Virus record (IMG/VR): IMGVR_UViG_3300026279_000223
Coordinates: 1-52,600 of that record
Length of the DNA stretch: 52,600 nucleotides
Reading direction: 5' to 3' (one strand)
DNA from: a virus
Lineage: Duplodnaviria > Caudoviricetes
Part shown: piece after piece, positions 1 to 52,600 of the stretch
Layout: every line of letters starts with the position of its first letter
Position numbering within the stretch: the first letter of the stretch is position 1
Position numbers and translations under genes: made by a program
Notes under the pieces: generated by a model
What the model was told of the DNA's origin: nothing
The model's input: the letters and a program-made list of their open reading frames with translations, nothing else
The model's database searches: none

Positions 1-37
1 GTATGAAAGATATATCTAATGTTTTTAACATAATCAT
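1..37 (-). CDS. Probable 5' end of a gene running off the window (MIMLKTLDISFI...)
   Basis: ATG at 37 overlaps the upstream stop (ATGA); only 12 codons visible. Confidence 0.35.
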   Translation of the reverse strand, partial: MIMLKTLDISFI

Positions 38-519
38 TTTAACTTGTATTCAAAATTTTGAGTTTCTTCGTTTATATGTATTTGTTTGGCACCATTTCTA
101 ATATGAAAGTGTGTTGCCATTGGTGTTAATGGAGATAAAGTTATCAATCTTTCTACTTTATTTTTCTTTGCCCACTCACCTAATTTATTAATAATTTCTT
201 TACCTGCACCTCTTTTACGAGACCATACCGTATATGCAATGGCAATCTTACCATCATTCCAAGGAGTTGGTACTCTGGACATATAATCCATTTCTCTAAC
301 AGTATAAGGTACTTCAGGACAAAATGCAACGCAAACTATTGATTCAATCTCATCATTATATTTTAATCCAAATATTTTTCTGCCGTGGGATATTCTAAAA
401 CCTAAAGTTAATTCAGGTCTTACAGGATCCTCCGATACATCTATGTCGTCTAGTTCAACTAACTCTGTACCTTTAACCCATTTAAAAAAGTCGTTTAAGT
501 TGTCTTTAAATTTTTTCAT
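34..519 (-). CDS. Hypothetical phage protein, possible GNAT-like fold
   Basis: 161 aa, ATGA-coupled to gp43; YTVWSRKRGAGKEII resembles the acyl-CoA-binding motif and FHIRNGA resembles the GNAT C-terminal motif. Confidence 0.6.
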   Translation of the reverse strand: MKKFKDNLNDFFKWVKGTELVELDDIDVSEDPVRPELTLGFRISHGRKIFGLKYNDEIESIVCVAFCPEVPYTVREMDYMSRVPTPWNDGKIAIAYTVWSRKRGAGKEIINKLGEWAKKNKVERLITLSPLTPMATHFHIRNGAKQIHINEETQNFEYKLK

Positions 520-3002
520 CCAAAAAATGCCTCCAAACTTGCTTTCTTCTCTTGTGACCAGCCTATAGATTGTAATATAAATCTCATAGGATCAAGGAAT
601 GTTTTTTCAAATTGTGTTTCACGGTCTATATATTTTAATAAATCAAACTCTTGTGGAAGAGTTGTAATATAACTAATGACATCAAATCTAAATGGATTTG
701 CCTCAATTAGTTTTATAAATTTAATCTTATCACCCTCTTGTATGTAAGGATATTTGTTTTGTAATTTCATTTCTCTTAACTTATGATTATATATTAGAGA
801 ACCTTTTACATGTATTGGTGTTCCTTTACTGAATATTGTCGCTGGGTTTCTATACTTGTGAATATTATTACATGATCTAGGAAAAGCAATTGCCTCTGGT
901 GGTAGTTCTTCAAACTCTGTTTTAAAATCAGCAATAAATTTCTGTAAAGTTTCTTCATCTTTATTCATAATAATTTTAATTGCCTCTTTAATTTTACCTC
1001 TACAAACTTGTGGTGTTGAAGACTTAACTGCCTCAATACCCATAATTTTTAATTTAGGTTCCGATAATCTAACTCCTTCATCATCTAATACGTTTAACAT
1101 ATATCTTTTCTTTGCAACCCATATACCTTTGTTGGCGATTACTTCTCGTTTCATTACCATACAATTTTTAAATGCATTTGAATATTCAGATAGTTCATCA
1201 AAACATTTTTCAATATATGGTTCTATTCTACTACCAACAACCTTATCAATAAAATTACATATTTGTTCATTGTTTTTATCCTTACAAGTTTTTTCTACAA
1301 GTTTATCCAATGTCACATAGATACTATCTGTATCAGAGGCCACAATATAATCTTGGTCTGTTTCTAAAATCTTATTCATATAACTATTAACTTTTTCTTC
1401 AATAAATCTAATAATAAATTGACCTGCTGTTGTAATACCACTTGCTTGTCTTACATCATAAAATCTAAAGTATTGGTTACCAACTGCACCATAAGCTGAG
1501 TTCAAGGCAATCTTTCTTGCCCACTGAATATTATGACATCTTGCAATTTCTTTTTGTAATTCTGGTGTTGGTGTTAATTCATTTTGTTTCTTTGCCTTTA
1601 ACATACGTTTCTTATAAACAACACGTTCATTGTACATTGTTTCCATCATTTCAGGTAAGAAACCTTGACTATCGTTTTTAAATTTTGCACCGTTAGGTGT
1701 TATACATGCGTTCTCATTTTTTAAATGAGATAAATCCACTTTACCTTTTAACATTTTGTTTACAGATATACCTGATCCGTCATGGCCTATTATTTTCTCT
1801 GGCGAAATATTGTATTGTATAATGATATGTGGATATAGTGAGTTAATATCAAAAGAACATACCCACTTATGCTGACCTACTTTAGGGTCTTTTACATAAG
1901 CGCCTTCGTATTTTGTATCTTTATCATGTTCTTCTCTTGGTGGTATACATATATTTTTTGACAATAAATGATTAGCAATCAAAGTATCCCACACTCTTAC
2001 TTGTGAAAATATATCATCATAGTTTACTTTAGATTCATATGCAACAGTTAATGCCAATTCAATTAGACCAAGTTTATCTTCCAATGCGTCAACAATTTCA
2101 ACGTCTTGTATGTTATAATCAATAAATTTTTGAAAGTCTTTTGTATAGAAATCTTTAAATGTTTCAAATGGATTTTCAAATTTCGTTTGACCAAGTTCTA
2201 TCTCACCAATATAATTTAGTTTATAACTTTCTTGTCTTGTTGGTATAAACCATCTATAACAATCAAGATAATCTAACATCACAATACCTTTTAAAGTATA
2301 TGTTATTTGTGGTCTACCTCTTACCATAATTTCATTTTTTTCAACCATGTTCCAAGGCGACATCTTGCTTGCAGCTTTTTCATTTGCAACCAATTTAATT
2401 CTATTCATCAAATAAGGCAAGTCAAAGAATTTAGTATTCCAACCTGTGATAACATCTGGATAATTCTTTAACCAGAATTTCATAAACTCCATTATTAAAT
2501 GTTGTTCAGTTTTACATTTTACATAAGTCACATCTGTCCTATCTGTATGATAGTCACCAGTTCCCCATGTTAATATTTGTTTGTTAGTTTGATTTTTAAC
2601 TGTAATACAAAGTAATTCTTCTATAGGATTTTCTACATCTGGAAAGCCTTCTTCACAAGTAGTTTCTATATCTATTGTAAATATTTTAATATACTTTTTA
2701 TCCCAATTAATCTTATCAGGAAATTGATCGTTTATATATTGATAATGAAATCTCTCTAGACCATAGATAGGAGAGTTTTGAGTTGCTACATCACGTCTAA
2801 ATCTTCTAGCGTCATTGATGTTTTTAAATTTTATAGGGTTTAGATTTCTACCATCTAAAGTTTTAAATTTTGTTGGAGATTTTGTTAATGAATATAGAGT
2901 AGGAGTAAAGTCTATCTTTTCTTTATAGTCTTTGCCATCATGTATACCTCTAACTAGAAGTTTACCTTTGTGTTCAATTACTGATTTATAAAAGTTCATC
3001 AT
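516..3002 (-). CDS. gp43: T4-like family B DNA polymerase
   Basis: DIET and GWNTKFFDLPY exonuclease motifs; SFDINSLYPHII, KIALNSAYG, ASDTDSIY polymerase motifs; C-terminal clamp-binding SLEAFF. Confidence 0.98.
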   Translation of the reverse strand: MMNFYKSVIEHKGKLLVRGIHDGKDYKEKIDFTPTLYSLTKSPTKFKTLDGRNLNPIKFKNINDARRFRRDVATQNSPIYGLERFHYQYINDQFPDKINWDKKYIKIFTIDIETTCEEGFPDVENPIEELLCITVKNQTNKQILTWGTGDYHTDRTDVTYVKCKTEQHLIMEFMKFWLKNYPDVITGWNTKFFDLPYLMNRIKLVANEKAASKMSPWNMVEKNEIMVRGRPQITYTLKGIVMLDYLDCYRWFIPTRQESYKLNYIGEIELGQTKFENPFETFKDFYTKDFQKFIDYNIQDVEIVDALEDKLGLIELALTVAYESKVNYDDIFSQVRVWDTLIANHLLSKNICIPPREEHDKDTKYEGAYVKDPKVGQHKWVCSFDINSLYPHIIIQYNISPEKIIGHDGSGISVNKMLKGKVDLSHLKNENACITPNGAKFKNDSQGFLPEMMETMYNERVVYKKRMLKAKKQNELTPTPELQKEIARCHNIQWARKIALNSAYGAVGNQYFRFYDVRQASGITTAGQFIIRFIEEKVNSYMNKILETDQDYIVASDTDSIYVTLDKLVEKTCKDKNNEQICNFIDKVVGSRIEPYIEKCFDELSEYSNAFKNCMVMKREVIANKGIWVAKKRYMLNVLDDEGVRLSEPKLKIMGIEAVKSSTPQVCRGKIKEAIKIIMNKDEETLQKFIADFKTEFEELPPEAIAFPRSCNNIHKYRNPATIFSKGTPIHVKGSLIYNHKLREMKLQNKYPYIQEGDKIKFIKLIEANPFRFDVISYITTLPQEFDLLKYIDRETQFEKTFLDPMRFILQSIGWSQEKKASLEAFFG

Positions 3003-3318
3003 CTAATAAATGTAAAGTTATTCCATCAAGTTCTTTTGTTAAAGAAATCTGGCAACTCAATCTACTAATACCTTTCTTATAACTCTTTTCATATTCTAAT
3101 ATTGATTGCTCTGTACTATTATAATCTATTTCACCTAGTTTGTCAATCCAGGCATTGCCTACGTATAAGTGACATGTACCACAAGCACAACACCCACCAC
3201 AACTAGCAGGAATTTCCTCCAAGCATGCCTCTTTAGCGGCCTCCATTATAGTGAAACCAACAGGCACCTTTACTTGGACTTTTTCATTATTTGTCCTAAT
3301 AAAGTTTACTGTTATCAC
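2986..3318 (-). CDS. fdx: 2Fe-2S ferredoxin, adrenodoxin/ISC type
   Basis: CGGCCACGTCH ... SRLSCQ. Confidence 0.93.
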   Translation of the reverse strand: MITVNFIRTNNEKVQVKVPVGFTIMEAAKEACLEEIPASCGGCCACGTCHLYVGNAWIDKLGEIDYNSTEQSILEYEKSYKKGISRLSCQISLTKELDGITLHLLDDELL

Positions 3319-3620
3319 GTTGCTTCAGTTATTAATTTCTGGTTCTTTGTTATAATTGAGCTTGTGTTTTGTTCGTAAGATGTTCTTATTTCGTCTTTAG
3401 GTTCTGTCATAAAAACTATTTTCTCTTTAGATATAGTGACAGTATCCTTTTTACCAAAGGCATTGTACAGCGACATCATTAATTGTATTGGTTGTCCTGG
3501 ACCTCTTTGTTGAGGTATAATCACGAATGGATTTTTTAAACTTACCCCTTGGTCGTTTTCTCCTACCTTGGCAATTACATCTTCGCCTGTAGATAGTCTT
3601 AATATTTTCACTTCTTGCAT
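3315..3620 (-). CDS. Conserved T4-like small protein, possible Sm-like fold
   Basis: VKILRLSTGEDVIA N-terminus; AGGAG Shine-Dalgarno; resembles ORF 20595..21026. Confidence 0.7.
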   Translation of the reverse strand: MQEVKILRLSTGEDVIAKVGENDQGVSLKNPFVIIPQQRGPGQPIQLMMSLYNAFGKKDTVTISKEKIVFMTEPKDEIRTSYEQNTSSIITKNQKLITEAT

Positions 3621-3642
3621 AATATCTCCTATTGTATTATTT

Positions 3643-3671
3643 AATATAACACATTACCATCAAAATGGCAA
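3643..3671 (-). promoter_or_regulatory. Sigma70-type promoter
   Basis: TTGCCA-N17-TATATT with extended TG. Confidence 0.7.
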
Positions 3672-3675
3672 TGCT

Positions 3676-5142
3676 TTAGTCTTGTTCTTTGTCAACCGGT
3701 TTTAGTCTTTTACTTAATACAAACGTTCTATTAGGGTTGACACTAACATTCATTTGTCTCATTAAATCTCTATTGATTAATAAATCTGATCCTGATCTTG
3801 GTCTATTATCTAATCCTACTTCTACATCTTTATAGGTAAAACCATTAAAGGTTAAATCTAATAAAATTGTAGGTCTAATTTCTGAAGGCTCATCATCTGC
3901 ATTTGCTCTGAAGATTTTACTTTCACCAAATTTAGGTTTCTCATAAGTTTTATTATTATATTTCCATTTAACAATTTTCTTATCTGATAAAATTTCATCG
4001 GCATGTAAAGCACATGCTTTTGATCCGTTACCACTATCAAACTTAGCTCTAACTTTATCTACATCTGAAACATCAACAGTTTCTAACCAACCACATTCTA
4101 TAAGTGATTGTCTATCCCAATGACTTCTATCTTGAATATAATCAACAAGATACTCCATCATTTTTTCTCCATCTATTCTACCAGATGGTTCTGGATCAGA
4201 ATAATAATCTTTGTATTGGTAACCTTGATAGTCAGCACCTGATCCTGGACTACCATTGATTTCTAAAATGTATGGTTTTTTATTGTTTACTATGTGATCA
4301 ACTCCTACCATATATGCTTTTGAAGCTCTTGAAGCTTTTAAAACTAATTCGTGTTCTTCGTCACTTAAAATATAAGGCATTGCCTCAGCGCCTCTATGTG
4401 TATTTGATCTAAAGTCATATGAGCTGTGTATTCTTTTTGTACTTGCAATAATTTTGTTATCTAATACAAAAGTTCTTACATCAAACTTAACGTCCATAAA
4501 TTCTTGTATTAATAGTTCAGCATTTAATTTCCACATAGCCTGTACAGTTGCAACAAGACCCTCATAACTTTCAATTTTAATTACTCCGATACCTTGTGTA
4601 CCTGTTAATGTCTTTAAGATAAGTGGAAACTTACCACCAATTTGATCTAAACCTGTTCTTATATTATTCTCGTTAGATATAAAAGCAGTTCTAGGTGTAG
4701 GTATACCATTCTTTTCAAATAGTAAAGCTGATGTTAATTTATTGTCACAAGTCAGCATAGCTGCTCTTGTGTTTAACATAAATGATTGTGAATTTTGAAA
4801 GGCAGATATTAAAGAAAGGCCAGCTTCATCTTGACAAGCACCACCTCTTGTTATAACAACAGTATCTTTACCAACAAACTCATGCTCACCATTTTTACCG
4901 TCATAATTATAGACAGTTAATGTATTTTTTTCTTCGTCTTTACCTGTGATGATTGTACTATTGGTGTTTACTATAACACATTTAGTCTTTTGTTTTTTAC
5001 ACGCCTTTTCTATAAGTTCAACAGTTGAATCCTTGTTAGGTTTATCTGAATCATTTATAGTAAGTATCGCAACCGTAATAGGTTTATCTTTACGGCCTGG
5101 ATTCTGTTCGGTTATGTAATCTCTAAACTTTGGTATCTGCAT
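3676..5142 (-). CDS. rimK: RimK-family ATP-grasp ligase fused to a C-terminal RimB/retropepsin-like protease domain
   Basis: GTQGIGV, IQEF, FRSNTHRG, GVD, LEINGSPG ATP-grasp motifs; C-terminal CGWLE...AKFDSG...LLINRD. Confidence 0.88.
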   Translation of the reverse strand: MQIPKFRDYITEQNPGRKDKPITVAILTINDSDKPNKDSTVELIEKACKKQKTKCVIVNTNSTIITGKDEEKNTLTVYNYDGKNGEHEFVGKDTVVITRGGACQDEAGLSLISAFQNSQSFMLNTRAAMLTCDNKLTSALLFEKNGIPTPRTAFISNENNIRTGLDQIGGKFPLILKTLTGTQGIGVIKIESYEGLVATVQAMWKLNAELLIQEFMDVKFDVRTFVLDNKIIASTKRIHSSYDFRSNTHRGAEAMPYILSDEEHELVLKASRASKAYMVGVDHIVNNKKPYILEINGSPGSGADYQGYQYKDYYSDPEPSGRIDGEKMMEYLVDYIQDRSHWDRQSLIECGWLETVDVSDVDKVRAKFDSGNGSKACALHADEILSDKKIVKWKYNNKTYEKPKFGESKIFRANADDEPSEIRPTILLDLTFNGFTYKDVEVGLDNRPRSGSDLLINRDLMRQMNVSVNPNRTFVLSKRLKPVDKEQD

Positions 5143-5572
5143 TATCAGGTTTCTCTTCCTTAACTATTTTCTTACCTATGTTATATTTAGCGGATAATAT
5201 CCACTCTTTTTTCTCTTTAAATGGTAATACTTTAATCTGTGATAATGGTGCTTTGTTTGATGTTGCTGTCTCTTTATCAACAATATCTATTAAATTCCAG
5301 TCTTGTAATAATACTGCAATCGTATTTCTACGTTGAATATCATTGTTAATTAGAGTTGCTTTCTTACCGTCTAAAGCAAATAACTCTTTAAAATGTACTA
5401 TGTAATATTTTCCTTGTTTGTGTAATATATGACACGATTGAAATAGAGTTTTATCTTTTCTACTTGCAACACCTATTCTTGTTAGTGTTTCTCTGACTTT
5501 TAGGAAATCGTCTGGTTGCGTTAGAGTGACCTCTAACATATTATCTTGCGACCACTTAACTTCATCATTCAT
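5123..5572 (-). CDS. regA: Translational repressor RegA
   Basis: DDFLKVRETLTRIG, LFQSCHILHKQGKYYIVHFKELFALDG. Confidence 0.97.
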   Translation of the reverse strand: MNDEVKWSQDNMLEVTLTQPDDFLKVRETLTRIGVASRKDKTLFQSCHILHKQGKYYIVHFKELFALDGKKATLINNDIQRRNTIAVLLQDWNLIDIVDKETATSNKAPLSQIKVLPFKEKKEWILSAKYNIGKKIVKEEKPDNADTKV

Positions 5573-5961
5573 TTGTTTCTCCCGCCTTTATATGTGGCTT
5601 CTTTAATTCTATTTATCTGTTCCTTTGAGAGTACTTGTAAAGCTTGTTTTGCCTTTTCATTACTATAACCATAATACTCTTTAACATATTCCAAATCATA
5701 CAGCTTTTGTTGTTTGATCCACTTGCCTCCAAACCGTTTCTTTGGTCTGATACTATTTAGTAAAAATGTAAATTGTATATCTTTGTCCAAGAAGTGATAA
5801 CCATTCATTTCATTGGCATGTGGAAGTGTATCCCAAAACATGGATAAACACTTATTAATGATGTATGGTGGGTACTTTTTACGCCAAGCCGTATCGGTGG
5901 TGTCCAAAAGGTTGACTTTTGTTTCGTTTATAGCTTTTAAATAATCTTTCAATTCGTACAT
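5569..5961 (-). CDS. gp62: Clamp loader small subunit
   Basis: YPPYIINKCLS, ANEMN, VKEYYGYSNEKA; position between gp44 and regA. Confidence 0.93.
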   Translation of the reverse strand: MYELKDYLKAINETKVNLLDTTDTAWRKKYPPYIINKCLSMFWDTLPHANEMNGYHFLDKDIQFTFLLNSIRPKKRFGGKWIKQQKLYDLEYVKEYYGYSNEKAKQALQVLSKEQINRIKEATYKGGRNK

Positions 5962-5970
5962 AATAAATTC

Positions 5971-6046
5971 TGGTGCCCTTTGTCCGAGTCGAACAGACGA
6001 CCTACTGATTACAAATCAGTTGCTCTACCAGCTGAGCTAAAAGGGC
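5971..6046 (-). tRNA. tRNA-Thr(UGU), canonical
   Basis: 76-nt cloverleaf: AGCTCAGCTGGTAGAGC D-arm, CTGAT-TTGTAA anticodon arm, GTTCGA T-loop, encoded CCA. Confidence 0.96.
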
Positions 6047-6054
6047 TAATTCTC

Positions 6055-6192
6055 TCACTTTCTATATTTGTGTCTGCCCATATAGTGGTCACCTGGTTCA
6101 TAGTTCCATCTTTTACCATGATGTCCTCTAATATCTGCCCAAAACATTCTTAATTTCACAACACATACTCTAAATAATGTCCGTTTCGCCAT
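6055..6192 (-). CDS. Small basic protein, 45 aa (MAKRTLFRVCVVKLRMFWADIRGHHGKRWNYEPGDHYMGRHKYRK); not in ORF track
   Basis: Open frame that fills the gap between ORF 6170..6787 and tRNA-Thr. Confidence 0.6.
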   Translation of the reverse strand: MAKRTLFRVCVVKLRMFWADIRGHHGKRWNYEPGDHYMGRHKYRK

Positions 6193-6787
6193 CGTTCTCT
6201 TTATCTCTTTCGTTTGCTTGAACCACTTGTATTATGTCCCAAGCTTCATTGCTGATATTGAGTCTTTTCGGTGTATTCAGTTTAATAAGGCGTCTGCCTT
6301 TTTTCTCATATTTAGTAAAATACTTCCTTTGACGCTCTTTAACACCGGCTTTCGTGACGATCATAGAAACTTTACCAGGGATCATGTCACAAGGTAATCT
6401 TAAATCTCGGTAGTCTCGTACACCGAATAGAGTACCATACTGATAGTCTATCCCAGCCACGTCATTACCTTTGGTCTTAACCTTGTTCAAAACCTCTTGT
6501 AAAACCTTTTCTGCTTTAGCAACATCTAGTTCTCCGTCTCCTATTTCAAACTGTTCCTCACTGGTTTTCCATATTGGATAGTGTTCTTTTAGATATTTTT
6601 TAAGGTCTGATTCTGCTTCTGTTAAATAGTTGTGCTTAACCTCTTTCAAATAATCAAAAGAGATATTGGCATTGGTTGTTTTATATTGACTTTCTCTACT
6701 TTTCCAATCACCAGTCTTACCGATGGTTAGAAAAAACTTACCAGATTTAAAATCTCTCTGGAAGAATCCGTATAGATGGCCTATCAT
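6170..6787 (-). CDS. GIY-YIG superfamily (T5orf172/MUG113-like) protein, possible free-standing homing endonuclease
   Basis: GHLYGF...TIGKTGDWKSRESQYKTTN...EAE...EEQF follows the T5orf172 pattern. Confidence 0.65.
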   Translation of the reverse strand: MIGHLYGFFQRDFKSGKFFLTIGKTGDWKSRESQYKTTNANISFDYLKEVKHNYLTEAESDLKKYLKEHYPIWKTSEEQFEIGDGELDVAKAEKVLQEVLNKVKTKGNDVAGIDYQYGTLFGVRDYRDLRLPCDMIPGKVSMIVTKAGVKERQRKYFTKYEKKGRRLIKLNTPKRLNISNEAWDIIQVVQANERDKENDGETDII

Positions 6788-7728
6788 TTGAATTTACAGT
6801 TGGCCATGATTTCAGTTAAACATGCTATTGTATTGATCTCGTGGTCTGCCACGAAGGCAGCCTTGTATTGGTAACCAGCGATGATTAATATTGCTTGAGG
6901 TACGGATTTAGGTTCTAAATTCTGATATAAACTATCATATACACCTCTGAATAGGTCAGTAGAATCCATATCTAAATGGTTTACTACCCATTTTCTCATA
7001 CTATCAAACTCTTTTTTCTTTAAATGAGCCATAAGATTTTTATAGTCTGTTTCTTTTAAATTAAATAAGATACCACTATCAATCTTACCACGTACAGAAT
7101 ATCTTTGAAGTTCGTTGATCGTTCTTCTAAAATCTGGATAATGTTTTTCAATTAATTGAGCTAATGACTTCTTATCATACTCAATTTCTTGTTCTTTTAA
7201 GATACTTTCCATACGTTTCATAAAAGAAATAGCCGTTTTCTTTACTTGTCCGTTAGTGACTTTAAAGTCAATTACTGTACAACGACTATGTAAAGCTGGT
7301 ATAATTTTGTTTTTATAGTTGCAAGTAAATATAAATCTACAGTTATTATAAAAACTTTCTATGAAGTTTCTTAAAGCAGGTTGTACTGATTCGGCATTCA
7401 TATAATCTGCCTCGTCAATTATGACTACTTTATGTTTTGATTCTGTATTGAAAGATACAGTTGTTGCAAAGTTTTTAATCTTATGCCTCAAAGTATCTAT
7501 TTGACGACCCTCATCTGAACCATTGATTATAATATAATCAAGATTTAATTCTTCACACAAGGCTCGTGCTACAGTTGTTTTACCAGTACCAGCAGTACCA
7601 GTTAATAACATGTTTGGAAGTTCTTTTTTAGATAGAAATTCTAAAAAGGTATTTTTAGTTTCCTCTGGTAAGATACATTCATCTATGGTTTTGGGTCTGT
7701 ATTGTTCAACCCACAAAAAATCTGTCAT
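6784..7728 (-). CDS. gp44: Clamp loader large subunit (AAA+)
   Basis: LWVEQYRP, GTAGTGKTT, IIDEAD, LHSRC, PDFRR. Confidence 0.97.
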   Translation of the reverse strand: MTDFLWVEQYRPKTIDECILPEETKNTFLEFLSKKELPNMLLTGTAGTGKTTVARALCEELNLDYIIINGSDEGRQIDTLRHKIKNFATTVSFNTESKHKVVIIDEADYMNAESVQPALRNFIESFYNNCRFIFTCNYKNKIIPALHSRCTVIDFKVTNGQVKKTAISFMKRMESILKEQEIEYDKKSLAQLIEKHYPDFRRTINELQRYSVRGKIDSGILFNLKETDYKNLMAHLKKKEFDSMRKWVVNHLDMDSTDLFRGVYDSLYQNLEPKSVPQAILIIAGYQYKAAFVADHEINTIACLTEIMANCKFK

Positions 7729-7739
7729 TGACCTACTCC

Positions 7740-8405
7740 TTAAAATTCAGAGTCAGGTTCTAATGCGATCCAATATTGGACGTTCTTACTTCTAGATATG
7801 AAACTAGATATTTTTGCTTTTGATATAGCTACATCGTAATCATCTGGTATCATTTTAAAGTTTTCTGATTTAAAATAACCAGTAAACTTAACATCTGATT
7901 TTCCAATTACTGTAGATACTTCGTTTGAAGATTTGTTTTTCTTATCAGTAGCCACTAGTTTAATATTAGTACCGTCACCAATTACAGCAACATCTGGTAG
8001 ATTTAAAGTAGTCACACCTTTGTGTAATTCTGTCAGGTCATCATTCTTTAATTGAAATGTGACATGCTTATCTGGCATATTAATCTTATTAGGTGTAAAG
8101 ACAGTAGACTTATCAGAAAAGAAATACTTAACTGATTTATTACTGTTTTTAGATTCACTGATAGTCATTGAAGCACCACCATTAAATTTAAGTTCAGGAC
8201 TTTTAAACAAATCCAATGATCTTAAAAATTGTGGTAAATCATAGATAGCAAACTCACTATCAAATTTTTCTTTTATCTCAGCTTCTGCTAAGATATTTCT
8301 CATATTGGAAATAGTTTGTATTTTATTTCCAGGCTTAATTAAAATATTCTGATTAATATCAGAAAAGTTTTTTAACATAGCAATTGTGTCTGTGCTAAGG
8401 TTCAT
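7740..8405 (-). CDS. gp45: Sliding clamp (start corrected to 8405)
   Basis: MNLSTDTIAMLKNFSDINQ, FAIYDL, YWIALE; AGGAG SD precedes ATG 8405, while the ORF-track start lies inside a tRNA. Confidence 0.95.
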   Translation of the reverse strand: MNLSTDTIAMLKNFSDINQNILIKPGNKIQTISNMRNILAEAEIKEKFDSEFAIYDLPQFLRSLDLFKSPELKFNGGASMTISESKNSNKSVKYFFSDKSTVFTPNKINMPDKHVTFQLKNDDLTELHKGVTTLNLPDVAVIGDGTNIKLVATDKKNKSSNEVSTVIGKSDVKFTGYFKSENFKMIPDDYDVAISKAKISSFISRSKNVQYWIALEPDSEF

Positions 8406-8438
8406 TATATATTCACTCCTATTCATCATTATTATTTT

Positions 8439-8512
8439 TGGAGCGGATACTTGGTACTGCCCCAAGTTCTAAAGATTGGAAATCTCTCATAATACTTTTA
8501 TACGATATCCGC
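8439..8512 (-). tRNA. tRNA-Gly(UCC) with non-canonical D- and T-loops
   Basis: GCGGATA/TATCCGC acceptor stem, U73 + CCA, AGAGA-TTTCCAA-TCTTT anticodon arm, CTTGG-GGCAGTA-CCAAG T-arm; D-loop lacks GG. Confidence 0.88.
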
Positions 8513-8519
8513 ATTATTG

Positions 8520-8548
8520 ATCCTATACTAGATCAATTAAAATGTCAA
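8520..8548 (-). promoter_or_regulatory. Sigma70-type promoter directly ahead of tRNA-Gly(UCC) and gp45
   Basis: TTGACA-N17-TAGGAT, 7 nt before tRNA position 1. Confidence 0.8.
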
Positions 8549-8551
8549 GCC

Positions 8552-9100
8552 TCAAACTGACCTCTTAATTTCATCTACTTGTAAATAAGATAAAACGTTT
8601 TCTGGTGCAGATTCTCCATATGGATCAGATGGATCATTAATATCTCTTCCAGGTTCTACAAACATTTTTTCTACTTCACCGTCATTTATTACAGCTGCAT
8701 ATCTCCAAGATCGCCAACCGAAACCAATGGCCTCTTTGGAAACTAACATGCCTAATGCTTTTGTTAATTCGCCATTACCATCTGGTATCATCTTGACATT
8801 TTTAATATCTGAAGCATGAGCCCAAGCATTCATAACATACGAATCATTTACTGATACACAATAAACTTCTTCTATGCCTTGTAATTTAAATGCTTTGTAA
8901 TTATTTTCATAACCAGGTAGTTGTTGTGACGTACAAGTAGGTGTAAAAGCTCCTGGTAAACTGAATAAAACTACTTTCTTACTAGAAAAATAATCGTTTG
9001 TAGTCTTATCAACCCACTTACCGTTTTCAAAAGTACACTCGCCATTCTCTGCTAGGTCGCCTACTCTTGTCTTAAATGTTATATTTGGTATTCTTATCAT
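8552..9100 (-). CDS. Peroxiredoxin, Prx5-like
   Basis: LPGAFTPTCTSQQLPGY, SVNDSYVMNAW, RSWRY. Confidence 0.95.
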   Translation of the reverse strand: MIRIPNITFKTRVGDLAENGECTFENGKWVDKTTNDYFSSKKVVLFSLPGAFTPTCTSQQLPGYENNYKAFKLQGIEEVYCVSVNDSYVMNAWAHASDIKNVKMIPDGNGELTKALGMLVSKEAIGFGWRSWRYAAVINDGEVEKMFVEPGRDINDPSDPYGESAPENVLSYLQVDEIKRSV

Positions 9101-9112
9101 AATATAGTCCTT

Positions 9113-9141
9113 ACTTTAACATAAAATCGGGAGGAAGTCAA
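9113..9141 (-). promoter_or_regulatory. Sigma70-type promoter for peroxiredoxin, overlapping a terminator hairpin
   Basis: TTGACT-N17-TAAAGT with extended TG. Confidence 0.65.
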
Positions 9142-9155
9142 TGCTCCCTCCCAAT
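9123..9155 (-). terminator. Intrinsic terminator after hsp20
   Basis: TTGGGAGGGAG-CATTGA-CTTCCTCCCGA stem followed by TTTT. Confidence 0.7.
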
Positions 9156-9163
9156 CCCTCAAT

Positions 9164-9616
9164 TTACTTGATTTTTATAGTTCTAGCCTTTTTGTTCTCT
9201 GGTATGATTCTTTCCATAGAAACTCTTAAAAGACCATCTTTTAGTTCAGCACCTTTGATTTCTACGTCATCGGCAATAGTAAAAGACTTTTGAAACATAC
9301 GTTTGGCAATACCTTTGTGTAGTATACCATCGTTTTCCTCAACCTCTTTTTCTGATTCGTCTTTAATAGATTTAACTGTTAAGACACCATCCTCAAAAGA
9401 TACATCTATATCCTTCTTACCATAACCAGCAAGTGCTAGTTGAATATCATAGGTATAATTACCTGTCTTTACGATATTATATGGTGGATATTTTACATTA
9501 ACCATTTCATTGAAATTATGGTCACCTACCATTCTTTCAAAGTGGTCAAACATAGTGTCAAACCCTACGGTTACTGGTCTTAATTGATTGAAAATTGAAA
9601 ATGCTTTATTGGTCAT
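9164..9616 (-). CDS. hsp20: Small heat shock protein Hsp20/IbpA family
   Basis: YPPYNIVK, LALAGY, LHKGIAKR, AELKDGLLRV; AGGAGG SD. Confidence 0.96.
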   Translation of the reverse strand: MTNKAFSIFNQLRPVTVGFDTMFDHFERMVGDHNFNEMVNVKYPPYNIVKTGNYTYDIQLALAGYGKKDIDVSFEDGVLTVKSIKDESEKEVEENDGILHKGIAKRMFQKSFTIADDVEIKGAELKDGLLRVSMERIIPENKKARTIKIK

Positions 9617-9678
9617 ATAAACCTCCTTTTGTTAAGCAAAGTTAATGTTAAGACAACCCATTATGGCGTTGTCATAGT

Positions 9679-9710
9679 TATTTATATAAGTATTAATCCC
9701 CATATGGCAA
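9679..9710 (-). promoter_or_regulatory. T4 late promoter TATAAATA overlapping an RpoH-like promoter upstream of hsp20
   Basis: TATAAATA at 9679-9686; TTG-N17-CTTATAT at 9684-9710. Confidence 0.65.
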
Positions 9711-9711
9711 C

Positions 9712-10494
9712 CTACCTATATAAAATTCTTGTTAATCGGTCTTGTGAAAATTTATAATAGTCTTTATCTATTTCACAACCAACATAGTCTAAACCATAGT
9801 ATTTCGCAACTACGGCCGTTGTACCTGTACCCATAAACGGATCAAATACAATACCTTTCTTTAGACCTGAAACTTTTAAAATCTTCTCCACAAACTCTTC
9901 CGGATAGATGGCTGGGTGTTTATTGTCACCAGCGATTTGTTTAGTAATATCTTTAGTAGCCTTACTTTTATATGTTATATGCCAACAGTTAGTGGTAGGA
10001 CGATAGTTCCGACCACTCCGTTTTGCATTTCTATTATCATTGTTGTAGTTCGTATCATATGGTACACCTGACCACTCCAAGTCAATTGGTGTGTTGCCTT
10101 CTTTTGTAAAGTGAAATAGATGTTCCCAACCATTTTGTAAGTATCTTTTACTCATATGTGGTATTGTATACCCTCTAACCTTACCATCAACTTCTACGGC
10201 CTTTGCCCATATAATATTGTTTTGTAATTTCCATGGTACGTTCTCGGCAATTTTGTATGTATCAAAAGGATTCTCTTTTGAATATCCTAGATTAAGAAAT
10301 AAATGTCCATTAGGTTTTAATACTCTACAGACCTCATGTAAAATTTCTTCCATCCATTCTATGTAATTTTCTTTTGTATCTTTATATTCAGAATATCTAG
10401 CACCAATATTATATGGTGGACTTGTTATACAAATGTCAAAAGATTCGTCTGGCGTTGTATCTAAAAATTTTAGGCAATCAATATTGTGAATCAT
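9712..10494 (-). CDS. Orphan N4-cytosine/N6-adenine DNA methyltransferase, beta class
   Basis: ITSPPYN catalytic motif precedes HPAIYP and DPFMGTGTT SAM-binding motif. Confidence 0.93.
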   Translation of the reverse strand: MIHNIDCLKFLDTTPDESFDICITSPPYNIGARYSEYKDTKENYIEWMEEILHEVCRVLKPNGHLFLNLGYSKENPFDTYKIAENVPWKLQNNIIWAKAVEVDGKVRGYTIPHMSKRYLQNGWEHLFHFTKEGNTPIDLEWSGVPYDTNYNNDNRNAKRSGRNYRPTTNCWHITYKSKATKDITKQIAGDNKHPAIYPEEFVEKILKVSGLKKGIVFDPFMGTGTTAVVAKYYGLDYVGCEIDKDYYKFSQDRLTRILYR

Positions 10495-10501
10495 AATATA
10501 C

Positions 10502-10668
10502 TGTTAGTTTTCGGTTTAAGGTCTTAAAACTAACAAAAGAGAGCCGCAGCTTTAGTTTGTTTTTTTAAGGTGGTGCGAAACTAAGCGCAAATGCTAAAAC
10601 AATCCACCATATCCGAAGCTATTAAGCTTCTTTAACGCTGTCATAGGACTTACGAGCAGCCTTGACCA
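10502..10668 (-). ncRNA. Candidate structured RNA with several hairpins and possible pseudoknots
   Basis: About 200-nt ORF-free gap with stems at 10637-10660, 10615-10630, 10569-10608, 10574-10589 and 10502-10535. Confidence 0.5.
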
Positions 10669-10707
10669 TAATATATATATCATTATTAGCGTTAAATTCC
10701 ATAAAAT

Positions 10708-10914
10708 CTATAAATTTCTCTCACGTATTTTCTTTGCTTTTTTACTATTAGCAATCATTTCTTTTTTCTTCCTACGTTTTTTAGCACTTGGTTTTTCATA
10801 ATACATTTTTTCTTTATATGTTTTAAGAAAATTATCTTTTAAATATTTTCTTTTTAAAACTCTTAAAGCCTGTTCTACGTTATTGTTTCTTACTTCTATT
10901 TTTATTCCAGCCAT
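10708..10914 (-). CDS. rpsU: Ribosomal protein bS21
   Basis: IEVRNNNVEQALRVLKRK...YYEKPSAKKRRKK. Confidence 0.92.
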   Translation of the reverse strand: MAGIKIEVRNNNVEQALRVLKRKYLKDNFLKTYKEKMYYEKPSAKKRRKKKEMIANSKKAKKIRERNL

Positions 10915-10947
10915 TTCTTCCTTTCTTTGCTGTTTGATCCTTTAAAC

Positions 10948-10971
10948 GGTGGCACCCACTACAGTGCCACC
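10948..10971 (-). terminator. GC-rich hairpin between the AAA gene and rpsU (weak terminator or processing stem)
   Basis: GGTGGCAC/GTGCCACC 8-bp inverted repeat; poor U-tract. Confidence 0.45.
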
Positions 10972-10987
10972 AAAGGAACACTATAGC

Positions 10988-12214
10988 TTAAACACTAGAC
11001 GAGTCGTCTGAATCTGTTGTATCAGAATCCTCATCTTCGTCATCTTCGCTAAGATCCGATTGTGAAGCTAAATCTGCTTGTCTATTCTGTTCCATAATGT
11101 CTTCAACACTTGAACCAGAATCTACTTTAGTATATAACTCTACAAACGAATTTTTTGTATCATCATCAAATCTATTAGTACACATTTGAATTGCTTTTAC
11201 TTTATTATTAAATATAGCATAAGCTTGAGTTATGTGGACTAATCTTCTTGTTGAGATAATCTCGTCAACGCCACCATCAAAAAACGTTTTTCTAATAACA
11301 TCAGCCCATGTAGTAAGCTTTTCTATGAAAGCTTTGTCTGATTTACCAGCCGCTTTTAATGTGTTAGTTAATATTTTTTTCTCAATAGCAACACTTGGAT
11401 ATTTCTGTTCAAAAGTCACAGGAAATCTTTCCAAAAATGCCTCATTAAGAATATTAGTTCCGATAAACTTACCGTCTTCACTACCTTGACCTTTAGTATT
11501 GGCAGTAGCAACGATGTTAAATCCTGCTTTAGGTTTAACAAACTTGTTTATCTTTTTAACATAAACACCTGATCCTTCAAGGATTGGTTGTAAACACATA
11601 ATCTTATTACTAGCTAAGTCAACCTCATCTAATAATAAAAGAGCGCCTCTTTCCATCGCCTCAATAACAGGTCCGTTTTGCCATACAGTTTGACCATCTT
11701 TAAGTCTATAACCGCCTAACAAATCGTCCTCATCGGTCTCAATTGTTATATTAACTCTAATTAATTCTTTCTTTGCCTCGGCACAAGATTGAATAACTCC
11801 CATTGTTTTACCATTACCAGATAAACCAGTAATAAAAATAGGATAGAACCTATTTGATTTAACAATAGATTTTACATCTGTATAATTACCAAAAGGTACG
11901 AATATTGGATCTTTTTTAGGGACAATATCACCTACTAAAGATGAAACAATATAAGCGGCTTCAGATTTTGATTCAACCTCTTTAGCCGTATTCTTTTTGA
12001 TAACTGGTTCTGGAACAGAAACGTCCTCACCATCTACAGGTAATAAAAATAAAGATTTACCAACTTTGTAATCTCTATTCTTGATCAACCATTGTGGAGC
12101 ATACTTACAACCAAATTTTTTATTGGCTTTTTTTAACTCCTCTACAGTTAGTTCCTTTTTATTAAACATAGCATAAGCATGTTCAACAAATTGGGTTTGT
12201 TTAGTGTTTAACAT
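10988..12214 (-). CDS. MoxR-type AAA+ ATPase (phage CobS-like)
   Basis: GLSGNGKT, LLLDEVD, ATANTKGQG, AFLERF, ISTRRL; acidic tail. Confidence 0.93.
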   Translation of the reverse strand: MLNTKQTQFVEHAYAMFNKKELTVEELKKANKKFGCKYAPQWLIKNRDYKVGKSLFLLPVDGEDVSVPEPVIKKNTAKEVESKSEAAYIVSSLVGDIVPKKDPIFVPFGNYTDVKSIVKSNRFYPIFITGLSGNGKTMGVIQSCAEAKKELIRVNITIETDEDDLLGGYRLKDGQTVWQNGPVIEAMERGALLLLDEVDLASNKIMCLQPILEGSGVYVKKINKFVKPKAGFNIVATANTKGQGSEDGKFIGTNILNEAFLERFPVTFEQKYPSVAIEKKILTNTLKAAGKSDKAFIEKLTTWADVIRKTFFDGGVDEIISTRRLVHITQAYAIFNNKVKAIQMCTNRFDDDTKNSFVELYTKVDSGSSVEDIMEQNRQADLASQSDLSEDDEDEDSDTTDSDDSSSV

Positions 12215-12241
12215 AGTGTTTTTCCTTTCATTTATTAATAT

Positions 12242-12270
12242 ATCCTATCATAGATTAAAGTAAATGTAAA
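12242..12270 (-). promoter_or_regulatory. Sigma70-type promoter
   Basis: TTTACA-N17-TAGGAT with extended TG. Confidence 0.7.
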
Positions 12271-12300
12271 GCCTAAAAGAATCGTTGATACCTGTATCAT

Positions 12301-14619
12301 CTAGGCGACCTCCTCTATGAATTTATTCAAAAGTGTTCTGGAAGTGATTCTTCCTTTCATACTTTTACTGAATGTTGCTTTGATATTTCTTACTTTATCA
12401 TCTGCTTTAATAGTAGACAAGTCAGTATTTTGTACTGCCATTGTTTTTCCATTTAATAAGAAGTATCTATTGTACCCTTTACTGCTTACAACGGCACACT
12501 TCTCTTTAACAAATTTCTTTTTAATGTCGGCAATTACTTTTTCTCTAGTAATATATGATTTAATACCATGTGTAAATCTACTAATGTCCCACCACTTAAT
12601 AGTTTTTAAAACATAGAAACCAATTGTTTTAATACCATGTTCTTTTTGTATAAGTGTTAATAACAAAGCAGTTAAATCTGATCTAGACTCCTCATTAACA
12701 TATTGTTTTTTACCAACCTTTAAAACTGTTTTGATTGGAATATATTTGTCAGTTGGTTTATCATTAATTCTAAATTCATCTTTATGTTTTCTAATTAGTG
12801 TACCATTTTCTCCTTCTATAACCTTTGCTTCACCAGAGTAGTTAGCACCACCATCAGTTAATGTAATAAATGTCATTTTTTCTATATTATATTTTCTTTT
12901 GAATAATGGAACAATTTTTAAACAAGCAACTAAAGCTTCATTTAATGGTGTAGTACCTAAATTGTATTGAGCCGGCATATGAAATCTATTTCCTTCGTAT
13001 CTATTACCATCATCATTCCAAAAACCTCTTCTAGAATAATGACCATAACATAATCCCATATTATAAACATACATTAAAGACTCTTCCAATTCTTTTTTCT
13101 TTAAAGTATGGTTTGCTAATTCAATTAAATTAAAGTTTTCTAAAAACATATTACCTGATTTAAACTTCCAACTTGCTTTACTAGGATTTCTATCTCTATG
13201 TGCCAATCCTTGTTGCTCGCAATATTCAGTTGTGAAAGCATATACTTTAAAAGGTATATTAATTTTTCTACAGAAATAAACTAGGTTAATTAATTGATCT
13301 ATTGTTTTTTTAAGATCGCCAGCCATACTACCAGACCAATCTAACAACATCATCATACCATGGTTTTTTTCAGTAGGTAGAATAGTTAATCTTTTAAATA
13401 TATCATCACTGAATTTGTAATCTTTTAATTTAAGAGGATCAATAGTACCTGTTTTATCAGTAGTTGCTCTCTTATATGCAGTAGCAGATTTTTTCATTTC
13501 AAACTCTTTAACAAGATAGTTAACAGTTTTCATATTATCACTACAATACTTTTTAAAATCATTTCTTAACCACATTAAATATTGATCTGTTCCAGAATAC
13601 TGCTTTTTTTCACTGTTAACAAATTGTCTCATTTCTTTTAAGAAAGTTTTAGTTGATATAATAACTTTATTTAAATCTGCTTCTGGTAAATCACAATAAT
13701 TATATTCACAAGTCACATCTACAATTTTTTTAGTGTTCTCGTGATAGTTCTTATCAGTGATTGCTATAAATTTTCTTGAATCTAAAGAAGAACCTTTTTG
13801 ATCTTCTTGTTTACCATCACCACCCTCAACTGATTTTTGTTGACCGCCTTGAACATCTTCAACATCGGTATCGCTAGCGTCACCATCAGATTTTTTTTCT
13901 TCTTCTTTAATTTCTTTATCACCATCATTGTCATCACTATCAGACTCTTCTGGTTTAGGCTCTTCAGGACCTTTATGGTCATCTTTTAATACATAAAGTT
14001 TATCTAAATTACTACCTTTAAAATTTGGATCCTTTTTATCGTTTTCAGATTTTTTCTTTTGCCAATTTAACATTTCTTTTGCTAACTTAACAACATCTGT
14101 AAATGTTCTAATTGCATTTACTTTTGAAATCCATATGTTTTCAAAGTTATCAAAATATATTGGTAATCTTTTTGAAGACTTATAGAACATATTAATTTTA
14201 TCAATTAAATGTAAATCTTTATTTAAATCTTTATCTCTAACGCCAAAGAAGTTTGCTTTGTTAAGAATATCAAAACCATTAAGGTAGTTTTTAACTACAC
14301 CAGGATATTTCTTTTGAATTTTTAAATCTATTCTACAATCTTCTAAAACATTAACATAAGCACGTAGCTCTTTATCTTCAATTTTTGCCCATGATTTATA
14401 AGGAGTAAATAGAGCATGACTGCACTCATGGGCGATTAACATGTCATACACATCGGGAGATTTTGTTTTAAAAATTGGTAGAGTAAGTACTCTATTCTTT
14501 ACATCAAAAGAAGCTGTTCTAACATTGTTATGTTGAATAGTAATATTCTCTGTTGCTAATAATTTTGCTAATTGTGATTTTTGATCTAGTGAAACTTTTG
14601 TAGTGGTTGTCTTTGTCAT
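12301..14619 (-). CDS. Metallopeptidase-like plus VWA protein (phage CobT-like), partner of the AAA+ ATPase
   Basis: HECSH, NVLEDCRI, acidic linker, LDWSGSM MIDAS, GTTPL, LTDG. Confidence 0.9.
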   Translation of the reverse strand: MTKTTTTKVSLDQKSQLAKLLATENITIQHNNVRTASFDVKNRVLTLPIFKTKSPDVYDMLIAHECSHALFTPYKSWAKIEDKELRAYVNVLEDCRIDLKIQKKYPGVVKNYLNGFDILNKANFFGVRDKDLNKDLHLIDKINMFYKSSKRLPIYFDNFENIWISKVNAIRTFTDVVKLAKEMLNWQKKKSENDKKDPNFKGSNLDKLYVLKDDHKGPEEPKPEESDSDDNDGDKEIKEEEKKSDGDASDTDVEDVQGGQQKSVEGGDGKQEDQKGSSLDSRKFIAITDKNYHENTKKIVDVTCEYNYCDLPEADLNKVIISTKTFLKEMRQFVNSEKKQYSGTDQYLMWLRNDFKKYCSDNMKTVNYLVKEFEMKKSATAYKRATTDKTGTIDPLKLKDYKFSDDIFKRLTILPTEKNHGMMMLLDWSGSMAGDLKKTIDQLINLVYFCRKINIPFKVYAFTTEYCEQQGLAHRDRNPSKASWKFKSGNMFLENFNLIELANHTLKKKELEESLMYVYNMGLCYGHYSRRGFWNDDGNRYEGNRFHMPAQYNLGTTPLNEALVACLKIVPLFKRKYNIEKMTFITLTDGGANYSGEAKVIEGENGTLIRKHKDEFRINDKPTDKYIPIKTVLKVGKKQYVNEESRSDLTALLLTLIQKEHGIKTIGFYVLKTIKWWDISRFTHGIKSYITREKVIADIKKKFVKEKCAVVSSKGYNRYFLLNGKTMAVQNTDLSTIKADDKVRNIKATFSKSMKGRITSRTLLNKFIEEVA

Positions 14620-14627
14620 ATACACTT

Positions 14628-14656
14628 ATCCTAAAGGAAAATGAAACAAAAAGCAA
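14628..14656 (-). promoter_or_regulatory. Sigma70-type promoter giving a near-leaderless transcript
   Basis: TTGCTT-N17-TAGGAT, 8 nt before ATG 14619. Confidence 0.65.
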
Positions 14657-14691
14657 CCATTATTTTTCACGGTTTTACTTGCTTTTTAAAA

Positions 14692-14706
14692 GAACTAAAC
14701 CAGAAC
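14692..14706. promoter_or_regulatory. Possible alphaproteobacterial LexA box
   Basis: GAAC-TAAACCA-GAAC (GAAC-N7-GAAC) in intergenic DNA. Confidence 0.4.
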
Positions 14707-14729
14707 ACTTGATTTTTTAGTCTGATTCG

Positions 14730-16061
14730 TTATCTTCCTACTTGATTTAGGTACTTTCCTTTGCAATCTTCCCAATTCAAGTAAATCAAATCATCATAAA
14801 AATGTGATTCTTTAGAATATCTGTCTGTCTGTAATAAATTCTTTATTCTTTTAGAGGCATGTTTTTCTTTCCACACTTTAACTAATGCCTCTGTAGACGA
14901 ATCAAAACGTTTCTTTAAACCATCGTTTTTAACTTCGCCTCTTAAATACTCATAAGTGTTCTCATATAATCTTGCAAAATAGATACCTCTGGCATGATCA
15001 GTTTTAATTAACTTTTTATCTATACCCATTTTAGAATAGGTAAACATATATGATCTATTCTTGTGGTCTCTTTTTAATGGTTGGCCGTTAGCTCTTGTTG
15101 CTTCATACCATTCAAAGTATTTTCTAGTATGATTTTTCTTTAACCATTGTTTAATTAAATTCTTTGTTTCTGGTTGTGGTTCATATGATACGGAACCCAT
15201 AGTGAAACCCATACGTTTCCAGTATTTTAAACCATCATATTGACTTAAAGTATTTGCTTTCGCTTTACCATATAAAGATGTTGTGGTAACACCAACTAAC
15301 TTGTCACCATATTTCTCTTCCCAAATTCTTTGTACGTCATCTGATAAACATAGATATGCTAATAGTTTACCACCAGTATAACTATAACCTAAAGGTTGTG
15401 TTGGTACAATAGAGGAACCAATAGCAGTATGATTAATCATACCACCAAACGTTTTACTATGTCTATCCCAACCAATGGCACTGTCTCTTGGAGTTAAATC
15501 CATAAAGTCACCAGATATACAAATCACACCTAAATGTTTGCCTGATTTATTATCATTTACATTAAAGAATAACTGTCTACCAATATTACTATTGTTTTTC
15601 ATGGTAGACAAAAATGTTCTTAATGTGTTCCAGTTTTCAGATAGTTGTTGAGTTCTTACTGCTTTGCCGTTAAATCTTTTTGTAGTATCATCTGTATATT
15701 CTAATACAGGTTCCAGTTTATCATAGTCTTCAGGTGATTCTGGAATCCAGATATTATTTCTAACAGTATCTATTTGATTTTTTTGTGTAGGTTCTTTTAG
15801 TATATTTTCTGTACCATAGAGAGTAGTTGATTCTACTGTAGGATATTTTCTATGTACTTCTTGCCACTTTTGAAATAATGTATACTCTTGTACGGTCATT
15901 TTAGACACGTATCCAAGGTCTTTTTCTATAGCTTCTTTTAATACTTTCTCATCAACATCTTCTATTTTAGAGATATCGTTTTCATCTTGAAATTGTTTCC
16001 ACTTCTTTTCAACACCCTCTAAATCTTGTTTAGCGTGTATGTCAAAGTCATCTTTAGTCAT
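14730..16061 (-). CDS. DUF4338/Druantia DruA-like protein
   Basis: LTPRDSAIGW, PLGYSYTGGKLLAYL, VTTTSLYGK...SQYDGL, GFTMGS resemble DruA-family motifs as recalled. Confidence 0.7.
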   Translation of the reverse strand: MTKDDFDIHAKQDLEGVEKKWKQFQDENDISKIEDVDEKVLKEAIEKDLGYVSKMTVQEYTLFQKWQEVHRKYPTVESTTLYGTENILKEPTQKNQIDTVRNNIWIPESPEDYDKLEPVLEYTDDTTKRFNGKAVRTQQLSENWNTLRTFLSTMKNNSNIGRQLFFNVNDNKSGKHLGVICISGDFMDLTPRDSAIGWDRHSKTFGGMINHTAIGSSIVPTQPLGYSYTGGKLLAYLCLSDDVQRIWEEKYGDKLVGVTTTSLYGKAKANTLSQYDGLKYWKRMGFTMGSVSYEPQPETKNLIKQWLKKNHTRKYFEWYEATRANGQPLKRDHKNRSYMFTYSKMGIDKKLIKTDHARGIYFARLYENTYEYLRGEVKNDGLKKRFDSSTEALVKVWKEKHASKRIKNLLQTDRYSKESHFYDDLIYLNWEDCKGKYLNQVGR

Positions 16062-16070
16062 AATATATAA

Positions 16071-16099
16071 ATGGTATCAGAAATCAATCCGATTGTCAA
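16071..16099 (-). promoter_or_regulatory. Sigma70-type promoter
   Basis: TTGACA-N17-TACCAT with extended TG, 9 nt before ATG; no SD. Confidence 0.75.
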
Positions 16100-16101
16100 G
16101 C

Positions 16102-16848
16102 TTACAGTTTTTCCATTGCTTTCTTATGTTTTTCGTAGGCTTTCATCTGTTTAGCGGCTTTCTTATAAGCCATATCTAACTTCAATTTAGATACACCATC
16201 TGTAAAATTCTTGCCTAATATATGATCGTATTCATGTTGGAATATTCTACTAATCATACCATCAAGGTGGCCTTCTCTTAATTGTCCATCTTCATCTTCG
16301 TATTTGACAACTACTTTTCTAGGCCTTTCTATTGATAAGAATACAAAAGGAAAAGTTAAACAGCCTTCTTTCATTACTACTGTTTCCTCACTTTTTGTTA
16401 TTATCATTGGATTAAAACAAGCCATCTTTAACCCTTTTTCTATATCTGGATGATCGCCTATCGTAAACATATTGAAAGGTAATCCAACCTGATTACAGGT
16501 TAAACCTATTCCACCATATTTCTTCATTGTTTTGAACATGGCGTCTGCTAGTTCTTTTCTATCTTTAAACTTCATTTCACAATCAGGATAATCTTCTTCT
16601 AACATATCATCACTGAAAGGTGCTATTGCTGAATTGACTCTAGGGTCTCTCGGTGGTACCAGTTTTAGGGTATTTTTATCCTCTAATACGGGTGTTTCCG
16701 TCTCCTTAATTTTCTCAACCTTTTCTTGCTTTTTTGGCTTATTTTTAAAGCCTTGAGCCTTGTCAATATAGTCATTTTGCTTTTTCGGTAACTTGTCTAT
16801 TTTACCTTTATTACCGCCAAGCATTACATTTTTTTGTGTACTTCCCAT
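16102..16848 (-). CDS. def: Peptide deformylase with Lys-rich N-terminal extension
   Basis: GGIGLTCNQVG, EGCLT, QHEYDH. Confidence 0.95.
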   Translation of the reverse strand: MGSTQKNVMLGGNKGKIDKLPKKQNDYIDKAQGFKNKPKKQEKVEKIKETETPVLEDKNTLKLVPPRDPRVNSAIAPFSDDMLEEDYPDCEMKFKDRKELADAMFKTMKKYGGIGLTCNQVGLPFNMFTIGDHPDIEKGLKMACFNPMIITKSEETVVMKEGCLTFPFVFLSIERPRKVVVKYEDEDGQLREGHLDGMISRIFQHEYDHILGKNFTDGVSKLKLDMAYKKAAKQMKAYEKHKKAMEKL

Positions 16849-16856
16849 ATTTTCTC

Positions 16857-18572
16857 CTATGTTGGTTGCAGTCTAGTGAAGTTTTTATACTTCTCATATT
16901 TAATTATATTAGTAAATTTATCAAACATTATATCGCCTTTGTGTGATATTATAAAGATGTTTTCTTTTGTAAGTTGTGTTATAATCTTAAAGAAATCATC
17001 TGTACCTTGGCCATCTAAACTGCCGTCAAATATCTCATCTAATATTAATAGATTGGTATTTGTACTGTTTTTCATCTTTGCGATATGTCGCCACGTAAAT
17101 AACAATGCAAGGTCTATTCTCATTTTTTCACCCTCACTAAAGTTATTATAGTTAAAAGTATCTCTAAATCTACTCTTTACTGTCTCATTAAACTCCTCAT
17201 CTAAATGAAACGATACAAAGAAATCCATTGCCTGTAAATGTTGATTAATTAAGTTGTTCATTATTGGAACATACTTACGTATAATCTGAGCCTTGGCACC
17301 TTTGTCATTTAATATCTCTCTTAATATATCTACGTAATCCTTTTGTTCAATTATTCTATCTCTTTCAATTCTAGTTTCTTTTAACTGGTTATTCAATTCT
17401 TCCAATTGTGCCTCTACTTCTTTACCATCAACTTGTTTGTTTTCTAACAATCTAATTTCTTCATGTATTCTATTGCTAAACTTATTTATCTCATCTAAAG
17501 AAGTCTCAAATTTGGATATATCTATATTCAATTCATTGATCTTTTGAGATACCTTATTCATTTCTGTTAGTTTTATTTCTGTATTGGATATCTCTTGTAG
17601 TATTTCTTTCATTCCATCTGATAGAGTTTTTACTTTTTGTTTGGTTGCCTCTATCTTTTGTGCTTTAAAATCTTGATCTATAGGTTGGGTACAGGTAGGA
17701 CAGTTATCATTATTCTCAAAAAACTCTAATGTTTTCTGGTGGGTATTTAAATTAGTTTCTATCTTAGCTTCTAGTTTTGATAGTTGGCCTACCTTTCTTT
17801 CTACTTTATCCTTGTTCTCTATTTCTTTTTTCTTATAACCTATCTTCTCGTTTAATTCTTCTATCTTTTTACCATACTCTTTACTATCTTCTTCGTTTTT
17901 GCTAACTAGTTGTTTTTTACCACCTAGGTCGTTCATATTAAGGTCGGAGATTGCGTTGAAGTGATTTAACTCTGTCTCATACTTGGTTTGTATAAGATCA
18001 CAACGGTGTTTCATTTCTACAACCTTTTTAGTTAAATCTGATTGTTGACTTCTTAATATTAAGTCCATAAGACCAAATACTCTAATGTCTAGGATTTCTT
18101 CCACCACTTCTCGTCTATATCGTGGCTTCATTTTCATAAAAGGTTCGTATGAGGAAGAACCTAATAATACAACTTGTAAAAAAGACCTATAATTAAGTCT
18201 CATTATATTTTGTTCTAGATATTTCTGATAGTCTATACTATTGGCGTCTTGATTCATAAGAACACCATCTTGATATATTTCAAATATGTTTGGTTTGATA
18301 CCTCTTACTATCTTATATTCTTTCATGCCTACAGTAAATTCTATTTCTACAATACAATCAGCATTGTTTATTGAGTTTACTATCTGGTCTTTTTTTATAA
18401 TTCTAAATGGTTTATTAAATAAAACAAAACATAATGCGTCTAGTAAAGTTGATTTACCTGATCCATTTGGTCCAATAACTAATGTTGTATGTGATTTGTT
18501 TAATTCAACTTCTATAGGTATATTACCTGTAGATAAAAAATTCTTATATGTTATCTTTTTAAATACTATCAT
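16857..18572 (-). CDS. gp46: Recombination nuclease ATPase subunit (Rad50/SbcC-like)
   Basis: GPNGSGKST, CPTC zinc hook, FSEGEK, ILDEIFD, ISHK. Confidence 0.97.
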   Translation of the reverse strand: MIVFKKITYKNFLSTGNIPIEVELNKSHTTLVIGPNGSGKSTLLDALCFVLFNKPFRIIKKDQIVNSINNADCIVEIEFTVGMKEYKIVRGIKPNIFEIYQDGVLMNQDANSIDYQKYLEQNIMRLNYRSFLQVVLLGSSSYEPFMKMKPRYRREVVEEILDIRVFGLMDLILRSQQSDLTKKVVEMKHRCDLIQTKYETELNHFNAISDLNMNDLGGKKQLVSKNEEDSKEYGKKIEELNEKIGYKKKEIENKDKVERKVGQLSKLEAKIETNLNTHQKTLEFFENNDNCPTCTQPIDQDFKAQKIEATKQKVKTLSDGMKEILQEISNTEIKLTEMNKVSQKINELNIDISKFETSLDEINKFSNRIHEEIRLLENKQVDGKEVEAQLEELNNQLKETRIERDRIIEQKDYVDILREILNDKGAKAQIIRKYVPIMNNLINQHLQAMDFFVSFHLDEEFNETVKSRFRDTFNYNNFSEGEKMRIDLALLFTWRHIAKMKNSTNTNLLILDEIFDGSLDGQGTDDFFKIITQLTKENIFIISHKGDIMFDKFTNIIKYEKYKNFTRLQPT

Positions 18573-18766
18573 CTATTTTTTCTAAAAAAGTTTCTCCATA
18601 TTGCCGATCTTATCATTGACACTACTGTAAATATTAATGCAATTCCTATACTATCAAATATGGTTGGATATAATCCAAAGAAAGGAAAAATATATAGTTG
18701 AATAAGTATGGCTAAAATTAATCCACTACCTACATCAATAAAGCTTTCTATTATATCTCTACTCAC
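18569..18766 (-). CDS. Small two-helix membrane protein
   Basis: Two hydrophobic segments; likely GTG start at 18766 overlapping the gp47 end (ORF track extends to 18793). Confidence 0.7.
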   Translation of the reverse strand: MSRDIIESFIDVGSGLILAILIQLYIFPFFGLYPTIFDSIGIALIFTVVSMIRSAIWRNFFRKNR

Positions 18767-19802
18767 TGGCCTCCGTATATAGTTCTTTTGCAAATTCTTT
18801 TAATTTATGTTTATCTAACTCTGTATCTACCTGATCAATATAGTTACCTAAAAATGTTAGTGTATCTTCTCCTTGATCTATAGTATCTACTTTTACTGTT
18901 TGTGTAATATCATTTGTATCTTCATTGATAATCAATTCATGTACATTGGTATTGTTATAAAATCTTTCTACTAGATTACCATACATTTCTGGATTAGTTT
19001 TTCTGTTTACAAATAGTTTTACAAAACAATTCTCATAAGAAGATAAATCTAAATTGTTATAGTTTTCTTTTGTATCATCATATACTAATTTTTTAAATAT
19101 TGGTAAAGGGTTCTCTATTCGTTCTAACTCTCTTGTATCTGTATCAAATATATGAAAACCTTTTGGACAATTATAGTCTGACCACATAATTTGATATTGA
19201 GTACCTAGATAAAATATATGTCCGTCATCTGATTTCTTATGAAAATGACCAGATAATACTTTTTCAAATCTTCTAAATTGTTCTCTTTCAAGTCCTTGTT
19301 CGTTTACTACTCCTCTATGCATTTCAAAGCCTTTTACTTCTAAATGACCAAAGGCAATTTGTGATGTAGAGTTGTCTAATTTATATAAAGTATCTTCCAT
19401 ATTGTCTTCACATATCCATGGTATAAACAATATATCTAAACCACCAAGAGTAACCTCTGTTGCTCTTGTATATATTTTAACTTTACCTAGATTTAAATTT
19501 TCTATAGCATTTACTTCGTTAGTATTTTTGTAATAGGTATCGTGATTACCTAATATAACGTGAGTATCTATATCTAATTCTTCTAGTTTATCCCAAAACT
19601 TTTTCTTAAAATTGTGGGCTGTGTTATGGTTAATAAACTTACGTCTATCAACTACGTCACCTAAATGTACTAAACATTTTATATCGTTATCTTTAAGATA
19701 AGGAAAAAACTGTTCCTCATAAAACTTATTTTGATAATTTATAAAGTGTGGAGAATCATTACGGCAACCAAAGTGTGTATCATTTAGTAGCGCTATCTTC
19801 AT
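18759..19802 (-). CDS. gp47: Recombination nuclease subunit (Mre11/SbcD-like)
   Basis: NDTHFG, HLGDVVDRRK, GNHD, SGHFH. Confidence 0.97.
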   Translation of the reverse strand: MKIALLNDTHFGCRNDSPHFINYQNKFYEEQFFPYLKDNDIKCLVHLGDVVDRRKFINHNTAHNFKKKFWDKLEELDIDTHVILGNHDTYYKNTNEVNAIENLNLGKVKIYTRATEVTLGGLDILFIPWICEDNMEDTLYKLDNSTSQIAFGHLEVKGFEMHRGVVNEQGLEREQFRRFEKVLSGHFHKKSDDGHIFYLGTQYQIMWSDYNCPKGFHIFDTDTRELERIENPLPIFKKLVYDDTKENYNNLDLSSYENCFVKLFVNRKTNPEMYGNLVERFYNNTNVHELIINEDTNDITQTVKVDTIDQGEDTLTFLGNYIDQVDTELDKHKLKEFAKELYTEASE

Positions 19803-20364
19803 AATTTTCAAAAAAATAATCTAAACTATTCTTACTTGTTCTTTTCTTCCTTTTCTTTTTACTTTGTTTAATTTCTTCGGCAATCTTCTCTTGTGAATCC
19901 ATAGGTAAATTCTTTTGTAAGTACTCTGTCATCTGGTTTTTAAAGTCTCTATCGTCACCAGGTTGGAGAGCAAAATCATCTAAATTGGATTTACTTATAA
20001 GTTTGTGTTTGATTGTCACTTGCTTTTTCTCTTTTTGTATTCTACGTATAAAAGCATAGTAGATTATTTGAGTAAAGTAAGCGAAAGGATTATTTGATTT
20101 TTTACCATCAAAGTTGTCAAGGTATTGTAGACAGTTTTCTATACCATCTGAAATCATGTCATCTTTAAAGGTGTAATTAATGAAATTAGGTCTATATGAG
20201 AGGTGATTGGCAATCTTCAAAAAACATGATCCAAGGTAGTTTCCTACTGGTGGTTTATCTTGTTTTAATCTCTTTGCTTTACGTACAGATTTTCTGTACT
20301 TTATCATCGCCTCCAAAAACTCTTTGTTATTTACATAATGTTCTTTTTTTGTTTTTGTATTCAT
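19780..20364 (-). CDS. gp55: Late-transcription sigma factor
   Basis: HYVNNKEF, NFINYT, DMISDGIENC, NPFAYFTQI, AFIRRIQKEKKQ. Confidence 0.97.
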   Translation of the reverse strand: MNTKTKKEHYVNNKEFLEAMIKYRKSVRKAKRLKQDKPPVGNYLGSCFLKIANHLSYRPNFINYTFKDDMISDGIENCLQYLDNFDGKKSNNPFAYFTQIIYYAFIRRIQKEKKQVTIKHKLISKSNLDDFALQPGDDRDFKNQMTEYLQKNLPMDSQEKIAEEIKQSKKKRKKRTSKNSLDYFFENYEDSATK

Positions 20365-20370
20365 AATATT

Positions 20371-20399
20371 AATATACTACAGTTTGTGTTTTTTGTCAA
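20371..20399 (-). promoter_or_regulatory. Sigma70-type promoter of gp55, predicting a leaderless mRNA
   Basis: TTGACA-N17-TATATT-N6-ATG. Confidence 0.75.
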
Positions 20400-20411
20400 T
20401 GTTATCCCTAT

Positions 20412-20486
20412 TGGAGCGGGTGAAGAATTTCGCAATCTCAACCTTATCGTTGGCAACGATACGCTCTACTTTTGAGCTACACCCGC
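20412..20486 (-). tRNA. tRNA-Gly(GCC) with non-canonical D- and T-loops
   Basis: GCGGGTG/CACCCGC acceptor stem, U73 + CCA, GCTC-AAAAGTA-GAGC D-arm, TATCG-TTGCCAA-CGATA anticodon arm, GAGAT-TGCGAAA-TTCTT T-arm. Confidence 0.85.
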
Positions 20487-20488
20487 CT

Positions 20489-20515
20489 AAAAAAAATTTC
20501 GGTTTCAGCCGAAAT
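20489..20515 (-). terminator. Intrinsic terminator immediately upstream of tRNA-Gly(GCC)
   Basis: ATTTCGG-CTGAAA-CCGAAAT followed by a T run. Confidence 0.7.
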
Positions 20516-20520
20516 CAGCA

Positions 20521-20548
20521 TTGACTTTTTTGGAAAAATATGTATAAT
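20521..20548 (+). promoter_or_regulatory. Plus-strand (antisense) sigma70-type promoter
   Basis: TTGACT-N16-TATAAT pointing into the 3' end of ORF 20595..21026; no plus-strand gene follows. Confidence 0.5.
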
Positions 20549-20594
20549 GAACGGTGTAGCCGGTTGATTGAGGATACTCCAGCTAGAGGTCTTA

Positions 20595-21026
20595 TTAATG
20601 TATGGTTCCTTCATCATCATCATCAAACAATCTTTCATCAAAAATCTCATTTATCTTCTTATTATCTTTAGTGGAAAACTTCATCATTGAAGGCGTTCTT
20701 TTGTTGTCTTTTGCCAAAGGAATATCTTCATATGTATCAACAACACCAAGATAACTTCTTCTCATATCTTCATTAGCATTTGTTATGGTCATTATCTTAT
20801 CTTTTGGAATAGTAATTTGTTCATCGTTAGTATAGGCCGTCCAACGAATCAAAGCAATATAATCTCTAAAACCCGATACCGTTATTTGTGGTACGTATTT
20901 TATCTGCAACGGCTTTTCTACATTGATTGTTTTATTTGTGGGATCTAATTGTCTTTTAGTAAAAGCACAAGAACAAACAATATCGTCTCCGTTTACCAAC
21001 TTGATAATTTTAATGTTATTATCCAT
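20595..21026 (-). CDS. Conserved T4-like hypothetical protein upstream of gp55, possible Sm-like fold
   Basis: IKIIKLVNGDDIVC; C-terminal DDDEGTIH; TAAATA-N5-ATG. Confidence 0.75.
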   Translation of the reverse strand: MDNNIKIIKLVNGDDIVCSCAFTKRQLDPTNKTINVEKPLQIKYVPQITVSGFRDYIALIRWTAYTNDEQITIPKDKIMTITNANEDMRRSYLGVVDTYEDIPLAKDNKRTPSMMKFSTKDNKKINEIFDERLFDDDDEGTIH

Positions 21027-21030
21027 ATTA

Positions 21031-21507
21031 TTATTTATCCTTATTTAGCTCTGCCAATACACAATGAGTACCACCAATTTTTGTTGTTATATCATAAGTT
21101 AATAACGATGTTTCTTTAAAAACTTTCATATTATACCAACCTTTATTTTTTCCAGGATATTTTACTTCGTTAGGCAAATAATCATGGAAAATAATTTTAA
21201 AACAATCTGTAGTTCTTTTTAATATTTCTTCACAATCATAAACGCCGATTGATCCGTCAACAAATACAAAATCAAAATCAAAATGACTATATTGTTTCCA
21301 ATAATCAGTACTCTTACAATGAAATCTGTTTATTGAATCCTCTATACCAACATACTCAAATATATTGTCTTTATCAATAGTATATACCTCTGCTCTATTT
21401 GCTATTAAAGCAGTTGTACTTTTACCTGTACCGGTACCTATTTCTAATACCTTTTTAGCATAACGACTTTCTTCTAACAAAAATCTAAAATCTTCATCTG
21501 AAATCAT
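21031..21507 (-). CDS. Class I SAM-dependent methyltransferase (Methyltransf_24-like)
   Basis: VLEIGTGTGKST, YTID, FDFVFVDG, IIFHDY. Confidence 0.85.
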   Translation of the reverse strand: MISDEDFRFLLEESRYAKKVLEIGTGTGKSTTALIANRAEVYTIDKDNIFEYVGIEDSINRFHCKSTDYWKQYSHFDFDFVFVDGSIGVYDCEEILKRTTDCFKIIFHDYLPNEVKYPGKNKGWYNMKVFKETSLLTYDITTKIGGTHCVLAELNKDK

Positions 21508-22979
21508 TTTAACTCTATATTGTGTATCTCATAATTAAAATCTTCGTCATTGTAAATATTTATTCGTTCACGAAAATGTATCAACGTATAGTTTTCTTTT
21601 TCTTTATAACTAATATCATCTGCTATATCATATAAAGTCGCAGCTGAATCATTATCCTTTAATCTTAATCCTCTTCCAATAGATTGTAAGTTCCTTATCC
21701 GTGACTTGCTAGGACTAGCAAAAATAATGTTATGCAAGTTCCGTATATTAATGCCTGTACTGAAAGTCCCATAACTTGCAACGATAATAGCGTTGTCAGA
21801 TTTCTCCGTAATTTCTCTGATCTTTTCCCTAACGTCTGTATCCACTCCACCGTGGACATAAAATACTTGTTTGTCAACAGCTTTTGTTTTAATTGATTCA
21901 TATAACTCCTTTCCATGTTTTTCTACGTATTGAAATAAACATAAAGTATTGCCTTGTAAAGTAGAGGCCAAGTTTCTTATATACTTATTCCTTTTTTCAT
22001 TACGTACCAGGTAATCCATTTCTTCTTGGTATGTTTTATCTTTTAACATATGTCTAACATCTTTGTCATGTTGTAATACTAAACATATAATTTTTAATTC
22101 TGCTAATTGTTTTTTCTCTTGTAATTCTGTTGTGGATATAACCTTGTTTACTGTACCAAATAATCCTTCCAATACTAACTTATGTGTTTTAGTACCATCT
22201 AAAGTACCTGTAAGGCCTATTCTATATTTACATTGTTCTAGTTTAGTCATTATCTTTGTGAGTGAAACTGCCTTGAATAAGTGTGCCTCGTCACCTATAA
22301 CCATTCCAAACTGTTTAAACCACTTCTTTGGTTGATTATATACTGATTGCCATGTAGATATTATAACGTTTTTGTTTGTTTCTTTTTCATGGCCTTGATA
22401 TATTCTATGTACATTTTTGTCTGGATTCCAACCATAATCTTTAAAATCCTTAAACAATTGTTCTACTAATGATGTTGTTGGTACTATAATTAAGATTTTC
22501 TTCTTTTGTTCTTTTAGTCTTAACATATTATAACGTACTAACATGTAAACTATAAGTGATTTACCAGAGGCTGTTGGAGATAACAATAAACATCTATTCT
22601 TTTGTGTTGCATATACAAATGCTTCTTTTTGATAATCTCTTATTTCCATAGGTACTTTAAGGGCTTTTGTAAACTTTTCTACCAATTCTAAATCAACTTT
22701 AGTATCAACTATTTTAGTACCATCTACTACTTGTATCTTGTTGTCACTACACCATTTAAGTATATAAGGATATAAACCGGCGTAAATTTGACCAGTTGCA
22801 TAAGAGAATAATCTTATTTTTCCATCCCATACTCTGTTTCTATAGGCAGGAACAAACTTATAACCAGGTACTTCAAAACAAAAATACTCTGATAACTCTC
22901 TTTTAATAGAGGCGTCAGCGTCTACTTTTAAATAGACATCGTTTACTCTGTCAACTATGATGTATCTTATATCTGGCAT
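21504..22979 (-). CDS. uvsW: SF2 DNA helicase UvsW (start probably 22979)
   Basis: WDGKIRLF, SPTASGKS, DEAH, GLTGT, LQSIGRGLR; TAATG coupling at 22979. Confidence 0.97.
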   Translation of the reverse strand: MPDIRYIIVDRVNDVYLKVDADASIKRELSEYFCFEVPGYKFVPAYRNRVWDGKIRLFSYATGQIYAGLYPYILKWCSDNKIQVVDGTKIVDTKVDLELVEKFTKALKVPMEIRDYQKEAFVYATQKNRCLLLSPTASGKSLIVYMLVRYNMLRLKEQKKKILIIVPTTSLVEQLFKDFKDYGWNPDKNVHRIYQGHEKETNKNVIISTWQSVYNQPKKWFKQFGMVIGDEAHLFKAVSLTKIMTKLEQCKYRIGLTGTLDGTKTHKLVLEGLFGTVNKVISTTELQEKKQLAELKIICLVLQHDKDVRHMLKDKTYQEEMDYLVRNEKRNKYIRNLASTLQGNTLCLFQYVEKHGKELYESIKTKAVDKQVFYVHGGVDTDVREKIREITEKSDNAIIVASYGTFSTGINIRNLHNIIFASPSKSRIRNLQSIGRGLRLKDNDSAATLYDIADDISYKEKENYTLIHFRERINIYNDEDFNYEIHNIELK

Positions 22980-23539
22980 TACACGAAAGGTGGACCGACA
23001 ACCCAACCTACTAAAACCTTTCTTGTTCCTTTGGTCACCGGATGTACTTTATGCCACATAAATGACGGAAAGGTAACTATTGTACCAGTTGTAAATTTAT
23101 CTTTAAACTTTATATTCTGATTTATTCTTTTAGGATTTAAATTAGCTATCTCTAATTCTCCTCCTTCGTAATCTTCATTTAAACATAAAGTAAAACTTAA
23201 CTTTCTGATATAACCATTATCATAAGGCTTAGTGTGCGAATCTATGTGCCAATCATAGTGGTCTCCTTCTTCGTATATTGTATACTGTAAGGGTTCAAAT
23301 TCTTTTAACTTGAAATTCCAATCGGCCTTTACATTGTGATTAAAGATAACTTCTTTTATATCTTCGTATAACTCATCATTTTCTTTTATCCATGCGACCT
23401 TGGAGCTTCTATTTTTATTATCACCGTCTTGTATGGCGGCTTCTTTTATTCTTAATTTCTCTGAATTTTCTATTATATTATTACAATAGTCCTCATTAAA
23501 CATTGAAATTGAAAGACAATTGTTATTTGTTAGGTACAT
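22979..23539 (-). CDS. 2OG-Fe(II) oxygenase
   Basis: YDWHID, RKLS, YEGGEL, HKVHPVTKGTRKVLVGW. Confidence 0.93.
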   Translation of the reverse strand: MYLTNNNCLSISMFNEDYCNNIIENSEKLRIKEAAIQDGDNKNRSSKVAWIKENDELYEDIKEVIFNHNVKADWNFKLKEFEPLQYTIYEEGDHYDWHIDSHTKPYDNGYIRKLSFTLCLNEDYEGGELEIANLNPKRINQNIKFKDKFTTGTIVTFPSFMWHKVHPVTKGTRKVLVGWVVGPPFV

Positions 23540-23967
23540 TATACAGCCCCACTGGTAAATCTTTTCCAGTCTATTGCATTTTTAATAGTAAATGTTCTAT
23601 TGGAGATTTGTCTTAATGATCTATCTAAAAATTCTACAACTGTTTCTAGATATTTAACCTTTTGGTTTGCTTTTTGCCACTCTGGATCAGCTTCAATAAA
23701 TTGAGGTACGTCTGCTTTTAATATCTTTAAGTTAAATGGTTTCTGTAGATATACTGCCGGATCGGCCTTACCTGTATAGTATTCCCATTTCTCCCTTTTG
23801 ATTGTTCTAAATTCATCTTCAGCACGTGTTAATAACAATTTAAATTTAGTTAAAAATTTTAAATATTTGTTATGTAATTGAGGTGTTTTTAAAGACTCTA
23901 TATCTAATTCAATATCGTTAATCTTTAAATCTTTATCGGCTAAATCTTGTAGTTGTTCTAAATCCAT
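23539..23967 (-). CDS. uvsY: Recombination mediator UvsY
   Basis: PQLHNKYL, KWEYYTGK, IKNAIDWKRFTSG. Confidence 0.93.
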   Translation of the reverse strand: MDLEQLQDLADKDLKINDIELDIESLKTPQLHNKYLKFLTKFKLLLTRAEDEFRTIKREKWEYYTGKADPAVYLQKPFNLKILKADVPQFIEADPEWQKANQKVKYLETVVEFLDRSLRQISNRTFTIKNAIDWKRFTSGAV

Positions 23968-24005
23968 TATATCTCCACTTGTTCATAATATTACTCACTT
24001 ATTTA

Positions 24006-24626
24006 TTAAGATGTTGTAACTGTTGTTTTTGATGATCCTGTTGTAGCAAAATCATATATCTTATATTCAAAAGTAACAGACGCTGTAAGATAATCAACAT
24101 CTGTAGCTTGTTGGTTGTAAGCAAGACTTGAAAGAGAAATAGGAAATACGTCTCTAAATCTAACTTCTACAACCGAGTTGTTTTTATTTGATAGTACACT
24201 TAACGTAGCGTCTGAAAAAAGACCACCTGTTTTTGGTGGTGGAAATTTTGATCTACCAGAATCACCTATTACATTGCTTGTACTACCAGGAAATCTATCA
24301 TTACCACTTGTTAAAAGATTTTGATGTTCCTTGTGATCTTCAGGAAAACCTAGACCTCTTAACCAACCATGTATTTCTTGATAGTTTTCTAAATTCTCAT
24401 CTACTAAAAAAGATATTGTTAAACTTTCATAGTTTAATTTATCTCCAGGTAAAGGTATATCTTTCAACATTGTTTGTTGAGTTGGTGTACCGGCTAATGC
24501 TATACCTGGTATATTAGCAGCTGTACAAAAATATTCTACTTTAGGTAATTTAACTATACTAAATTTAAATTGTGTTGGACTTGCATAGTCTAATTTTGTA
24601 GGTTGTCTATTCTTAACTGTTGTCAT
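24006..24626 (-). CDS. gp3: Tail completion / tube terminator protein
   Basis: LPKVEYFC, PGDKL, FLVDENLENYQEIHGW, FSDATL, FPISLS; position before uvsY. Confidence 0.88.
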   Translation of the reverse strand: MTTVKNRQPTKLDYASPTQFKFSIVKLPKVEYFCTAANIPGIALAGTPTQQTMLKDIPLPGDKLNYESLTISFLVDENLENYQEIHGWLRGLGFPEDHKEHQNLLTSGNDRFPGSTSNVIGDSGRSKFPPPKTGGLFSDATLSVLSNKNNSVVEVRFRDVFPISLSSLAYNQQATDVDYLTASVTFEYKIYDFATTGSSKTTVTTS

Positions 24627-24630
24627 AATA

Positions 24631-24897
24631 CTATTTATCCGTGTCCTTATCTACTTCTTCCCAGTCTTTTTCAGTAGATTTCTTCTCCAATTCTTTTTCA
24701 GTTGGTGTTAGAATCTTCTCTTTTTGTTCAACCTTTTCTATCTTATCCTCTATTACATCTAAAGGATTTTTAGGTTTAGAGTTAAATAAATCATGGTCAA
24801 AAAATCCAACATAACATAGAACAGCTAATAACATCAATACTTTAATACAGACTATTACAACTAACATTCCTAATATTGTTCTTAATAATGATTTCAT
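24631..24897 (-). CDS. Small membrane-anchored protein with charged C-terminus
   Basis: N-terminal hydrophobic stretch; TAAATA-N5-ATG. Confidence 0.65.
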   Translation of the reverse strand: MKSLLRTILGMLVVIVCIKVLMLLAVLCYVGFFDHDLFNSKPKNPLDVIEDKIEKVEQKEKILTPTEKELEKKSTEKDWEEVDKDTDK

Positions 24898-24910
24898 ACG
24901 TATATTTAGT

Positions 24911-25384
24911 TTATTTTCTTTCCCATGCTTTTAATTTACCATCCTCTGCAACGACCATTTCTTGTTTATCTTTTTTCTTTTTATTACTACGACATGTATC
25001 CCAGCAGGCCACAGGACCTCTATTATGTTCTAGTGATTTATGAAAGGCATGCCAATGATCAGTGTCTAATATATCTTCTATTTTTTCGTAATCGGCTATA
25101 TTGGAATTGTCAACCAACTTTCTAAATTCTTTATCATTCATCATATTTTCGGTATCACAATGACAACAAGGTAGTAAATGGCCTCTGTTGTCTACTGCTA
25201 AATTCATATTACCTCTAAAACACATAGGCTCTATTTTTATATCGGAAGTTATACCGTTGTCTTTGTCTGATATAACGTTACCGGTTTCATCATAAAAATT
25301 TGTTCTTTTATGTACTTTTGCTAAATGATCATATTCACTTACGTGAGGATAATTTTGTCTTATATCTTTCCAATTTTTAGGCAC
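24911..25384 (-). CDS. Stand-alone SPASM/Twitch-like Fe-S domain protein
   Basis: PMC...LAVDNRGHLLPCCHCD...ACWDTC. Confidence 0.72.
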   Translation of the reverse strand: MPKNWKDIRQNYPHVSEYDHLAKVHKRTNFYDETGNVISDKDNGITSDIKIEPMCFRGNMNLAVDNRGHLLPCCHCDTENMMNDKEFRKLVDNSNIADYEKIEDILDTDHWHAFHKSLEHNRGPVACWDTCRSNKKKKDKQEMVVAEDGKLKAWERK

Positions 25385-26163
25385 TACTCTTGTATTCCTC
25401 CTCTTGGTAAACCTACAGCTGCTGGTGCGTCAGGATTAAAAGCGTGATCCTCTACGTCTAATTTCTTTTCTTTAGGTATTAAAGGATCAGTTTCATCGTC
25501 TCCTACCCACCTAGAGCTTTGTATTACATTAAAAATAACATCTATTTCTTTGGCCATTGTCATACACTTTTCAACATCATGTTGATTATAATTAAACATT
25601 ATCATTTGCCATATAGGTTTCTTTTTTAAAATACCTCTAGCCATTTTTAATCTTTTAAAATGTAGTTCACCGTTTTGATGTACTCTGTACTTATGACTAT
25701 CTTTAGGTAGACCATCTATACCAAACCACCATTGAGTATCTACATTGGCTCTAAATGCTTCTTCAAAAAATTTATCTGATTTAAATGTAGAGGCACTATG
25801 TACTTGACTTATATTGCCTTTTCTTTTTATCATTTTTAACATATCAATAAAATGTGGGTGATGTACAGGATCAGAATATTGTCCACAAAATTGTATTCTA
25901 TCAAAGTAATTTGTAATTTTATCAAACTCGTCCATTGTTATATCTCTACCTGGTATTGGTTTCTTTTTTAATCCACCTTTACCATCACTTTCATACGTTT
26001 GTCTAGCACAACGTAAACACTCTAAAGGACATCTATGTGATAAATCTAAATTAACCTTACTTGCTTTGAATAATTGTTTTTCAAATTTCTCATTAGGTCG
26101 GTATTTCATACCTTCCATAATTATATTAGGTGAAGTTATCTCTTTGTCGTCTGTATTTGCCAT
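25384..26163 (-). CDS. Radical SAM protein lacking its own SPASM domain
   Basis: CPLECLRC (CxxxCxxC), FCGQYSDP, FGIDG, WQMIMFNYNQH. Confidence 0.9.
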   Translation of the reverse strand: MANTDDKEITSPNIIMEGMKYRPNEKFEKQLFKASKVNLDLSHRCPLECLRCARQTYESDGKGGLKKKPIPGRDITMDEFDKITNYFDRIQFCGQYSDPVHHPHFIDMLKMIKRKGNISQVHSASTFKSDKFFEEAFRANVDTQWWFGIDGLPKDSHKYRVHQNGELHFKRLKMARGILKKKPIWQMIMFNYNQHDVEKCMTMAKEIDVIFNVIQSSRWVGDDETDPLIPKEKKLDVEDHAFNPDAPAAVGLPRGGIQE

Positions 26164-26166
26164 GAT

Positions 26167-26655
26167 TTATTTAATTATCTCCACTATATCGCCTATACTT
26201 ATTTGTGCTTCTTCTATAACCTTAGCACACCATCTACCAAACGTTGGATTTCTTTTTTCATCTACTAATTTATAGTTACCATCTTTAAATGATTTACCAA
26301 TTACTGAACATGGTGGTGCTGTAAAAGTTAATTCAAGTATTGCTTCTCCTATTTTCAATCTATCTCCTGATTTAAATTGATCATAAGATAATCCTTCTCT
26401 CCAAAAATCTATAGTTATATTTTCTCCTACTGTTCCAGGAGCAATAGGGTGTCCGTCTGCCTGTAATTTTATAATTTTTTGATAGTCATATATTAAAATA
26501 GCACGATCAATTCCACCATGATTTTTAATTTTATCATTACCTCTATGTCGGTAATCTTCTTTGATACCTAATTTATCTATTTTAGCACTAGTGACCTGAA
26601 GTTTAGGAACACCACCATTAGGATTAACATTAATATAACGGACTGTAGCAACCAT
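26167..26655 (-). CDS. MOSC-domain protein (YiiM-like)
   Basis: GGVPK, HGGIDRA, PGTVGENIT, GDRLKIGEAILELT, PPC, ISIGD. Confidence 0.88.
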   Translation of the reverse strand: MVATVRYINVNPNGGVPKLQVTSAKIDKLGIKEDYRHRGNDKIKNHGGIDRAILIYDYQKIIKLQADGHPIAPGTVGENITIDFWREGLSYDQFKSGDRLKIGEAILELTFTAPPCSVIGKSFKDGNYKLVDEKRNPTFGRWCAKVIEEAQISIGDIVEIIK

Positions 26656-26656
26656 T

Positions 26657-26920
26657 TTAAAACCATTTCCAAGGTAATATTGAATACCCTATTAAATTAA
26701 AATACTTTTCAATTAGATACATAGCAACTATAAAAAAACTTGTTTTAAATATAAATCTATATGGTTGAGGTAAACTGTTTTGCCATCTATTAAATCTACT
26801 GCCTTGTACCTTTTTTTCCATATCGGCCTTTCGCCATATCAAATTCGCCCACCAGTCAGCTGATAATAAGTTCTTCAACATTATAAAAGGCCAAAGTAGT
26901 TTTAATAATATTTTTCTCAT
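26657..26920 (-). CDS. Small Trp-rich membrane protein
   Basis: 87 aa with hydrophobic segments; TAAATA-N5-ATG. Confidence 0.65.
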   Translation of the reverse strand: MRKILLKLLWPFIMLKNLLSADWWANLIWRKADMEKKVQGSRFNRWQNSLPQPYRFIFKTSFFIVAMYLIEKYFNLIGYSILPWKWF

Positions 26921-26938
26921 AATACTATTTATGCAGCC

Positions 26939-26969
26939 AAAAAAAAAGGGGACCGAAGCCCCCTTTTTT
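26939..26969 (-). terminator. Intrinsic terminator after gp23
   Basis: GGGGG-CTTCGG-TCCCC with C(UUCG)G loop, flanked by A/T runs. Confidence 0.9.
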
Positions 26970-26991
26970 AAATAAACGTTTAAATAACGTA

Positions 26992-28326
26992 TTACATTAT
27001 GTTTGATACTTTAACTTTTTGGTAGTATCTGTTTGAGTTAGGTGTACCAGAATCAGTGATTCCAGAAACAGCACCTGAAACAGCACCAGTTTCCGCAAAA
27101 GGATTAGCAACAAGACCGTATCTTGTTTTAAATCCGATTTTTGGTTGGAAAGTATCTTGACCAACTGCTCTTACCATTTGTAAAGGCACGTATGGGCAAT
27201 AGAACATACCAGCGTCATAAGGTGATGTACCTTTGTAACCCACAACGTAGTATTGACTAGCGCTTGAGTTAGCTGAGTATGGATCAATGTATACTTTAAA
27301 TCTACCGTTTAATACACCAGCAAATGTACTGCCTGTGTCGTCAACGTTTAGATTGTTATTTAAAGCAGGCGTGTAATCTAAAACACCAGCCATTTGAAGA
27401 GCAGAAGCAACGTCAGCAGAACAAATTATCATGTTCCCTTTACCTCTTCTCGTTCTTTGAGCGATTCTGTTTGCGTCTCTTTCCAATTGGAACATAAGAC
27501 CTTTAAATCTCTCAACTGACCATCTACCGTTTGAGTCAGTATCTAAATCAAAGATACCAGCAGTAGTTGTGTTTGTAGCAGCGCCTTTTTCTGAATTGAT
27601 GTAAACTGATCTTACAACTTCTCTGTTGATTTCCGCAAGGATTTCAGCAGATAGAATGTTTGCTAGTTCAGTTTCAGCGTCTAAACCGTGGATTGCTTTT
27701 AAATCTTGAGCAAGTTCCATAGTGTATTCTGCTTTAAGAGCTCTACTTCTAGCAGTCACTGTAGTTTTCTCAATTGAGAAAGCCATTTCAGCAAACTGAT
27801 TTGATGTAGCGTCGCCTAATGCTTCAGCAGCAGCTGTAGTCATACCTTGACCTCTAGTGTACTCGCCAGCAGGTGAGTCATTAAGTACAGATGGATTAGT
27901 TCCTCTGTGCTCAGTTACTCCGTCGCCTGCAGCTGAATCACCAGCAGCATTTCTAGATGAGTAATCAGTATCAGCTTCGTCAAATAGCGCTTCTCCGCCA
28001 GTTGCTGAAGTGTATCTTGATCTCATTGCGAAAATTAGTCCAGTTGGACCAGTCATTGGTTGAACACCTGCGATATCGTAAGCGATAAGGTTAGGCATTG
28101 CTCTTCTTACTAATGAAATTAAAATTGGATCCCAATTTGAAGTTCCACCAGTGTTGTTAGTAGGAGCAGCTTCTGATAAGAATGCTGAGTCCTCTTTCAT
28201 TGCTCTTTCTTGGTTTTCCAAGACAGTAGCGGTAACGGCACGTTTGTAAGAGTCTCCGATTTTTGGTAAATCAGGATGCTCTAAAACTGGCTGCCATTTT
28301 TTTTCGTATTGTTCTGATAAATACAT
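26992..28326 (-). CDS. gp23: Major capsid protein
   Basis: LISLVRRAMPNLIAYD, VQPMTGPTG, SRALKAEYTMELAQDLKAIHGLDAE, FQPKIGFKTRYG. Confidence 0.99.
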   Translation of the reverse strand: MYLSEQYEKKWQPVLEHPDLPKIGDSYKRAVTATVLENQERAMKEDSAFLSEAAPTNNTGGTSNWDPILISLVRRAMPNLIAYDIAGVQPMTGPTGLIFAMRSRYTSATGGEALFDEADTDYSSRNAAGDSAAGDGVTEHRGTNPSVLNDSPAGEYTRGQGMTTAAAEALGDATSNQFAEMAFSIEKTTVTARSRALKAEYTMELAQDLKAIHGLDAETELANILSAEILAEINREVVRSVYINSEKGAATNTTTAGIFDLDTDSNGRWSVERFKGLMFQLERDANRIAQRTRRGKGNMIICSADVASALQMAGVLDYTPALNNNLNVDDTGSTFAGVLNGRFKVYIDPYSANSSASQYYVVGYKGTSPYDAGMFYCPYVPLQMVRAVGQDTFQPKIGFKTRYGLVANPFAETGAVSGAVSGITDSGTPNSNRYYQKVKVSNIM

Positions 28327-28354
28327 GTTTTTTATCTCCCTATTATTTTTACTT

Positions 28355-29542
28355 TTACTTGTTTGACAATTTAATGTCTTTAGTTTGACTTATAGCGGCA
28401 CTATAAGCAGCCATTGCATTGCTTAGGTCCTCACTAGGAGTTCCTTCGCCAGCCGCTACTTCATCTATACCGTCACCAGAAACGTCTTTAGATTTAAAAT
28501 AAGATTCTTTAACAATCTTAATTTTTGCTCTGTAATCTGCTTCTGTTGAATAATCTACTTCTTCAGCAAGTTTGTTGAATTTTTCTTTCGCTGTGTCAGT
28601 TAAGTCTTTAGACGCTTCGTCTAAAATTTCAGCTGCTTTGTATTTGTTAGCTGACTTACTTAATTCAACATTCTTCTCTATAGACTCGTTAAGTTTTTTT
28701 TCTAACGTTTCTATTTTTGAAGCTTGATCTTCAAGTACATTATATTTCTCGTCTGGAACATTTATGTAATGGTCTTCAAAAAGTTTTTTTAGACCACTGA
28801 TAAAGTCCTCAGCGATTTCTCCTTTGATCCCTCTTTCTAAAGCAAGTTCGTTTTCTTTCATCCATTCTTCTACCACGTATGATAGATAAGAATCAACTTT
28901 TTCTACTAACTCAGCCTTAGCTGTTGAAGTTTCAGATTCGAATTTTTTATTATAGTCTGCTTCCATTTCTTCAGCAATCTCTTTAACTTTAGATTTAATT
29001 GCTGTTTCAAATATAGTTGCAGCCTTATTTTTGAACTCTTCCGATAAATCAGTTTGTCCGGCGATTAGAGCGTCAACGTGTTCTTTAACGTCAATCTCTT
29101 TTTCTTTATCTTCAGCTTTTTCGTCTTCTTTTGATACTTCTTTTTCTTCAGACTTAACTTCTTCTTTGTCGTCTTTTTTAGCGTCAATAGCTTTCTTTAA
29201 AGCTGGTGGTAATTCACCTTCTTTTACTGTCTCTTTATCTTCAGCGTCCGTTTGAGTTTCTTTTTTAGCGTCCTCTTTTTTTAATGTAGGCATAGCGTCA
29301 GGCTTTCCTTCATGTTTTTGAGGGGCTTGTCCAGAAACTTCTTTAGTTGATTTTGAAGCATCCGGATTGCTGTCTGTAGGTTTAACTACAGCTGCACCTA
29401 AATCCTCAGCACTGTTTGATAAGTGCGTTGGTTCAGCTGCAACAGCATTTTTTTTCGGAAGATCAGCGTTAGGACTAGCAGTGTTCTCTGCTACCTCTTT
29501 TTGATCTTTTGTTGCTTCAATGTTTTTAACGTTTTCTGACAT
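28355..29542 (-). CDS. gp22: Prohead core scaffold protein
   Basis: LSEEFKNKAATIFE, VDSYLSYVVEEW, LKKLFEDHY; position between gp21 and gp23. Confidence 0.93.
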   Translation of the reverse strand: MSENVKNIEATKDQKEVAENTASPNADLPKKNAVAAEPTHLSNSAEDLGAAVVKPTDSNPDASKSTKEVSGQAPQKHEGKPDAMPTLKKEDAKKETQTDAEDKETVKEGELPPALKKAIDAKKDDKEEVKSEEKEVSKEDEKAEDKEKEIDVKEHVDALIAGQTDLSEEFKNKAATIFETAIKSKVKEIAEEMEADYNKKFESETSTAKAELVEKVDSYLSYVVEEWMKENELALERGIKGEIAEDFISGLKKLFEDHYINVPDEKYNVLEDQASKIETLEKKLNESIEKNVELSKSANKYKAAEILDEASKDLTDTAKEKFNKLAEEVDYSTEADYRAKIKIVKESYFKSKDVSGDGIDEVAAGEGTPSEDLSNAMAAYSAAISQTKDIKLSNK

Positions 29543-29597
29543 TGAGATATCTCCTTATTATGTTTTCTTTAACTAGTTATATTAAATTCTCGTGTTA

Positions 29598-29605
29598 TAT
29601 TTATA
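29598..29605 (-). promoter_or_regulatory. T4 late promoter
   Basis: TATAAATA upstream of gp22. Confidence 0.8.
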
Positions 29606-29608
29606 AAA

Positions 29609-30253
29609 CTAGAGTTTTTTAAGAAACTGTTTAAAGACGTCCGCCTTAGCTTCTGCTAAACGTAGTCTTTTTGCTGTTTCTATGTCTCGTTTCCAAGCGC
29701 TTAAGTCTTGTTCCACAAGAACACCATTGTCCCAAACCCACTCTTTACTCTCCATTATGCCTTCAACGAAAGCGTCTGGAGCGCTTGGATCAGCGACAAT
29801 ATCAGCGGCTGTAGCTAAATAAAAATCTCTACCTACATAATTAACACCACCTCTTTGTTGCAAAGACCCCATACCTCTTGAAGATACTCCTAATTGAGCA
29901 CCCTCATCAATAAGACCTTTTACAATCTTACCGTATGGTGTATTCATTATCTTTGCCTCACCAATAAAATTCGGACCATCTGGATATAAACTAGTGATCA
30001 TATGTGATACTCTCTCCAAGTTAACTGTTGGACTATCTGGATGACCAAGTTCTCCAAATGCTCTCTTTTTATTGATAAATTCTGCGTTATATCTTGTTAC
30101 TTCTTTGTCTAAAATCTGTTTTTCATATACTCGTCCATTTCTATTTTTGATTTCAGATTGTAAGAAGACGCCTCTAATTTTATAATTCTTTTTACCATTG
30201 TTTTCTTCAACAATGTATTCTGCGTTTTGTACTTCTTCGGATATTAGCTTCAT
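29609..30253 (-). CDS. gp21: Prohead protease
   Basis: NRNGRVY, AFGELGHP, LGVSSRGMGS, DIVADPSAPDA. Confidence 0.97.
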   Translation of the reverse strand: MKLISEEVQNAEYIVEENNGKKNYKIRGVFLQSEIKNRNGRVYEKQILDKEVTRYNAEFINKKRAFGELGHPDSPTVNLERVSHMITSLYPDGPNFIGEAKIMNTPYGKIVKGLIDEGAQLGVSSRGMGSLQQRGGVNYVGRDFYLATAADIVADPSAPDAFVEGIMESKEWVWDNGVLVEQDLSAWKRDIETAKRLRLAEAKADVFKQFLKKL

Positions 30254-30283
30254 AAATTCCCTCTATGTTTTCTTCTTTAGATA

Positions 30284-30291
30284 TATTTATA
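30284..30291 (-). promoter_or_regulatory. T4 late promoter
   Basis: TATAAATA upstream of gp21. Confidence 0.8.
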
Positions 30292-30298
30292 AGATTTT

Positions 30299-30691
30299 TT
30301 ACCTAAACTCTAATAAAATCGTGTAATTATCGCCAGCTGCAAAATTTTTAGTTGACAGTAATACATCACCTGTAGGTGTTGTGGAATTGTTGCCTATCTC
30401 ATTTCCAGAGGTTCTTAAATCCCAATGGCCATTTCCAGACAAAAAAGCAATAGTAGAGTTGGTAGTTCCGTCCCATAACAACTCAACTGCTGACTTGTTA
30501 TTATTACTATTTACAGAATACCATATCTTACTTAACTTTCTATTACCGTCTTCGGTCATAAAAGTAAGTGCTGAAGCGTCAACTTTTTTAACTAAAGTTT
30601 CTCCAGTTCCATCTGATAGGTTTGTTAATTTAACTACGTATTTAATACCAGATGTATCTGATATAGTTTGTGTTGTGACTGTATCTGCCAT
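30299..30691 (-). CDS. Hypothetical virion-associated protein
   Basis: 130 aa, beta-rich, in the head operon with GGAG SD. Confidence 0.75.
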   Translation of the reverse strand: MADTVTTQTISDTSGIKYVVKLTNLSDGTGETLVKKVDASALTFMTEDGNRKLSKIWYSVNSNNNKSAVELLWDGTTNSTIAFLSGNGHWDLRTSGNEIGNNSTTPTGDVLLSTKNFAAGDNYTILLEFR

Positions 30692-30692
30692 T

Positions 30693-30956
30693 TTATTCTC
30701 CCAATTTTTCTAAATGTTCATTGATTTCATCATCAAAATATTGTTCTAATTGTTCTTTTTCTATTAAGTTAATAGTAGCAACACTGTCTACTGCAACCTC
30801 AAACTTTTCAAATATATTATCAGCAGTAAGATTTTTATCTGCCTCTACTATATTCATCACTTTTTTAACAGCGTCTTGTAAAACAGGAGTTAATTGTTTA
30901 TAAGAATTGCTGTCAAATAGTTTGTTGTTTTCCACAATGTCGCTTACTCTTAACAT
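30693..30956 (-). CDS. Hypothetical acidic protein of the head module
   Basis: 87 aa, tightly packed in the operon. Confidence 0.7.
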   Translation of the reverse strand: MLRVSDIVENNKLFDSNSYKQLTPVLQDAVKKVMNIVEADKNLTADNIFEKFEVAVDSVATINLIEKEQLEQYFDDEINEHLEKLGE

Positions 30957-30960
30957 TTAA

Positions 30961-31350
30961 TTATACTTCCGCTGGTGCTTCAGCTGGTGCTGGAGTTTCA
31001 ACTTCTGGTGCTGGTGCTTCAGGTGTTTCTGGAGCAGCTGCAACCGGATCAGCAGATGGTTCTGCTACTTCAGGTTTAGTCTCTGCTGATAAATCAGCAG
31101 CTGATTTACCGTCCGTACCGTCAGCGTTTGTTATTGTTCCGTCTCTATTGAATTGTCCTGGAGTTGCTATTTCAGGTTTTTTATCACTATGAGGTTCTGG
31201 ATTAAACATCTTACCAGCAATATCTTGTCTTCGCTGATCTAATGCGTCTCCTACTTTTGCTCTTAAAGCGTCTTTAAAAGCGTCACCGGCTTCTGAATTG
31301 TTACCAGCTCCTAATTTATCTATAAAATCTTTTACTTCTTGATTCGGCAT
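30961..31350 (-). CDS. Prohead core protein, gp67-like
   Basis: Follows portal; AGDAFKDALRAKVGDALDQRRQDIA helix plus acidic Pro/Ala/Glu tail. Confidence 0.7.
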   Translation of the reverse strand: MPNQEVKDFIDKLGAGNNSEAGDAFKDALRAKVGDALDQRRQDIAGKMFNPEPHSDKKPEIATPGQFNRDGTITNADGTDGKSAADLSAETKPEVAEPSADPVAAAPETPEAPAPEVETPAPAEAPAEV

Positions 31351-31371
31351 GTTTCATTCCTTTCATTAATA

Positions 31372-32889
31372 TTAGTAAGTATCTTCACTATCAACAACTT
31401 GATTTCCAGGTGATGATATGATTCCACTTTCTACTTCTTTTTTAATTTGTCTATCAATCTTCTCTATGTCTTGATCTGATTGTTTTAATATTGATTTTCT
31501 AACGTACTCAACTGAAAAATATTTACCAACATAATCTCTTACATCGTTAGCCAGTTGTACTCTGTCTTTTAACATTTCGGCATTCTTTAACTCTGCAAAG
31601 TGACCGTCTTGTAAAAAGTCATAAAAAACATTATCTCTAATCATTGGCCATTCTTCTTCAGCAATGATTCCTTTTAGTACTAATTGTGTTCTTAAAATAT
31701 CATTAAACAGCTCAGTAAATTTCTTTCTTAATCTCTGAACAAATTTAGTAAATTTTAACTCGTCTCTTGTTATTTCTGTTGATCTTCCAAGATTAAATCC
31801 TGTAGAAGCTTCTAATCTACTTGATGGTACATTCAATGATCTATAAAGTTTTGCTCTAAAGTATTCTATGTCTGTAATTTCTCCTAGATTTTGACCTCCT
31901 GGTAATGTAGAAATATCTGTACCTCTACCACCGTCTCTACTTGGTAACCAAAAGTCCTCTAACATTGACATATAGTTTCTGTCGTCTCTTATTTCACCTG
32001 TAGCTGCGTCATATACAAGTTTGTTTCTATATCTTGCCATAACGTCTCTTAAATATTGTTCAGCTTTCATTTTAGGTAAATTACCAACATCAATTTTAAA
32101 TATTCTTCTTTCAGGTGCTCTTGCTATTCTGTAAATAACAGCAGCGTCTTCAATCATTCTTAATTGATTAACTGGTTTAATTGCCTTATGTAAATAAGAC
32201 ATAACTATATTTTTATTTTGATCTATTATTCCTGACGGACAAAATGCGATTGTATCTACTGCTATTTTAATACCTTGTAAACTAGCACCACCTACACCTC
32301 TTTCATTATACAAAAAATACTCCATAGTTTCGTCTACTAAATTCGTAGCCGATGGAGCAACTCCGTCTGGTCTTCTTTTTCTTACCTCTCTGATTTTTTT
32401 AATTTTCCGAGGGTCTATGTATTTAAGTTCAGTAATACCTTTTTTGCCTGTTTCAGTATCTATTATTTTTTGGAAATAAATTCTACCATCAACATACCAA
32501 CGTCTAAAAAGGTCGTGACCTCTAGTGTTGAATTGCATTAATCTTAATATTTCTGAAAATTCTTCCTCTAATCTTCTCTTTACATCACGTCCATAAGGGA
32601 CATTATCTGTCATTAATCTAACTGCTTGTTTATTCTCGTTTGAAACTATTGCCTCATTGACAATATCCTCAATCGCCATATCACATTCTGGATGTATTGA
32701 AATTTCTCTGTATCTTCTTATTAAATCCGCTTCAGTCTTTGCGTTTCCTTCCATGTCAAGGTGAGACGCAAAATACCCTCCAGCGGCGACTACTTGTGTG
32801 CCGTCCTCTGCTTGAGGCGTACTAAAGTTTTGTTTTGGATCGGATTTAGGTTTATCTCTTGTAATCTTAAATCCAAAAAATTCTGCCAT
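31372..32889 (-). CDS. gp20: Portal vertex protein
   Basis: WYVDGR, SYLHKAIKPVNQLRMIEDA, RAPERRIF, EDFWLP, ITRDELKF. Confidence 0.98.
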   Translation of the reverse strand: MAEFFGFKITRDKPKSDPKQNFSTPQAEDGTQVVAAGGYFASHLDMEGNAKTEADLIRRYREISIHPECDMAIEDIVNEAIVSNENKQAVRLMTDNVPYGRDVKRRLEEEFSEILRLMQFNTRGHDLFRRWYVDGRIYFQKIIDTETGKKGITELKYIDPRKIKKIREVRKRRPDGVAPSATNLVDETMEYFLYNERGVGGASLQGIKIAVDTIAFCPSGIIDQNKNIVMSYLHKAIKPVNQLRMIEDAAVIYRIARAPERRIFKIDVGNLPKMKAEQYLRDVMARYRNKLVYDAATGEIRDDRNYMSMLEDFWLPSRDGGRGTDISTLPGGQNLGEITDIEYFRAKLYRSLNVPSSRLEASTGFNLGRSTEITRDELKFTKFVQRLRKKFTELFNDILRTQLVLKGIIAEEEWPMIRDNVFYDFLQDGHFAELKNAEMLKDRVQLANDVRDYVGKYFSVEYVRKSILKQSDQDIEKIDRQIKKEVESGIISSPGNQVVDSEDTY

Positions 32890-32914
32890 AATTAAACTCC
32901 TGTTTTGTTCCTAC

Positions 32915-32922
32915 TACTTATA
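32915..32922 (-). promoter_or_regulatory. Late-promoter variant
   Basis: TATAAGTA upstream of gp20. Confidence 0.55.
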
Positions 32923-32934
32923 ATAGTTTTAAGA

Positions 32935-32954
32935 AGGCGGTTTTAAGGCCGCCT
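32935..32954 (-). terminator. Terminator-like hairpin after gp19
   Basis: AGGCGG/CCGCCT inverted repeat. Confidence 0.65.
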
Positions 32955-32967
32955 CCTAAATTTAATA

Positions 32968-33495
32968 TTACGTTGTAGTATTTGTTTCAAAGTACTGATA
33001 TTCAAACGTCACACCAAAAGTTTCTACTTCTGTTGCTTCGCCCATACTTAAATCAATACCACCTAACTCTGTAGGAAACAGTCCTCTCAAAGTGTACGAT
33101 TTTATATTATTACCATTTCTGTCAAGATGATCAACAAAAGCGTCTACTTGGTAGTCAACTGGATTAGTTAACCCCTCGTTGTCAGTCATATTATTGATAC
33201 CATTCTGCCATCTTTCAAAAGCATTTCTGATTTTGAAATTTGTATCGTTTAGTACCGTAATTGACCAAGACGGAATTGTTCTGTCACCTGCAATTTTAAT
33301 TGCTCTACCTCTAAAAGGGACATTGACATTTGCGATTGTCATTGCCGGTATAGATGTAGCTGTACATAAAAATGCTAAGTCTTCTATCTCTCCACCAACT
33401 TGTGCGTAACCAGGAAAAGGCATTGTAACCTTAAACTGATTGGCTCTTGCGCCACCGCCAGCAAGTTTAGCTTTGAAGTCATTAATGTTTGCCAT
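32968..33495 (-). CDS. gp19: Tail tube protein
   Basis: GGGARANQF, VPFRGR, IAGDRT, IRNAFERW. Confidence 0.96.
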   Translation of the reverse strand: MANINDFKAKLAGGGARANQFKVTMPFPGYAQVGGEIEDLAFLCTATSIPAMTIANVNVPFRGRAIKIAGDRTIPSWSITVLNDTNFKIRNAFERWQNGINNMTDNEGLTNPVDYQVDAFVDHLDRNGNNIKSYTLRGLFPTELGGIDLSMGEATEVETFGVTFEYQYFETNTTT

Positions 33496-33516
33496 TGTTT
33501 TATTTCTCCTCTACTA

Positions 33517-35442
33517 TTAACCGCCTGCGACTTCTTCAAAAGAAACGCCAGTCCGTGTTGCGATGAATTGTAATGTAATAAAGTTGATACTTCTTGCTGG
33601 TTTAATAAATATCTCAGCAATAAATTCATTTCTATCAATTACTTCACCTGTATTATTTGTTTCGTCACATACTACTAAAAAGTCTGTAAGACCTCGTCTA
33701 CCTTGTACTTCTCTTAAAAAAGGCTCTACTATGTTTCTGAAATTCGCTCTTGTAAATTCATCGTTGAACTCAAAAAGTTGGAATTTAGAAGCAGTAGCAA
33801 TTGCTTTTTCTAATATGATAAACAATCTTCTAACATTGATTCTGTCAAAAGCACTTGGAGCACTTAATCCAGTTTTGTCACCAAAAAGAACTGTACCTTG
33901 TCCTGGGAAAGTTACCACAGGATTGATACGAGCTTTGTATAACTCGTCTCTTTGTGCTTTATTTGGATTGAAGGCCAATTTAACTGCGCCTCTGATAACA
34001 CCTCTGTTAAGACCTGCCGGTGACCACCAGCTATCAGCGATTGTATCTGTTCTAGCTGCTAGACCTGCAACATCACCGTTTAATGGAACATATCTATATA
34101 CGTCATTGTATCTGTCGTACATATATTTGTAACCACTATCTAACACAACGTAAGATGAAGAACGGATACCGTTCATAAATCCTTTAACGTTTTGTAATTG
34201 AGTGATTGAAGAAGCAACGTTAGCTACATCTGATCTCTCTGGAGATACGAATGCAATAGCGTCCATTCTTTTTTCTGCAAGTGTTATTAAGTCATCAACA
34301 TGTGTAGCGTTACAAGATCCACCGATGATTAAACCTACATCAACTGTTTCTGCGTCTTCAAACTTCTCGTAAGCAGTTTTAATTTCGCCAGCTGTTGCTG
34401 TTGAACCATTAGCTCCGTTTATTAATTGATCAGTTTTTGGTGTATCAACTGCTGTGAAAGTTATTCCTGCAGCTGCTGAACCATGATTTGATCCTGAAGC
34501 GTGATGATCCATCCAGTAAATGTAACTTGATTTATTATAAACTACATTTGCGTAATAGTTTGAATCACCTTGTGGTGTTTTTGCGTCTGAAGCTTTTGAT
34601 ACTCTATCGTAAACTTCAATTACTTCGCCTGTTTTTCCTGTAACAGAACCGTCAGCGTCTACTACGACAATGTGCATTTCATCATTTACTCCTGATTTAG
34701 AAGCAGCGTAAGGAGATGTTCCTGGTGCTCCTGAAACATACTCATAGAACTCCCAAAATCTTCTTACGTTTGCACCGTTAGCCGGTACTTGATGTAAACC
34801 ACCTTGTAGTGTATCTGCTCTAACGAAAGTTATGTCGTTAGTTGATATACCTGTTATTTTATATTTTCTTCCATCGTAGTCTGTTCCAGCGGCACTCGTT
34901 GAAAATTCAACGATATCGCCAACTGCGAAACCTGTACCCGATGTAAACGTCACTGTTGTATGTCCAACTGACATAGCAGAGTCGTTTAATGTTGTTTTTG
35001 CGTCCTCTTGGAAACCTGTTGCGCTGTGACAAGCAGAAACTTTAAGGCTGTTGCCCCAAACTCCTGCTGTTCTAGCTGCCCATTCTCCGACAGAACCTTG
35101 ACCAGCATTGTAATTATCCTGGTAGTCTTGTGTATTTTTGATAGCAAGTGCTGAGCCTGAAACGGCTGCGTTTGCTAAACCAGTATTTTGTACTCGTACT
35201 ACTCTTAATGCGTTAGAGTATTGTAAGAAGTTTGCAGCTGAAAAAAACGCTTCAAAATTATTGTTATCGGGTTTTCCGAAAACACTTACTAACTCTTGTT
35301 CACTAGAGATTGATGTAATCTGATCTAAAGGACCTTTTCTGAACTCGCCAGCAAAGGCACCAATTGATGTAGATACAGCAGGAATGATTCTTGTTAAATC
35401 TTTTTCCTGTACAAGAACACCTGGTGATACTTGAAATGCCAT
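33517..35442 (-). CDS. gp18: Tail sheath protein
   Basis: FQVSPGVLVQEKDLT, WWSPAGLNRG, FDRINVRRLF, FIKPARSINFI. Confidence 0.98.
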   Translation of the reverse strand: MAFQVSPGVLVQEKDLTRIIPAVSTSIGAFAGEFRKGPLDQITSISSEQELVSVFGKPDNNNFEAFFSAANFLQYSNALRVVRVQNTGLANAAVSGSALAIKNTQDYQDNYNAGQGSVGEWAARTAGVWGNSLKVSACHSATGFQEDAKTTLNDSAMSVGHTTVTFTSGTGFAVGDIVEFSTSAAGTDYDGRKYKITGISTNDITFVRADTLQGGLHQVPANGANVRRFWEFYEYVSGAPGTSPYAASKSGVNDEMHIVVVDADGSVTGKTGEVIEVYDRVSKASDAKTPQGDSNYYANVVYNKSSYIYWMDHHASGSNHGSAAAGITFTAVDTPKTDQLINGANGSTATAGEIKTAYEKFEDAETVDVGLIIGGSCNATHVDDLITLAEKRMDAIAFVSPERSDVANVASSITQLQNVKGFMNGIRSSSYVVLDSGYKYMYDRYNDVYRYVPLNGDVAGLAARTDTIADSWWSPAGLNRGVIRGAVKLAFNPNKAQRDELYKARINPVVTFPGQGTVLFGDKTGLSAPSAFDRINVRRLFIILEKAIATASKFQLFEFNDEFTRANFRNIVEPFLREVQGRRGLTDFLVVCDETNNTGEVIDRNEFIAEIFIKPARSINFITLQFIATRTGVSFEEVAGG

Positions 35443-35533
35443 AGGTTATTCTCCTCTTTTATTAATTAGCTAATTATTATATACTTCACAACTTTGTAAG
35501 TTTTCTTACATCCATATTTAAAGCCAGTACAGA

Positions 35534-35541
35534 TATTTATA
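35534..35541 (-). promoter_or_regulatory. T4 late promoter
   Basis: TATAAATA upstream of gp18. Confidence 0.8.
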
Positions 35542-35557
35542 ATAACTGAACCCTGGA

Positions 35558-37192
35558 CTATTGACCCTTTCTAGTCGCTGGAAACCACCTGGTACCATAT
35601 TCATCAACGGATTCCTCATCTTCCTCTGGATCGTGAACACCATCGTCTACAAAGCCAAACGGTGCCATGTCTTGCTCTATCAAATTCTTTTGTTCCTCGT
35701 ACATTTTTAAACGAGCATTTGTATTGGTTAACTCTTTAAAATAGGGTTGGTTAGACAGCCATCCGAATATAACTAGACACATCATTAGGTCATCATTTGA
35801 TCCGTCTTCAGCCTGCCAACTTTGACCTCTTTTAGTAAAGGTTGACATCTCCTGTATTATATTGAAATCATTAATTACAATCTTATCTCCTTCAATCAAA
35901 GTCTTTATATTAGAACAACCTACTCTCTTAATCTGTTTTGTCATACGAACACCCATAGATGTACCACGACCACTAAACATCGCACCTAGTATTTGACCAG
36001 CACGACCTTTTTGAGTAGTCATTAATAGATTAGGATATTCAATCTCAAACTGTAAAGCCTCTGCTACTTGTTGACCAATATCATTAACCTCTGTTAATAC
36101 ATGTGCATGGTTATATGCCAAACATACTCTGTTAATTATATTAGGAAAAACAAAAGGTTTAATTTCGTTACTTCTATATTTTGCCACAACCTTATAAGGC
36201 ATACTAGTGACATCAAATACTAAAAAGGCAGAATAATCTTTATCTACACCACGTGATACATCAACTGAACAAACATAAGTATGTCCTTCTATTTTATCTT
36301 CGTATATATCAACACCTTGAGCAGATTTAGTTGGATTAATAATTGGTATTTGTTTAATTTTAGCAGCTGATATTAAAGTATTTACAGAACCTAAAAACTC
36401 ACACTCAAACTCTTGTTGAAATTGTTCCTCACTTGTGTTTCTTATAGTTTGTTCTTTCCATTTTTCATCACGACCTGGTACTTCACTCCAATGTACTTCA
36501 ATAGGCTTATAATCATTTTTTTCATTGATAGCATCCATCCAAATTTTATAGTACATATTCATACCATAAGGTGTAGATACTATAATCATTTTAGTTTTTG
36601 TACCAGCAGATATTGTAGGATAAACTGAACTAAAAAACATTTCGGCAATGTTAGTAGGTACGAAAGCAAACTCATCAAGAAATATTATATTAAAAGAACC
36701 ACCTCTTATAGCACTTGAAGATGTAGCAGCCGCCACAATAACTGATTTATTTTCTAATTCTATATTACCTTTGTTCCAATTAATTACACCTTGTTGTAAC
36801 CACTTTGGTAAATTTTCATATGCTAATTGTACTCTGCCTAAAATATCTCTAGCAGTAGATGACTTATTGGCAAGTATGGCAATATTGCTGTTTGGGTTAA
36901 ATAAAGCATAGTGTAAAAGATATGATACTGTAGTAGTGGATTTACCTGACTGTCTAGGTAGTTTGCAAATTGTAAATCTATTGTCATGTATCGTATTTAC
37001 TATGGTCTTTTGAAAATCATACATCTTAAAAGGTACTAAACCCTCGTCAAGTGATACAATACGGATATAATTTTCCATAAAGTAAATAGGGTCGCCAGCA
37101 CACTTTTGAAATTCTACTATTTGTTCTTTAGTAAACTTAACTGGTGTATTGATCTTTTTTAAATTAGGGTTACCTAAATATGCTTCACTCAT
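35558..37192 (-). CDS. gp17: Terminase large subunit
   Basis: YLGNPNLK, PRQSGKST, FLDEFAF, VDVSRG, NDDLMM. Confidence 0.98.
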   Translation of the reverse strand: MSEAYLGNPNLKKINTPVKFTKEQIVEFQKCAGDPIYFMENYIRIVSLDEGLVPFKMYDFQKTIVNTIHDNRFTICKLPRQSGKSTTTVSYLLHYALFNPNSNIAILANKSSTARDILGRVQLAYENLPKWLQQGVINWNKGNIELENKSVIVAAATSSSAIRGGSFNIIFLDEFAFVPTNIAEMFFSSVYPTISAGTKTKMIIVSTPYGMNMYYKIWMDAINEKNDYKPIEVHWSEVPGRDEKWKEQTIRNTSEEQFQQEFECEFLGSVNTLISAAKIKQIPIINPTKSAQGVDIYEDKIEGHTYVCSVDVSRGVDKDYSAFLVFDVTSMPYKVVAKYRSNEIKPFVFPNIINRVCLAYNHAHVLTEVNDIGQQVAEALQFEIEYPNLLMTTQKGRAGQILGAMFSGRGTSMGVRMTKQIKRVGCSNIKTLIEGDKIVINDFNIIQEMSTFTKRGQSWQAEDGSNDDLMMCLVIFGWLSNQPYFKELTNTNARLKMYEEQKNLIEQDMAPFGFVDDGVHDPEEDEESVDEYGTRWFPATRKGQ

Positions 37193-37195
37193 TTT

Positions 37196-37657
37196 CTACT
37201 CCTTTTTGGGAGTAATATTCTTTTCAATTGTTTCATCTTCTTCTTTTCTATTTAACATCTTTTGTAATTCAGCTGTTGATCCAACAAAAAGAGCATTCTT
37301 AACATTTGTACTTGCAGTCTTTGGTACTTGTTTTAACTCTTTTAATTTCTTTTGTAAGTCTTGTAATTTATCAACTGTAGTACCAACTTGACCTATTAAT
37401 TGTCCTGCAACTTCATATGCTCTAGGGTGTTGGCCTTCTTTTGCTATTTCTAATATACCCTCAATAGCTTCATTACCTTTATCTATTAAATGGAAATAAT
37501 TATCTCTACTGTATTTGTAATCGTTATCTATATCTTCTTTATCTTTGTCTTCAACTCTAGGAACTAGAGGTTTAAATTCTTTTTTTTCTACTACAGCAGT
37601 TTCAGGTGTAGTATCAATACCTAAAATTTCATTTACTTTGTCGTCTAATTTGCTCAT
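37196..37657 (-). CDS. gp16: Terminase small subunit
   Basis: DYKYSR, HPRAYEVAGQLI, NALFVGSTAELQK. Confidence 0.95.
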   Translation of the reverse strand: MSKLDDKVNEILGIDTTPETAVVEKKEFKPLVPRVEDKDKEDIDNDYKYSRDNYFHLIDKGNEAIEGILEIAKEGQHPRAYEVAGQLIGQVGTTVDKLQDLQKKLKELKQVPKTASTNVKNALFVGSTAELQKMLNRKEEDETIEKNITPKKE

Positions 37658-37662
37658 AATAT

Positions 37663-38607
37663 TTACTCATCACTTCCTGTCTTTGGATTATATGTTTTAC
37701 CATCTGTAAAGTTTTCTATTGTTGTTGTAAATCCGAAATCATCGTTAACATCAGCTGATACTGGATCAGGTATAACTGTTATTCTATCTTCTCTCACAGC
37801 TGTATTACCTATATCTGTATATAAATCTGATTGTACTTTTTTAATAACACCTTGATTAACTGTTGGTCCAAACAAGTATGTTTTCGCCGTAAAATTCATT
37901 GAATATATTACTGCTCTTCTATTTGTAAATCCACCATCATAACTATCTTCATAATTTACACTATTAAGAATAATAGGTACGTCTCTTTTTATTTTCATTT
38001 CAGGCATAACATTTACTGTTACCGTATAGTCTGGTTGAAAGAAAGGTAATATTTGTTCTACTATCTGTAAACCATTTTCAGCAGTTGCTGTAAAAGCATA
38101 AACATTTAAACTTATGTTATATGGTACAGGTGTATAATTAAAACTTTGTTTTTTAGAATCTGCAAAGTCGGTTGGCGATGTTTCTAATAATGGATATTCC
38201 GCATATCCTGTAGTAGTGTTTGCTTGTTCAAATTGAATATAACCACTGTCATCTTCCATCGGTACTCTATGCATTTTAGCAGCCGATTGATCTCTTGTCA
38301 ATGGTGTTTTTTCTGTTCTATATTTTTGAACCCTTGTTAATTTTCTACTAGGGTCATATGATAGTCCTGATATTTCAAAACCTATTCTAGGCAAAGTTAA
38401 TGCCATTGATCTATCATCTAAATCAGCTTGTTGATCTAAACGAACTAAAAACTTTTCTTTAGGAGCATATGCTAAAGGAACTTTTATTCTTTTTAAAACA
38501 GCACCAGTTTCATTATTCTTACTTTCAATTACTATATTATTAAATAATTGTCCGAAAGCAATAATAATCTTTCTTAATCCTTCATTGTAAAACGGTGTTC
38601 CAAACAT
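37663..38607 (-). CDS. gp15: Tail terminator / sheath stabiliser with an internal insertion
   Basis: FGQLFNNI, VPLAYAPKEKF, LPRIGFE, QIVEQILPFFQP. Confidence 0.95.
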   Translation of the reverse strand: MFGTPFYNEGLRKIIIAFGQLFNNIVIESKNNETGAVLKRIKVPLAYAPKEKFLVRLDQQADLDDRSMALTLPRIGFEISGLSYDPSRKLTRVQKYRTEKTPLTRDQSAAKMHRVPMEDDSGYIQFEQANTTTGYAEYPLLETSPTDFADSKKQSFNYTPVPYNISLNVYAFTATAENGLQIVEQILPFFQPDYTVTVNVMPEMKIKRDVPIILNSVNYEDSYDGGFTNRRAVIYSMNFTAKTYLFGPTVNQGVIKKVQSDLYTDIGNTAVREDRITVIPDPVSADVNDDFGFTTTIENFTDGKTYNPKTGSDE

Positions 38608-38786
38608 TATTGTCCTTTATCGGCTATTTTGCCTTTGTTAATTCCTTCTTTAATTACATATTTTTGTGTGCCATTAGCACCAACATTAACTTCCTTTTTT
38701 AAATTTTTAGATAACTCTAAAGTTTTTTTTTCTTTCATACTCTTTTGATGGAAGTCATGTAATTGTCTATGTCTATCTCTTTCCAT
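38607..38786 (-). CDS. Small basic protein, 59 aa (MERDRHRQLHDFHQKSMKEKK...GKIADKGQ); not in ORF track
   Basis: Open frame with TAATG overlaps to both gp14 and gp15. Confidence 0.75.
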   Translation of the reverse strand: MERDRHRQLHDFHQKSMKEKKTLELSKNLKKEVNVGANGTQKYVIKEGINKGKIADKGQ

Positions 38787-39592
38787 TAAATATCTACCTC
38801 ACCAAATGGGTTTCTTTCTGTAAAGTCTAACACATCATCGGTCACTGTCTCTGTATCAAAACCAGCCGCTGTATCTAAATCTAAATTTTGTGCATAGTCT
38901 GATTGTGTTTGTACAGTATTTTTTGTTGCGTCATAAGCTTCGTTCAATAAGAAGTTAGCATTTCCAGAAGATACATCATCTTGTTCTAATTGTATTGTAC
39001 CTTTTTCATTTTCTAAACGTACTCTGTCTACCAATAGATTAACTGAATGTTCTCTTTCTCTTTTATCAATGTCTTGTACTCCAACATCAAGCTCTTCGTT
39101 TGAATATTCCCAACGTGTAACTCTTAATTTGTAAACAGGTAAATTTCCTAATTGAAAGAATGGCTCTTGATCTTCAACAAATTGAATTTCAAAGAAACTG
39201 TTCATCAAAGGAAAGAATAAAATATCTCCTTCGTTAGGTCTTCCTGGTACTGTTAATTGGAGTTTGGTATCTATCTTATTATGGAATCTTCTTTTAGAAA
39301 CAACAAGTGTTGTGTCTTCTCTTATTTCTAATCCAAATTTATTAATTAATTCTTGTTGACCTGCAAATCCTTCAGTAGTTTCAAAATACATTTCAATAGG
39401 TAAAGCATTTTTAAATTTACTATTAACATCTTCACCTAAAACTAAATCTCTATTTACAACACTTCTTGGCATATAGTAGATTAAGTTACCATAGATTTTT
39501 AATCCTTCTATGATTAAATCTTCATATAGCCATTTCTCGGATGCATTTCCGATGCCATCTCCGTGCTGAAAGTATGGATTCATTACTACCAT
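38786..39592 (-). CDS. gp14: Neck protein
   Basis: IEGLKIYG, YYMPR, KFGLEIRE, RPNEGD, PFFQLG, FTERNPFG. Confidence 0.95.
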   Translation of the reverse strand: MVVMNPYFQHGDGIGNASEKWLYEDLIIEGLKIYGNLIYYMPRSVVNRDLVLGEDVNSKFKNALPIEMYFETTEGFAGQQELINKFGLEIREDTTLVVSKRRFHNKIDTKLQLTVPGRPNEGDILFFPLMNSFFEIQFVEDQEPFFQLGNLPVYKLRVTRWEYSNEELDVGVQDIDKREREHSVNLLVDRVRLENEKGTIQLEQDDVSSGNANFLLNEAYDATKNTVQTQSDYAQNLDLDTAAGFDTETVTDDVLDFTERNPFGEVDI

Positions 39593-39598
39593 AGTTAT

Positions 39599-40411
39599 TT
39601 ACCCTATCAGAAAGTTATGAGGCTCTTCAAACGTTGTACGTATTTCTGTTTCTAATTTTTCTATGTCTTGTAGTGACTCGGAGAAAATTTGGCCTCCGTT
39701 AAGAGTGACACCACCAACCATAGCAACGCCATTAAATTTAGATAGGTTCGCTCCCCATTGTTTTTTGAATAATGCTACAACATATCTTTTTAACCATTGA
39801 TCGTTGTATATATCAGTATTGGTTGCTGGGTCTAGTTTTCTAAAACAATCTATAACTAGATACTCACCAACTTTTAAATCTTCTTTCCAGTCCATATCAA
39901 TAAACAATTTATTATCGTTTTGATTAAATCTTAAAGGTTTTTCACCTACTAATATGTGATCTAGAAAATCTAAATGTCTTAATACAATATCGTAATTAAC
40001 TACCGATGTTGAAGAAAAATCATATAGATCATTTAATCTCATTTGATATCTTACGTCAAATAAGTTTAAACTTCCTTTACTTGAAAAAGGAAATATGTTT
40101 GTAACAGAAACAATAGTTTCAGGAACAACTATAAAATTTTGGTTTTCTTTCCAAGTATTTGTAACAGAATTTTTAGTTATTGATTCTGAAACATCTCCAT
40201 TAGTCACAATTCTATCGTAATCTGTTTGTGTGTATTCGTATTTTAAATAACATCTTCTTATTGCATTCATATGAAATTGAGCATAGTATTGCATAGCTTC
40301 ATCTAGTCTATCCTCTAATTGATCATTGTCAACGTTAATTTCTATAACAGGTTGACCTAATGCTCTTAAAGCGTATTCTTTTAAAGTTTCTCTTGTTGTT
40401 GGTGTTGCCAT
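39599..40411 (-). CDS. gp13: Neck protein
   Basis: LRALGQPVIEINV, QLEDRLDEA, KKQWGANLSKF, GGVTLNG. Confidence 0.95.
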   Translation of the reverse strand: MATPTTRETLKEYALRALGQPVIEINVDNDQLEDRLDEAMQYYAQFHMNAIRRCYLKYEYTQTDYDRIVTNGDVSESITKNSVTNTWKENQNFIVVPETIVSVTNIFPFSSKGSLNLFDVRYQMRLNDLYDFSSTSVVNYDIVLRHLDFLDHILVGEKPLRFNQNDNKLFIDMDWKEDLKVGEYLVIDCFRKLDPATNTDIYNDQWLKRYVVALFKKQWGANLSKFNGVAMVGGVTLNGGQIFSESLQDIEKLETEIRTTFEEPHNFLIG

Positions 40412-40430
40412 AATTCTATTTATCCCTTAA

Positions 40431-41306
40431 TTAACTTGTTGTTCCGTACATAGTTTTTAATACGTTACCACTTGAATCTTTAATTTGTATATTTGTTGTG
40501 TTATTAACTGTACTTAAAGTTATGTCACCAGCTACATCTAAACTAGTACCATTAATCAACATCAATTTGTCTGATTTCCATCTTGCTGAAATATTATTAG
40601 CGCCGGCCTTCTTATGTGTGATTTCTATGATACCATCTTCATCACCATCGGTAGCGTCATCTATTTTAGCTGTAATTTTAGCATATATTACTTCTTGATC
40701 GGCGTCATTTTCGCCTTTGAATTTTATTTGTCCTAGATAATCTGCGTCATCAGGACTTGAGCTGTTTCTTTTTAATGTTATAACAGGACCAGCTGTACTT
40801 GAATCTTCCGTTGATGTTAATAATAATGAGTCATCTGAAATTGTATTATTAACAATCTCCATCATTCCAGCAGGAGCATTTGTACCAATACCAATTCTAC
40901 CAGTTGGTCTTACATTAAATTTTTCCGATCCACTTATAAAAACTCTTAAACTACCACCAGTATCAGCAGCATTTGGATCCAATTTTATTTGAAAATCAGC
41001 AGCTGCACCACACAAATCAGTTATTAAATCTGAACCATCGGTATCGTTTATTCTAATTTTAGGTATAGCAGCTTTAACTTCTAAAGTTGTTGATGGACTT
41101 GTTTGATTAATACCTACTCTATTGTTTGTTGTATCTATAGTCAAAGGCGCAACAATACCTGTTGAACCAGTATAACCTTGTGAACCTGTAAAACCACCTG
41201 TTAATGGTTGTAAAGCCCATGCGTCCCCATTCCATTTCCATGTACGTACACCTAGATTGTAGGTATCATTGAGCGATGGACCACTCGGAAAATTTATCGT
41301 TGGCAT
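40431..41306 (-). CDS. Fibre-like virion protein
   Basis: INFPSGP...WKWNG N-terminal module, short GXY stretch, NRVGINQTSP and GRIGIGTNAP fibre repeats. Confidence 0.75.
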   Translation of the reverse strand: MPTINFPSGPSLNDTYNLGVRTWKWNGDAWALQPLTGGFTGSQGYTGSTGIVAPLTIDTTNNRVGINQTSPSTTLEVKAAIPKIRINDTDGSDLITDLCGAAADFQIKLDPNAADTGGSLRVFISGSEKFNVRPTGRIGIGTNAPAGMMEIVNNTISDDSLLLTSTEDSSTAGPVITLKRNSSSPDDADYLGQIKFKGENDADQEVIYAKITAKIDDATDGDEDGIIEITHKKAGANNISARWKSDKLMLINGTSLDVAGDITLSTVNNTTNIQIKDSSGNVLKTMYGTTS

Positions 41307-41341
41307 ATTATAATTCTATCCTTTTAAGTTTCTCTTCCACA

Positions 41342-41358
41342 TATTTATAATATTTATA
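41342..41358 (-). promoter_or_regulatory. Tandem T4 late promoters
   Basis: TATAAATA at 41342-41349 and 41351-41358. Confidence 0.75.
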
Positions 41359-41385
41359 CTGACTTTAGGATAGCTATTTTCCAAT

Positions 41386-41418
41386 AAAAAACCCCCGAAG
41401 CCGAAGCGCCGGGGGTTT
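41386..41418 (-). terminator. Intrinsic terminator
   Basis: AAACCCCCG...GC-TTCG-GC...CGGGGGTTTTTT. Confidence 0.88.
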
Positions 41419-41446
41419 AATTTTACCTGTTTATTACTAGTGATTA

Positions 41447-42376
41447 TTAAGCTTTAACAATCTTTAGAGTGTGAGTTGCAGCTGTCGTTACCGAACCTGC
41501 TGGAAACTCTTGTGCTCTGTAATCATCACCAACTTGTCTAGTTTGGTAATTAGTGCCATCAAGTATAGTGTTAGCCATACCTGAGCCTCTAGTTGTACCA
41601 GAACCATTAAAGTTATATCTAATAGTATATCCGTCACTTGAAGCACTTGCAGTCTGTCTGATCCACTCTTGACACAAAGTATCAAAAGAAGCACCAGTTT
41701 GTTGTAAGTGATTTGATCCGTCTATATTTAATAGATTATCGTATGATGAAGTAGCGCCGTCTACTCTGTGTAGATAGTAGCTAGTAATCGTAGTTGGGTT
41801 ATCTTGTGCATGGTCACCGATTGATCCAGCAGCCCAAGCGCCAGTGTTGGCACGTGTGTCTACAAAGATCGGAGTTGATGAACCACTAACTTCAGTAGCA
41901 CCACTTTCAGACGCATTAGAAGATACAAAATATGTACCACCTTGTTGCGTTGTAGTTGTACTTGCTGTAAGTAAATCAATTGCTGGATGTAAGAACGTAT
42001 CCTTAATGTCAGCAATAGGCATTGCCTGGACTTCACCACCACTTGTGTAGTAAACTGGCCATGTCGTGCCTGTATCAGATGTCGGCGAAACCGAAGCAAC
42101 TGATTGAGTTACTTTATCATAGTTTGTTGTAACCGTTTGTGGGTCTTGCGTAGTACCTTGACCAGGAAAAGAAGAGGAACTATTAGAAATAGAACCTGCT
42201 TGTAATCTTGTATCAGATATAGCGCCAAGTGATCCACCTGATCCTACAACTGTTAATGTAACAGACGGCGATTGAGAATATTGATAAACAATATTATCAA
42301 CAACTGCGTCTATCTGAGCTGAAGTCATTTCCACTAAATTACCCGAACTGTATACTAAAGGGTTTCGTGTAGCCAT
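41447..42376 (-). CDS. Ser/Thr-rich putative virion structural protein
   Basis: 309 aa, AGGAG SD, last gene of a late operon. Confidence 0.75.
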   Translation of the reverse strand: MATRNPLVYSSGNLVEMTSAQIDAVVDNIVYQYSQSPSVTLTVVGSGGSLGAISDTRLQAGSISNSSSSFPGQGTTQDPQTVTTNYDKVTQSVASVSPTSDTGTTWPVYYTSGGEVQAMPIADIKDTFLHPAIDLLTASTTTTQQGGTYFVSSNASESGATEVSGSSTPIFVDTRANTGAWAAGSIGDHAQDNPTTITSYYLHRVDGATSSYDNLLNIDGSNHLQQTGASFDTLCQEWIRQTASASSDGYTIRYNFNGSGTTRGSGMANTILDGTNYQTRQVGDDYRAQEFPAGSVTTAATHTLKIVKA

Positions 42377-42407
42377 TATATTTTTCTCCTTTTTATTGCT
42401 CTACTTC

Positions 42408-43304
42408 TTACGAAGCGTTACCTATGATTGTTTTTAATGTAGTACCACCACTGTTTTTAATCAGTAATGTAACCGCTGAACTGAAATTACTTGAATCAAT
42501 TGTGTCAACTTGAGCACCTTTTGATCCTGTAAATCCAACAACACCTTGGTTTGATAATTCAACCCACTGTACACTATTACCATCGTTGTAGTAAAAGTAT
42601 TGTACGCCAGTTGCGTTGTCTACCCAAATGTCTCCTTCTCCTACGCCAGATGTTGGCGGTGAAGCAGCTGTTGTAATATCAAGATTACCTTCAGATCCAG
42701 TGTAACCAATGTCACCTTTTGATCCTGTGTAACCAATGTCCCCTTTAGAACCTGTGAAACCTTTTGATCCAGTGTAACCAATGTCACCTTTTGATCCAGT
42801 GTAACCAATGTCCCCTTTAGAACCTGTGAACCCTTTAGAACCAGTGAAACCAATGTCTCCTTTTGATCCTGTGAATCCAATATCACCTTTTGAACCAGTG
42901 AAACCAACATCCCCTTTAGAACCAGTGAAACCAATTGTACCAGAAAGGTCAGATACGAATGAGTATGCTGAACCGTTCCATAGGTATAATCTAGAGTTTT
43001 CTGCGTCTGTTAGAGAGCCGTTTTCAATGATAGCAAATTCACCTGTAGCTATGCCACTTGGTGATGTATCTGCTGATAAGTTAGCGACACTAGTATAAGT
43101 CTTCGCAATGTTGAAGCCTAAACCAGTAGCACCTTTAGAACCTGTATACCCGATATCACCTTTAGAACCAGTATAACCGATTGATCCAGTGAAACCTGCT
43201 GTAAGAGGCTGTAGCGCCCAACCATTACCGTTCCATTTCCACTGACGTGTGCCTAGTGTGTATAGATCGTTTAATGAGGGCGACGATGGAAAGTTTATTG
43301 CCAT
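42408..43304 (-). CDS. Collagen-like fibre protein
   Basis: Repeated G[FY]T-GSK-GD[IV] triplets; modules shared with neighbouring fibre genes. Confidence 0.85.
   Translation of the reverse strand: MAINFPSSPSLNDLYTLGTRQWKWNGNGWALQPLTAGFTGSIGYTGSKGDIGYTGSKGATGLGFNIAKTYTSVANLSADTSPSGIATGEFAIIENGSLTDAENSRLYLWNGSAYSFVSDLSGTIGFTGSKGDVGFTGSKGDIGFTGSKGDIGFTGSKGFTGSKGDIGYTGSKGDIGYTGSKGFTGSKGDIGYTGSKGDIGYTGSEGNLDITTAASPPTSGVGEGDIWVDNATGVQYFYYNDGNSVQWVELSNQGVVGFTGSKGAQVDTIDSSNFSSAVTLLIKNSGGTTLKTIIGNAS
42694..42837. repeat. 72-bp near-perfect tandem duplication inside 27/18-bp collagen-coding repeats
   Basis: 42694-42765 versus 42766-42837, about 3 mismatches. Confidence 0.85.
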
Positions 43305-43400
43305 TTTATTTGTCTCCTAATTTATTGTTTTTTTTAATTAAAAAATTCAATATCCCTACATAATTTAATCTTGCAAGAAAATTTTAACGTTTTCTGCTTC

Positions 43401-43408
43401 TATTTATA
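43401..43408 (-). promoter_or_regulatory. T4 late promoter
   Basis: TATAAATA upstream of ORF 42408..43304. Confidence 0.75.
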
Positions 43409-43457
43409 ATATATAAACACTACAAAACACTTTGTTTTCTAGTATTTTTCAATTTTA

Positions 43458-45086
43458 TTAAGCGCCAATGGTACCACCGTTTAGGCACCACCCTTGACCA
43501 TCCCATATACAAGAGAAAGTATTGGCAAAAACGCCACCAGTTGTATCTAATCTCCAGTTATGTGATGTCCTTAATTCTGTTGCACCAGTACCAATTATAA
43601 CAACTTTTGCATTAGCGACAGTAATGTCACTATAAGTTGATGTTGTTATGCCTGATTTATAGAACAATAACTCTTGTCCTATATAAGTGCCGTCTGCAAG
43701 TGTATAGTTTATACCTGCTGTAATAAAGTGATTACGTTTTGTTATATCTAAAGCACCTGTGTTATCTTTAGTTTCGTATTCACTTGTTGTTATATGAGAG
43801 CCTGCTATTGTTAGTTTATCATTTGTAAGTCCGATACTTACTTCATTTGCTCCCATTTTTAAACTGTTATCGCTTAAGAATAAGTGTCTAACTTTTCTAT
43901 CAGCACTACCTATGTCATATGTTTCATGTGCTACAGGTAATAAATGTCCACTGTTTGTAATATCCCAACGATCCGTTCCTTCCGTTCTAAATGTGACTTC
44001 GCCATCTGTACCTGTGTCTGCTACTGATACTGAACTATTGCCGGCAGTTATAGAACTTCCACCTGAACCAGCAGAACCAGTAAAACCAACTGTACCAGTT
44101 GAGCCTGTAAATCCTACTATACCACTATTTGCTAATTCTACCCATTGATTACTATTGCCGTCATTCATGTAGAAGTATTGAATACCTGTTGCGTCATCAA
44201 TCCAAACGTCACCAATACCTGCTGAACCTGGAGGTGTTGAAGCAACTGCTACATCTAAATTTCCTTCCGAACCTGTATAACCAATTATACCTTGATCGCC
44301 TTTTGATCCTGAATAACCAATTGATCCTGTATATCCTAAATCTCCTTTTGATCCAACATATCCAACGGCGCCAGCTGTACCTGCTGTACCTTTTGATCCT
44401 GTGAAACCTACACTACCAATATCTCCTTTTGATCCTGAATAACCTATAGGTCCTTCGCCACCATCTGAACCTTTTGATCCTGTGAAACCTACACTACCAA
44501 TATCTCCTTTTGATCCTGTAAAACCAACTGTACCGGCAGCTCCACTATCTCCTTTTGATCCTGTATAACCTAAATCTCCTTTTGATCCTGAATAACCTAT
44601 AGCACCATCGTCACCAATTGATCCTGTATAACCTTTATCTCCTTGGTCACCTTTTGATCCTGAATATCCTACATCGCCTTTTGATCCTGAATAACCAATA
44701 GCACCTACTGATCCTGTAAAACCAATGGCACCTGCTGAACCAGTATAACCTGCTCCACCACCTGAACTGAATAATGACCAATTAGCCTCAGCATTAGGAA
44801 CTGCACCTGTAATATTACTTCTTACTTCACTACCTTGAAGTTTGTAAGTATAATATTTGTCACCTGTTCTTGTATATGAACCAGCAGTATATGTGTTCTT
44901 AACATATACTAACATACCCTCCTGGATTCTTGCACCTGGAATATCTGTTAATCTATCGCTGGCGTCACCAGAAATACTTTGAAGTGTACCTCTAACTTCC
45001 GTATCTAAAACGATAGGCGAGTTAGTGCCGGTACTCCATGTACCTGGCCAGACGTTTCGGGTTAAACCATCGTAGTTGCTAGCCAT
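43458..45086 (-). CDS. Collagen-like fibre protein with globular ends
   Basis: About 160-aa GXY region built on G[FY][ST]GSKGD; GHLLP...TYDIGS...RHLFLS fibre motif. Confidence 0.85.
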   Translation of the reverse strand: MASNYDGLTRNVWPGTWSTGTNSPIVLDTEVRGTLQSISGDASDRLTDIPGARIQEGMLVYVKNTYTAGSYTRTGDKYYTYKLQGSEVRSNITGAVPNAEANWSLFSSGGGAGYTGSAGAIGFTGSVGAIGYSGSKGDVGYSGSKGDQGDKGYTGSIGDDGAIGYSGSKGDLGYTGSKGDSGAAGTVGFTGSKGDIGSVGFTGSKGSDGGEGPIGYSGSKGDIGSVGFTGSKGTAGTAGAVGYVGSKGDLGYTGSIGYSGSKGDQGIIGYTGSEGNLDVAVASTPPGSAGIGDVWIDDATGIQYFYMNDGNSNQWVELANSGIVGFTGSTGTVGFTGSAGSGGSSITAGNSSVSVADTGTDGEVTFRTEGTDRWDITNSGHLLPVAHETYDIGSADRKVRHLFLSDNSLKMGANEVSIGLTNDKLTIAGSHITTSEYETKDNTGALDITKRNHFITAGINYTLADGTYIGQELLFYKSGITTSTYSDITVANAKVVIIGTGATELRTSHNWRLDTTGGVFANTFSCIWDGQGWCLNGGTIGA

Positions 45087-45087
45087 A

Positions 45088-47082
45088 TTATGCTCCTATC
45101 TCCACGTAAGTTGTTCCCGGTTGTAAAGTTATTCCATACATATGGTAACTCTCTCCTGTTTGTCCTGATAATGGTGAATCAGGTACTAGTGTAATTGTTC
45201 CACCATCTGTTGTACCAACATCACTTAATAATCCTGCACTTGCACCTGTTTTAAATGTACCAGGTTGAGACGCTGAATTTCTAACACAAAACCAAAATGC
45301 TCTAGGGTTGGAATCTGTATTGTTAACTGCTTGTACTGAAAATGTTCTTGTTTGATTTGCCAACTCATTTACTGCTGATTCAAAACCTGTAGATTCAGAA
45401 TCATCAATTATATCAGTAAGAGTTGGAGTTGTTCCAACTCCTGTTGTCCAGATCCAGAAAGACGGATATGTAAATGAGGCAGATACGTTGCTTGTTGTTG
45501 ACGACTGATCTGTCGTATATGAGGTGCCTGTTACATCAACAGGTCTTGTGAACGTACACGTATTTGAGATTGTACGAGTATCGCCTGTATTGTCTTTATG
45601 TATAGGTGATGTAAATGTAAATGTCCCACTCACATAACCGCTTCCTGAATTTGTACTCAAAGTACCACCACTTGCTGTTAAAGCATGTGAAGTGTTACTT
45701 GAATTTGATATACCACTTACGTTAGTTGAGTACGATGTACTAGCATAAGATTTTAAAAATGTTTTACCACTAACATTTGATTTAGATAAACTCATTGACG
45801 CTGTTGACCAGTTTACACTGAACGATGTATCAGAAGCTGTGTATTCTGATTCACTGCCGTCATTATGATTAAATTTAACTGTTGCACCAGCCGAACCTCC
45901 AGTACGACTAGTTGATATTGGTCTAATATATGAGTTTGAATTGTCAACAGTGAAAGTTTGATTCCAATCTACACCACCTGCTGGTGTTTGTGATTTACTT
46001 CCTGCTGAATAATTTGTTAAAGTACCGTTAACACTTCCACTTGTTTGAGTGATAGAGTAAACTGAACTTATAAAGTCTGATGTAACGTCACTAGGGTTAT
46101 CTACTGATACAGAAAATCCTGTTGCTGGTACGTCCCAATTATTTGAACTTGATGGATTTGCTGAAGCTGAAAATGAAGGAGTAAAAGTTGCTAAAGTTAA
46201 TCTTAAAAGATCACCTGAAAATTCTGCTGTTCTAATTGTAGAAGTTGTACCACCATCTGTATATCCTGTAAGTGTTCTATAATCTCCTGAAGTTGTGAAT
46301 ACTAATGGAGAACCTGAACCTGATCCTGCTGATCCTGTAAAACCAACTGCACCAACTGAACCTGTAAATCCTGCTCCTGTAGAACCAGTAAAACCAACAG
46401 CGCCATCGGCACCATCAGCGCCTGCAGCTCCGTCAGAACCTTTTGATCCTGTATAACCTAAATCTCCTTTTGATCCAACATATCCAACTGCACCTTGTGA
46501 GCCTGCATAACCACCACCTGGTCCTTGTTCACCACGTGATCCTGTAAAACCTGCTCCAGTTGATCCTGTAAAACCAACGGCGCCGGCTGTACCTGCGTCA
46601 CCTTTTGATCCTGAATATCCAATTGCACCGGCAGCTCCATCAGCACCATCTGATCCATCGGCACCGGCAACTCCTCTTGATCCTGTAAAACCAACTGCAC
46701 CGGCAGCTCCACTATCTCCTTTTGATCCTGTGTATCCTGCTCCTGTTGATCCTGTAAAACCAACTGAGCCGTCTGATCCATCAGCACCTGCTGATCCTGT
46801 GTATCCTGTTCCTACTGATCCAGTAAAACCTACTGTACCTTGATCACCTACTGATCCAGTGAAACCTGCTACACCTTGAGCACCAACTGATCCTGTATAA
46901 CCACCACCTGGTCCTTGAGCACCAACTGATCCTGTGAAACCTTGTGAGCCTGAATAACCACCTGGTGATCCAGCAGCCCCTTGTTCCCCTTTAGAACCTG
47001 TGTATCCTGAAGTACCAGCCGATCCTGTATATCCTCTGGTACCTAAACCTACACGGACTCCGGCATTCTTAATTACTGGCAT
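45088..47082 (-). CDS. Collagen-like fibre protein with Ser/Thr-rich beta C-terminal region
   Basis: About 240-aa GXY region (GFTGS, GYTGS, GAD, GSD) followed by a S/T-rich domain. Confidence 0.85.
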   Translation of the reverse strand: MPVIKNAGVRVGLGTRGYTGSAGTSGYTGSKGEQGAAGSPGGYSGSQGFTGSVGAQGPGGGYTGSVGAQGVAGFTGSVGDQGTVGFTGSVGTGYTGSAGADGSDGSVGFTGSTGAGYTGSKGDSGAAGAVGFTGSRGVAGADGSDGADGAAGAIGYSGSKGDAGTAGAVGFTGSTGAGFTGSRGEQGPGGGYAGSQGAVGYVGSKGDLGYTGSKGSDGAAGADGADGAVGFTGSTGAGFTGSVGAVGFTGSAGSGSGSPLVFTTSGDYRTLTGYTDGGTTSTIRTAEFSGDLLRLTLATFTPSFSASANPSSSNNWDVPATGFSVSVDNPSDVTSDFISSVYSITQTSGSVNGTLTNYSAGSKSQTPAGGVDWNQTFTVDNSNSYIRPISTSRTGGSAGATVKFNHNDGSESEYTASDTSFSVNWSTASMSLSKSNVSGKTFLKSYASTSYSTNVSGISNSSNTSHALTASGGTLSTNSGSGYVSGTFTFTSPIHKDNTGDTRTISNTCTFTRPVDVTGTSYTTDQSSTTSNVSASFTYPSFWIWTTGVGTTPTLTDIIDDSESTGFESAVNELANQTRTFSVQAVNNTDSNPRAFWFCVRNSASQPGTFKTGASAGLLSDVGTTDGGTITLVPDSPLSGQTGESYHMYGITLQPGTTYVEIGA

Positions 47083-47120
47083 AATGCGATATTATTCTCC
47101 CTCATATTAAAGTCCAAGCA

Positions 47121-47149
47121 TTGACTTTTTTTTCTTAATCTGTTATAGT
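47121..47149 (+). promoter_or_regulatory. Sigma70-type promoter for the glycosyltransferase pair
   Basis: TTGACT-N17-TATAGT with extended TG. Confidence 0.75.
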
Positions 47150-47150
47150 A

Positions 47151-47162
47151 TATTTATAAATA
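47151..47162. promoter_or_regulatory. Palindromic bidirectional T4 late promoter
   Basis: TATTTATAAATA reads TATAAATA on both strands (minus 47151-47158, plus 47155-47162). Confidence 0.75.
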
Positions 47163-47191
47163 ATCTGTAGTGAATTGAAGATATAAAATAA

Positions 47192-49234
47192 ATGATTTCT
47201 ATTGCATTTTTAGACATAATTGGTCTACCTTATGATGGAGACACTTTGAAGAAAAGAGGTCTTGGCGGATCCGAATCTGCGACTCTTTTAATGGCCAAAG
47301 AACTAACTAAACTAGGTTTTAATGTCACTATCTTTAATAACTGTAATCGTGATCCTTCTCTTGCAACCGAAGGCACCTATGATGGTGTACGTTATATAGA
47401 TAATACTATTTTAGATTATAAACATGATTTTAAATTTGATATTGTTATTTCTTTAAGAACAATCATTCCTTTTCTACCACCTAATCTATACAAACAGTTT
47501 CAAGAATACAATCCTCAAAGATATTCAGCAATCAAAGCTAACGCAAAACACAAAGTAGTTTGGATGCACGATACATTTGCAAACGGCGATCTTGTGTTAG
47601 AAGACCTTTTAGTACAAGGTCACATAGATGAAGTATTTACTTTATCAGATTTCCATTCAACTTACGTAATGAATTGTGATCATGGTAAAAAAAGAAATAT
47701 GGAAGTATTAAAACATAGATTTTTTCAAACAAGAAATGGAATAGTAACCTATAAAGATGAAGTTGATATAAGAAGAAAAGACCCTTACTTATATGTCTTC
47801 AATGCAGCTTTCACAAAAGGTATGGCACCTTTAGTTAACGATATATGGCCAGAAATTAAAAAAAGAATACCTGAAGCTAAATTAATATGTATTGGAGGAT
47901 TTTATGTCTTCCCAGGAAAAAAGATGGATGCTCAAGGAGAAGAATGGACAAAAATGTCCCAAGATCCAAAGAATAAAAATTTAGGTATAGAATTTACAGG
48001 TGTTATAAAACAATCTGAAATAGCAGATATATTAGAAAGAGCAAGTTTTAAATTATTTCCAGGTGCCTTTCCTGAAACATTTGGTATATCATCTTTAGAG
48101 GCAATAGCATATAATACACCTATCATCGGTACACGTTTTGGTGCTTTAGAAGAAACAGCAGTTAGTGAAGCTTGTTATATGATAGACTATGCAATAGAAC
48201 CAAATTCCTTATTTCCATTTATTCCAAAAAAGAGACAAGTAGAAAAATTTGTACAAGCCACAATAGCAGCTCATCATAATAGATATTTACACCAACAAAA
48301 ACAATATGCTTGTAATCAAATTAAAGGTGTCGTTGGTTGGGATAGTGTAGCACTACAATGGAAACAACATTTATATAGAACATTAGGAGAATATTTACCA
48401 ATAGATGAATATAGAAAAGTATCTCATATCAATCATAGAGTTAAAAAAGTATTTGGTAGAAGATTTTCAAATATAGAAGATAGTTATTTACCTAGAAAAA
48501 AAGAACAAAGAATAGTTATAATATCTCCTACTTACAATTCTGAAGCATACATACAACAATGTATTAAATCAGTTGCGACACAAGATTATGATAATTACCA
48601 TATGATTGTAATTGATGACGCCTCTACAGATAAGACATATGAGAAAGCCTGTTCCTTTGTGGAAAATTTTAGAAGTGATTTAATAACAGTAATTAAAAAT
48701 GATGAAAATAAAGGAGCTGTTAGAAATCAAATAGAGTCTATAAGAAAATATTGTAAACCAGATGACATAGTTATGTTTTTAGACGGTGATGATTCTCTTA
48801 TAAATGATAATGAGATATTTCAATTTTATAATAATCTCTATGATGGCACTACAGAATTTACTTATGGGTCATGTTATTCAATGGTAGATAGAATACCTTT
48901 AATAGCACAAAACTATCCAGAGGAAATAAAACAAAAGAAAGAATACAGAAAATACAAATTCAATTGGAATATGCCATACACACATTTAAGAACATTTAAA
49001 GCAGGACTTTTAGATGGTCTTGATGATAGTAATTTCCAAGATGGAAGTGGAGAATGGTATAAAGCTGGTGGAGACGGTTCTATATTTTATTCTCTTATAG
49101 AACAAGCTGATCCAAAGAAAGTAAAAGTTGTATCAGATATAGTATATAATTATAATGATATAAATCCTCTTAATGATTATAAAATTAACAGTGAAGTACA
49201 AACAAAAAACGCAAATAGGATAATTAACCAATGA
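47192..49234 (+). CDS. Bifunctional glycosyltransferase (GT-B/GT4-like plus GT-A/GT2)
   Basis: GLGGSE, WMHD, PETFGISSLEAIA; then ISPTYN, IDDASTD, FLDGDD. Confidence 0.9.
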   Translation: MISIAFLDIIGLPYDGDTLKKRGLGGSESATLLMAKELTKLGFNVTIFNNCNRDPSLATEGTYDGVRYIDNTILDYKHDFKFDIVISLRTIIPFLPPNLYKQFQEYNPQRYSAIKANAKHKVVWMHDTFANGDLVLEDLLVQGHIDEVFTLSDFHSTYVMNCDHGKKRNMEVLKHRFFQTRNGIVTYKDEVDIRRKDPYLYVFNAAFTKGMAPLVNDIWPEIKKRIPEAKLICIGGFYVFPGKKMDAQGEEWTKMSQDPKNKNLGIEFTGVIKQSEIADILERASFKLFPGAFPETFGISSLEAIAYNTPIIGTRFGALEETAVSEACYMIDYAIEPNSLFPFIPKKRQVEKFVQATIAAHHNRYLHQQKQYACNQIKGVVGWDSVALQWKQHLYRTLGEYLPIDEYRKVSHINHRVKKVFGRRFSNIEDSYLPRKKEQRIVIISPTYNSEAYIQQCIKSVATQDYDNYHMIVIDDASTDKTYEKACSFVENFRSDLITVIKNDENKGAVRNQIESIRKYCKPDDIVMFLDGDDSLINDNEIFQFYNNLYDGTTEFTYGSCYSMVDRIPLIAQNYPEEIKQKKEYRKYKFNWNMPYTHLRTFKAGLLDGLDDSNFQDGSGEWYKAGGDGSIFYSLIEQADPKKVKVVSDIVYNYNDINPLNDYKINSEVQTKNANRIINQ

Positions 49235-50640
49235 AAAAAATATTAATAGCCATACCAACAAACAAGTACATAGAACCAGATACATATAAAGCAATATATG
49301 ATCTAATTATTCCAGAAGGATTTAAAGTAGAGTTTCAATTCTTTTATGGATATCAAATAGACCAAATAAGAAATCTAATAGCACATTGGGGAGAACATTA
49401 TGATTATTTGTTTTCTGTAGACAGTGATATATCTTTTGATAAAGATACATTATCTAAAATGCTTGGACATGATAAAGATATAGTTTCAGGTCTTTATATT
49501 CAAAGAATACCAGGAACTCACTCATTGGAAGTTTATGAACAAATACCAAATGGTGGCTCTAGACGTATTCCATGGGAAAAAATTAAAGATCATCCTTTAG
49601 TAGAGATAGTAGCTTGTGGTATGGGTTGTGCTCTTATTAAAAGTAAAGTATTAAAGGCAGTTGGTTATCCTTATTATACTTACCATTCGGCACTAGATCA
49701 TAATAATACATTATCCGAAGATGTTGATTTCTGTAGAAAAGCAAGAGGAAAAGGATTTAAAATTTGGGCTGATACTACAATACGTTGTAAACACACAGGT
49801 AACAGTACGTTTGAAGTAGGTCAAATAATGAAAAATCGTAATATTGAAGAAATCAGACAACAAGAAAGTGTTAATCGTGTAAATGATTTAGGTCACGATA
49901 CAGCAAAATATAAAACAGAGGTTGAAGGCAAAGGTGCCAAAGATACTAGATTTATTGATAAGACTGCAAAAGCAGTTAAGAGAGTTTATCCAGGTATTGA
50001 TCCTGAAACTGGAAAATATGCATTAGAAGTAAATGAAGGAGAGAAATTTACAGGTGATAGTGTAGAGTATACTTCATTAGCCGAAGCAGTACAAAGATTA
50101 AAACATCCTATTGGTGCTAGTGTAGAACTCGGCGTTAGATTAGGATTAGGTAGTAAAACAATTATAGACGCATACAGACATTACCACCCTAAAGTTAGAT
50201 TAAATCATTTAGGTATAGACCCATATGGTAATATTGATTATGCAGCTTCTGATAGTGTATTAGCAAGAAAGTTTAACTATGATAACTTAATGAGAAAGAC
50301 AACATTAATAAACTTTGCTGAAGATTATCCAGAGTTTCATTTAGTTAACTTTGAAGATTCAGAGTTTTTTAATAGATTTCACGATGGTTATCCTGTTTAT
50401 GAAGAACATAAACATATGATATCAAAATATGAACTTGTACACTATGACGGTCCACACGATACTAAAAGTGTTTTAAAAGAGGCCGTTTTCTTTAATCAAA
50501 GAAAAGCAGATCAAACAGTTTGGATATTTGATGATATTACAGGTTTAAGGTGGGATGCTTTAGCAGGATATATGAATAAATTCCAATTTCAACTTGTCAA
50601 TAAAGGTGAAAATAAAGCTGTATTTGAATATAACGCTTAA
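49231..50640 (+). CDS. GT-A/GT2-like glycosyltransferase fused to a SAM-dependent methyltransferase
   Basis: ILIAIPT, FSVDSDI, CGMGCALIK, SEDVDFC; then VELGVRLGLGS, GIDPY, VHYDGPH, IFDD. Confidence 0.87.
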   Translation: MKKILIAIPTNKYIEPDTYKAIYDLIIPEGFKVEFQFFYGYQIDQIRNLIAHWGEHYDYLFSVDSDISFDKDTLSKMLGHDKDIVSGLYIQRIPGTHSLEVYEQIPNGGSRRIPWEKIKDHPLVEIVACGMGCALIKSKVLKAVGYPYYTYHSALDHNNTLSEDVDFCRKARGKGFKIWADTTIRCKHTGNSTFEVGQIMKNRNIEEIRQQESVNRVNDLGHDTAKYKTEVEGKGAKDTRFIDKTAKAVKRVYPGIDPETGKYALEVNEGEKFTGDSVEYTSLAEAVQRLKHPIGASVELGVRLGLGSKTIIDAYRHYHPKVRLNHLGIDPYGNIDYAASDSVLARKFNYDNLMRKTTLINFAEDYPEFHLVNFEDSEFFNRFHDGYPVYEEHKHMISKYELVHYDGPHDTKSVLKEAVFFNQRKADQTVWIFDDITGLRWDALAGYMNKFQFQLVNKGENKAVFEYNA

Positions 50641-50978
50641 AAAGCTTTTACTACAGACGGAGTTACAATAGCAATACCCTCTAATAAACGAGTAACCGAA
50701 CTATCGGTATGAGTAGCAACAACGTCAAACACCCAACGTCCAGCTGTTAATGCTTTTGTTTGATCAGCAGTTAAACTTATAGTCACTATACCATCTGTTG
50801 GATTATTTGCAACACAAGAAAACACTACTCTAGGATATGTTGTTGAATATCCTTGTGCCATCTTAGCCACCATTGTATAACCAGTAAGATCAAAATCTGT
50901 ACCGTCAGAATTTGTGACTTCTAAATCGTATGTAAAATTAGACCCTTGGTCTATCGTTAAGTTTGCTATCCCTGCCAT
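50637..50978 (-). CDS. Conserved T4-like small virion protein (Ig/BppU-like)
   Basis: ANLTIDQG, FDLTGYT, GRWVFDV, TRLLEGIAIVTPSV; TATAAATA-N5-ATG. Confidence 0.8.
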   Translation of the reverse strand: MAGIANLTIDQGSNFTYDLEVTNSDGTDFDLTGYTMVAKMAQGYSTTYPRVVFSCVANNPTDGIVTISLTADQTKALTAGRWVFDVVATHTDSSVTRLLEGIAIVTPSVVKAF

Positions 50979-50983
50979 ACATC

Positions 50984-50991
50984 TATTTATA
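50984..50991 (-). promoter_or_regulatory. T4 late promoter
   Basis: TATAAATA 5 nt before ATG 50978. Confidence 0.8.
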
Positions 50992-51000
50992 TTCGGAAAG

Positions 51001-51029
51001 TTGCCATTTTGGATTAAATGTGATACTAT
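51001..51029 (+). promoter_or_regulatory. Sigma70-type promoter for the riboswitch-btuB transcript
   Basis: TTGCCA-N17-TACTAT with extended TG, 8 nt before riboswitch P1. Confidence 0.8.
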
Positions 51030-51037
51030 ATAATAAT

Positions 51038-51139
51038 GGCCTAAAAGCGTAGTGGGAAAGTGACGTGGAATTCGTTCAGATTACTTGATACGGTTATACT
51101 CCGAATGCCACCTAGGTCATATAACGAGCAAGGAGACTC
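51038..51139 (+). ncRNA. Cobalamin riboswitch, class IIa (AdoCbl-variant, env8HyCbl-like)
   Basis: GGCCTA/TAGGTC closing stem, AGTGGGAAAG, GCCAC B12-box, loop TTATACTCC complementary to the SD hairpin GAGCAAGGAGACTC just before the ATG. Confidence 0.93.
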
Positions 51140-51140
51140 A

Positions 51141-52600
51141 ATGATAAGATTAATTCTTATGTTAATCTTGGTGTGGGCTAATGTTGCCTATTCCAAGGAT
51201 AGTGATTGTAATTGGAATGATGAGATTCCTTGTATTACAATATATCCAAATATAAACAATTCAAACGCATTAGGTGATAAGATAACACCTACACATACAA
51301 TTAAAAAATCTGAAATTGAAAAGTATAATCTAATTGATTTACCTAAAGTATTAAATTATGTTCAAGGCCTAGATATAACTCAATCAGGTTCTACAGGTCA
51401 ACAATCATCTTTATTTTTAAGAGGCACAAACTCTAATCACACATTAGTATTATTAAATGGAATACCAATCAATGATTACTCTACACCTACAGGTGCCCAT
51501 GATGTTGGTCAAGACTTTATGTTCAATGTTGTACAAATAGATGTATACAAAGGGTCACAAGGTGCTCATTGGGGAGCAGACGCTGTTGGTGGTGCAATTA
51601 ATTTTAGAACAACGGTAGATTATGATAAAAGATTAAGTTTATCAGGTAATGGTAATGATAAAACTATTAGTGGTAATTATTATACTAGATTAAATGACTT
51701 TGATATATCTGTTTCAGCAGGTGAGCATAAATCACAAAACGTTTCTGCTTTATCAGGTGCTGACGAAAAAGATGGAACAAATAATAAAACAATAGGTGTT
51801 AATGTAAGTAAATGGTATGATCTTGTACATTGGCGAACAACTTGGTTTGCAAGAAACACTTTTACTGATATAGATGGCCATAATGTTTCTATACAAGATG
51901 GTAAATGGGCAGATAATACTTTCTTTGCCTTTCAAACTGGTGTTGATTATTTAAATAACAGTTTAACTTTTCATACACACGAATATGATAGAGACTATGA
52001 CGACTCTCATTATGAAAGTGAAAACTATACTATAAGAGGTACACATCAAAAAGAAAAATATGGATTTGGTTTTGATTACAAACATAATGAATCATTAACA
52101 AGTCAACATCATAATTTAGGATACTTCTTTAATTTTTCACATAATATATTTTCATATCATCATAGGTTTGATGAAGAACACGAAACATATAAATTAGGTT
52201 TCTTTAAAGAACTAGAAGATGGTTTAAGTATAAGTGGTAGTACATCAACAAGTTATAAAGATAAAACAACATGGACTGCTATTGAATATGGAGAATCACA
52301 AGAGCTAACATTAACTAAAAACAATTTCTCAACAACCATATTTCAAAATGATATTGGCGATTTAAATACAGATGGTATAGAGTTAAGTTATGGTGAAAAA
52401 GATTTTAAAGTTTTTGCAAGTCATTTAAACAGTAAGAAAAATGATAGTATACAATTAAGAAGACCTAATTGGAGTTTTGGTTTAATGCATAACTATGACT
52501 TTAAAAACAATTGGTCTTTAACTACAAACTATAAGTGGAAAGATAAACATTTAGATGTACACAACTCTAATTGGTCAACCATATCAATGCCAGAAACTCA
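51141..52600 (+). CDS. btuB: BtuB-like TonB-dependent outer-membrane receptor, 3'-truncated; not in ORF track
   Basis: 486 open codons by my translation; signal peptide MIRLILMLILVWANVAYS; plug motifs GQQSSLFLRGTNSNHTLVLLNGIPIND and IDVYKGSQGAHWGADAVGGAINF; later LRRP. Confidence 0.9.
   Translation, partial: MIRLILMLILVWANVAYSKDSDCNWNDEIPCITIYPNINNSNALGDKITPTHTIKKSEIEKYNLIDLPKVLNYVQGLDITQSGSTGQQSSLFLRGTNSNHTLVLLNGIPINDYSTPTGAHDVGQDFMFNVVQIDVYKGSQGAHWGADAVGGAINFRTTVDYDKRLSLSGNGNDKTISGNYYTRLNDFDISVSAGEHKSQNVSALSGADEKDGTNNKTIGVNVSKWYDLVHWRTTWFARNTFTDIDGHNVSIQDGKWADNTFFAFQTGVDYLNNSLTFHTHEYDRDYDDSHYESENYTIRGTHQKEKYGFGFDYKHNESLTSQHHNLGYFFNFSHNIFSYHHRFDEEHETYKLGFFKELEDGLSISGSTSTSYKDKTTWTAIEYGESQELTLTKNNFSTTIFQNDIGDLNTDGIELSYGEKDFKVFASHLNSKKNDSIQLRRPNWSFGLMHNYDFKNNWSLTTNYKWKDKHLDVHNSNWSTISMPET

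Follow-up and report, generated by a model that had tools for sequence, protein, structure and literature searches.

The tRNA-Gly(UCC) gene at positions 8439–8512 (minus strand) of the window, the 52,600-nucleotide stretch of phage DNA analysed here, is real and intact, and its elbow looks compensated rather than decayed. Nearly all tRNAs are held to have G18, U54, U55 and A58, and this gene has A18, G54, G55 and G58 in place of the canonical elongator elbow. Compensation is suggested because, across 895 parsed tRNAs, A18 tracks G55, G54 tracks G58 and the G19-C56 pair stays. The explanation that we prefer, with a probability of about one half, is a conserved phage tRNA-Gly whose elbow changed in step and which would serve the ribosome, with a benefit from evasion or from independence of modification. 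It starts from what was observed directly, namely the gene, its promoter consensus, its conservation and its covariation.

A tRNA-Gly gene missed by a standard scanner

The gene is 74 nt long, encodes its CCA end (8439–8441) and matches the Rfam tRNA model RF00005 with 39.4 bits (gathering score 29; E 9e-6). The minus strand of 8439–8512 folds into a cloverleaf (z −2.9; 1 of 200 shuffles equally good), and the plus-strand fold is not significant (z −0.88). The complete cloverleaf with glycine identity elements that the sequence-only reading had placed at exactly these coordinates is therefore borne out by Rfam, fold and parse, with the gene on the minus strand. The bacterial tRNA-Gly identity set comprises G1-C72, C2-G71, G3-C70, C35, C36 and U73. 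The gene bears the three acceptor-stem pairs and U73, and the set is complete in 62/62 sequences of the family, for which the 5′ GCGG was in the search pattern and the 3′ side and U73 were not. The general features of a tRNA are likewise present: a 7-bp acceptor-stem and D-, anticodon- and T-arms that covary in 59 homologues, U33, a purine at position 37, G53-C61, G19 opposite C56, and the CCA end.

The anticodon UCC (8478–8480, minus strand), which is flanked by U32, U33 and A37, is replaced by ACC in 27 of 120 homologous loci. The T-arm (8450–8466, minus strand) consists of the stem C49-G65, U50-A64, U51-A63, G52-C62 and G53-C61, predicted to be a weak EF-Tu binder, and the loop GGCAGUA (8455–8461, minus strand), which is confirmed as first noticed. 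The D-loop AAAAGUA (8493–8499, minus strand) had been described as lacking both G18 and G19; G18 is indeed changed to A18, which covaries with position 55, but G19 is kept opposite C56, giving AG where canonical tRNA-Gly has GG.

The suspicion that standard scanners may miss the gene was correct for ARAGORN, which failed to report it at the default and at four lowered thresholds, and which detects 0/62 members of the family and 5/119 other GGCRG tRNAs compared with 379/382 canonical tRNAs. A tRNA-Thr(UGU) with a canonical elbow (5971–6046, minus strand), found by ARAGORN, Rfam (70 bits) and parse, provided an internal control. The two tRNAs are the only ones in the 52.6 kb and lie 2.4 kb apart, the tRNA-Gly gene standing alone rather than in a long operon.

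Genomic context and promoter

The window is a piece of the genome of a T4-like marine phage (33% GC) with genes for gp43, gp44, gp45, gp62, RegA, gp23, bS21, Hsp20 and peroxiredoxin. Because the closest named relative of its gp45 is that of the SAR11 phage Mosig (in full, Pelagibacter phage Mosig EXVC030M), at 67% identity compared with 48% for those that follow, the host of the window phage is likely to be a SAR11 bacterium. The gp45 sliding-clamp gene (PF09116; 7740–8405, minus strand) lies downstream of the tRNA and is likely co-transcribed with it. Its Shine-Dalgarno sequence AGGAG (8416–8420, minus strand) is located in the 33-nt spacer after the tRNA CCA, in which no terminator-like site was seen. 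An apparent overlap of gp45 with the tRNA had been noticed in the ORF track, and the longest ORF does start at a TTG (8465) inside the tRNA; this is an ORF-caller artefact, however, and the real start is the ATG at 8405, conserved in relatives together with the Shine-Dalgarno sequence. A peroxiredoxin-type gene (PF08534; 8552–9100, minus strand) lies upstream, and in some relatives the tRNA is placed in front of a gene of this type instead of gp45.

A promoter of the gene's own had also been proposed. A sigma-70-type sequence, TTGACA-17-TAGGAT (8520–8548, minus strand), precedes G1 by 7 nt and scores 10/12 in a scan whose yield by itself does not exceed chance (15 sites against an expectation of 15.1); conservation supports the proposal, as 89 of the 98 distinct regions upstream of homologues contain this promoter, compared with 19 of 118 for canonical phage tRNA-Gly(UCC). 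The spacing to G1 is 7 or 8 nt in 67/98 of the homologous regions, from which a leader of 0–3 nt is predicted; about a tenth of homologous loci have leaders of approximately 10 nt. In the window (8513–8519) and its homologues, the 7–8-nt spacing with U at position −1 (88/98) could allow a leaderless start at G1. Among contigs from RNA libraries, X3, X4 and X8 enter the tRNA from upstream and X5 (8332–8503) spans most of the tRNA into gp45; these are contigs from 8 of 20 RNA runs, they carry no visible ends or modifications, and DNA carry-over is possible.

Several other genes of the window may be mentioned. Translation-related ones encode bS21 (10708–10914), a peptide deformylase (16102–16848) and a RimK-like ATP-grasp ligase (3676–5142). 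A DruA-like protein (PF14236; 14730–16061) is present in Mosig too, and a glycosyltransferase gene (GT2 and GT1) and a methyltransferase-domain gene (47192–50640, plus strand) run opposite to the general gene direction.

Conservation in related phages

Among the best 80 viral gp45 loci, the tRNA is directly upstream in 45, every one with GGCAGUA, including all 42 loci at ≥81% gp45 identity. It is found somewhere in the available DNA of 47 of the 80, the remaining 33 showing no copy in the DNA available, and in none of the 80 was a canonical tRNA-Gly(UCC) or an intermediate form found at the locus. A pattern without a D-loop term gave 48 distinct matches at tRNA spacing, of which 47 are tRNA-like, all with AG in the D-loop. 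When the anticodon arm was unconstrained in the search, 120 loci were retrieved (93 UCC, 27 ACC; 59 distinct sequences). In the stems of these 59 homologues, 95.5% of 1239 cells are paired and 246 double-sided changes occur; none of 500 shuffles reached this level of pairing and no slid register comes near it. Random decay of the stems, which was to count against the gene, is thereby excluded. All five anticodon-stem pairs are 100% paired, each with double changes, and the D-stem is the loosest helix (77.5% paired), mostly through U13-U22. With the anticodon arm left free in the pattern, C35, C36 and A37 are still invariant in 59/59, and no base other than U (43) or A (16) occurs at position 34.

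Approximately 230 viral stretches carry the gene, from a count of 46 ACC forms in IMG/VR and an estimate of about 180 UCC forms. Mosig (MT647606; 7779–7852 of our locus L636) has the same gene in the same place with anticodon ACC, annotated in GenBank as the hypothetical protein Mosig_000011; PMC8163748 makes no mention of Mosig. An origin from the host was considered and rejected: no Pelagibacterales title occurs among 56 genome matches to a pattern that required G52 and so would miss U52-A62 forms, and the loop GGCRGYA occurs in none of the 150 matches listed from 301 alphaproteobacterial genomes, with 116 further matches beyond the listing, a negative result that is independent of the unpublished genomes G245 and G045, which contribute 2 of the 150.

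Covariation in the elbow

The elbow was compared with our own cloverleaf parser (score cut 25; 0 matches in five shuffles of the window) in 895 distinct tRNAs from loci L001–L633, a set enriched by search patterns and kinship whose counts are not population frequencies. Position 18 is A in 401/478 tRNAs with G55 (G in 4, ambiguous in 28, unassigned in 45) and G in 366/415 tRNAs with U55 (A in 2, ambiguous in 36, unassigned in 11). C56 is retained in 460/478 of the G55 tRNAs. Where G55 is accompanied by G54, the latter is paired with G58 in 181/183 and goes with A60 in 176/183. The 54:58 combinations in G55 tRNAs are U:A (196), G:G (181), A:U (37), C:A (31), A:A (15), C:C (9), U:U (6), G:A (2) and U:G (1). 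Neighbouring T-loops beginning with TGC, AGC or CGC, which were not selected by the patterns, follow the same A18 rule. The alternative elbow that had been postulated is thus upheld by covariation in the stems, at 18:55 and at 54:58.

Some variants were also seen. Array tRNA-Arg(UCG) genes (L331 5621, L359 2237 and similar ones) have a T-loop starting with CGA, in which A56 is possibly paired with U19, and A56 occurs in 16 G55 tRNAs. In the alphaproteobacterial array L360, U55 tRNAs with A54, G54 or C54 retain GG in the D-loop, and G54:G58 is found alongside U55 in 4 cases. A phage tRNA-Ile with a UAU anticodon (L248 587) has the GGCAGUA elbow, and tRNA-Gly(UCC) of Verrucomicrobia arrays (L322–L375) often has A73 rather than U73 (17/38 in the commonest class).

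Because tRNAs for 16 amino acids show the G54/G55 form, both in phages and in long tRNA arrays, where it is mixed with canonical elbows inside single arrays, the GGCRGUA motif is neither borrowed from tmRNA nor special to glycine. When 185,579 genomes were scanned, 56 loci came up, and 33 of these are tRNA-Gly cloverleaves: 26 in Verrucomicrobiota, 3 in Alphaproteobacteria and one each in Bacteroidota, Chloroflexaceae, Actinomadura and a cyanobacterium. Those examined sit in long tRNA arrays, and a canonical housekeeping copy is present as well in 3 of 3 genomes checked. (An earlier, looser viral pattern had given 120 loci, most of them without a cloverleaf.)

The observed 54:58 pairs are largely those given in the available text of PMC2615604 as closing trans pairs of the T-loop motif (U:A, C:A, A:A, G:A, C:C and G:G). 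The available part of bioRxiv 2022.12.26.521914 describes T-loops in which an intercalated A bonds the G at position 2, as well as a GGAAG T-loop in rRNA. Compared at the sequence level with such loops (YGNRA or GGAAG), the covariation fits a G at position 2 and a trans pair at 1:5. The T-loops of FMN and cobalamin riboswitches (YGNRA) and of rRNA (GGAAG) share with the present tRNA the G at loop position 2, and would probably also share the intercalating A and an allowed G:G closing trans pair; they differ in that the sources, as available, set them apart from tRNA T-loops, whereas here the form sits in a tRNA elbow. The tRNA therefore probably uses a T-loop of riboswitch type and keeps the outer G19-C56 face, which according to the accessible portion of PMC4810234 is exposed and read by the ribosome and RNase P. 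No description of the A18:G55 swap was found in the main texts of open-access papers; the available texts of PMC7609411 and PMC7912444 are silent on it.

Predicted affinity for EF-Tu

EF-Tu affinity was estimated with the additive model of Table 2 of PMC3239215, as far as that source was accessible, with a baseline of −10.1 inferred from rows of Table 3; because canonical T-loops were used to build the model, it may not hold for this one. The predicted value is −9.1 kcal/mol for the window and −9.26 on average for the family (59 scored of 62), compared with −10.5 for canonical tRNA-Gly in the set, −10.28 for an AT-rich phage subset (n 26) and −10.07 for array GGCRG tRNA-Gly. Bacterial Gly-UCC has a mean of −10.8 (sd 0.68 kcal/mol), a tight stem that the window is predicted not to share. 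G51-C63 occurs in 0/62 family sequences versus 68/109 canonical ones; the pair 51-63 takes five types in the family, never G-C, and G-C is common at 49-65 and 52-62. Counted by distinct stem haplotype, the means are −9.38 for the family (18 haplotypes) versus −10.29 for canonical tRNAs. Non-Gly G55 tRNAs deviate from their isotype means by −0.07 (n 272) and −0.13 (n 80), versus −0.01 kcal/mol (n 257); because they match those means as canonical tRNAs do, the G55 class as a whole looks ribosomal under this model. The family also has A15/A48 at the Levitt position in 61 of 62 sequences.

The weak predicted stem is the strongest result against a ribosomal reading of the tRNA-Gly, and lends indirect support to the non-ribosomal role that the sequence-only reading had offered as one option. 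A partner enzyme did not emerge: no Fem-like or other aminoacyl-tRNA-dependent transferase was found by Pfam in 37 proteins of the window and 66 of Mosig, many of the latter matching no family at all.

Modification and defence

Judged from its bases, the tRNA cannot carry T54, Psi55 or Gm18, because the target bases are absent. There is a nuclease whose cut falls between T and Psi (PMC9086364, a review, available text), and phage tRNAs have been proposed to escape tRNA-directed defences (PMC10264068 and PMC11559606, available texts). The earlier proposal of defence evasion gains no support from the other tRNAs of these phages (Thr in the window; Pro, Arg and Leu in Mosig), which keep canonical elbows and argue against a blanket need to avoid modification or attack on the T-loop. 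Any pressure would therefore have to be Gly-specific, and this analysis identified no such pressure from a host enzyme or a defence. Evasion of a FaRel2-type toxin is ruled out, as all four acceptor-stem determinants are present (G1-C72, C2-G71, G4-C69 and Pu5-Py68) and the tRNA-Gly would therefore be a substrate for such a toxin. Defence-evading phage tRNAs (PMC10264068, and T5 cases cited in PMC11559606, as available) resemble the present one as phage isoacceptors unlike the host copy; the changes discussed in PMC10264068 are in the anticodon-loop, with no T- or D-loop mentioned in its available text, whereas in the present tRNA it is the elbow that has changed, and a matching defence was not identified.

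Comparison with related RNAs

The body of the RNA is that of a canonical T4-type phage tRNA-Gly(UCC) (RF00005), with which it shares the 74-nt cloverleaf, G1-C72, C2-G71, G3-C70 and U73, the UCC anticodon, the encoded CCA, G19-C56 and G53-C61. It differs in having A18, G54, G55, G58 and A60 where the canonical form has G18, U54, U55, A58 and a pyrimidine at 60, and, as a family, in never having G51-C63, in A15/A48 and in an ACC anticodon in about a fifth of loci.

The description of GGCRGUA as the signature T-loop of alphaproteobacterial tmRNA holds in a small sample: 3 of 3 matches to the two-piece tmRNA model RF01849 have it (GGCGGUA in 2, GGCAGUA in 1) together with A18, the D-loop region showing AG in the register in which two canonical tmRNAs keep GG. 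The tmRNA papers examined give no T-loop consensus. In contrast to tmRNA, the present RNA has no tag frame and no G3-U70 (G3-C70 instead), is not permuted, and has a full D-arm and a glycine anticodon arm. A tmRNA fragment is ruled out by the lack of any tmRNA match in Rfam or ARAGORN, so that the likeness appears to be one of shared design on a tRNA-Gly body. The two-piece tmRNA of Mosig itself (L635 16468–16806) has the T-loop UGCAACU and the same AG in the D-loop region.

The Staphylococcus tRNA-Gly(UCC) species NP1–NP3, which are non-proteogenic and kept out of translation (PMC7826273, available text), are alike in being Gly-UCC with G55, no Psi55 and a T-stem weak for EF-Tu (−9.5 with the same model, compared with −9.1 predicted for the window). 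Their loops have U54 (UGC or UGU) where ours has G54 (GGC), their stems have A49-U65, U50-A64 and A51-U63 where ours has C49-G65, U50-A64 and U51-A63, and they have a Fem transferase partner, whereas none was found here, where in addition the anticodon switches to ACC.

Long tRNA arrays, such as the trn operon of Nostoc PCC 7120 (PMC8421152, available text), likewise consist of accessory, mobile tRNAs, and many arrays of Verrucomicrobia, Chloroflexi and phages carry the elbow; here, by contrast, a single gene with its own promoter sits in a replication operon. The 26-gene Nostoc operon, on the delta plasmid, ends in a tRNA-Ile(GAU) with the D-loop AAAAGUG and the T-loop GGCAGUA (about 29835–29908 of our locus L378, minus strand), missed by ARAGORN, which lists 24 genes in the operon. 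The tRNA-Glu(CUC) of this operon has G55 too. In the accessible text of PMC8421152, 23 of the 26 operon tRNAs are charged in vivo, and the operonic tRNA-Ile(GAU) gives an aminoacylated band with aberrant migration. The latter is probably the gene parsed here, because no other Ile-GAU was found in the operon; the main text, as available, has no mention of G18, A18, G55 or the T-loop.

Decoding and codon use

An unmodified UCC anticodon with U32 reads GGA and GGG, unmodified A34 is very rare, and a glycine tRNA with A34 no longer discriminates the third base (PMC6103715, available text). GGU makes up 59% of glycine codons in the window and 69% in Mosig. C34, which is one transition from U34 and would read only the 3% of codons that are GGG, is absent at position 34 of the 59 distinct homologues, and this absence may favour decoding over mere charging. 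GGA use is 9.1% in phages with ACC and 12.3% in those with UCC. A codon-supply comparison showed hardly any difference, 0.870 for ACC and 0.846 for UCC (p 0.03 before any correction, Val reaching p 0.047), and loci without the gene stood at 0.881. In a quick gp45 tree, ACC is scattered (11 changes, of which strong branches force at least 2; recombination possible), and a single ACC lineage is unsupported. Three genes for collagen-like Gly-X-Y proteins (42408–47082; approximately 19.5% Gly and 11–14% Thr) hold 100 of the 287 GGA codons of the window. The two tRNAs of the window are for Gly and Thr.

Model and alternatives

In the explanation preferred here, the sigma-70 promoter would direct early transcription of the tRNA by host RNA polymerase, behind a leader of 0–3 nt. 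The tRNA would form the 5′ end of the gp45-gp44 message and be freed by 3′ processing, and would then be charged by host GlyRS. With the A18/G55 and G54/G58 swaps and G19-C56 kept, a normal L-shape is predicted, in which the T-loop would resemble that of riboswitches, having G at position 2, an intercalated A and a G:G trans Watson-Crick/Hoogsteen closing pair, and RNase P and the ribosome would still meet the exposed G19-C56 face. With U32, the UCC form would decode GGA and GGG, and the ACC form would decode GGU and probably all codons of the box. The phage would probably gain a supply of glycine tRNA that needs no T54, Psi55 or Gm18 and on which a host factor directed at canonical tRNA-Gly would act poorly; this benefit is the least supported step. 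tmRNA makes use of both EF-Tu and the ribosome. A ribosomal role is supported because alphaproteobacterial tmRNA does so with the same elbow and the Nostoc tRNA-Ile appears to be charged, and weakened because the EF-Tu stem is predicted to be weak, A15/A48 is present and UCC does not match the main codon GGU.

A working ribosomal tRNA is also assumed if the elbow is neutral, inherited from a mobile pool of array tRNAs, and the gene is kept for dose or for codon supply, as for the glycine-rich collagen-like proteins. The occurrence of this elbow in 16 isotypes, side by side with canonical ones within one array, the share of GGA codons in the collagen-like genes, the 33 of 80 gp45 loci without a copy in the DNA available and the canonical elbows of the other phage tRNAs agree with this possibility. 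We nevertheless regard it as rather unlikely, since no canonical or intermediate form occurs at the 80 loci (although a compensated change at several sites would be hard to revert) and since the elbow is confined, in our samples, to mobile or accessory tRNAs (the 33 cloverleaves from 185,579 genomes, with canonical copies alongside in 3/3). Far less probable is a mainly cis-acting RNA that serves as a tRNA-like 5′ cap or processing signal of the gp45-gp44 message. Its place directly between promoter and ribosome-binding site, with no terminator, and the contig X5 that joins tRNA to gp45 would suit such an element, but glycine identity, anticodon-loop and U73 are conserved beyond the needs of processing, the tRNA precedes other genes too, and relatives without it use a promoter of this kind to express gp45. 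That the gene is a pseudogene in decay or a cloverleaf formed by chance, to which the low Rfam score (39.4 versus 70 bits for tRNA-Thr) might point, is refuted by the compensatory changes, the invariant loops and the approximately 230 viral stretches, and its probability is negligible.

The departure from EF-Tu may instead be functional, the tRNA being charged but avoided by EF-Tu in convergence with the staphylococcal species, and acting as a glycine donor to a non-ribosomal reaction or as a toxin decoy. The predicted stem is 1.0–1.7 kcal/mol weaker than controls, with 51-63 never G-C in 62 sequences; G55 with a weak stem marks the staphylococcal class; among G55 tRNAs the weakness is specific to Gly; and the retained FaRel2 determinants would suit a decoy. 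We consider this unlikely all the same, given that the anticodon arm is strongly constrained with position 34 limited to U or A, that no transferase family appeared among the window and Mosig proteins, that an additive model from canonical T-loops may not transfer, and that family members are related, so that their counts are not independent (18 stem haplotypes). In its fullest form, which we hold to be similarly doubtful, a hidden, early-expressed tRNA-Gly of these T4-like phages would have evolved away from EF-Tu to become the first phage-encoded non-proteogenic tRNA, a glycine donor or decoy on a second elbow design shared with alphaproteobacterial tmRNA.

Implications

Since a standard scanner misses this compensated elbow, counts of tRNAs in phages and mobile arrays are too low, and alphaproteobacterial tmRNA with its odd T-loop becomes one case of a general design. 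Natural tRNAs that are unable to carry T54 and Psi55 make the need for these modifications testable. A cultured phage-host pair has the gene, namely Mosig on Pelagibacter HTCC1062, and its anticodon ACC for glycine is found very rarely in bacteria. Should the EF-Tu stem prove truly weak, this would point to a new function of glycine tRNA in the infection of SAR11, the ocean's most abundant bacteria, by phages.

Follow-up and report, generated by a model that had tools for sequence, protein, structure and literature searches.

A covarying A18/G55 elbow in a phage tRNA-Gly(GCC), a widespread and under-annotated alternative to G18/U55 that may evade T-loop nucleases

The G18/U55 pair of tRNA is regarded as almost invariant. 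The staphylococcal non-proteinogenic tRNA-Gly species NP1, NP2 and NEW, which are Fem substrates, are additional tRNA-Gly whose D and T loops are altered, and the known cases of phage tRNA escape mostly involve changes to the anticodon arm. EF-Tu reads the T stem rather than the elbow, and G19/C56 is read by RNase P and the ribosome. According to the parts of the sources consulted, the pairs G49-U65 and G51-C63, which are the proteinogenic, EF-Tu-binding determinants, are absent in staphylococcal non-proteinogenic tRNA-Gly (PMC12256121), and the Cash Schlafen nuclease CbCash cleaves 5' of U55 in the T-loop UUC motif, cleavage being abolished by single U54 or U55 mutations (PMC13462974). Canonical phage tRNA-Gly (of T4, the cyanophages and the loci L730 and L732) have the same identity elements as the tRNA-Gly(GCC) studied here (the focal tRNA) and in L730 and L732 lie in the same genomic slot, but they have G18/U55 (C55 in L730) where the focal tRNA has A18/G55.

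The window, that is, the whole 52.6 kb stretch of DNA analyzed, is a 29% complete fragment of a marine T4-like myovirus. Its host is probably SAR11-like, given that Mosig and HTVC008M, both phages of SAR11, are its nearest relatives among isolates. The tRNA genes of the window and their immediate surroundings are the following.

5971..6046, minus strand: tRNA-Thr(UGU) with canonical G18/U55, called by ARAGORN and Rfam; internal control
8439..8512, minus strand: partner tRNA-Gly(UCC) with A18/G55, upstream of a gp45-like gene
8520..8548, minus strand: sigma70-like promoter (TTGACA-17-TAGGAT) immediately preceding tRNA-Gly(UCC), a consensus match only
19780..20364, minus strand: gp55-like late sigma factor gene, a landmark for the focal tRNA's orthologous slot
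20371..20399, minus strand: sigma70-like promoter between the focal tRNA and the gp55-like sigma gene, a consensus match only
20412..20486, minus strand: focal tRNA-Gly(GCC) with the A18/G55 elbow, from cloverleaf parse and Rfam
20489..20515, minus strand: terminator-like hairpin and U8 run, separated by 2 nt from the focal tRNA downstream of it

The focal phage gene encodes an intact tRNA-Gly(GCC) in which a covarying A18/G55 takes the place of G18/U55. Its cloverleaf, parsed on the identical sequence in IMG/VR loci, has complete acceptor (7/7), D (4/4) and anticodon (5/5) stems and a T stem of 4/5, in which U53-U61 is the sole unpaired position. The D-loop AAAAGUA provides A18 and G19, and the T-loop UGCGAAA provides U54, G55 and C56. 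As expected of a tRNA-Gly, the gene has an NCC-anticodon cloverleaf (here GCC), G1-C72, C2-G71, U73 and an encoded CCA; it also retains both G49-U65 and G51-C63. Rfam RF00005 matches it at 20415-20486 on the minus strand (54.2 bits, E 5.8e-9), default ARAGORN makes no call at 20412-20486, and stand-alone folding is weak (z -2.2) and, since it does not recover the full cloverleaf, uninformative. The partner UCC gene, 11.9 kb away and called by neither Rfam nor ARAGORN, has a D-loop identical to that of the focal tRNA and the T-loop GGCAGUA, in which U54/A58 is also replaced, by G54/G58. With C49-G65 and U51-A63 in its T stem, it lacks both G49-U65 and G51-C63. The two genes are identical at 37 of 75 aligned positions. 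The description in the earlier note, of a U53-U61 mismatch beside otherwise perfect stems and of two dissimilar Gly tRNAs some 12 kb apart that both adopt A18/G55 and keep G19/C56 while tRNA-Thr is canonical, is thus correct.

We then consider the coupling of positions 18 and 55 across viral tRNA-Gly. IMG/VR was scanned with tRNA-Gly patterns in which G55 (133 stretches, 12 of 64 parts), A18 (134 stretches, 16 of 64 parts) or U55 (124 stretches, 1 of 64 parts) was fixed, and matches were retained when at least 17 of 21 stem pairs were formed. A18 is present in 94 of 94 distinct G55 tRNA-Gly (93 by script, one by eye) and G18 in 122 of 123 distinct U55 tRNA-Gly, counts that come from related sequences and so do not represent independent events. 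All 77 A18 matches have G55 and none has another base at 55; this set draws on loci from the G55 scan as well as the A18 scan, and only its zero exceptions are independent. Positions 54 and 58 covary too in the 94 G55 genes (G/G 47, U/A 24, A/U 16, U/U 5, C/A 2), and this family is without U55 throughout and without U54 in 65 of its 94 members. We estimate that some 660 G55 and 11,000 U55 stretches in the viral set match the patterns, putting G55 at about 6%. Default ARAGORN recovers all 123 U55 tRNA-Gly, against 27 of 94 with G55.

The slot upstream of gp55 offers the clearest comparison. Locus L732 has a canonical tRNA-Gly(GCC) here and L036 an A18/G55 one, the two differing only at positions 18, 52 and 55 within conserved flanks. 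L730 combines G18 with C55, and the slot is empty in L728 and L729. At the other site, the UCC/ACC gene preceding gp45 has the rewired form at all pelagiphage-like loci in which it was detected. Because 18 and 55 covary almost without exception, the swap reflects more than chance, and sequence comparison, including the switch between L732 and L036 at one locus, supports selection rather than decay. This had been argued earlier from the window itself, and the covariation check proposed at that time reveals the coupling. By blastn, homology to the focal tRNA is found in 14 isolate phage records, and the five that were inspected are all canonical. In one phage (L015:10001-10153) a canonical and a rewired tRNA-Gly(UCC) adjoin.

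A18/G55 is neither Gly-specific nor phage-specific. A viral scan with A18 fixed and the anticodon left free gave 121 stretches and 87 distinct sequences, 80 of which passed the stem filter; G55 is found in 75 of these 80, which rules out restriction to Gly, as they cover 13 amino acids with Gly accounting for 9 of the 75. Arrays rich in G55, with tRNAs of all identities, are located as follows.

L081:5650-13901: phage array, G55 in 33 of 34 default ARAGORN calls
L807:6525-16678: phage array, G55 in 32 of 35 default ARAGORN calls
L320:5128-7381: planctomycete array, G55 in 9 of 16 default ARAGORN calls

A further phage array, L806, has G55 in 8 of 25 calls. Gly alone is rewired in L049, L152, L065, L072 and L080, loci that were chosen through their Gly, and none of the 118 viral Thr(UGU) genes that have U54 carries G55. 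A scan of GTDB (120 stretches, 3 of 64 parts) gave real matches mostly in Streptomyces, also in Patescibacteria and a few others, and none titled Pelagibacter. The pattern was not found in 401 Alphaproteobacteria genomes, searched without a positive control and with SAR11 members not distinguished, and within that set the earlier concern that host tRNA-Gly genes share these loops is not borne out. The cellular genes are found at these loci.

L345, L369, L378, L383, L342: Patescibacteria A18/G55 tRNA-Gly(GCC), part of a Val-Phe-Gly cluster at each of the four loci scanned
L309, L323, L348, L433, L439, L446: Streptomyces extra tRNA-Gly(UCC), near position 6001 in L309, L323 and L348

In 5 of 5 Patescibacteria MAGs, which may be incomplete, the A18/G55 gene was the sole Gly(GCC) recovered, which suggests that this elbow is able to decode. 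In 5 of 5 Streptomyces genomes an A18/G55 Gly(UCC) with A51-U63 comes in addition to the canonical UCC gene and is probably non-ribosomal. These extra genes have a bulged T stem, adjoin the canonical Gly(GCC) in one to four tandem copies and are missed by ARAGORN; an unusual Streptomyces lividans tRNA-Gly was reportedly noted in the 1990s. A glycine bridge is present in Streptomyces peptidoglycan, and the extra tRNA is a candidate cell-wall glycyl donor. The earlier proposal of a specialized class of phage Gly tRNAs thus holds as far as an A18/G55 class exists, and fails in confining it to Gly and to phages, given the 13 amino acids, the whole arrays and the cellular tRNA-Gly.

We put at roughly 0.5 the probability that the focal tRNA still feeds glycine to the ribosome and that the swap would remove a T-loop UUC nuclease site. 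The A18/G55 pair would replace the G18/U55 contact with the L-shape kept and G19/C56 retained, host GlyRS would charge the tRNA, EF-Tu would bind it through the retained G49-U65 and G51-C63, and GGC and GGU would be decoded. That the focal tRNA decodes is likely because both EF-Tu determinants are kept. Selection would come from host nucleases that read the T-loop and whose required site is removed by G55, a step in which we place less confidence than in decoding. The base needed by the Cash nuclease is indeed missing in the focal tRNA, with G55 replacing U55, and escape from nucleases that need T-loop U54/U55 appears to be the best-supported reason for the swap. The likeness to nuclease-resistant phage tRNAs lies in a phage variant without the base that a host tRNase needs (U55, often also U54), and the difference is that those known mostly alter the anticodon arm, whereas here the elbow is altered and the matching nuclease is putative. 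The near-whole conversion of the L081 and L807 arrays fits T-loop nuclease pressure. Against escape, only Gly is rewired in the SAR11-phage clade, and a broad T-loop nuclease would not explain the canonical Thr in the same genome. The suggestion of defence-resistant tRNAs in the earlier note gains indirect support from the part of PMC13462974 consulted. Further points against the reading as a whole are that GGC is little used (115 of the 987 Gly codons in 41 ORFs of the window, where GGU accounts for 588), that the Streptomyces A18/G55 copy is an extra, probably non-ribosomal one, and that the terminator-like hairpin, similar to a hairpin and U run in three sister loci, stands just before the gene. 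In the literature searched on phage tRNA escape from T-loop nucleases no A18/G55 elbow route was found, and the elbow offers a testable general escape route from such nucleases.

A possible though doubtful alternative is that the rewired Gly tRNAs are glycyl donors kept off EF-Tu, feeding a phage DUF4338 GNAT that would glycylate DNA adenines in a Mom-like manner. The features concerned are these.

14730..16061, minus strand: DUF4338/DruA-like protein of 443 aa (PF14236 DruA, E 3e-16) with a predicted GNAT fold
L459:7783-7852 (Mosig, MT647606.1): rewired tRNA-Gly(ACC), unannotated
KC465899.1:91140-91209 (HTVC008M): rewired tRNA-Gly(ACC), unannotated

No Fem gene was found in the window, and the transferase search proposed earlier yielded in its place this DUF4338 protein, a candidate Mom-like, Gly-tRNA-dependent DNA-modifying enzyme. 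Its model (pLDDT 78.6) has GNATs as top structural matches (Z 8.0-9.1), among them Mom 8BV8 (Z 8.2, rmsd 3.7, 163 aligned; in a second comparison Z 8.4, rmsd 4.5, 185 aligned), which is merely tied in Z with other GNATs but has the longest or joint-longest alignment among the top rows. An Atlas match (GNAT-phage-like, 0.84) serves as a lead only. Foldseek gave no match at E <= 0.001, HHalign to single-sequence Mom gave 0.2% and no signal, sequence searches against the PDB gave no match, and the Pfam Mom family PF25680 has no match in the window and passed its cut-off in 0 of 25 records. Mom is placed in the GNAT superfamily (PMC7824862, in part), and a cyanophage homologue of the window protein (30% identity) is called structurally Mom-like (PMC12801897, in part). 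The likeness to Mu Mom (PF25680, PDB 8BV8) thus consists of the GNAT fold, a long structural overlap and a phage gene in a DNA-metabolism region; unlike Mu Mom, the 443-aa protein is PF14236-like, and its activity is putative. Mom uses Gly-tRNA-Gly, and all E. coli tRNA-Gly isoacceptors support it, which renders a special donor unnecessary (PMC13219725, in part); the main text of that paper, as far as consulted, mentions neither DruA nor DUF4338 nor encoded tRNAs.

The tRNA data speak for a donor chiefly in the partner class. A-U or U-A at 51:63 is found in 54 of 94 G55 versus 3 of 123 U55 tRNA-Gly, and an ACC anticodon in 17 of 94 versus 1 of 123; in loci with T4-like markers, A/U at 51:63 occurs in 12 of 13 ACC, 19 of 25 UCC and 2 of 7 GCC genes. 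We did not accept the ACC anticodon as proof of non-decoding, GGU being the commonest phage Gly codon. The extra Streptomyces copy with A51-U63 also favors a donor. Like the staphylococcal non-proteinogenic tRNAs, the partner UCC/ACC class is without G49-U65 and G51-C63 (PMC12256121, in part); unlike them, the focal GCC tRNA keeps both T-stem pairs, and the phage tRNAs keep G19 and form a compensatory A18/G55. The donor reading therefore fits the partner class better, where we hold it with more confidence, and is weakened for the focal tRNA, which retains both determinants and has canonical counterparts in the same slot of sister phages; the non-ribosomal donor of the earlier note survives to the same extent.

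Genomic association is divided. DUF4338 homologues directly follow gp44 in 9 of 10 cyanophages viewed, near the annotated dam site of S-ShM2 and S-RIM8, and in L027, L054 and L117 it is adjacent to the tRNA-Gly or no more than 400 nt away. Our comparison covered 22 complete isolates, of which 12 were picked from 31 records with a DUF4338 homologue and 10 from a separate list of 60: tRNA-Gly is present in 11 of 12 positive versus 3 of 10 negative isolates (Fisher p 0.006, ignoring kinship and total tRNA number), counted on hand-picked, related genomes. Both SAR11 myophage isolates have a rewired tRNA-Gly together with the DUF4338 gene, and these two are the only ones of the 22 with a rewired (ACC) gene; of the ten DUF4338-positive cyanophages, nine have canonical tRNA-Gly and one has none. 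Among 19 DUF4338-positive contigs, all fragments, four have rewired tRNA-Gly, six canonical only and nine no tRNA-Gly, and conversely the DUF4338 gene is found in 8 of 34 rewired-Gly contigs and in 0 of 3 at >=90% completeness. A DUF4338 gene may thus favor carriage of tRNA-Gly, to judge from gene content, with rewiring not required. Strict coupling of rewiring and DUF4338 is ruled out by the isolate and contig counts outside the SAR11-phage clade.

For the SAR11 myophages themselves we tentatively consider, as rather unlikely, a two-part DNA-glycylation system in which a Mom-like DUF4338 GNAT would be served by the phage's own non-proteinogenic tRNA-Gly(UCC/ACC), built on an A18/G55 elbow that in other phages would act as whole-array armour against T-loop nucleases. 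If true, the phage tRNA would be a dedicated aminoacyl donor encoded by a virus, one that has escaped annotation in two cultured isolates. Together with the neighboring Mom-like GNAT, it makes testable the idea that a phage provides its own glycyl donor for modifying DNA. The Mosig tRNA-Gly(ACC) site is annotated as a 31-aa hypothetical CDS, and HTVC008M has two DUF4338-like genes. In the cyanophages L461 and L463-L470 a DUF4338-like gene lies between gp44 and gp62, and in L472 and L476 (S-ShM2 and S-RIM8) dam is annotated just after gp44.

It is unlikely that A18/G55 is simply an equal elbow, needing no pseudouridine 55 or Gm18, that spread by drift or by a mild benefit where modification enzymes are limiting and has no role in conflict. 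Such a reading would account for both elbow states at one locus in close relatives, with L728 and L729 lacking the gene, and for A18/G55 as the apparent housekeeping form in small-genome Patescibacteria; artificial T-loop libraries, too, reportedly tolerated purine swaps at these positions. It is opposed by the single phages in which 33 of 34 or 32 of 35 tRNAs have been converted, a change for which a genome-wide pressure is needed, and by the invariably rewired pre-gp45 gene of the pelagiphage-like loci. That the focal gene is a pseudo-tRNA in decay or owes its form to a sequencing error, a reading for which the ARAGORN miss, the U53-U61 mismatch and the weak stand-alone folding could be cited, is most improbable and largely refuted by the recurrence of its D- and T-arm motifs in 7 IMG/VR stretches, by its unchanged sequence in one metatranscriptome contig (which may be DNA and is no proof of transcription), by the recurrence of U53-U61 in phage Lys, Thr, Val and Pro tRNAs and by stem covariation over 94 distinct relatives. 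Three of four metatranscriptome runs are without coverage of the focal tRNA body.

The focal tRNA, then, is ordinary in identity, and its A18/G55 elbow is a widespread, under-annotated alternative: a natural substitute for the near-invariant G18/U55 that the standard finder mostly misses. Full-text literature searches, which covered mainly recent, freely accessible papers, returned no description of a natural A18/G55 elbow, and those on pelagiphage tRNA-Gly or on DUF4338 with Mom returned no account of it; the parts of PMC4810233 and PMC8421152 consulted contain nothing on positions 18 or 55.

Some further features of the window are recorded here. On the minus strand it encodes translation-related auxiliary proteins, namely a RimK-like ATP-grasp ligase (3676-5142), ribosomal protein S21 (10708-10914) and a peptide deformylase (16102-16848), and, after the DNA polymerase, a 161-aa ORF (34-519) with a weak GNAT match (E 0.039). 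An AdoCbl-II riboswitch lies at 51038-51118 on the plus strand (69.6 bits). The stem of the hairpin at 20489-20515 (minus strand) appears changed in a compensatory manner in L730. A near-perfect sigma70-like promoter at 20521-20548 on the plus strand points away from the focal tRNA and runs antisense to the ORF at 20595-21026; its -10 region is kept in L730, L732 and L036, and it could possibly give rise to a small antisense RNA.

Follow-up and report, generated by a model that had tools for sequence, protein, structure and literature searches.

An env8-type cobalamin riboswitch and a compact BtuB-like receptor in a T4-like marine myophage

Introduction

The RNA known as env8 is the crystallographers' model B12 riboswitch and also serves as the Riboglow imaging tag. 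The parental env8Cbl-IIa sequence and its accession, AACY021350931.1, are given in Supplementary Tables S1 and S3 of PMC6158498. Hydroxocobalamin leads to about 8.5-fold repression by env8, which prefers small beta-axial ligands, and the nucleotides of its kissing loop have been named as G96, A97, G98, A99 and U45 (PMC5028336). Class IIa, to which env8 belongs, is defined by a bulged J1/3, the absence of the P2 arm and a small P6 loop (PMC7367189). The source of env8 is given in the accessible text only as a marine metagenome (PMC2864571, PMC7367189), the taxon of the motif being listed as 'Marine' (PMC2864571).

Riboswitches have been described in T4-like phages whose hosts are streamlined marine bacteria, namely, glutamine riboswitches in Melnitz, Mosig and a cyanophage. 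These bind a different ligand, and a cobalamin switch/btuB pair is noted in the accessible part of that work only in the OM43 host (PMC9004378). In the available sections of another study, riboswitches were not found in pelagimyophages (PMC7029224). Our full-text literature search, which had most subscription papers outside its reach, returned no report of a cobalamin switch or a BtuB in a phage, nor of env8 having come from a virus, and the accessible parts of PMC12379486, PMC9301287, PMC13294212 and PMC12688817 held nothing further. As for the presumptive hosts, SAR11 has been called B12 auxotrophic, and the regulation of its btuB was noted as not known (PMC9296465).

Herein, we describe a phage locus in which a riboswitch very close to env8 precedes a gene for a BtuB-like receptor.

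Results

The window, i.e., the whole stretch of 52.6 kb analysed here, is a fragment of a T4-like marine myophage, about 29% complete by estimate. Domain and profile searches found genes for polymerase, clamp loader, capsid, portal, sheath and terminase. The major capsid protein and terminase were matched best by the SAR11 (Pelagibacter) phage Mosig (86.9% and 79.0% identity), followed by the OM43 phage Melnitz (74.6% and 66.4%), and the T4 core genes are closest to those of SAR11 myophages, placing the virus among T4-like pelagimyophages of the Mosig group. Since Mosig is the nearest relative by these markers, with Melnitz further off, and since the nearest cellular receptors also come from SAR11 (see below), the host is likely SAR11. 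Cultured Mosig has a similar island at the same site, but neither the receptor nor a B12-type enzyme; therefore, the module is optional. Its site falls in the hypervariable host-recognition region known for pelagimyophages (PMC7029224). The features of the locus are collected in Table 1; the glycosyltransferase/methyltransferase-type genes stand there as context, with no module membership implied.

Table 1. Features of the riboswitch–receptor locus and its immediate surroundings (window coordinates).
Feature	Position	Strand	Basis and remarks
Two glycosyltransferase/methyltransferase-type genes	47192..50640	+	GT1+GT2 and Methyltransf_24 matches; edge of the same variable island
113-aa phage late gene, tail-fibre assembly-type	50637..50978	-	Back-to-back with the module; 50% identical to Mosig 'putative tail fiber protein'
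T4-type late promoter TATAAATA	50984..50991	-	Sequence; 5 nt before the ATG of the late gene
Sigma70-type promoter, extended -10	51001..51029	+	-35 at 51001-51006; -10 at 51024-51029 with TG extension
Class IIa (env8-type) cobalamin riboswitch aptamer, P1-P6	51038..51118	+	Rfam RF01689
Linker J1/13 (7 nt) and hairpin P13 with SD-bearing loop	51119..51139	+	Sequence; P13 at 51126-51139
Compact BtuB-like TonB-dependent-type receptor, first 486 of 535 aa	51141..52600	+	Plug PF07715; BtuB models; completed in L002

Several other window features deserve a mention in their own right. A 443-aa ORF of the replication region (14730-16061, minus strand) has a Druantia DruA domain match below full length (E 3e-16). 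At 3676-5142 (minus strand), there is a RimK-family ATP-grasp ligase above the family cut-off, with a weak C-terminal retropepsin-like match. Two tRNA genes (minus strand, 5974-6046 and 20415-20486) have UGU-region and GCC anticodons, respectively, as judged by alignment. Finally, a row of tail-fibre genes that have collagen-like G-x-x repeats and raised GC, and whose length varies among relatives, occupies 40431-47082 (minus strand).

The original prediction, made from the sequence alone, had claimed a complete class IIa riboswitch. The Rfam search agreed, matching RF01689 (AdoCbl-II) over its full model (1-81) at 69.6 bits (E 2.8e-15), above the gathering score of 36.5, and the full four-way junction core is present. 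In accordance with the definition in PMC7367189, J1/3 is bulged (7 nt), the P2 arm is absent and the P6 loop is small (L6 of 7 nt); J1/3 and J6/3 are the same as in wild-type env8 (Table S1, PMC6158498). The predicted masking of the SD by a kissing loop also finds its counterpart here: the SD, AGGAG (51131-51135), lies inside the P13 loop ahead of the receptor ATG at 51141, and CAAG at 51129-51132 is complementary at the sequence level to CUUG at 51084-51087 in L5. Thus paired, the P13 loop would kiss L5, with the SD in L13 and two unpaired purines, and all five of the kissing-loop nucleotides named for env8 (PMC5028336) are kept. In plain MFE folding, the RNA does not stand out (z -0.08), which is what one expects of a switch that tertiary contacts hold together. 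Three P1 pairs vary on both sides, i.e., in a compensatory manner, among seven variants that form a small and related set.

How close is this RNA to env8? The switch of the phage locus L016 equals, by eye, the parental env8Cbl-IIa sequence (Supplementary Table S3, PMC6158498), save for the lengthened linker of the construct. The window switch is the same as that of L016 at 98 of 102 nt. The four differences, a number that agrees with the approximate figure of the original prediction, are at 51068 (L4, variable position), 51076 (P4, G-C to G-U), 51117 (P1, G-C to G-U) and 51122 (linker), and all of them are conservative. The window shares J1/3, J6/3, L5, L13, the SD and the 7-nt linker with env8HyCbl/env8Cbl-IIa (AACY021350931.1; PDB 4FRG, 4FRN; PMC6158498, PMC5028336), while its SD-to-ATG spacing is 2 nt shorter. 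By analogy, the four-nucleotide variant would be expected to bind methyl- and hydroxocobalamin over AdoCbl and to repress translation.

The 102 nt of L016 recur unchanged in a set of five loci, comprising the phage loci L016 and L021 and the metagenome loci L338, L345 and L347, some of which possibly come from the same virus; L345 also matches the published env8 construct for 10 nt before and 6 nt after the switch. A scan with an env8-type pattern, which was built from the window and can therefore detect only close env8 types, found 27 viral loci and 20 loci in unfiltered metagenome contigs. Genes of these phages lie upstream in 19 of the latter; the remaining one has only 112 nt upstream, with the receptor and the enzyme downstream. 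Counted over 44 viral loci, an env8-type switch precedes the receptor in 26. Among 151 Pelagibacteraceae (SAR11) genomes, 31 carry an RF01689 switch of their own; 29 of these switches were fetched and 23 parsed, having 41-53 of 81 positions in common with the env8 type. Because the metagenome matches sit among phage genes and the SAR11 switches are far more distant, env8, known here through its published construct sequence, is very probably a phage RNA, which gives a phage context to what had been described as a marine metagenome sequence. The original suggestion that this model riboswitch family is phage-borne thus stands for the env8 subtype but not for the RF01689 family, given the host's own switches.

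The receptor gene was completed in the phage contig L002, beyond the window end, where the original prediction had proposed looking for it. Its predicted secreted, BtuB-type character was likewise supported: a Plug domain (PF07715) follows a signal-like N-terminus, an invariant C-x-W...P-C motif occupies the place where one would expect a TonB box and the C-terminal residue is Phe. The best NCBIfam matches are two BtuB models (TIGR01779/NF007926) with scores far under their cut-offs (93.5 vs 599.7 and 87.7 vs 836 bits); as these are curated equivalog cut-offs, we file the protein as BtuB-like rather than as a BtuB equivalog. In the structural model (pLDDT 73.9, N-terminal segment of low confidence), a plug and 22 barrel strands with short loops were counted. 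The top 12 Foldseek and top 11 VIA-align matches of this model were all E. coli BtuB, which is, on the modelled fold, the closest solved receptor. Thus, the phage protein resembles E. coli BtuB (PDB 1NQH, 2GSK; TIGR01779) in its plug and 22-strand barrel, its upstream cobalamin switch and its best sequence-profile and structural matches. It differs in its 535-aa length with short loops, about 20% identity, a score below the family cut-off, a cysteine-pair motif instead of a plain TonB box, being phage-encoded, and a likely host group in which TonB was not seen. The receptor would likely take up cobalamin.

Viral receptors form a deep clade of their own, with identities down to 42% and intact frames, and a quick tree places them as sister to SAR11 receptors, to which they are 29-34% identical; among the matches returned, no cellular relative exceeded 34% full-length identity. 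A SAR11 cassette consists of an AdoCbl-II switch, a receptor of about 620 aa, a DUF6580 membrane gene and B12 radical SAM genes. It has the C-x-W motif, switch class and neighbour enzyme type in common with the phage locus; in contrast, the viral receptor is about 85 aa shorter, the SAR11 expression platform is longer, and the DUF6580-type gene, which 11 of 12 host loci have, has no counterpart beside the viral receptor. About a fifth of the host genomes (L045-L056 and the 151 Pelagibacteraceae genomes) carry the switch–receptor–DUF6580 cassette, which mostly lies amid glycosylation genes or close to rRNA genes and is tied to B12 radical SAM genes. We also observed a second viral BtuB-like family of about 590 aa with a different N-terminus, which fills the slot beside the same radical SAM gene (L194, L197-L199, L206, L207, L221, L222, L224, L236 and L121); the last of these is a phage-type contig filed in a Flavobacteriaceae MAG.

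In the 151 SAR11 genomes, which are incomplete and related, the receptor was found in 32, and 29 of these also have the switch. A B12-binding domain over the cut-off occurs in 28 of the 32, versus 18 of the 119 without a detected receptor. These tallies include one unpublished genome (G065), which counts as positive for TolQ but for neither switch, receptor nor B12 domain. The original prediction had proposed a search for tonB downstream. In the likely host group, the TonB C-terminus (TIGR01352) was over the cut-off in none of the 151 SAR11 genomes, with three controls positive, and the single weak match is a gene that has tolR on one side and tolB on the other. A MotA_ExbB match occurs in 138 of the 151, nearly always in one copy. 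Since TonB was not found in SAR11, TolQRA is the only candidate motor seen and would likely serve host and phage receptors alike, which is the weakest step of our scheme. SAR11's own receptors also do without TonB, so the gap is not special to the phage.

In L002, the gene next to the receptor, tail-to-tail with it, encodes a 451-aa protein with a CxxxCxxC motif and an N-terminal Rossmann-type domain, whose best family matches are B12-binding radical SAM models. The radical SAM domain PF04055 was found in all ten members of the enzyme group, while PF02310 was weak and below the cut-off in seven of the ten and had no match in the L002 copy. Fold matches, which cover the N-terminal domain, were MgmA, TsrM, OxsB and, equally well, AprD4. 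The enzyme shares the N-terminal Rossmann-type domain and the CxxxCxxC barrel with cobalamin-dependent radical SAM enzymes (MgmA 9CCB, TsrM, OxsB, TokK, CysS); nevertheless, its N-terminal domain is trimmed, and identity to them is below 20%. Further radical SAM, aminotransferase and carbamoyltransferase genes lie past it. Within the 52.6-kb window itself, no B12-binding domain was found.

A B12-type radical SAM gene lies within 8 kb of the receptor in 48 of 74 viral receptor loci and is absent in 15, while 11 of the 74 end within 250 nt of the receptor match; conversely, a receptor is nearby in 41 of 78 enzyme loci. The enzyme partners differ by phage lineage, and in the one record rated 100% complete, two B12-type enzymes flank the receptor. 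Because of this pairing, and because SAR11 genomes show the same coupling, the B12 customer is likely the adjacent cobalamin-type radical SAM enzyme, not NrdJ or MetH. The original idea of feeding a B12-dependent enzyme therefore survives as regards the radical SAM gene of near-identical phages, but not as regards nrdJ: in a related phage, the cassette has a class Ia RNR as its neighbour.

The module stands back-to-back with the late gene, as originally described. The product of the latter has matches in 110 phage records and a homolog matching PHROG 1084/3304, and its T4-type late-promoter motif (named in PMC9004378) is kept in most close relatives. The sigma70 promoter claimed before the switch is by itself not above chance (5 sites found vs 3.1+/-1.7 expected); even so, among 43 distinct receptor starts in relatives, 34 have a match upstream, two of these matches, at 200 nt, being doubtful. 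Its position is conserved, and L321 and L303 have the perfect consensus. Such a promoter predicts early expression of the module by host RNA polymerase.

A switch was found at 28 of the 74 viral receptor loci, 26 being env8-type (including the giant-phage fragment L321) and 2 host-like. In many copies that lack the switch, the sigma70 promoter is retained and the ATG follows the -10 box at a distance of 5-10 nt, so leaderless mRNAs are predicted for them. Nearly the same promoter is found in L026, with the switch, and in L028/L291, without it. Regulation by the switch is optional.

Two variant arrangements were observed. In another phage group (L018:9829-9907 and L040), the cobalamin switch ahead of the receptor is host-like and has a long expression platform, and the receptor itself is 83-85% identical; this group also carries genes for thyX, clpX and ribosomal protein S21, with csgF/G in the relatives L039 and L040. 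In L004:983-1048 (also L005 and L006), an extra 60-nt structured element lies between promoter and switch. This element is a long hairpin with a loop able to form a pseudoknot with a 7-nt segment immediately after it (fold z -2.2); it had no Rfam match and was also seen as a loose end in the RNA run X16. It is possibly a tandem regulatory RNA or a ribozyme.

It is also important to establish that the locus belongs to the phage. Over 41175-52600 (11.4 kb), L002 is 99.99% identical to the window, and the window ends exactly at the first SNP between two downstream phage haplotypes. The haplotype of L002, L330 and L332 continues into the convergent radical SAM gene. That of L331, like L003, L337 and L340, continues into small unrelated phage genes, with only the last codons of the enzyme gene left; upstream, L002 matches the window more closely than this other haplotype does (99.99% vs 99.75%). 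In L003 (4565-6365), L337, L340 and L331, the switch–receptor cassette stands at 97.7% identity in a different phage gene context. In the L003-type context, it comes after primase and class Ia nrdA and is bounded by a late-promoter motif and the last radical SAM codons. Continuity over 50900-51200, which the original prediction had asked to be verified, was borne out in two runs: in X9, from the same study as a possible source sample, one contig spans 49600-51989 without differences, and in X11, overlapping contigs cross the junction of late gene and module. The prediction that the module is part of the phage, and not host DNA, is thus upheld.

Discussion

Overall, the module is real, phage-borne and coherent, while its function is inferred throughout. 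We consider it probable, though well short of certain, that the cassette imports B12 during infection, under predicted feedback control, for the cobalamin-type radical SAM enzyme of the phage. According to this scenario, host sigma70 polymerase would transcribe the module early. As long as methyl- or hydroxocobalamin is lacking, the SD in L13 would be free and the receptor made; bound cobalamin would lock the L5–L13 kissing loop and block translation, as suggested by the tested env8 and the four conservative changes. The receptor, predicted to be a plugged 22-strand barrel in the outer membrane, would take up cobalamin, with host TolQ–TolR–TolA perhaps giving the energy, which is the weakest step. 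The cofactor would then load the radical SAM enzyme, whose gene lies tail-to-tail with that of the receptor in near-identical phages. By methylation or another modification, this enzyme would act on a sugar-like product of the neighbouring island, with its aminotransferase, carbamoyltransferase and glycosyltransferases, for the virion or the cell surface.

Alternatively, the import might mainly serve host enzymes, such as the host's own B12 radical SAM surface-glycan enzymes, making the receptor a classical auxiliary metabolic gene and the phage enzyme incidental. We regard this as unlikely, albeit the best of the alternatives. The 18 SAR11 genomes with B12-binding proteins over the cut-off and no detected receptor speak for it, as do the 15 viral receptor loci with no enzyme nearby and the second haplotype, which loses the enzyme and keeps switch and receptor at 97.7% identity. 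However, the missing SAR11 receptors may be gaps, since the host genomes are incomplete. Moreover, the receptor is repeatedly paired with different viral B12-type enzymes, the second receptor family replaces it at the same slot, and the sole record rated 100% complete has two such enzymes around it.

Only slightly less probable is a receptor acting mainly as a surface modifier, decoy, superinfection-exclusion factor or TonB-independent pore, with B12 control left over from a host ancestor. Such a role would fit the receptor's reduced length relative to SAR11, its location in the hypervariable host-recognition region (PMC7029224), the frequent loss of the switch, leaving a predicted constitutive leaderless gene, and the failure to find TonB in the host group. 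Against it, plug and barrel are complete and conserved, two types of cobalamin switch precede the viral gene (env8-type in 26 and host-like in 2 of 74 loci), and SAR11's own receptors lack TonB too.

It is improbable that the cassette is a recently moved, nearly neutral hitchhiker between phage genomes. Near-identical copies do occur in two gene contexts that have nothing in common, the crossover falling within the final codons of the enzyme gene, and cultured Mosig lacks the cassette in an otherwise similar island; still, the deep viral clade (down to 42% identity) with intact frames and the compensatory changes in P1 count against it. An assembly artefact, with a contig end that is chimeric or enters host DNA, is largely refuted: the window and L001 both end at 52600 and L331 may be a mosaic assembly, but the end coincides with a SNP between phage haplotypes, X9 and X11 bridge the junction, and all cellular relatives returned are at most 34% identical over full length.

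Returning to phage-directed import, its parts are of known kinds; what is new is that a lytic phage brings them together, along with the viral origin that we propose for env8. The most complete form of our scenario, namely, that env8 is a viral RNA and that SAR11 myophages run feedback-controlled B12 import for phage B12 radical SAM chemistry via a miniature BtuB on the host Tol motor, not on TonB, is one that we put forward tentatively, with the balance somewhat against all of it holding together. The much-studied env8 RNA gains a biological home; as structures, kinetics and reporter data exist for env8, this would be a phage riboswitch with a mechanism already measured. Loci that share a promoter but differ in having the switch form natural pairs, which offer a direct view of what regulation gives a lytic phage, and the locus poses the question of how a BtuB-type receptor works in cells where TonB was not found. 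It suggests that phages import a vitamin to supply enzymes of their own, in a host group for which no such importer was seen in about four fifths of the searched genomes. Since B12 limits growth in parts of the ocean (PMC9296465), infected SAR11 cells could be an uncounted sink. If this is true, viruses of the ocean's most abundant bacteria would be direct competitors for dissolved B12.
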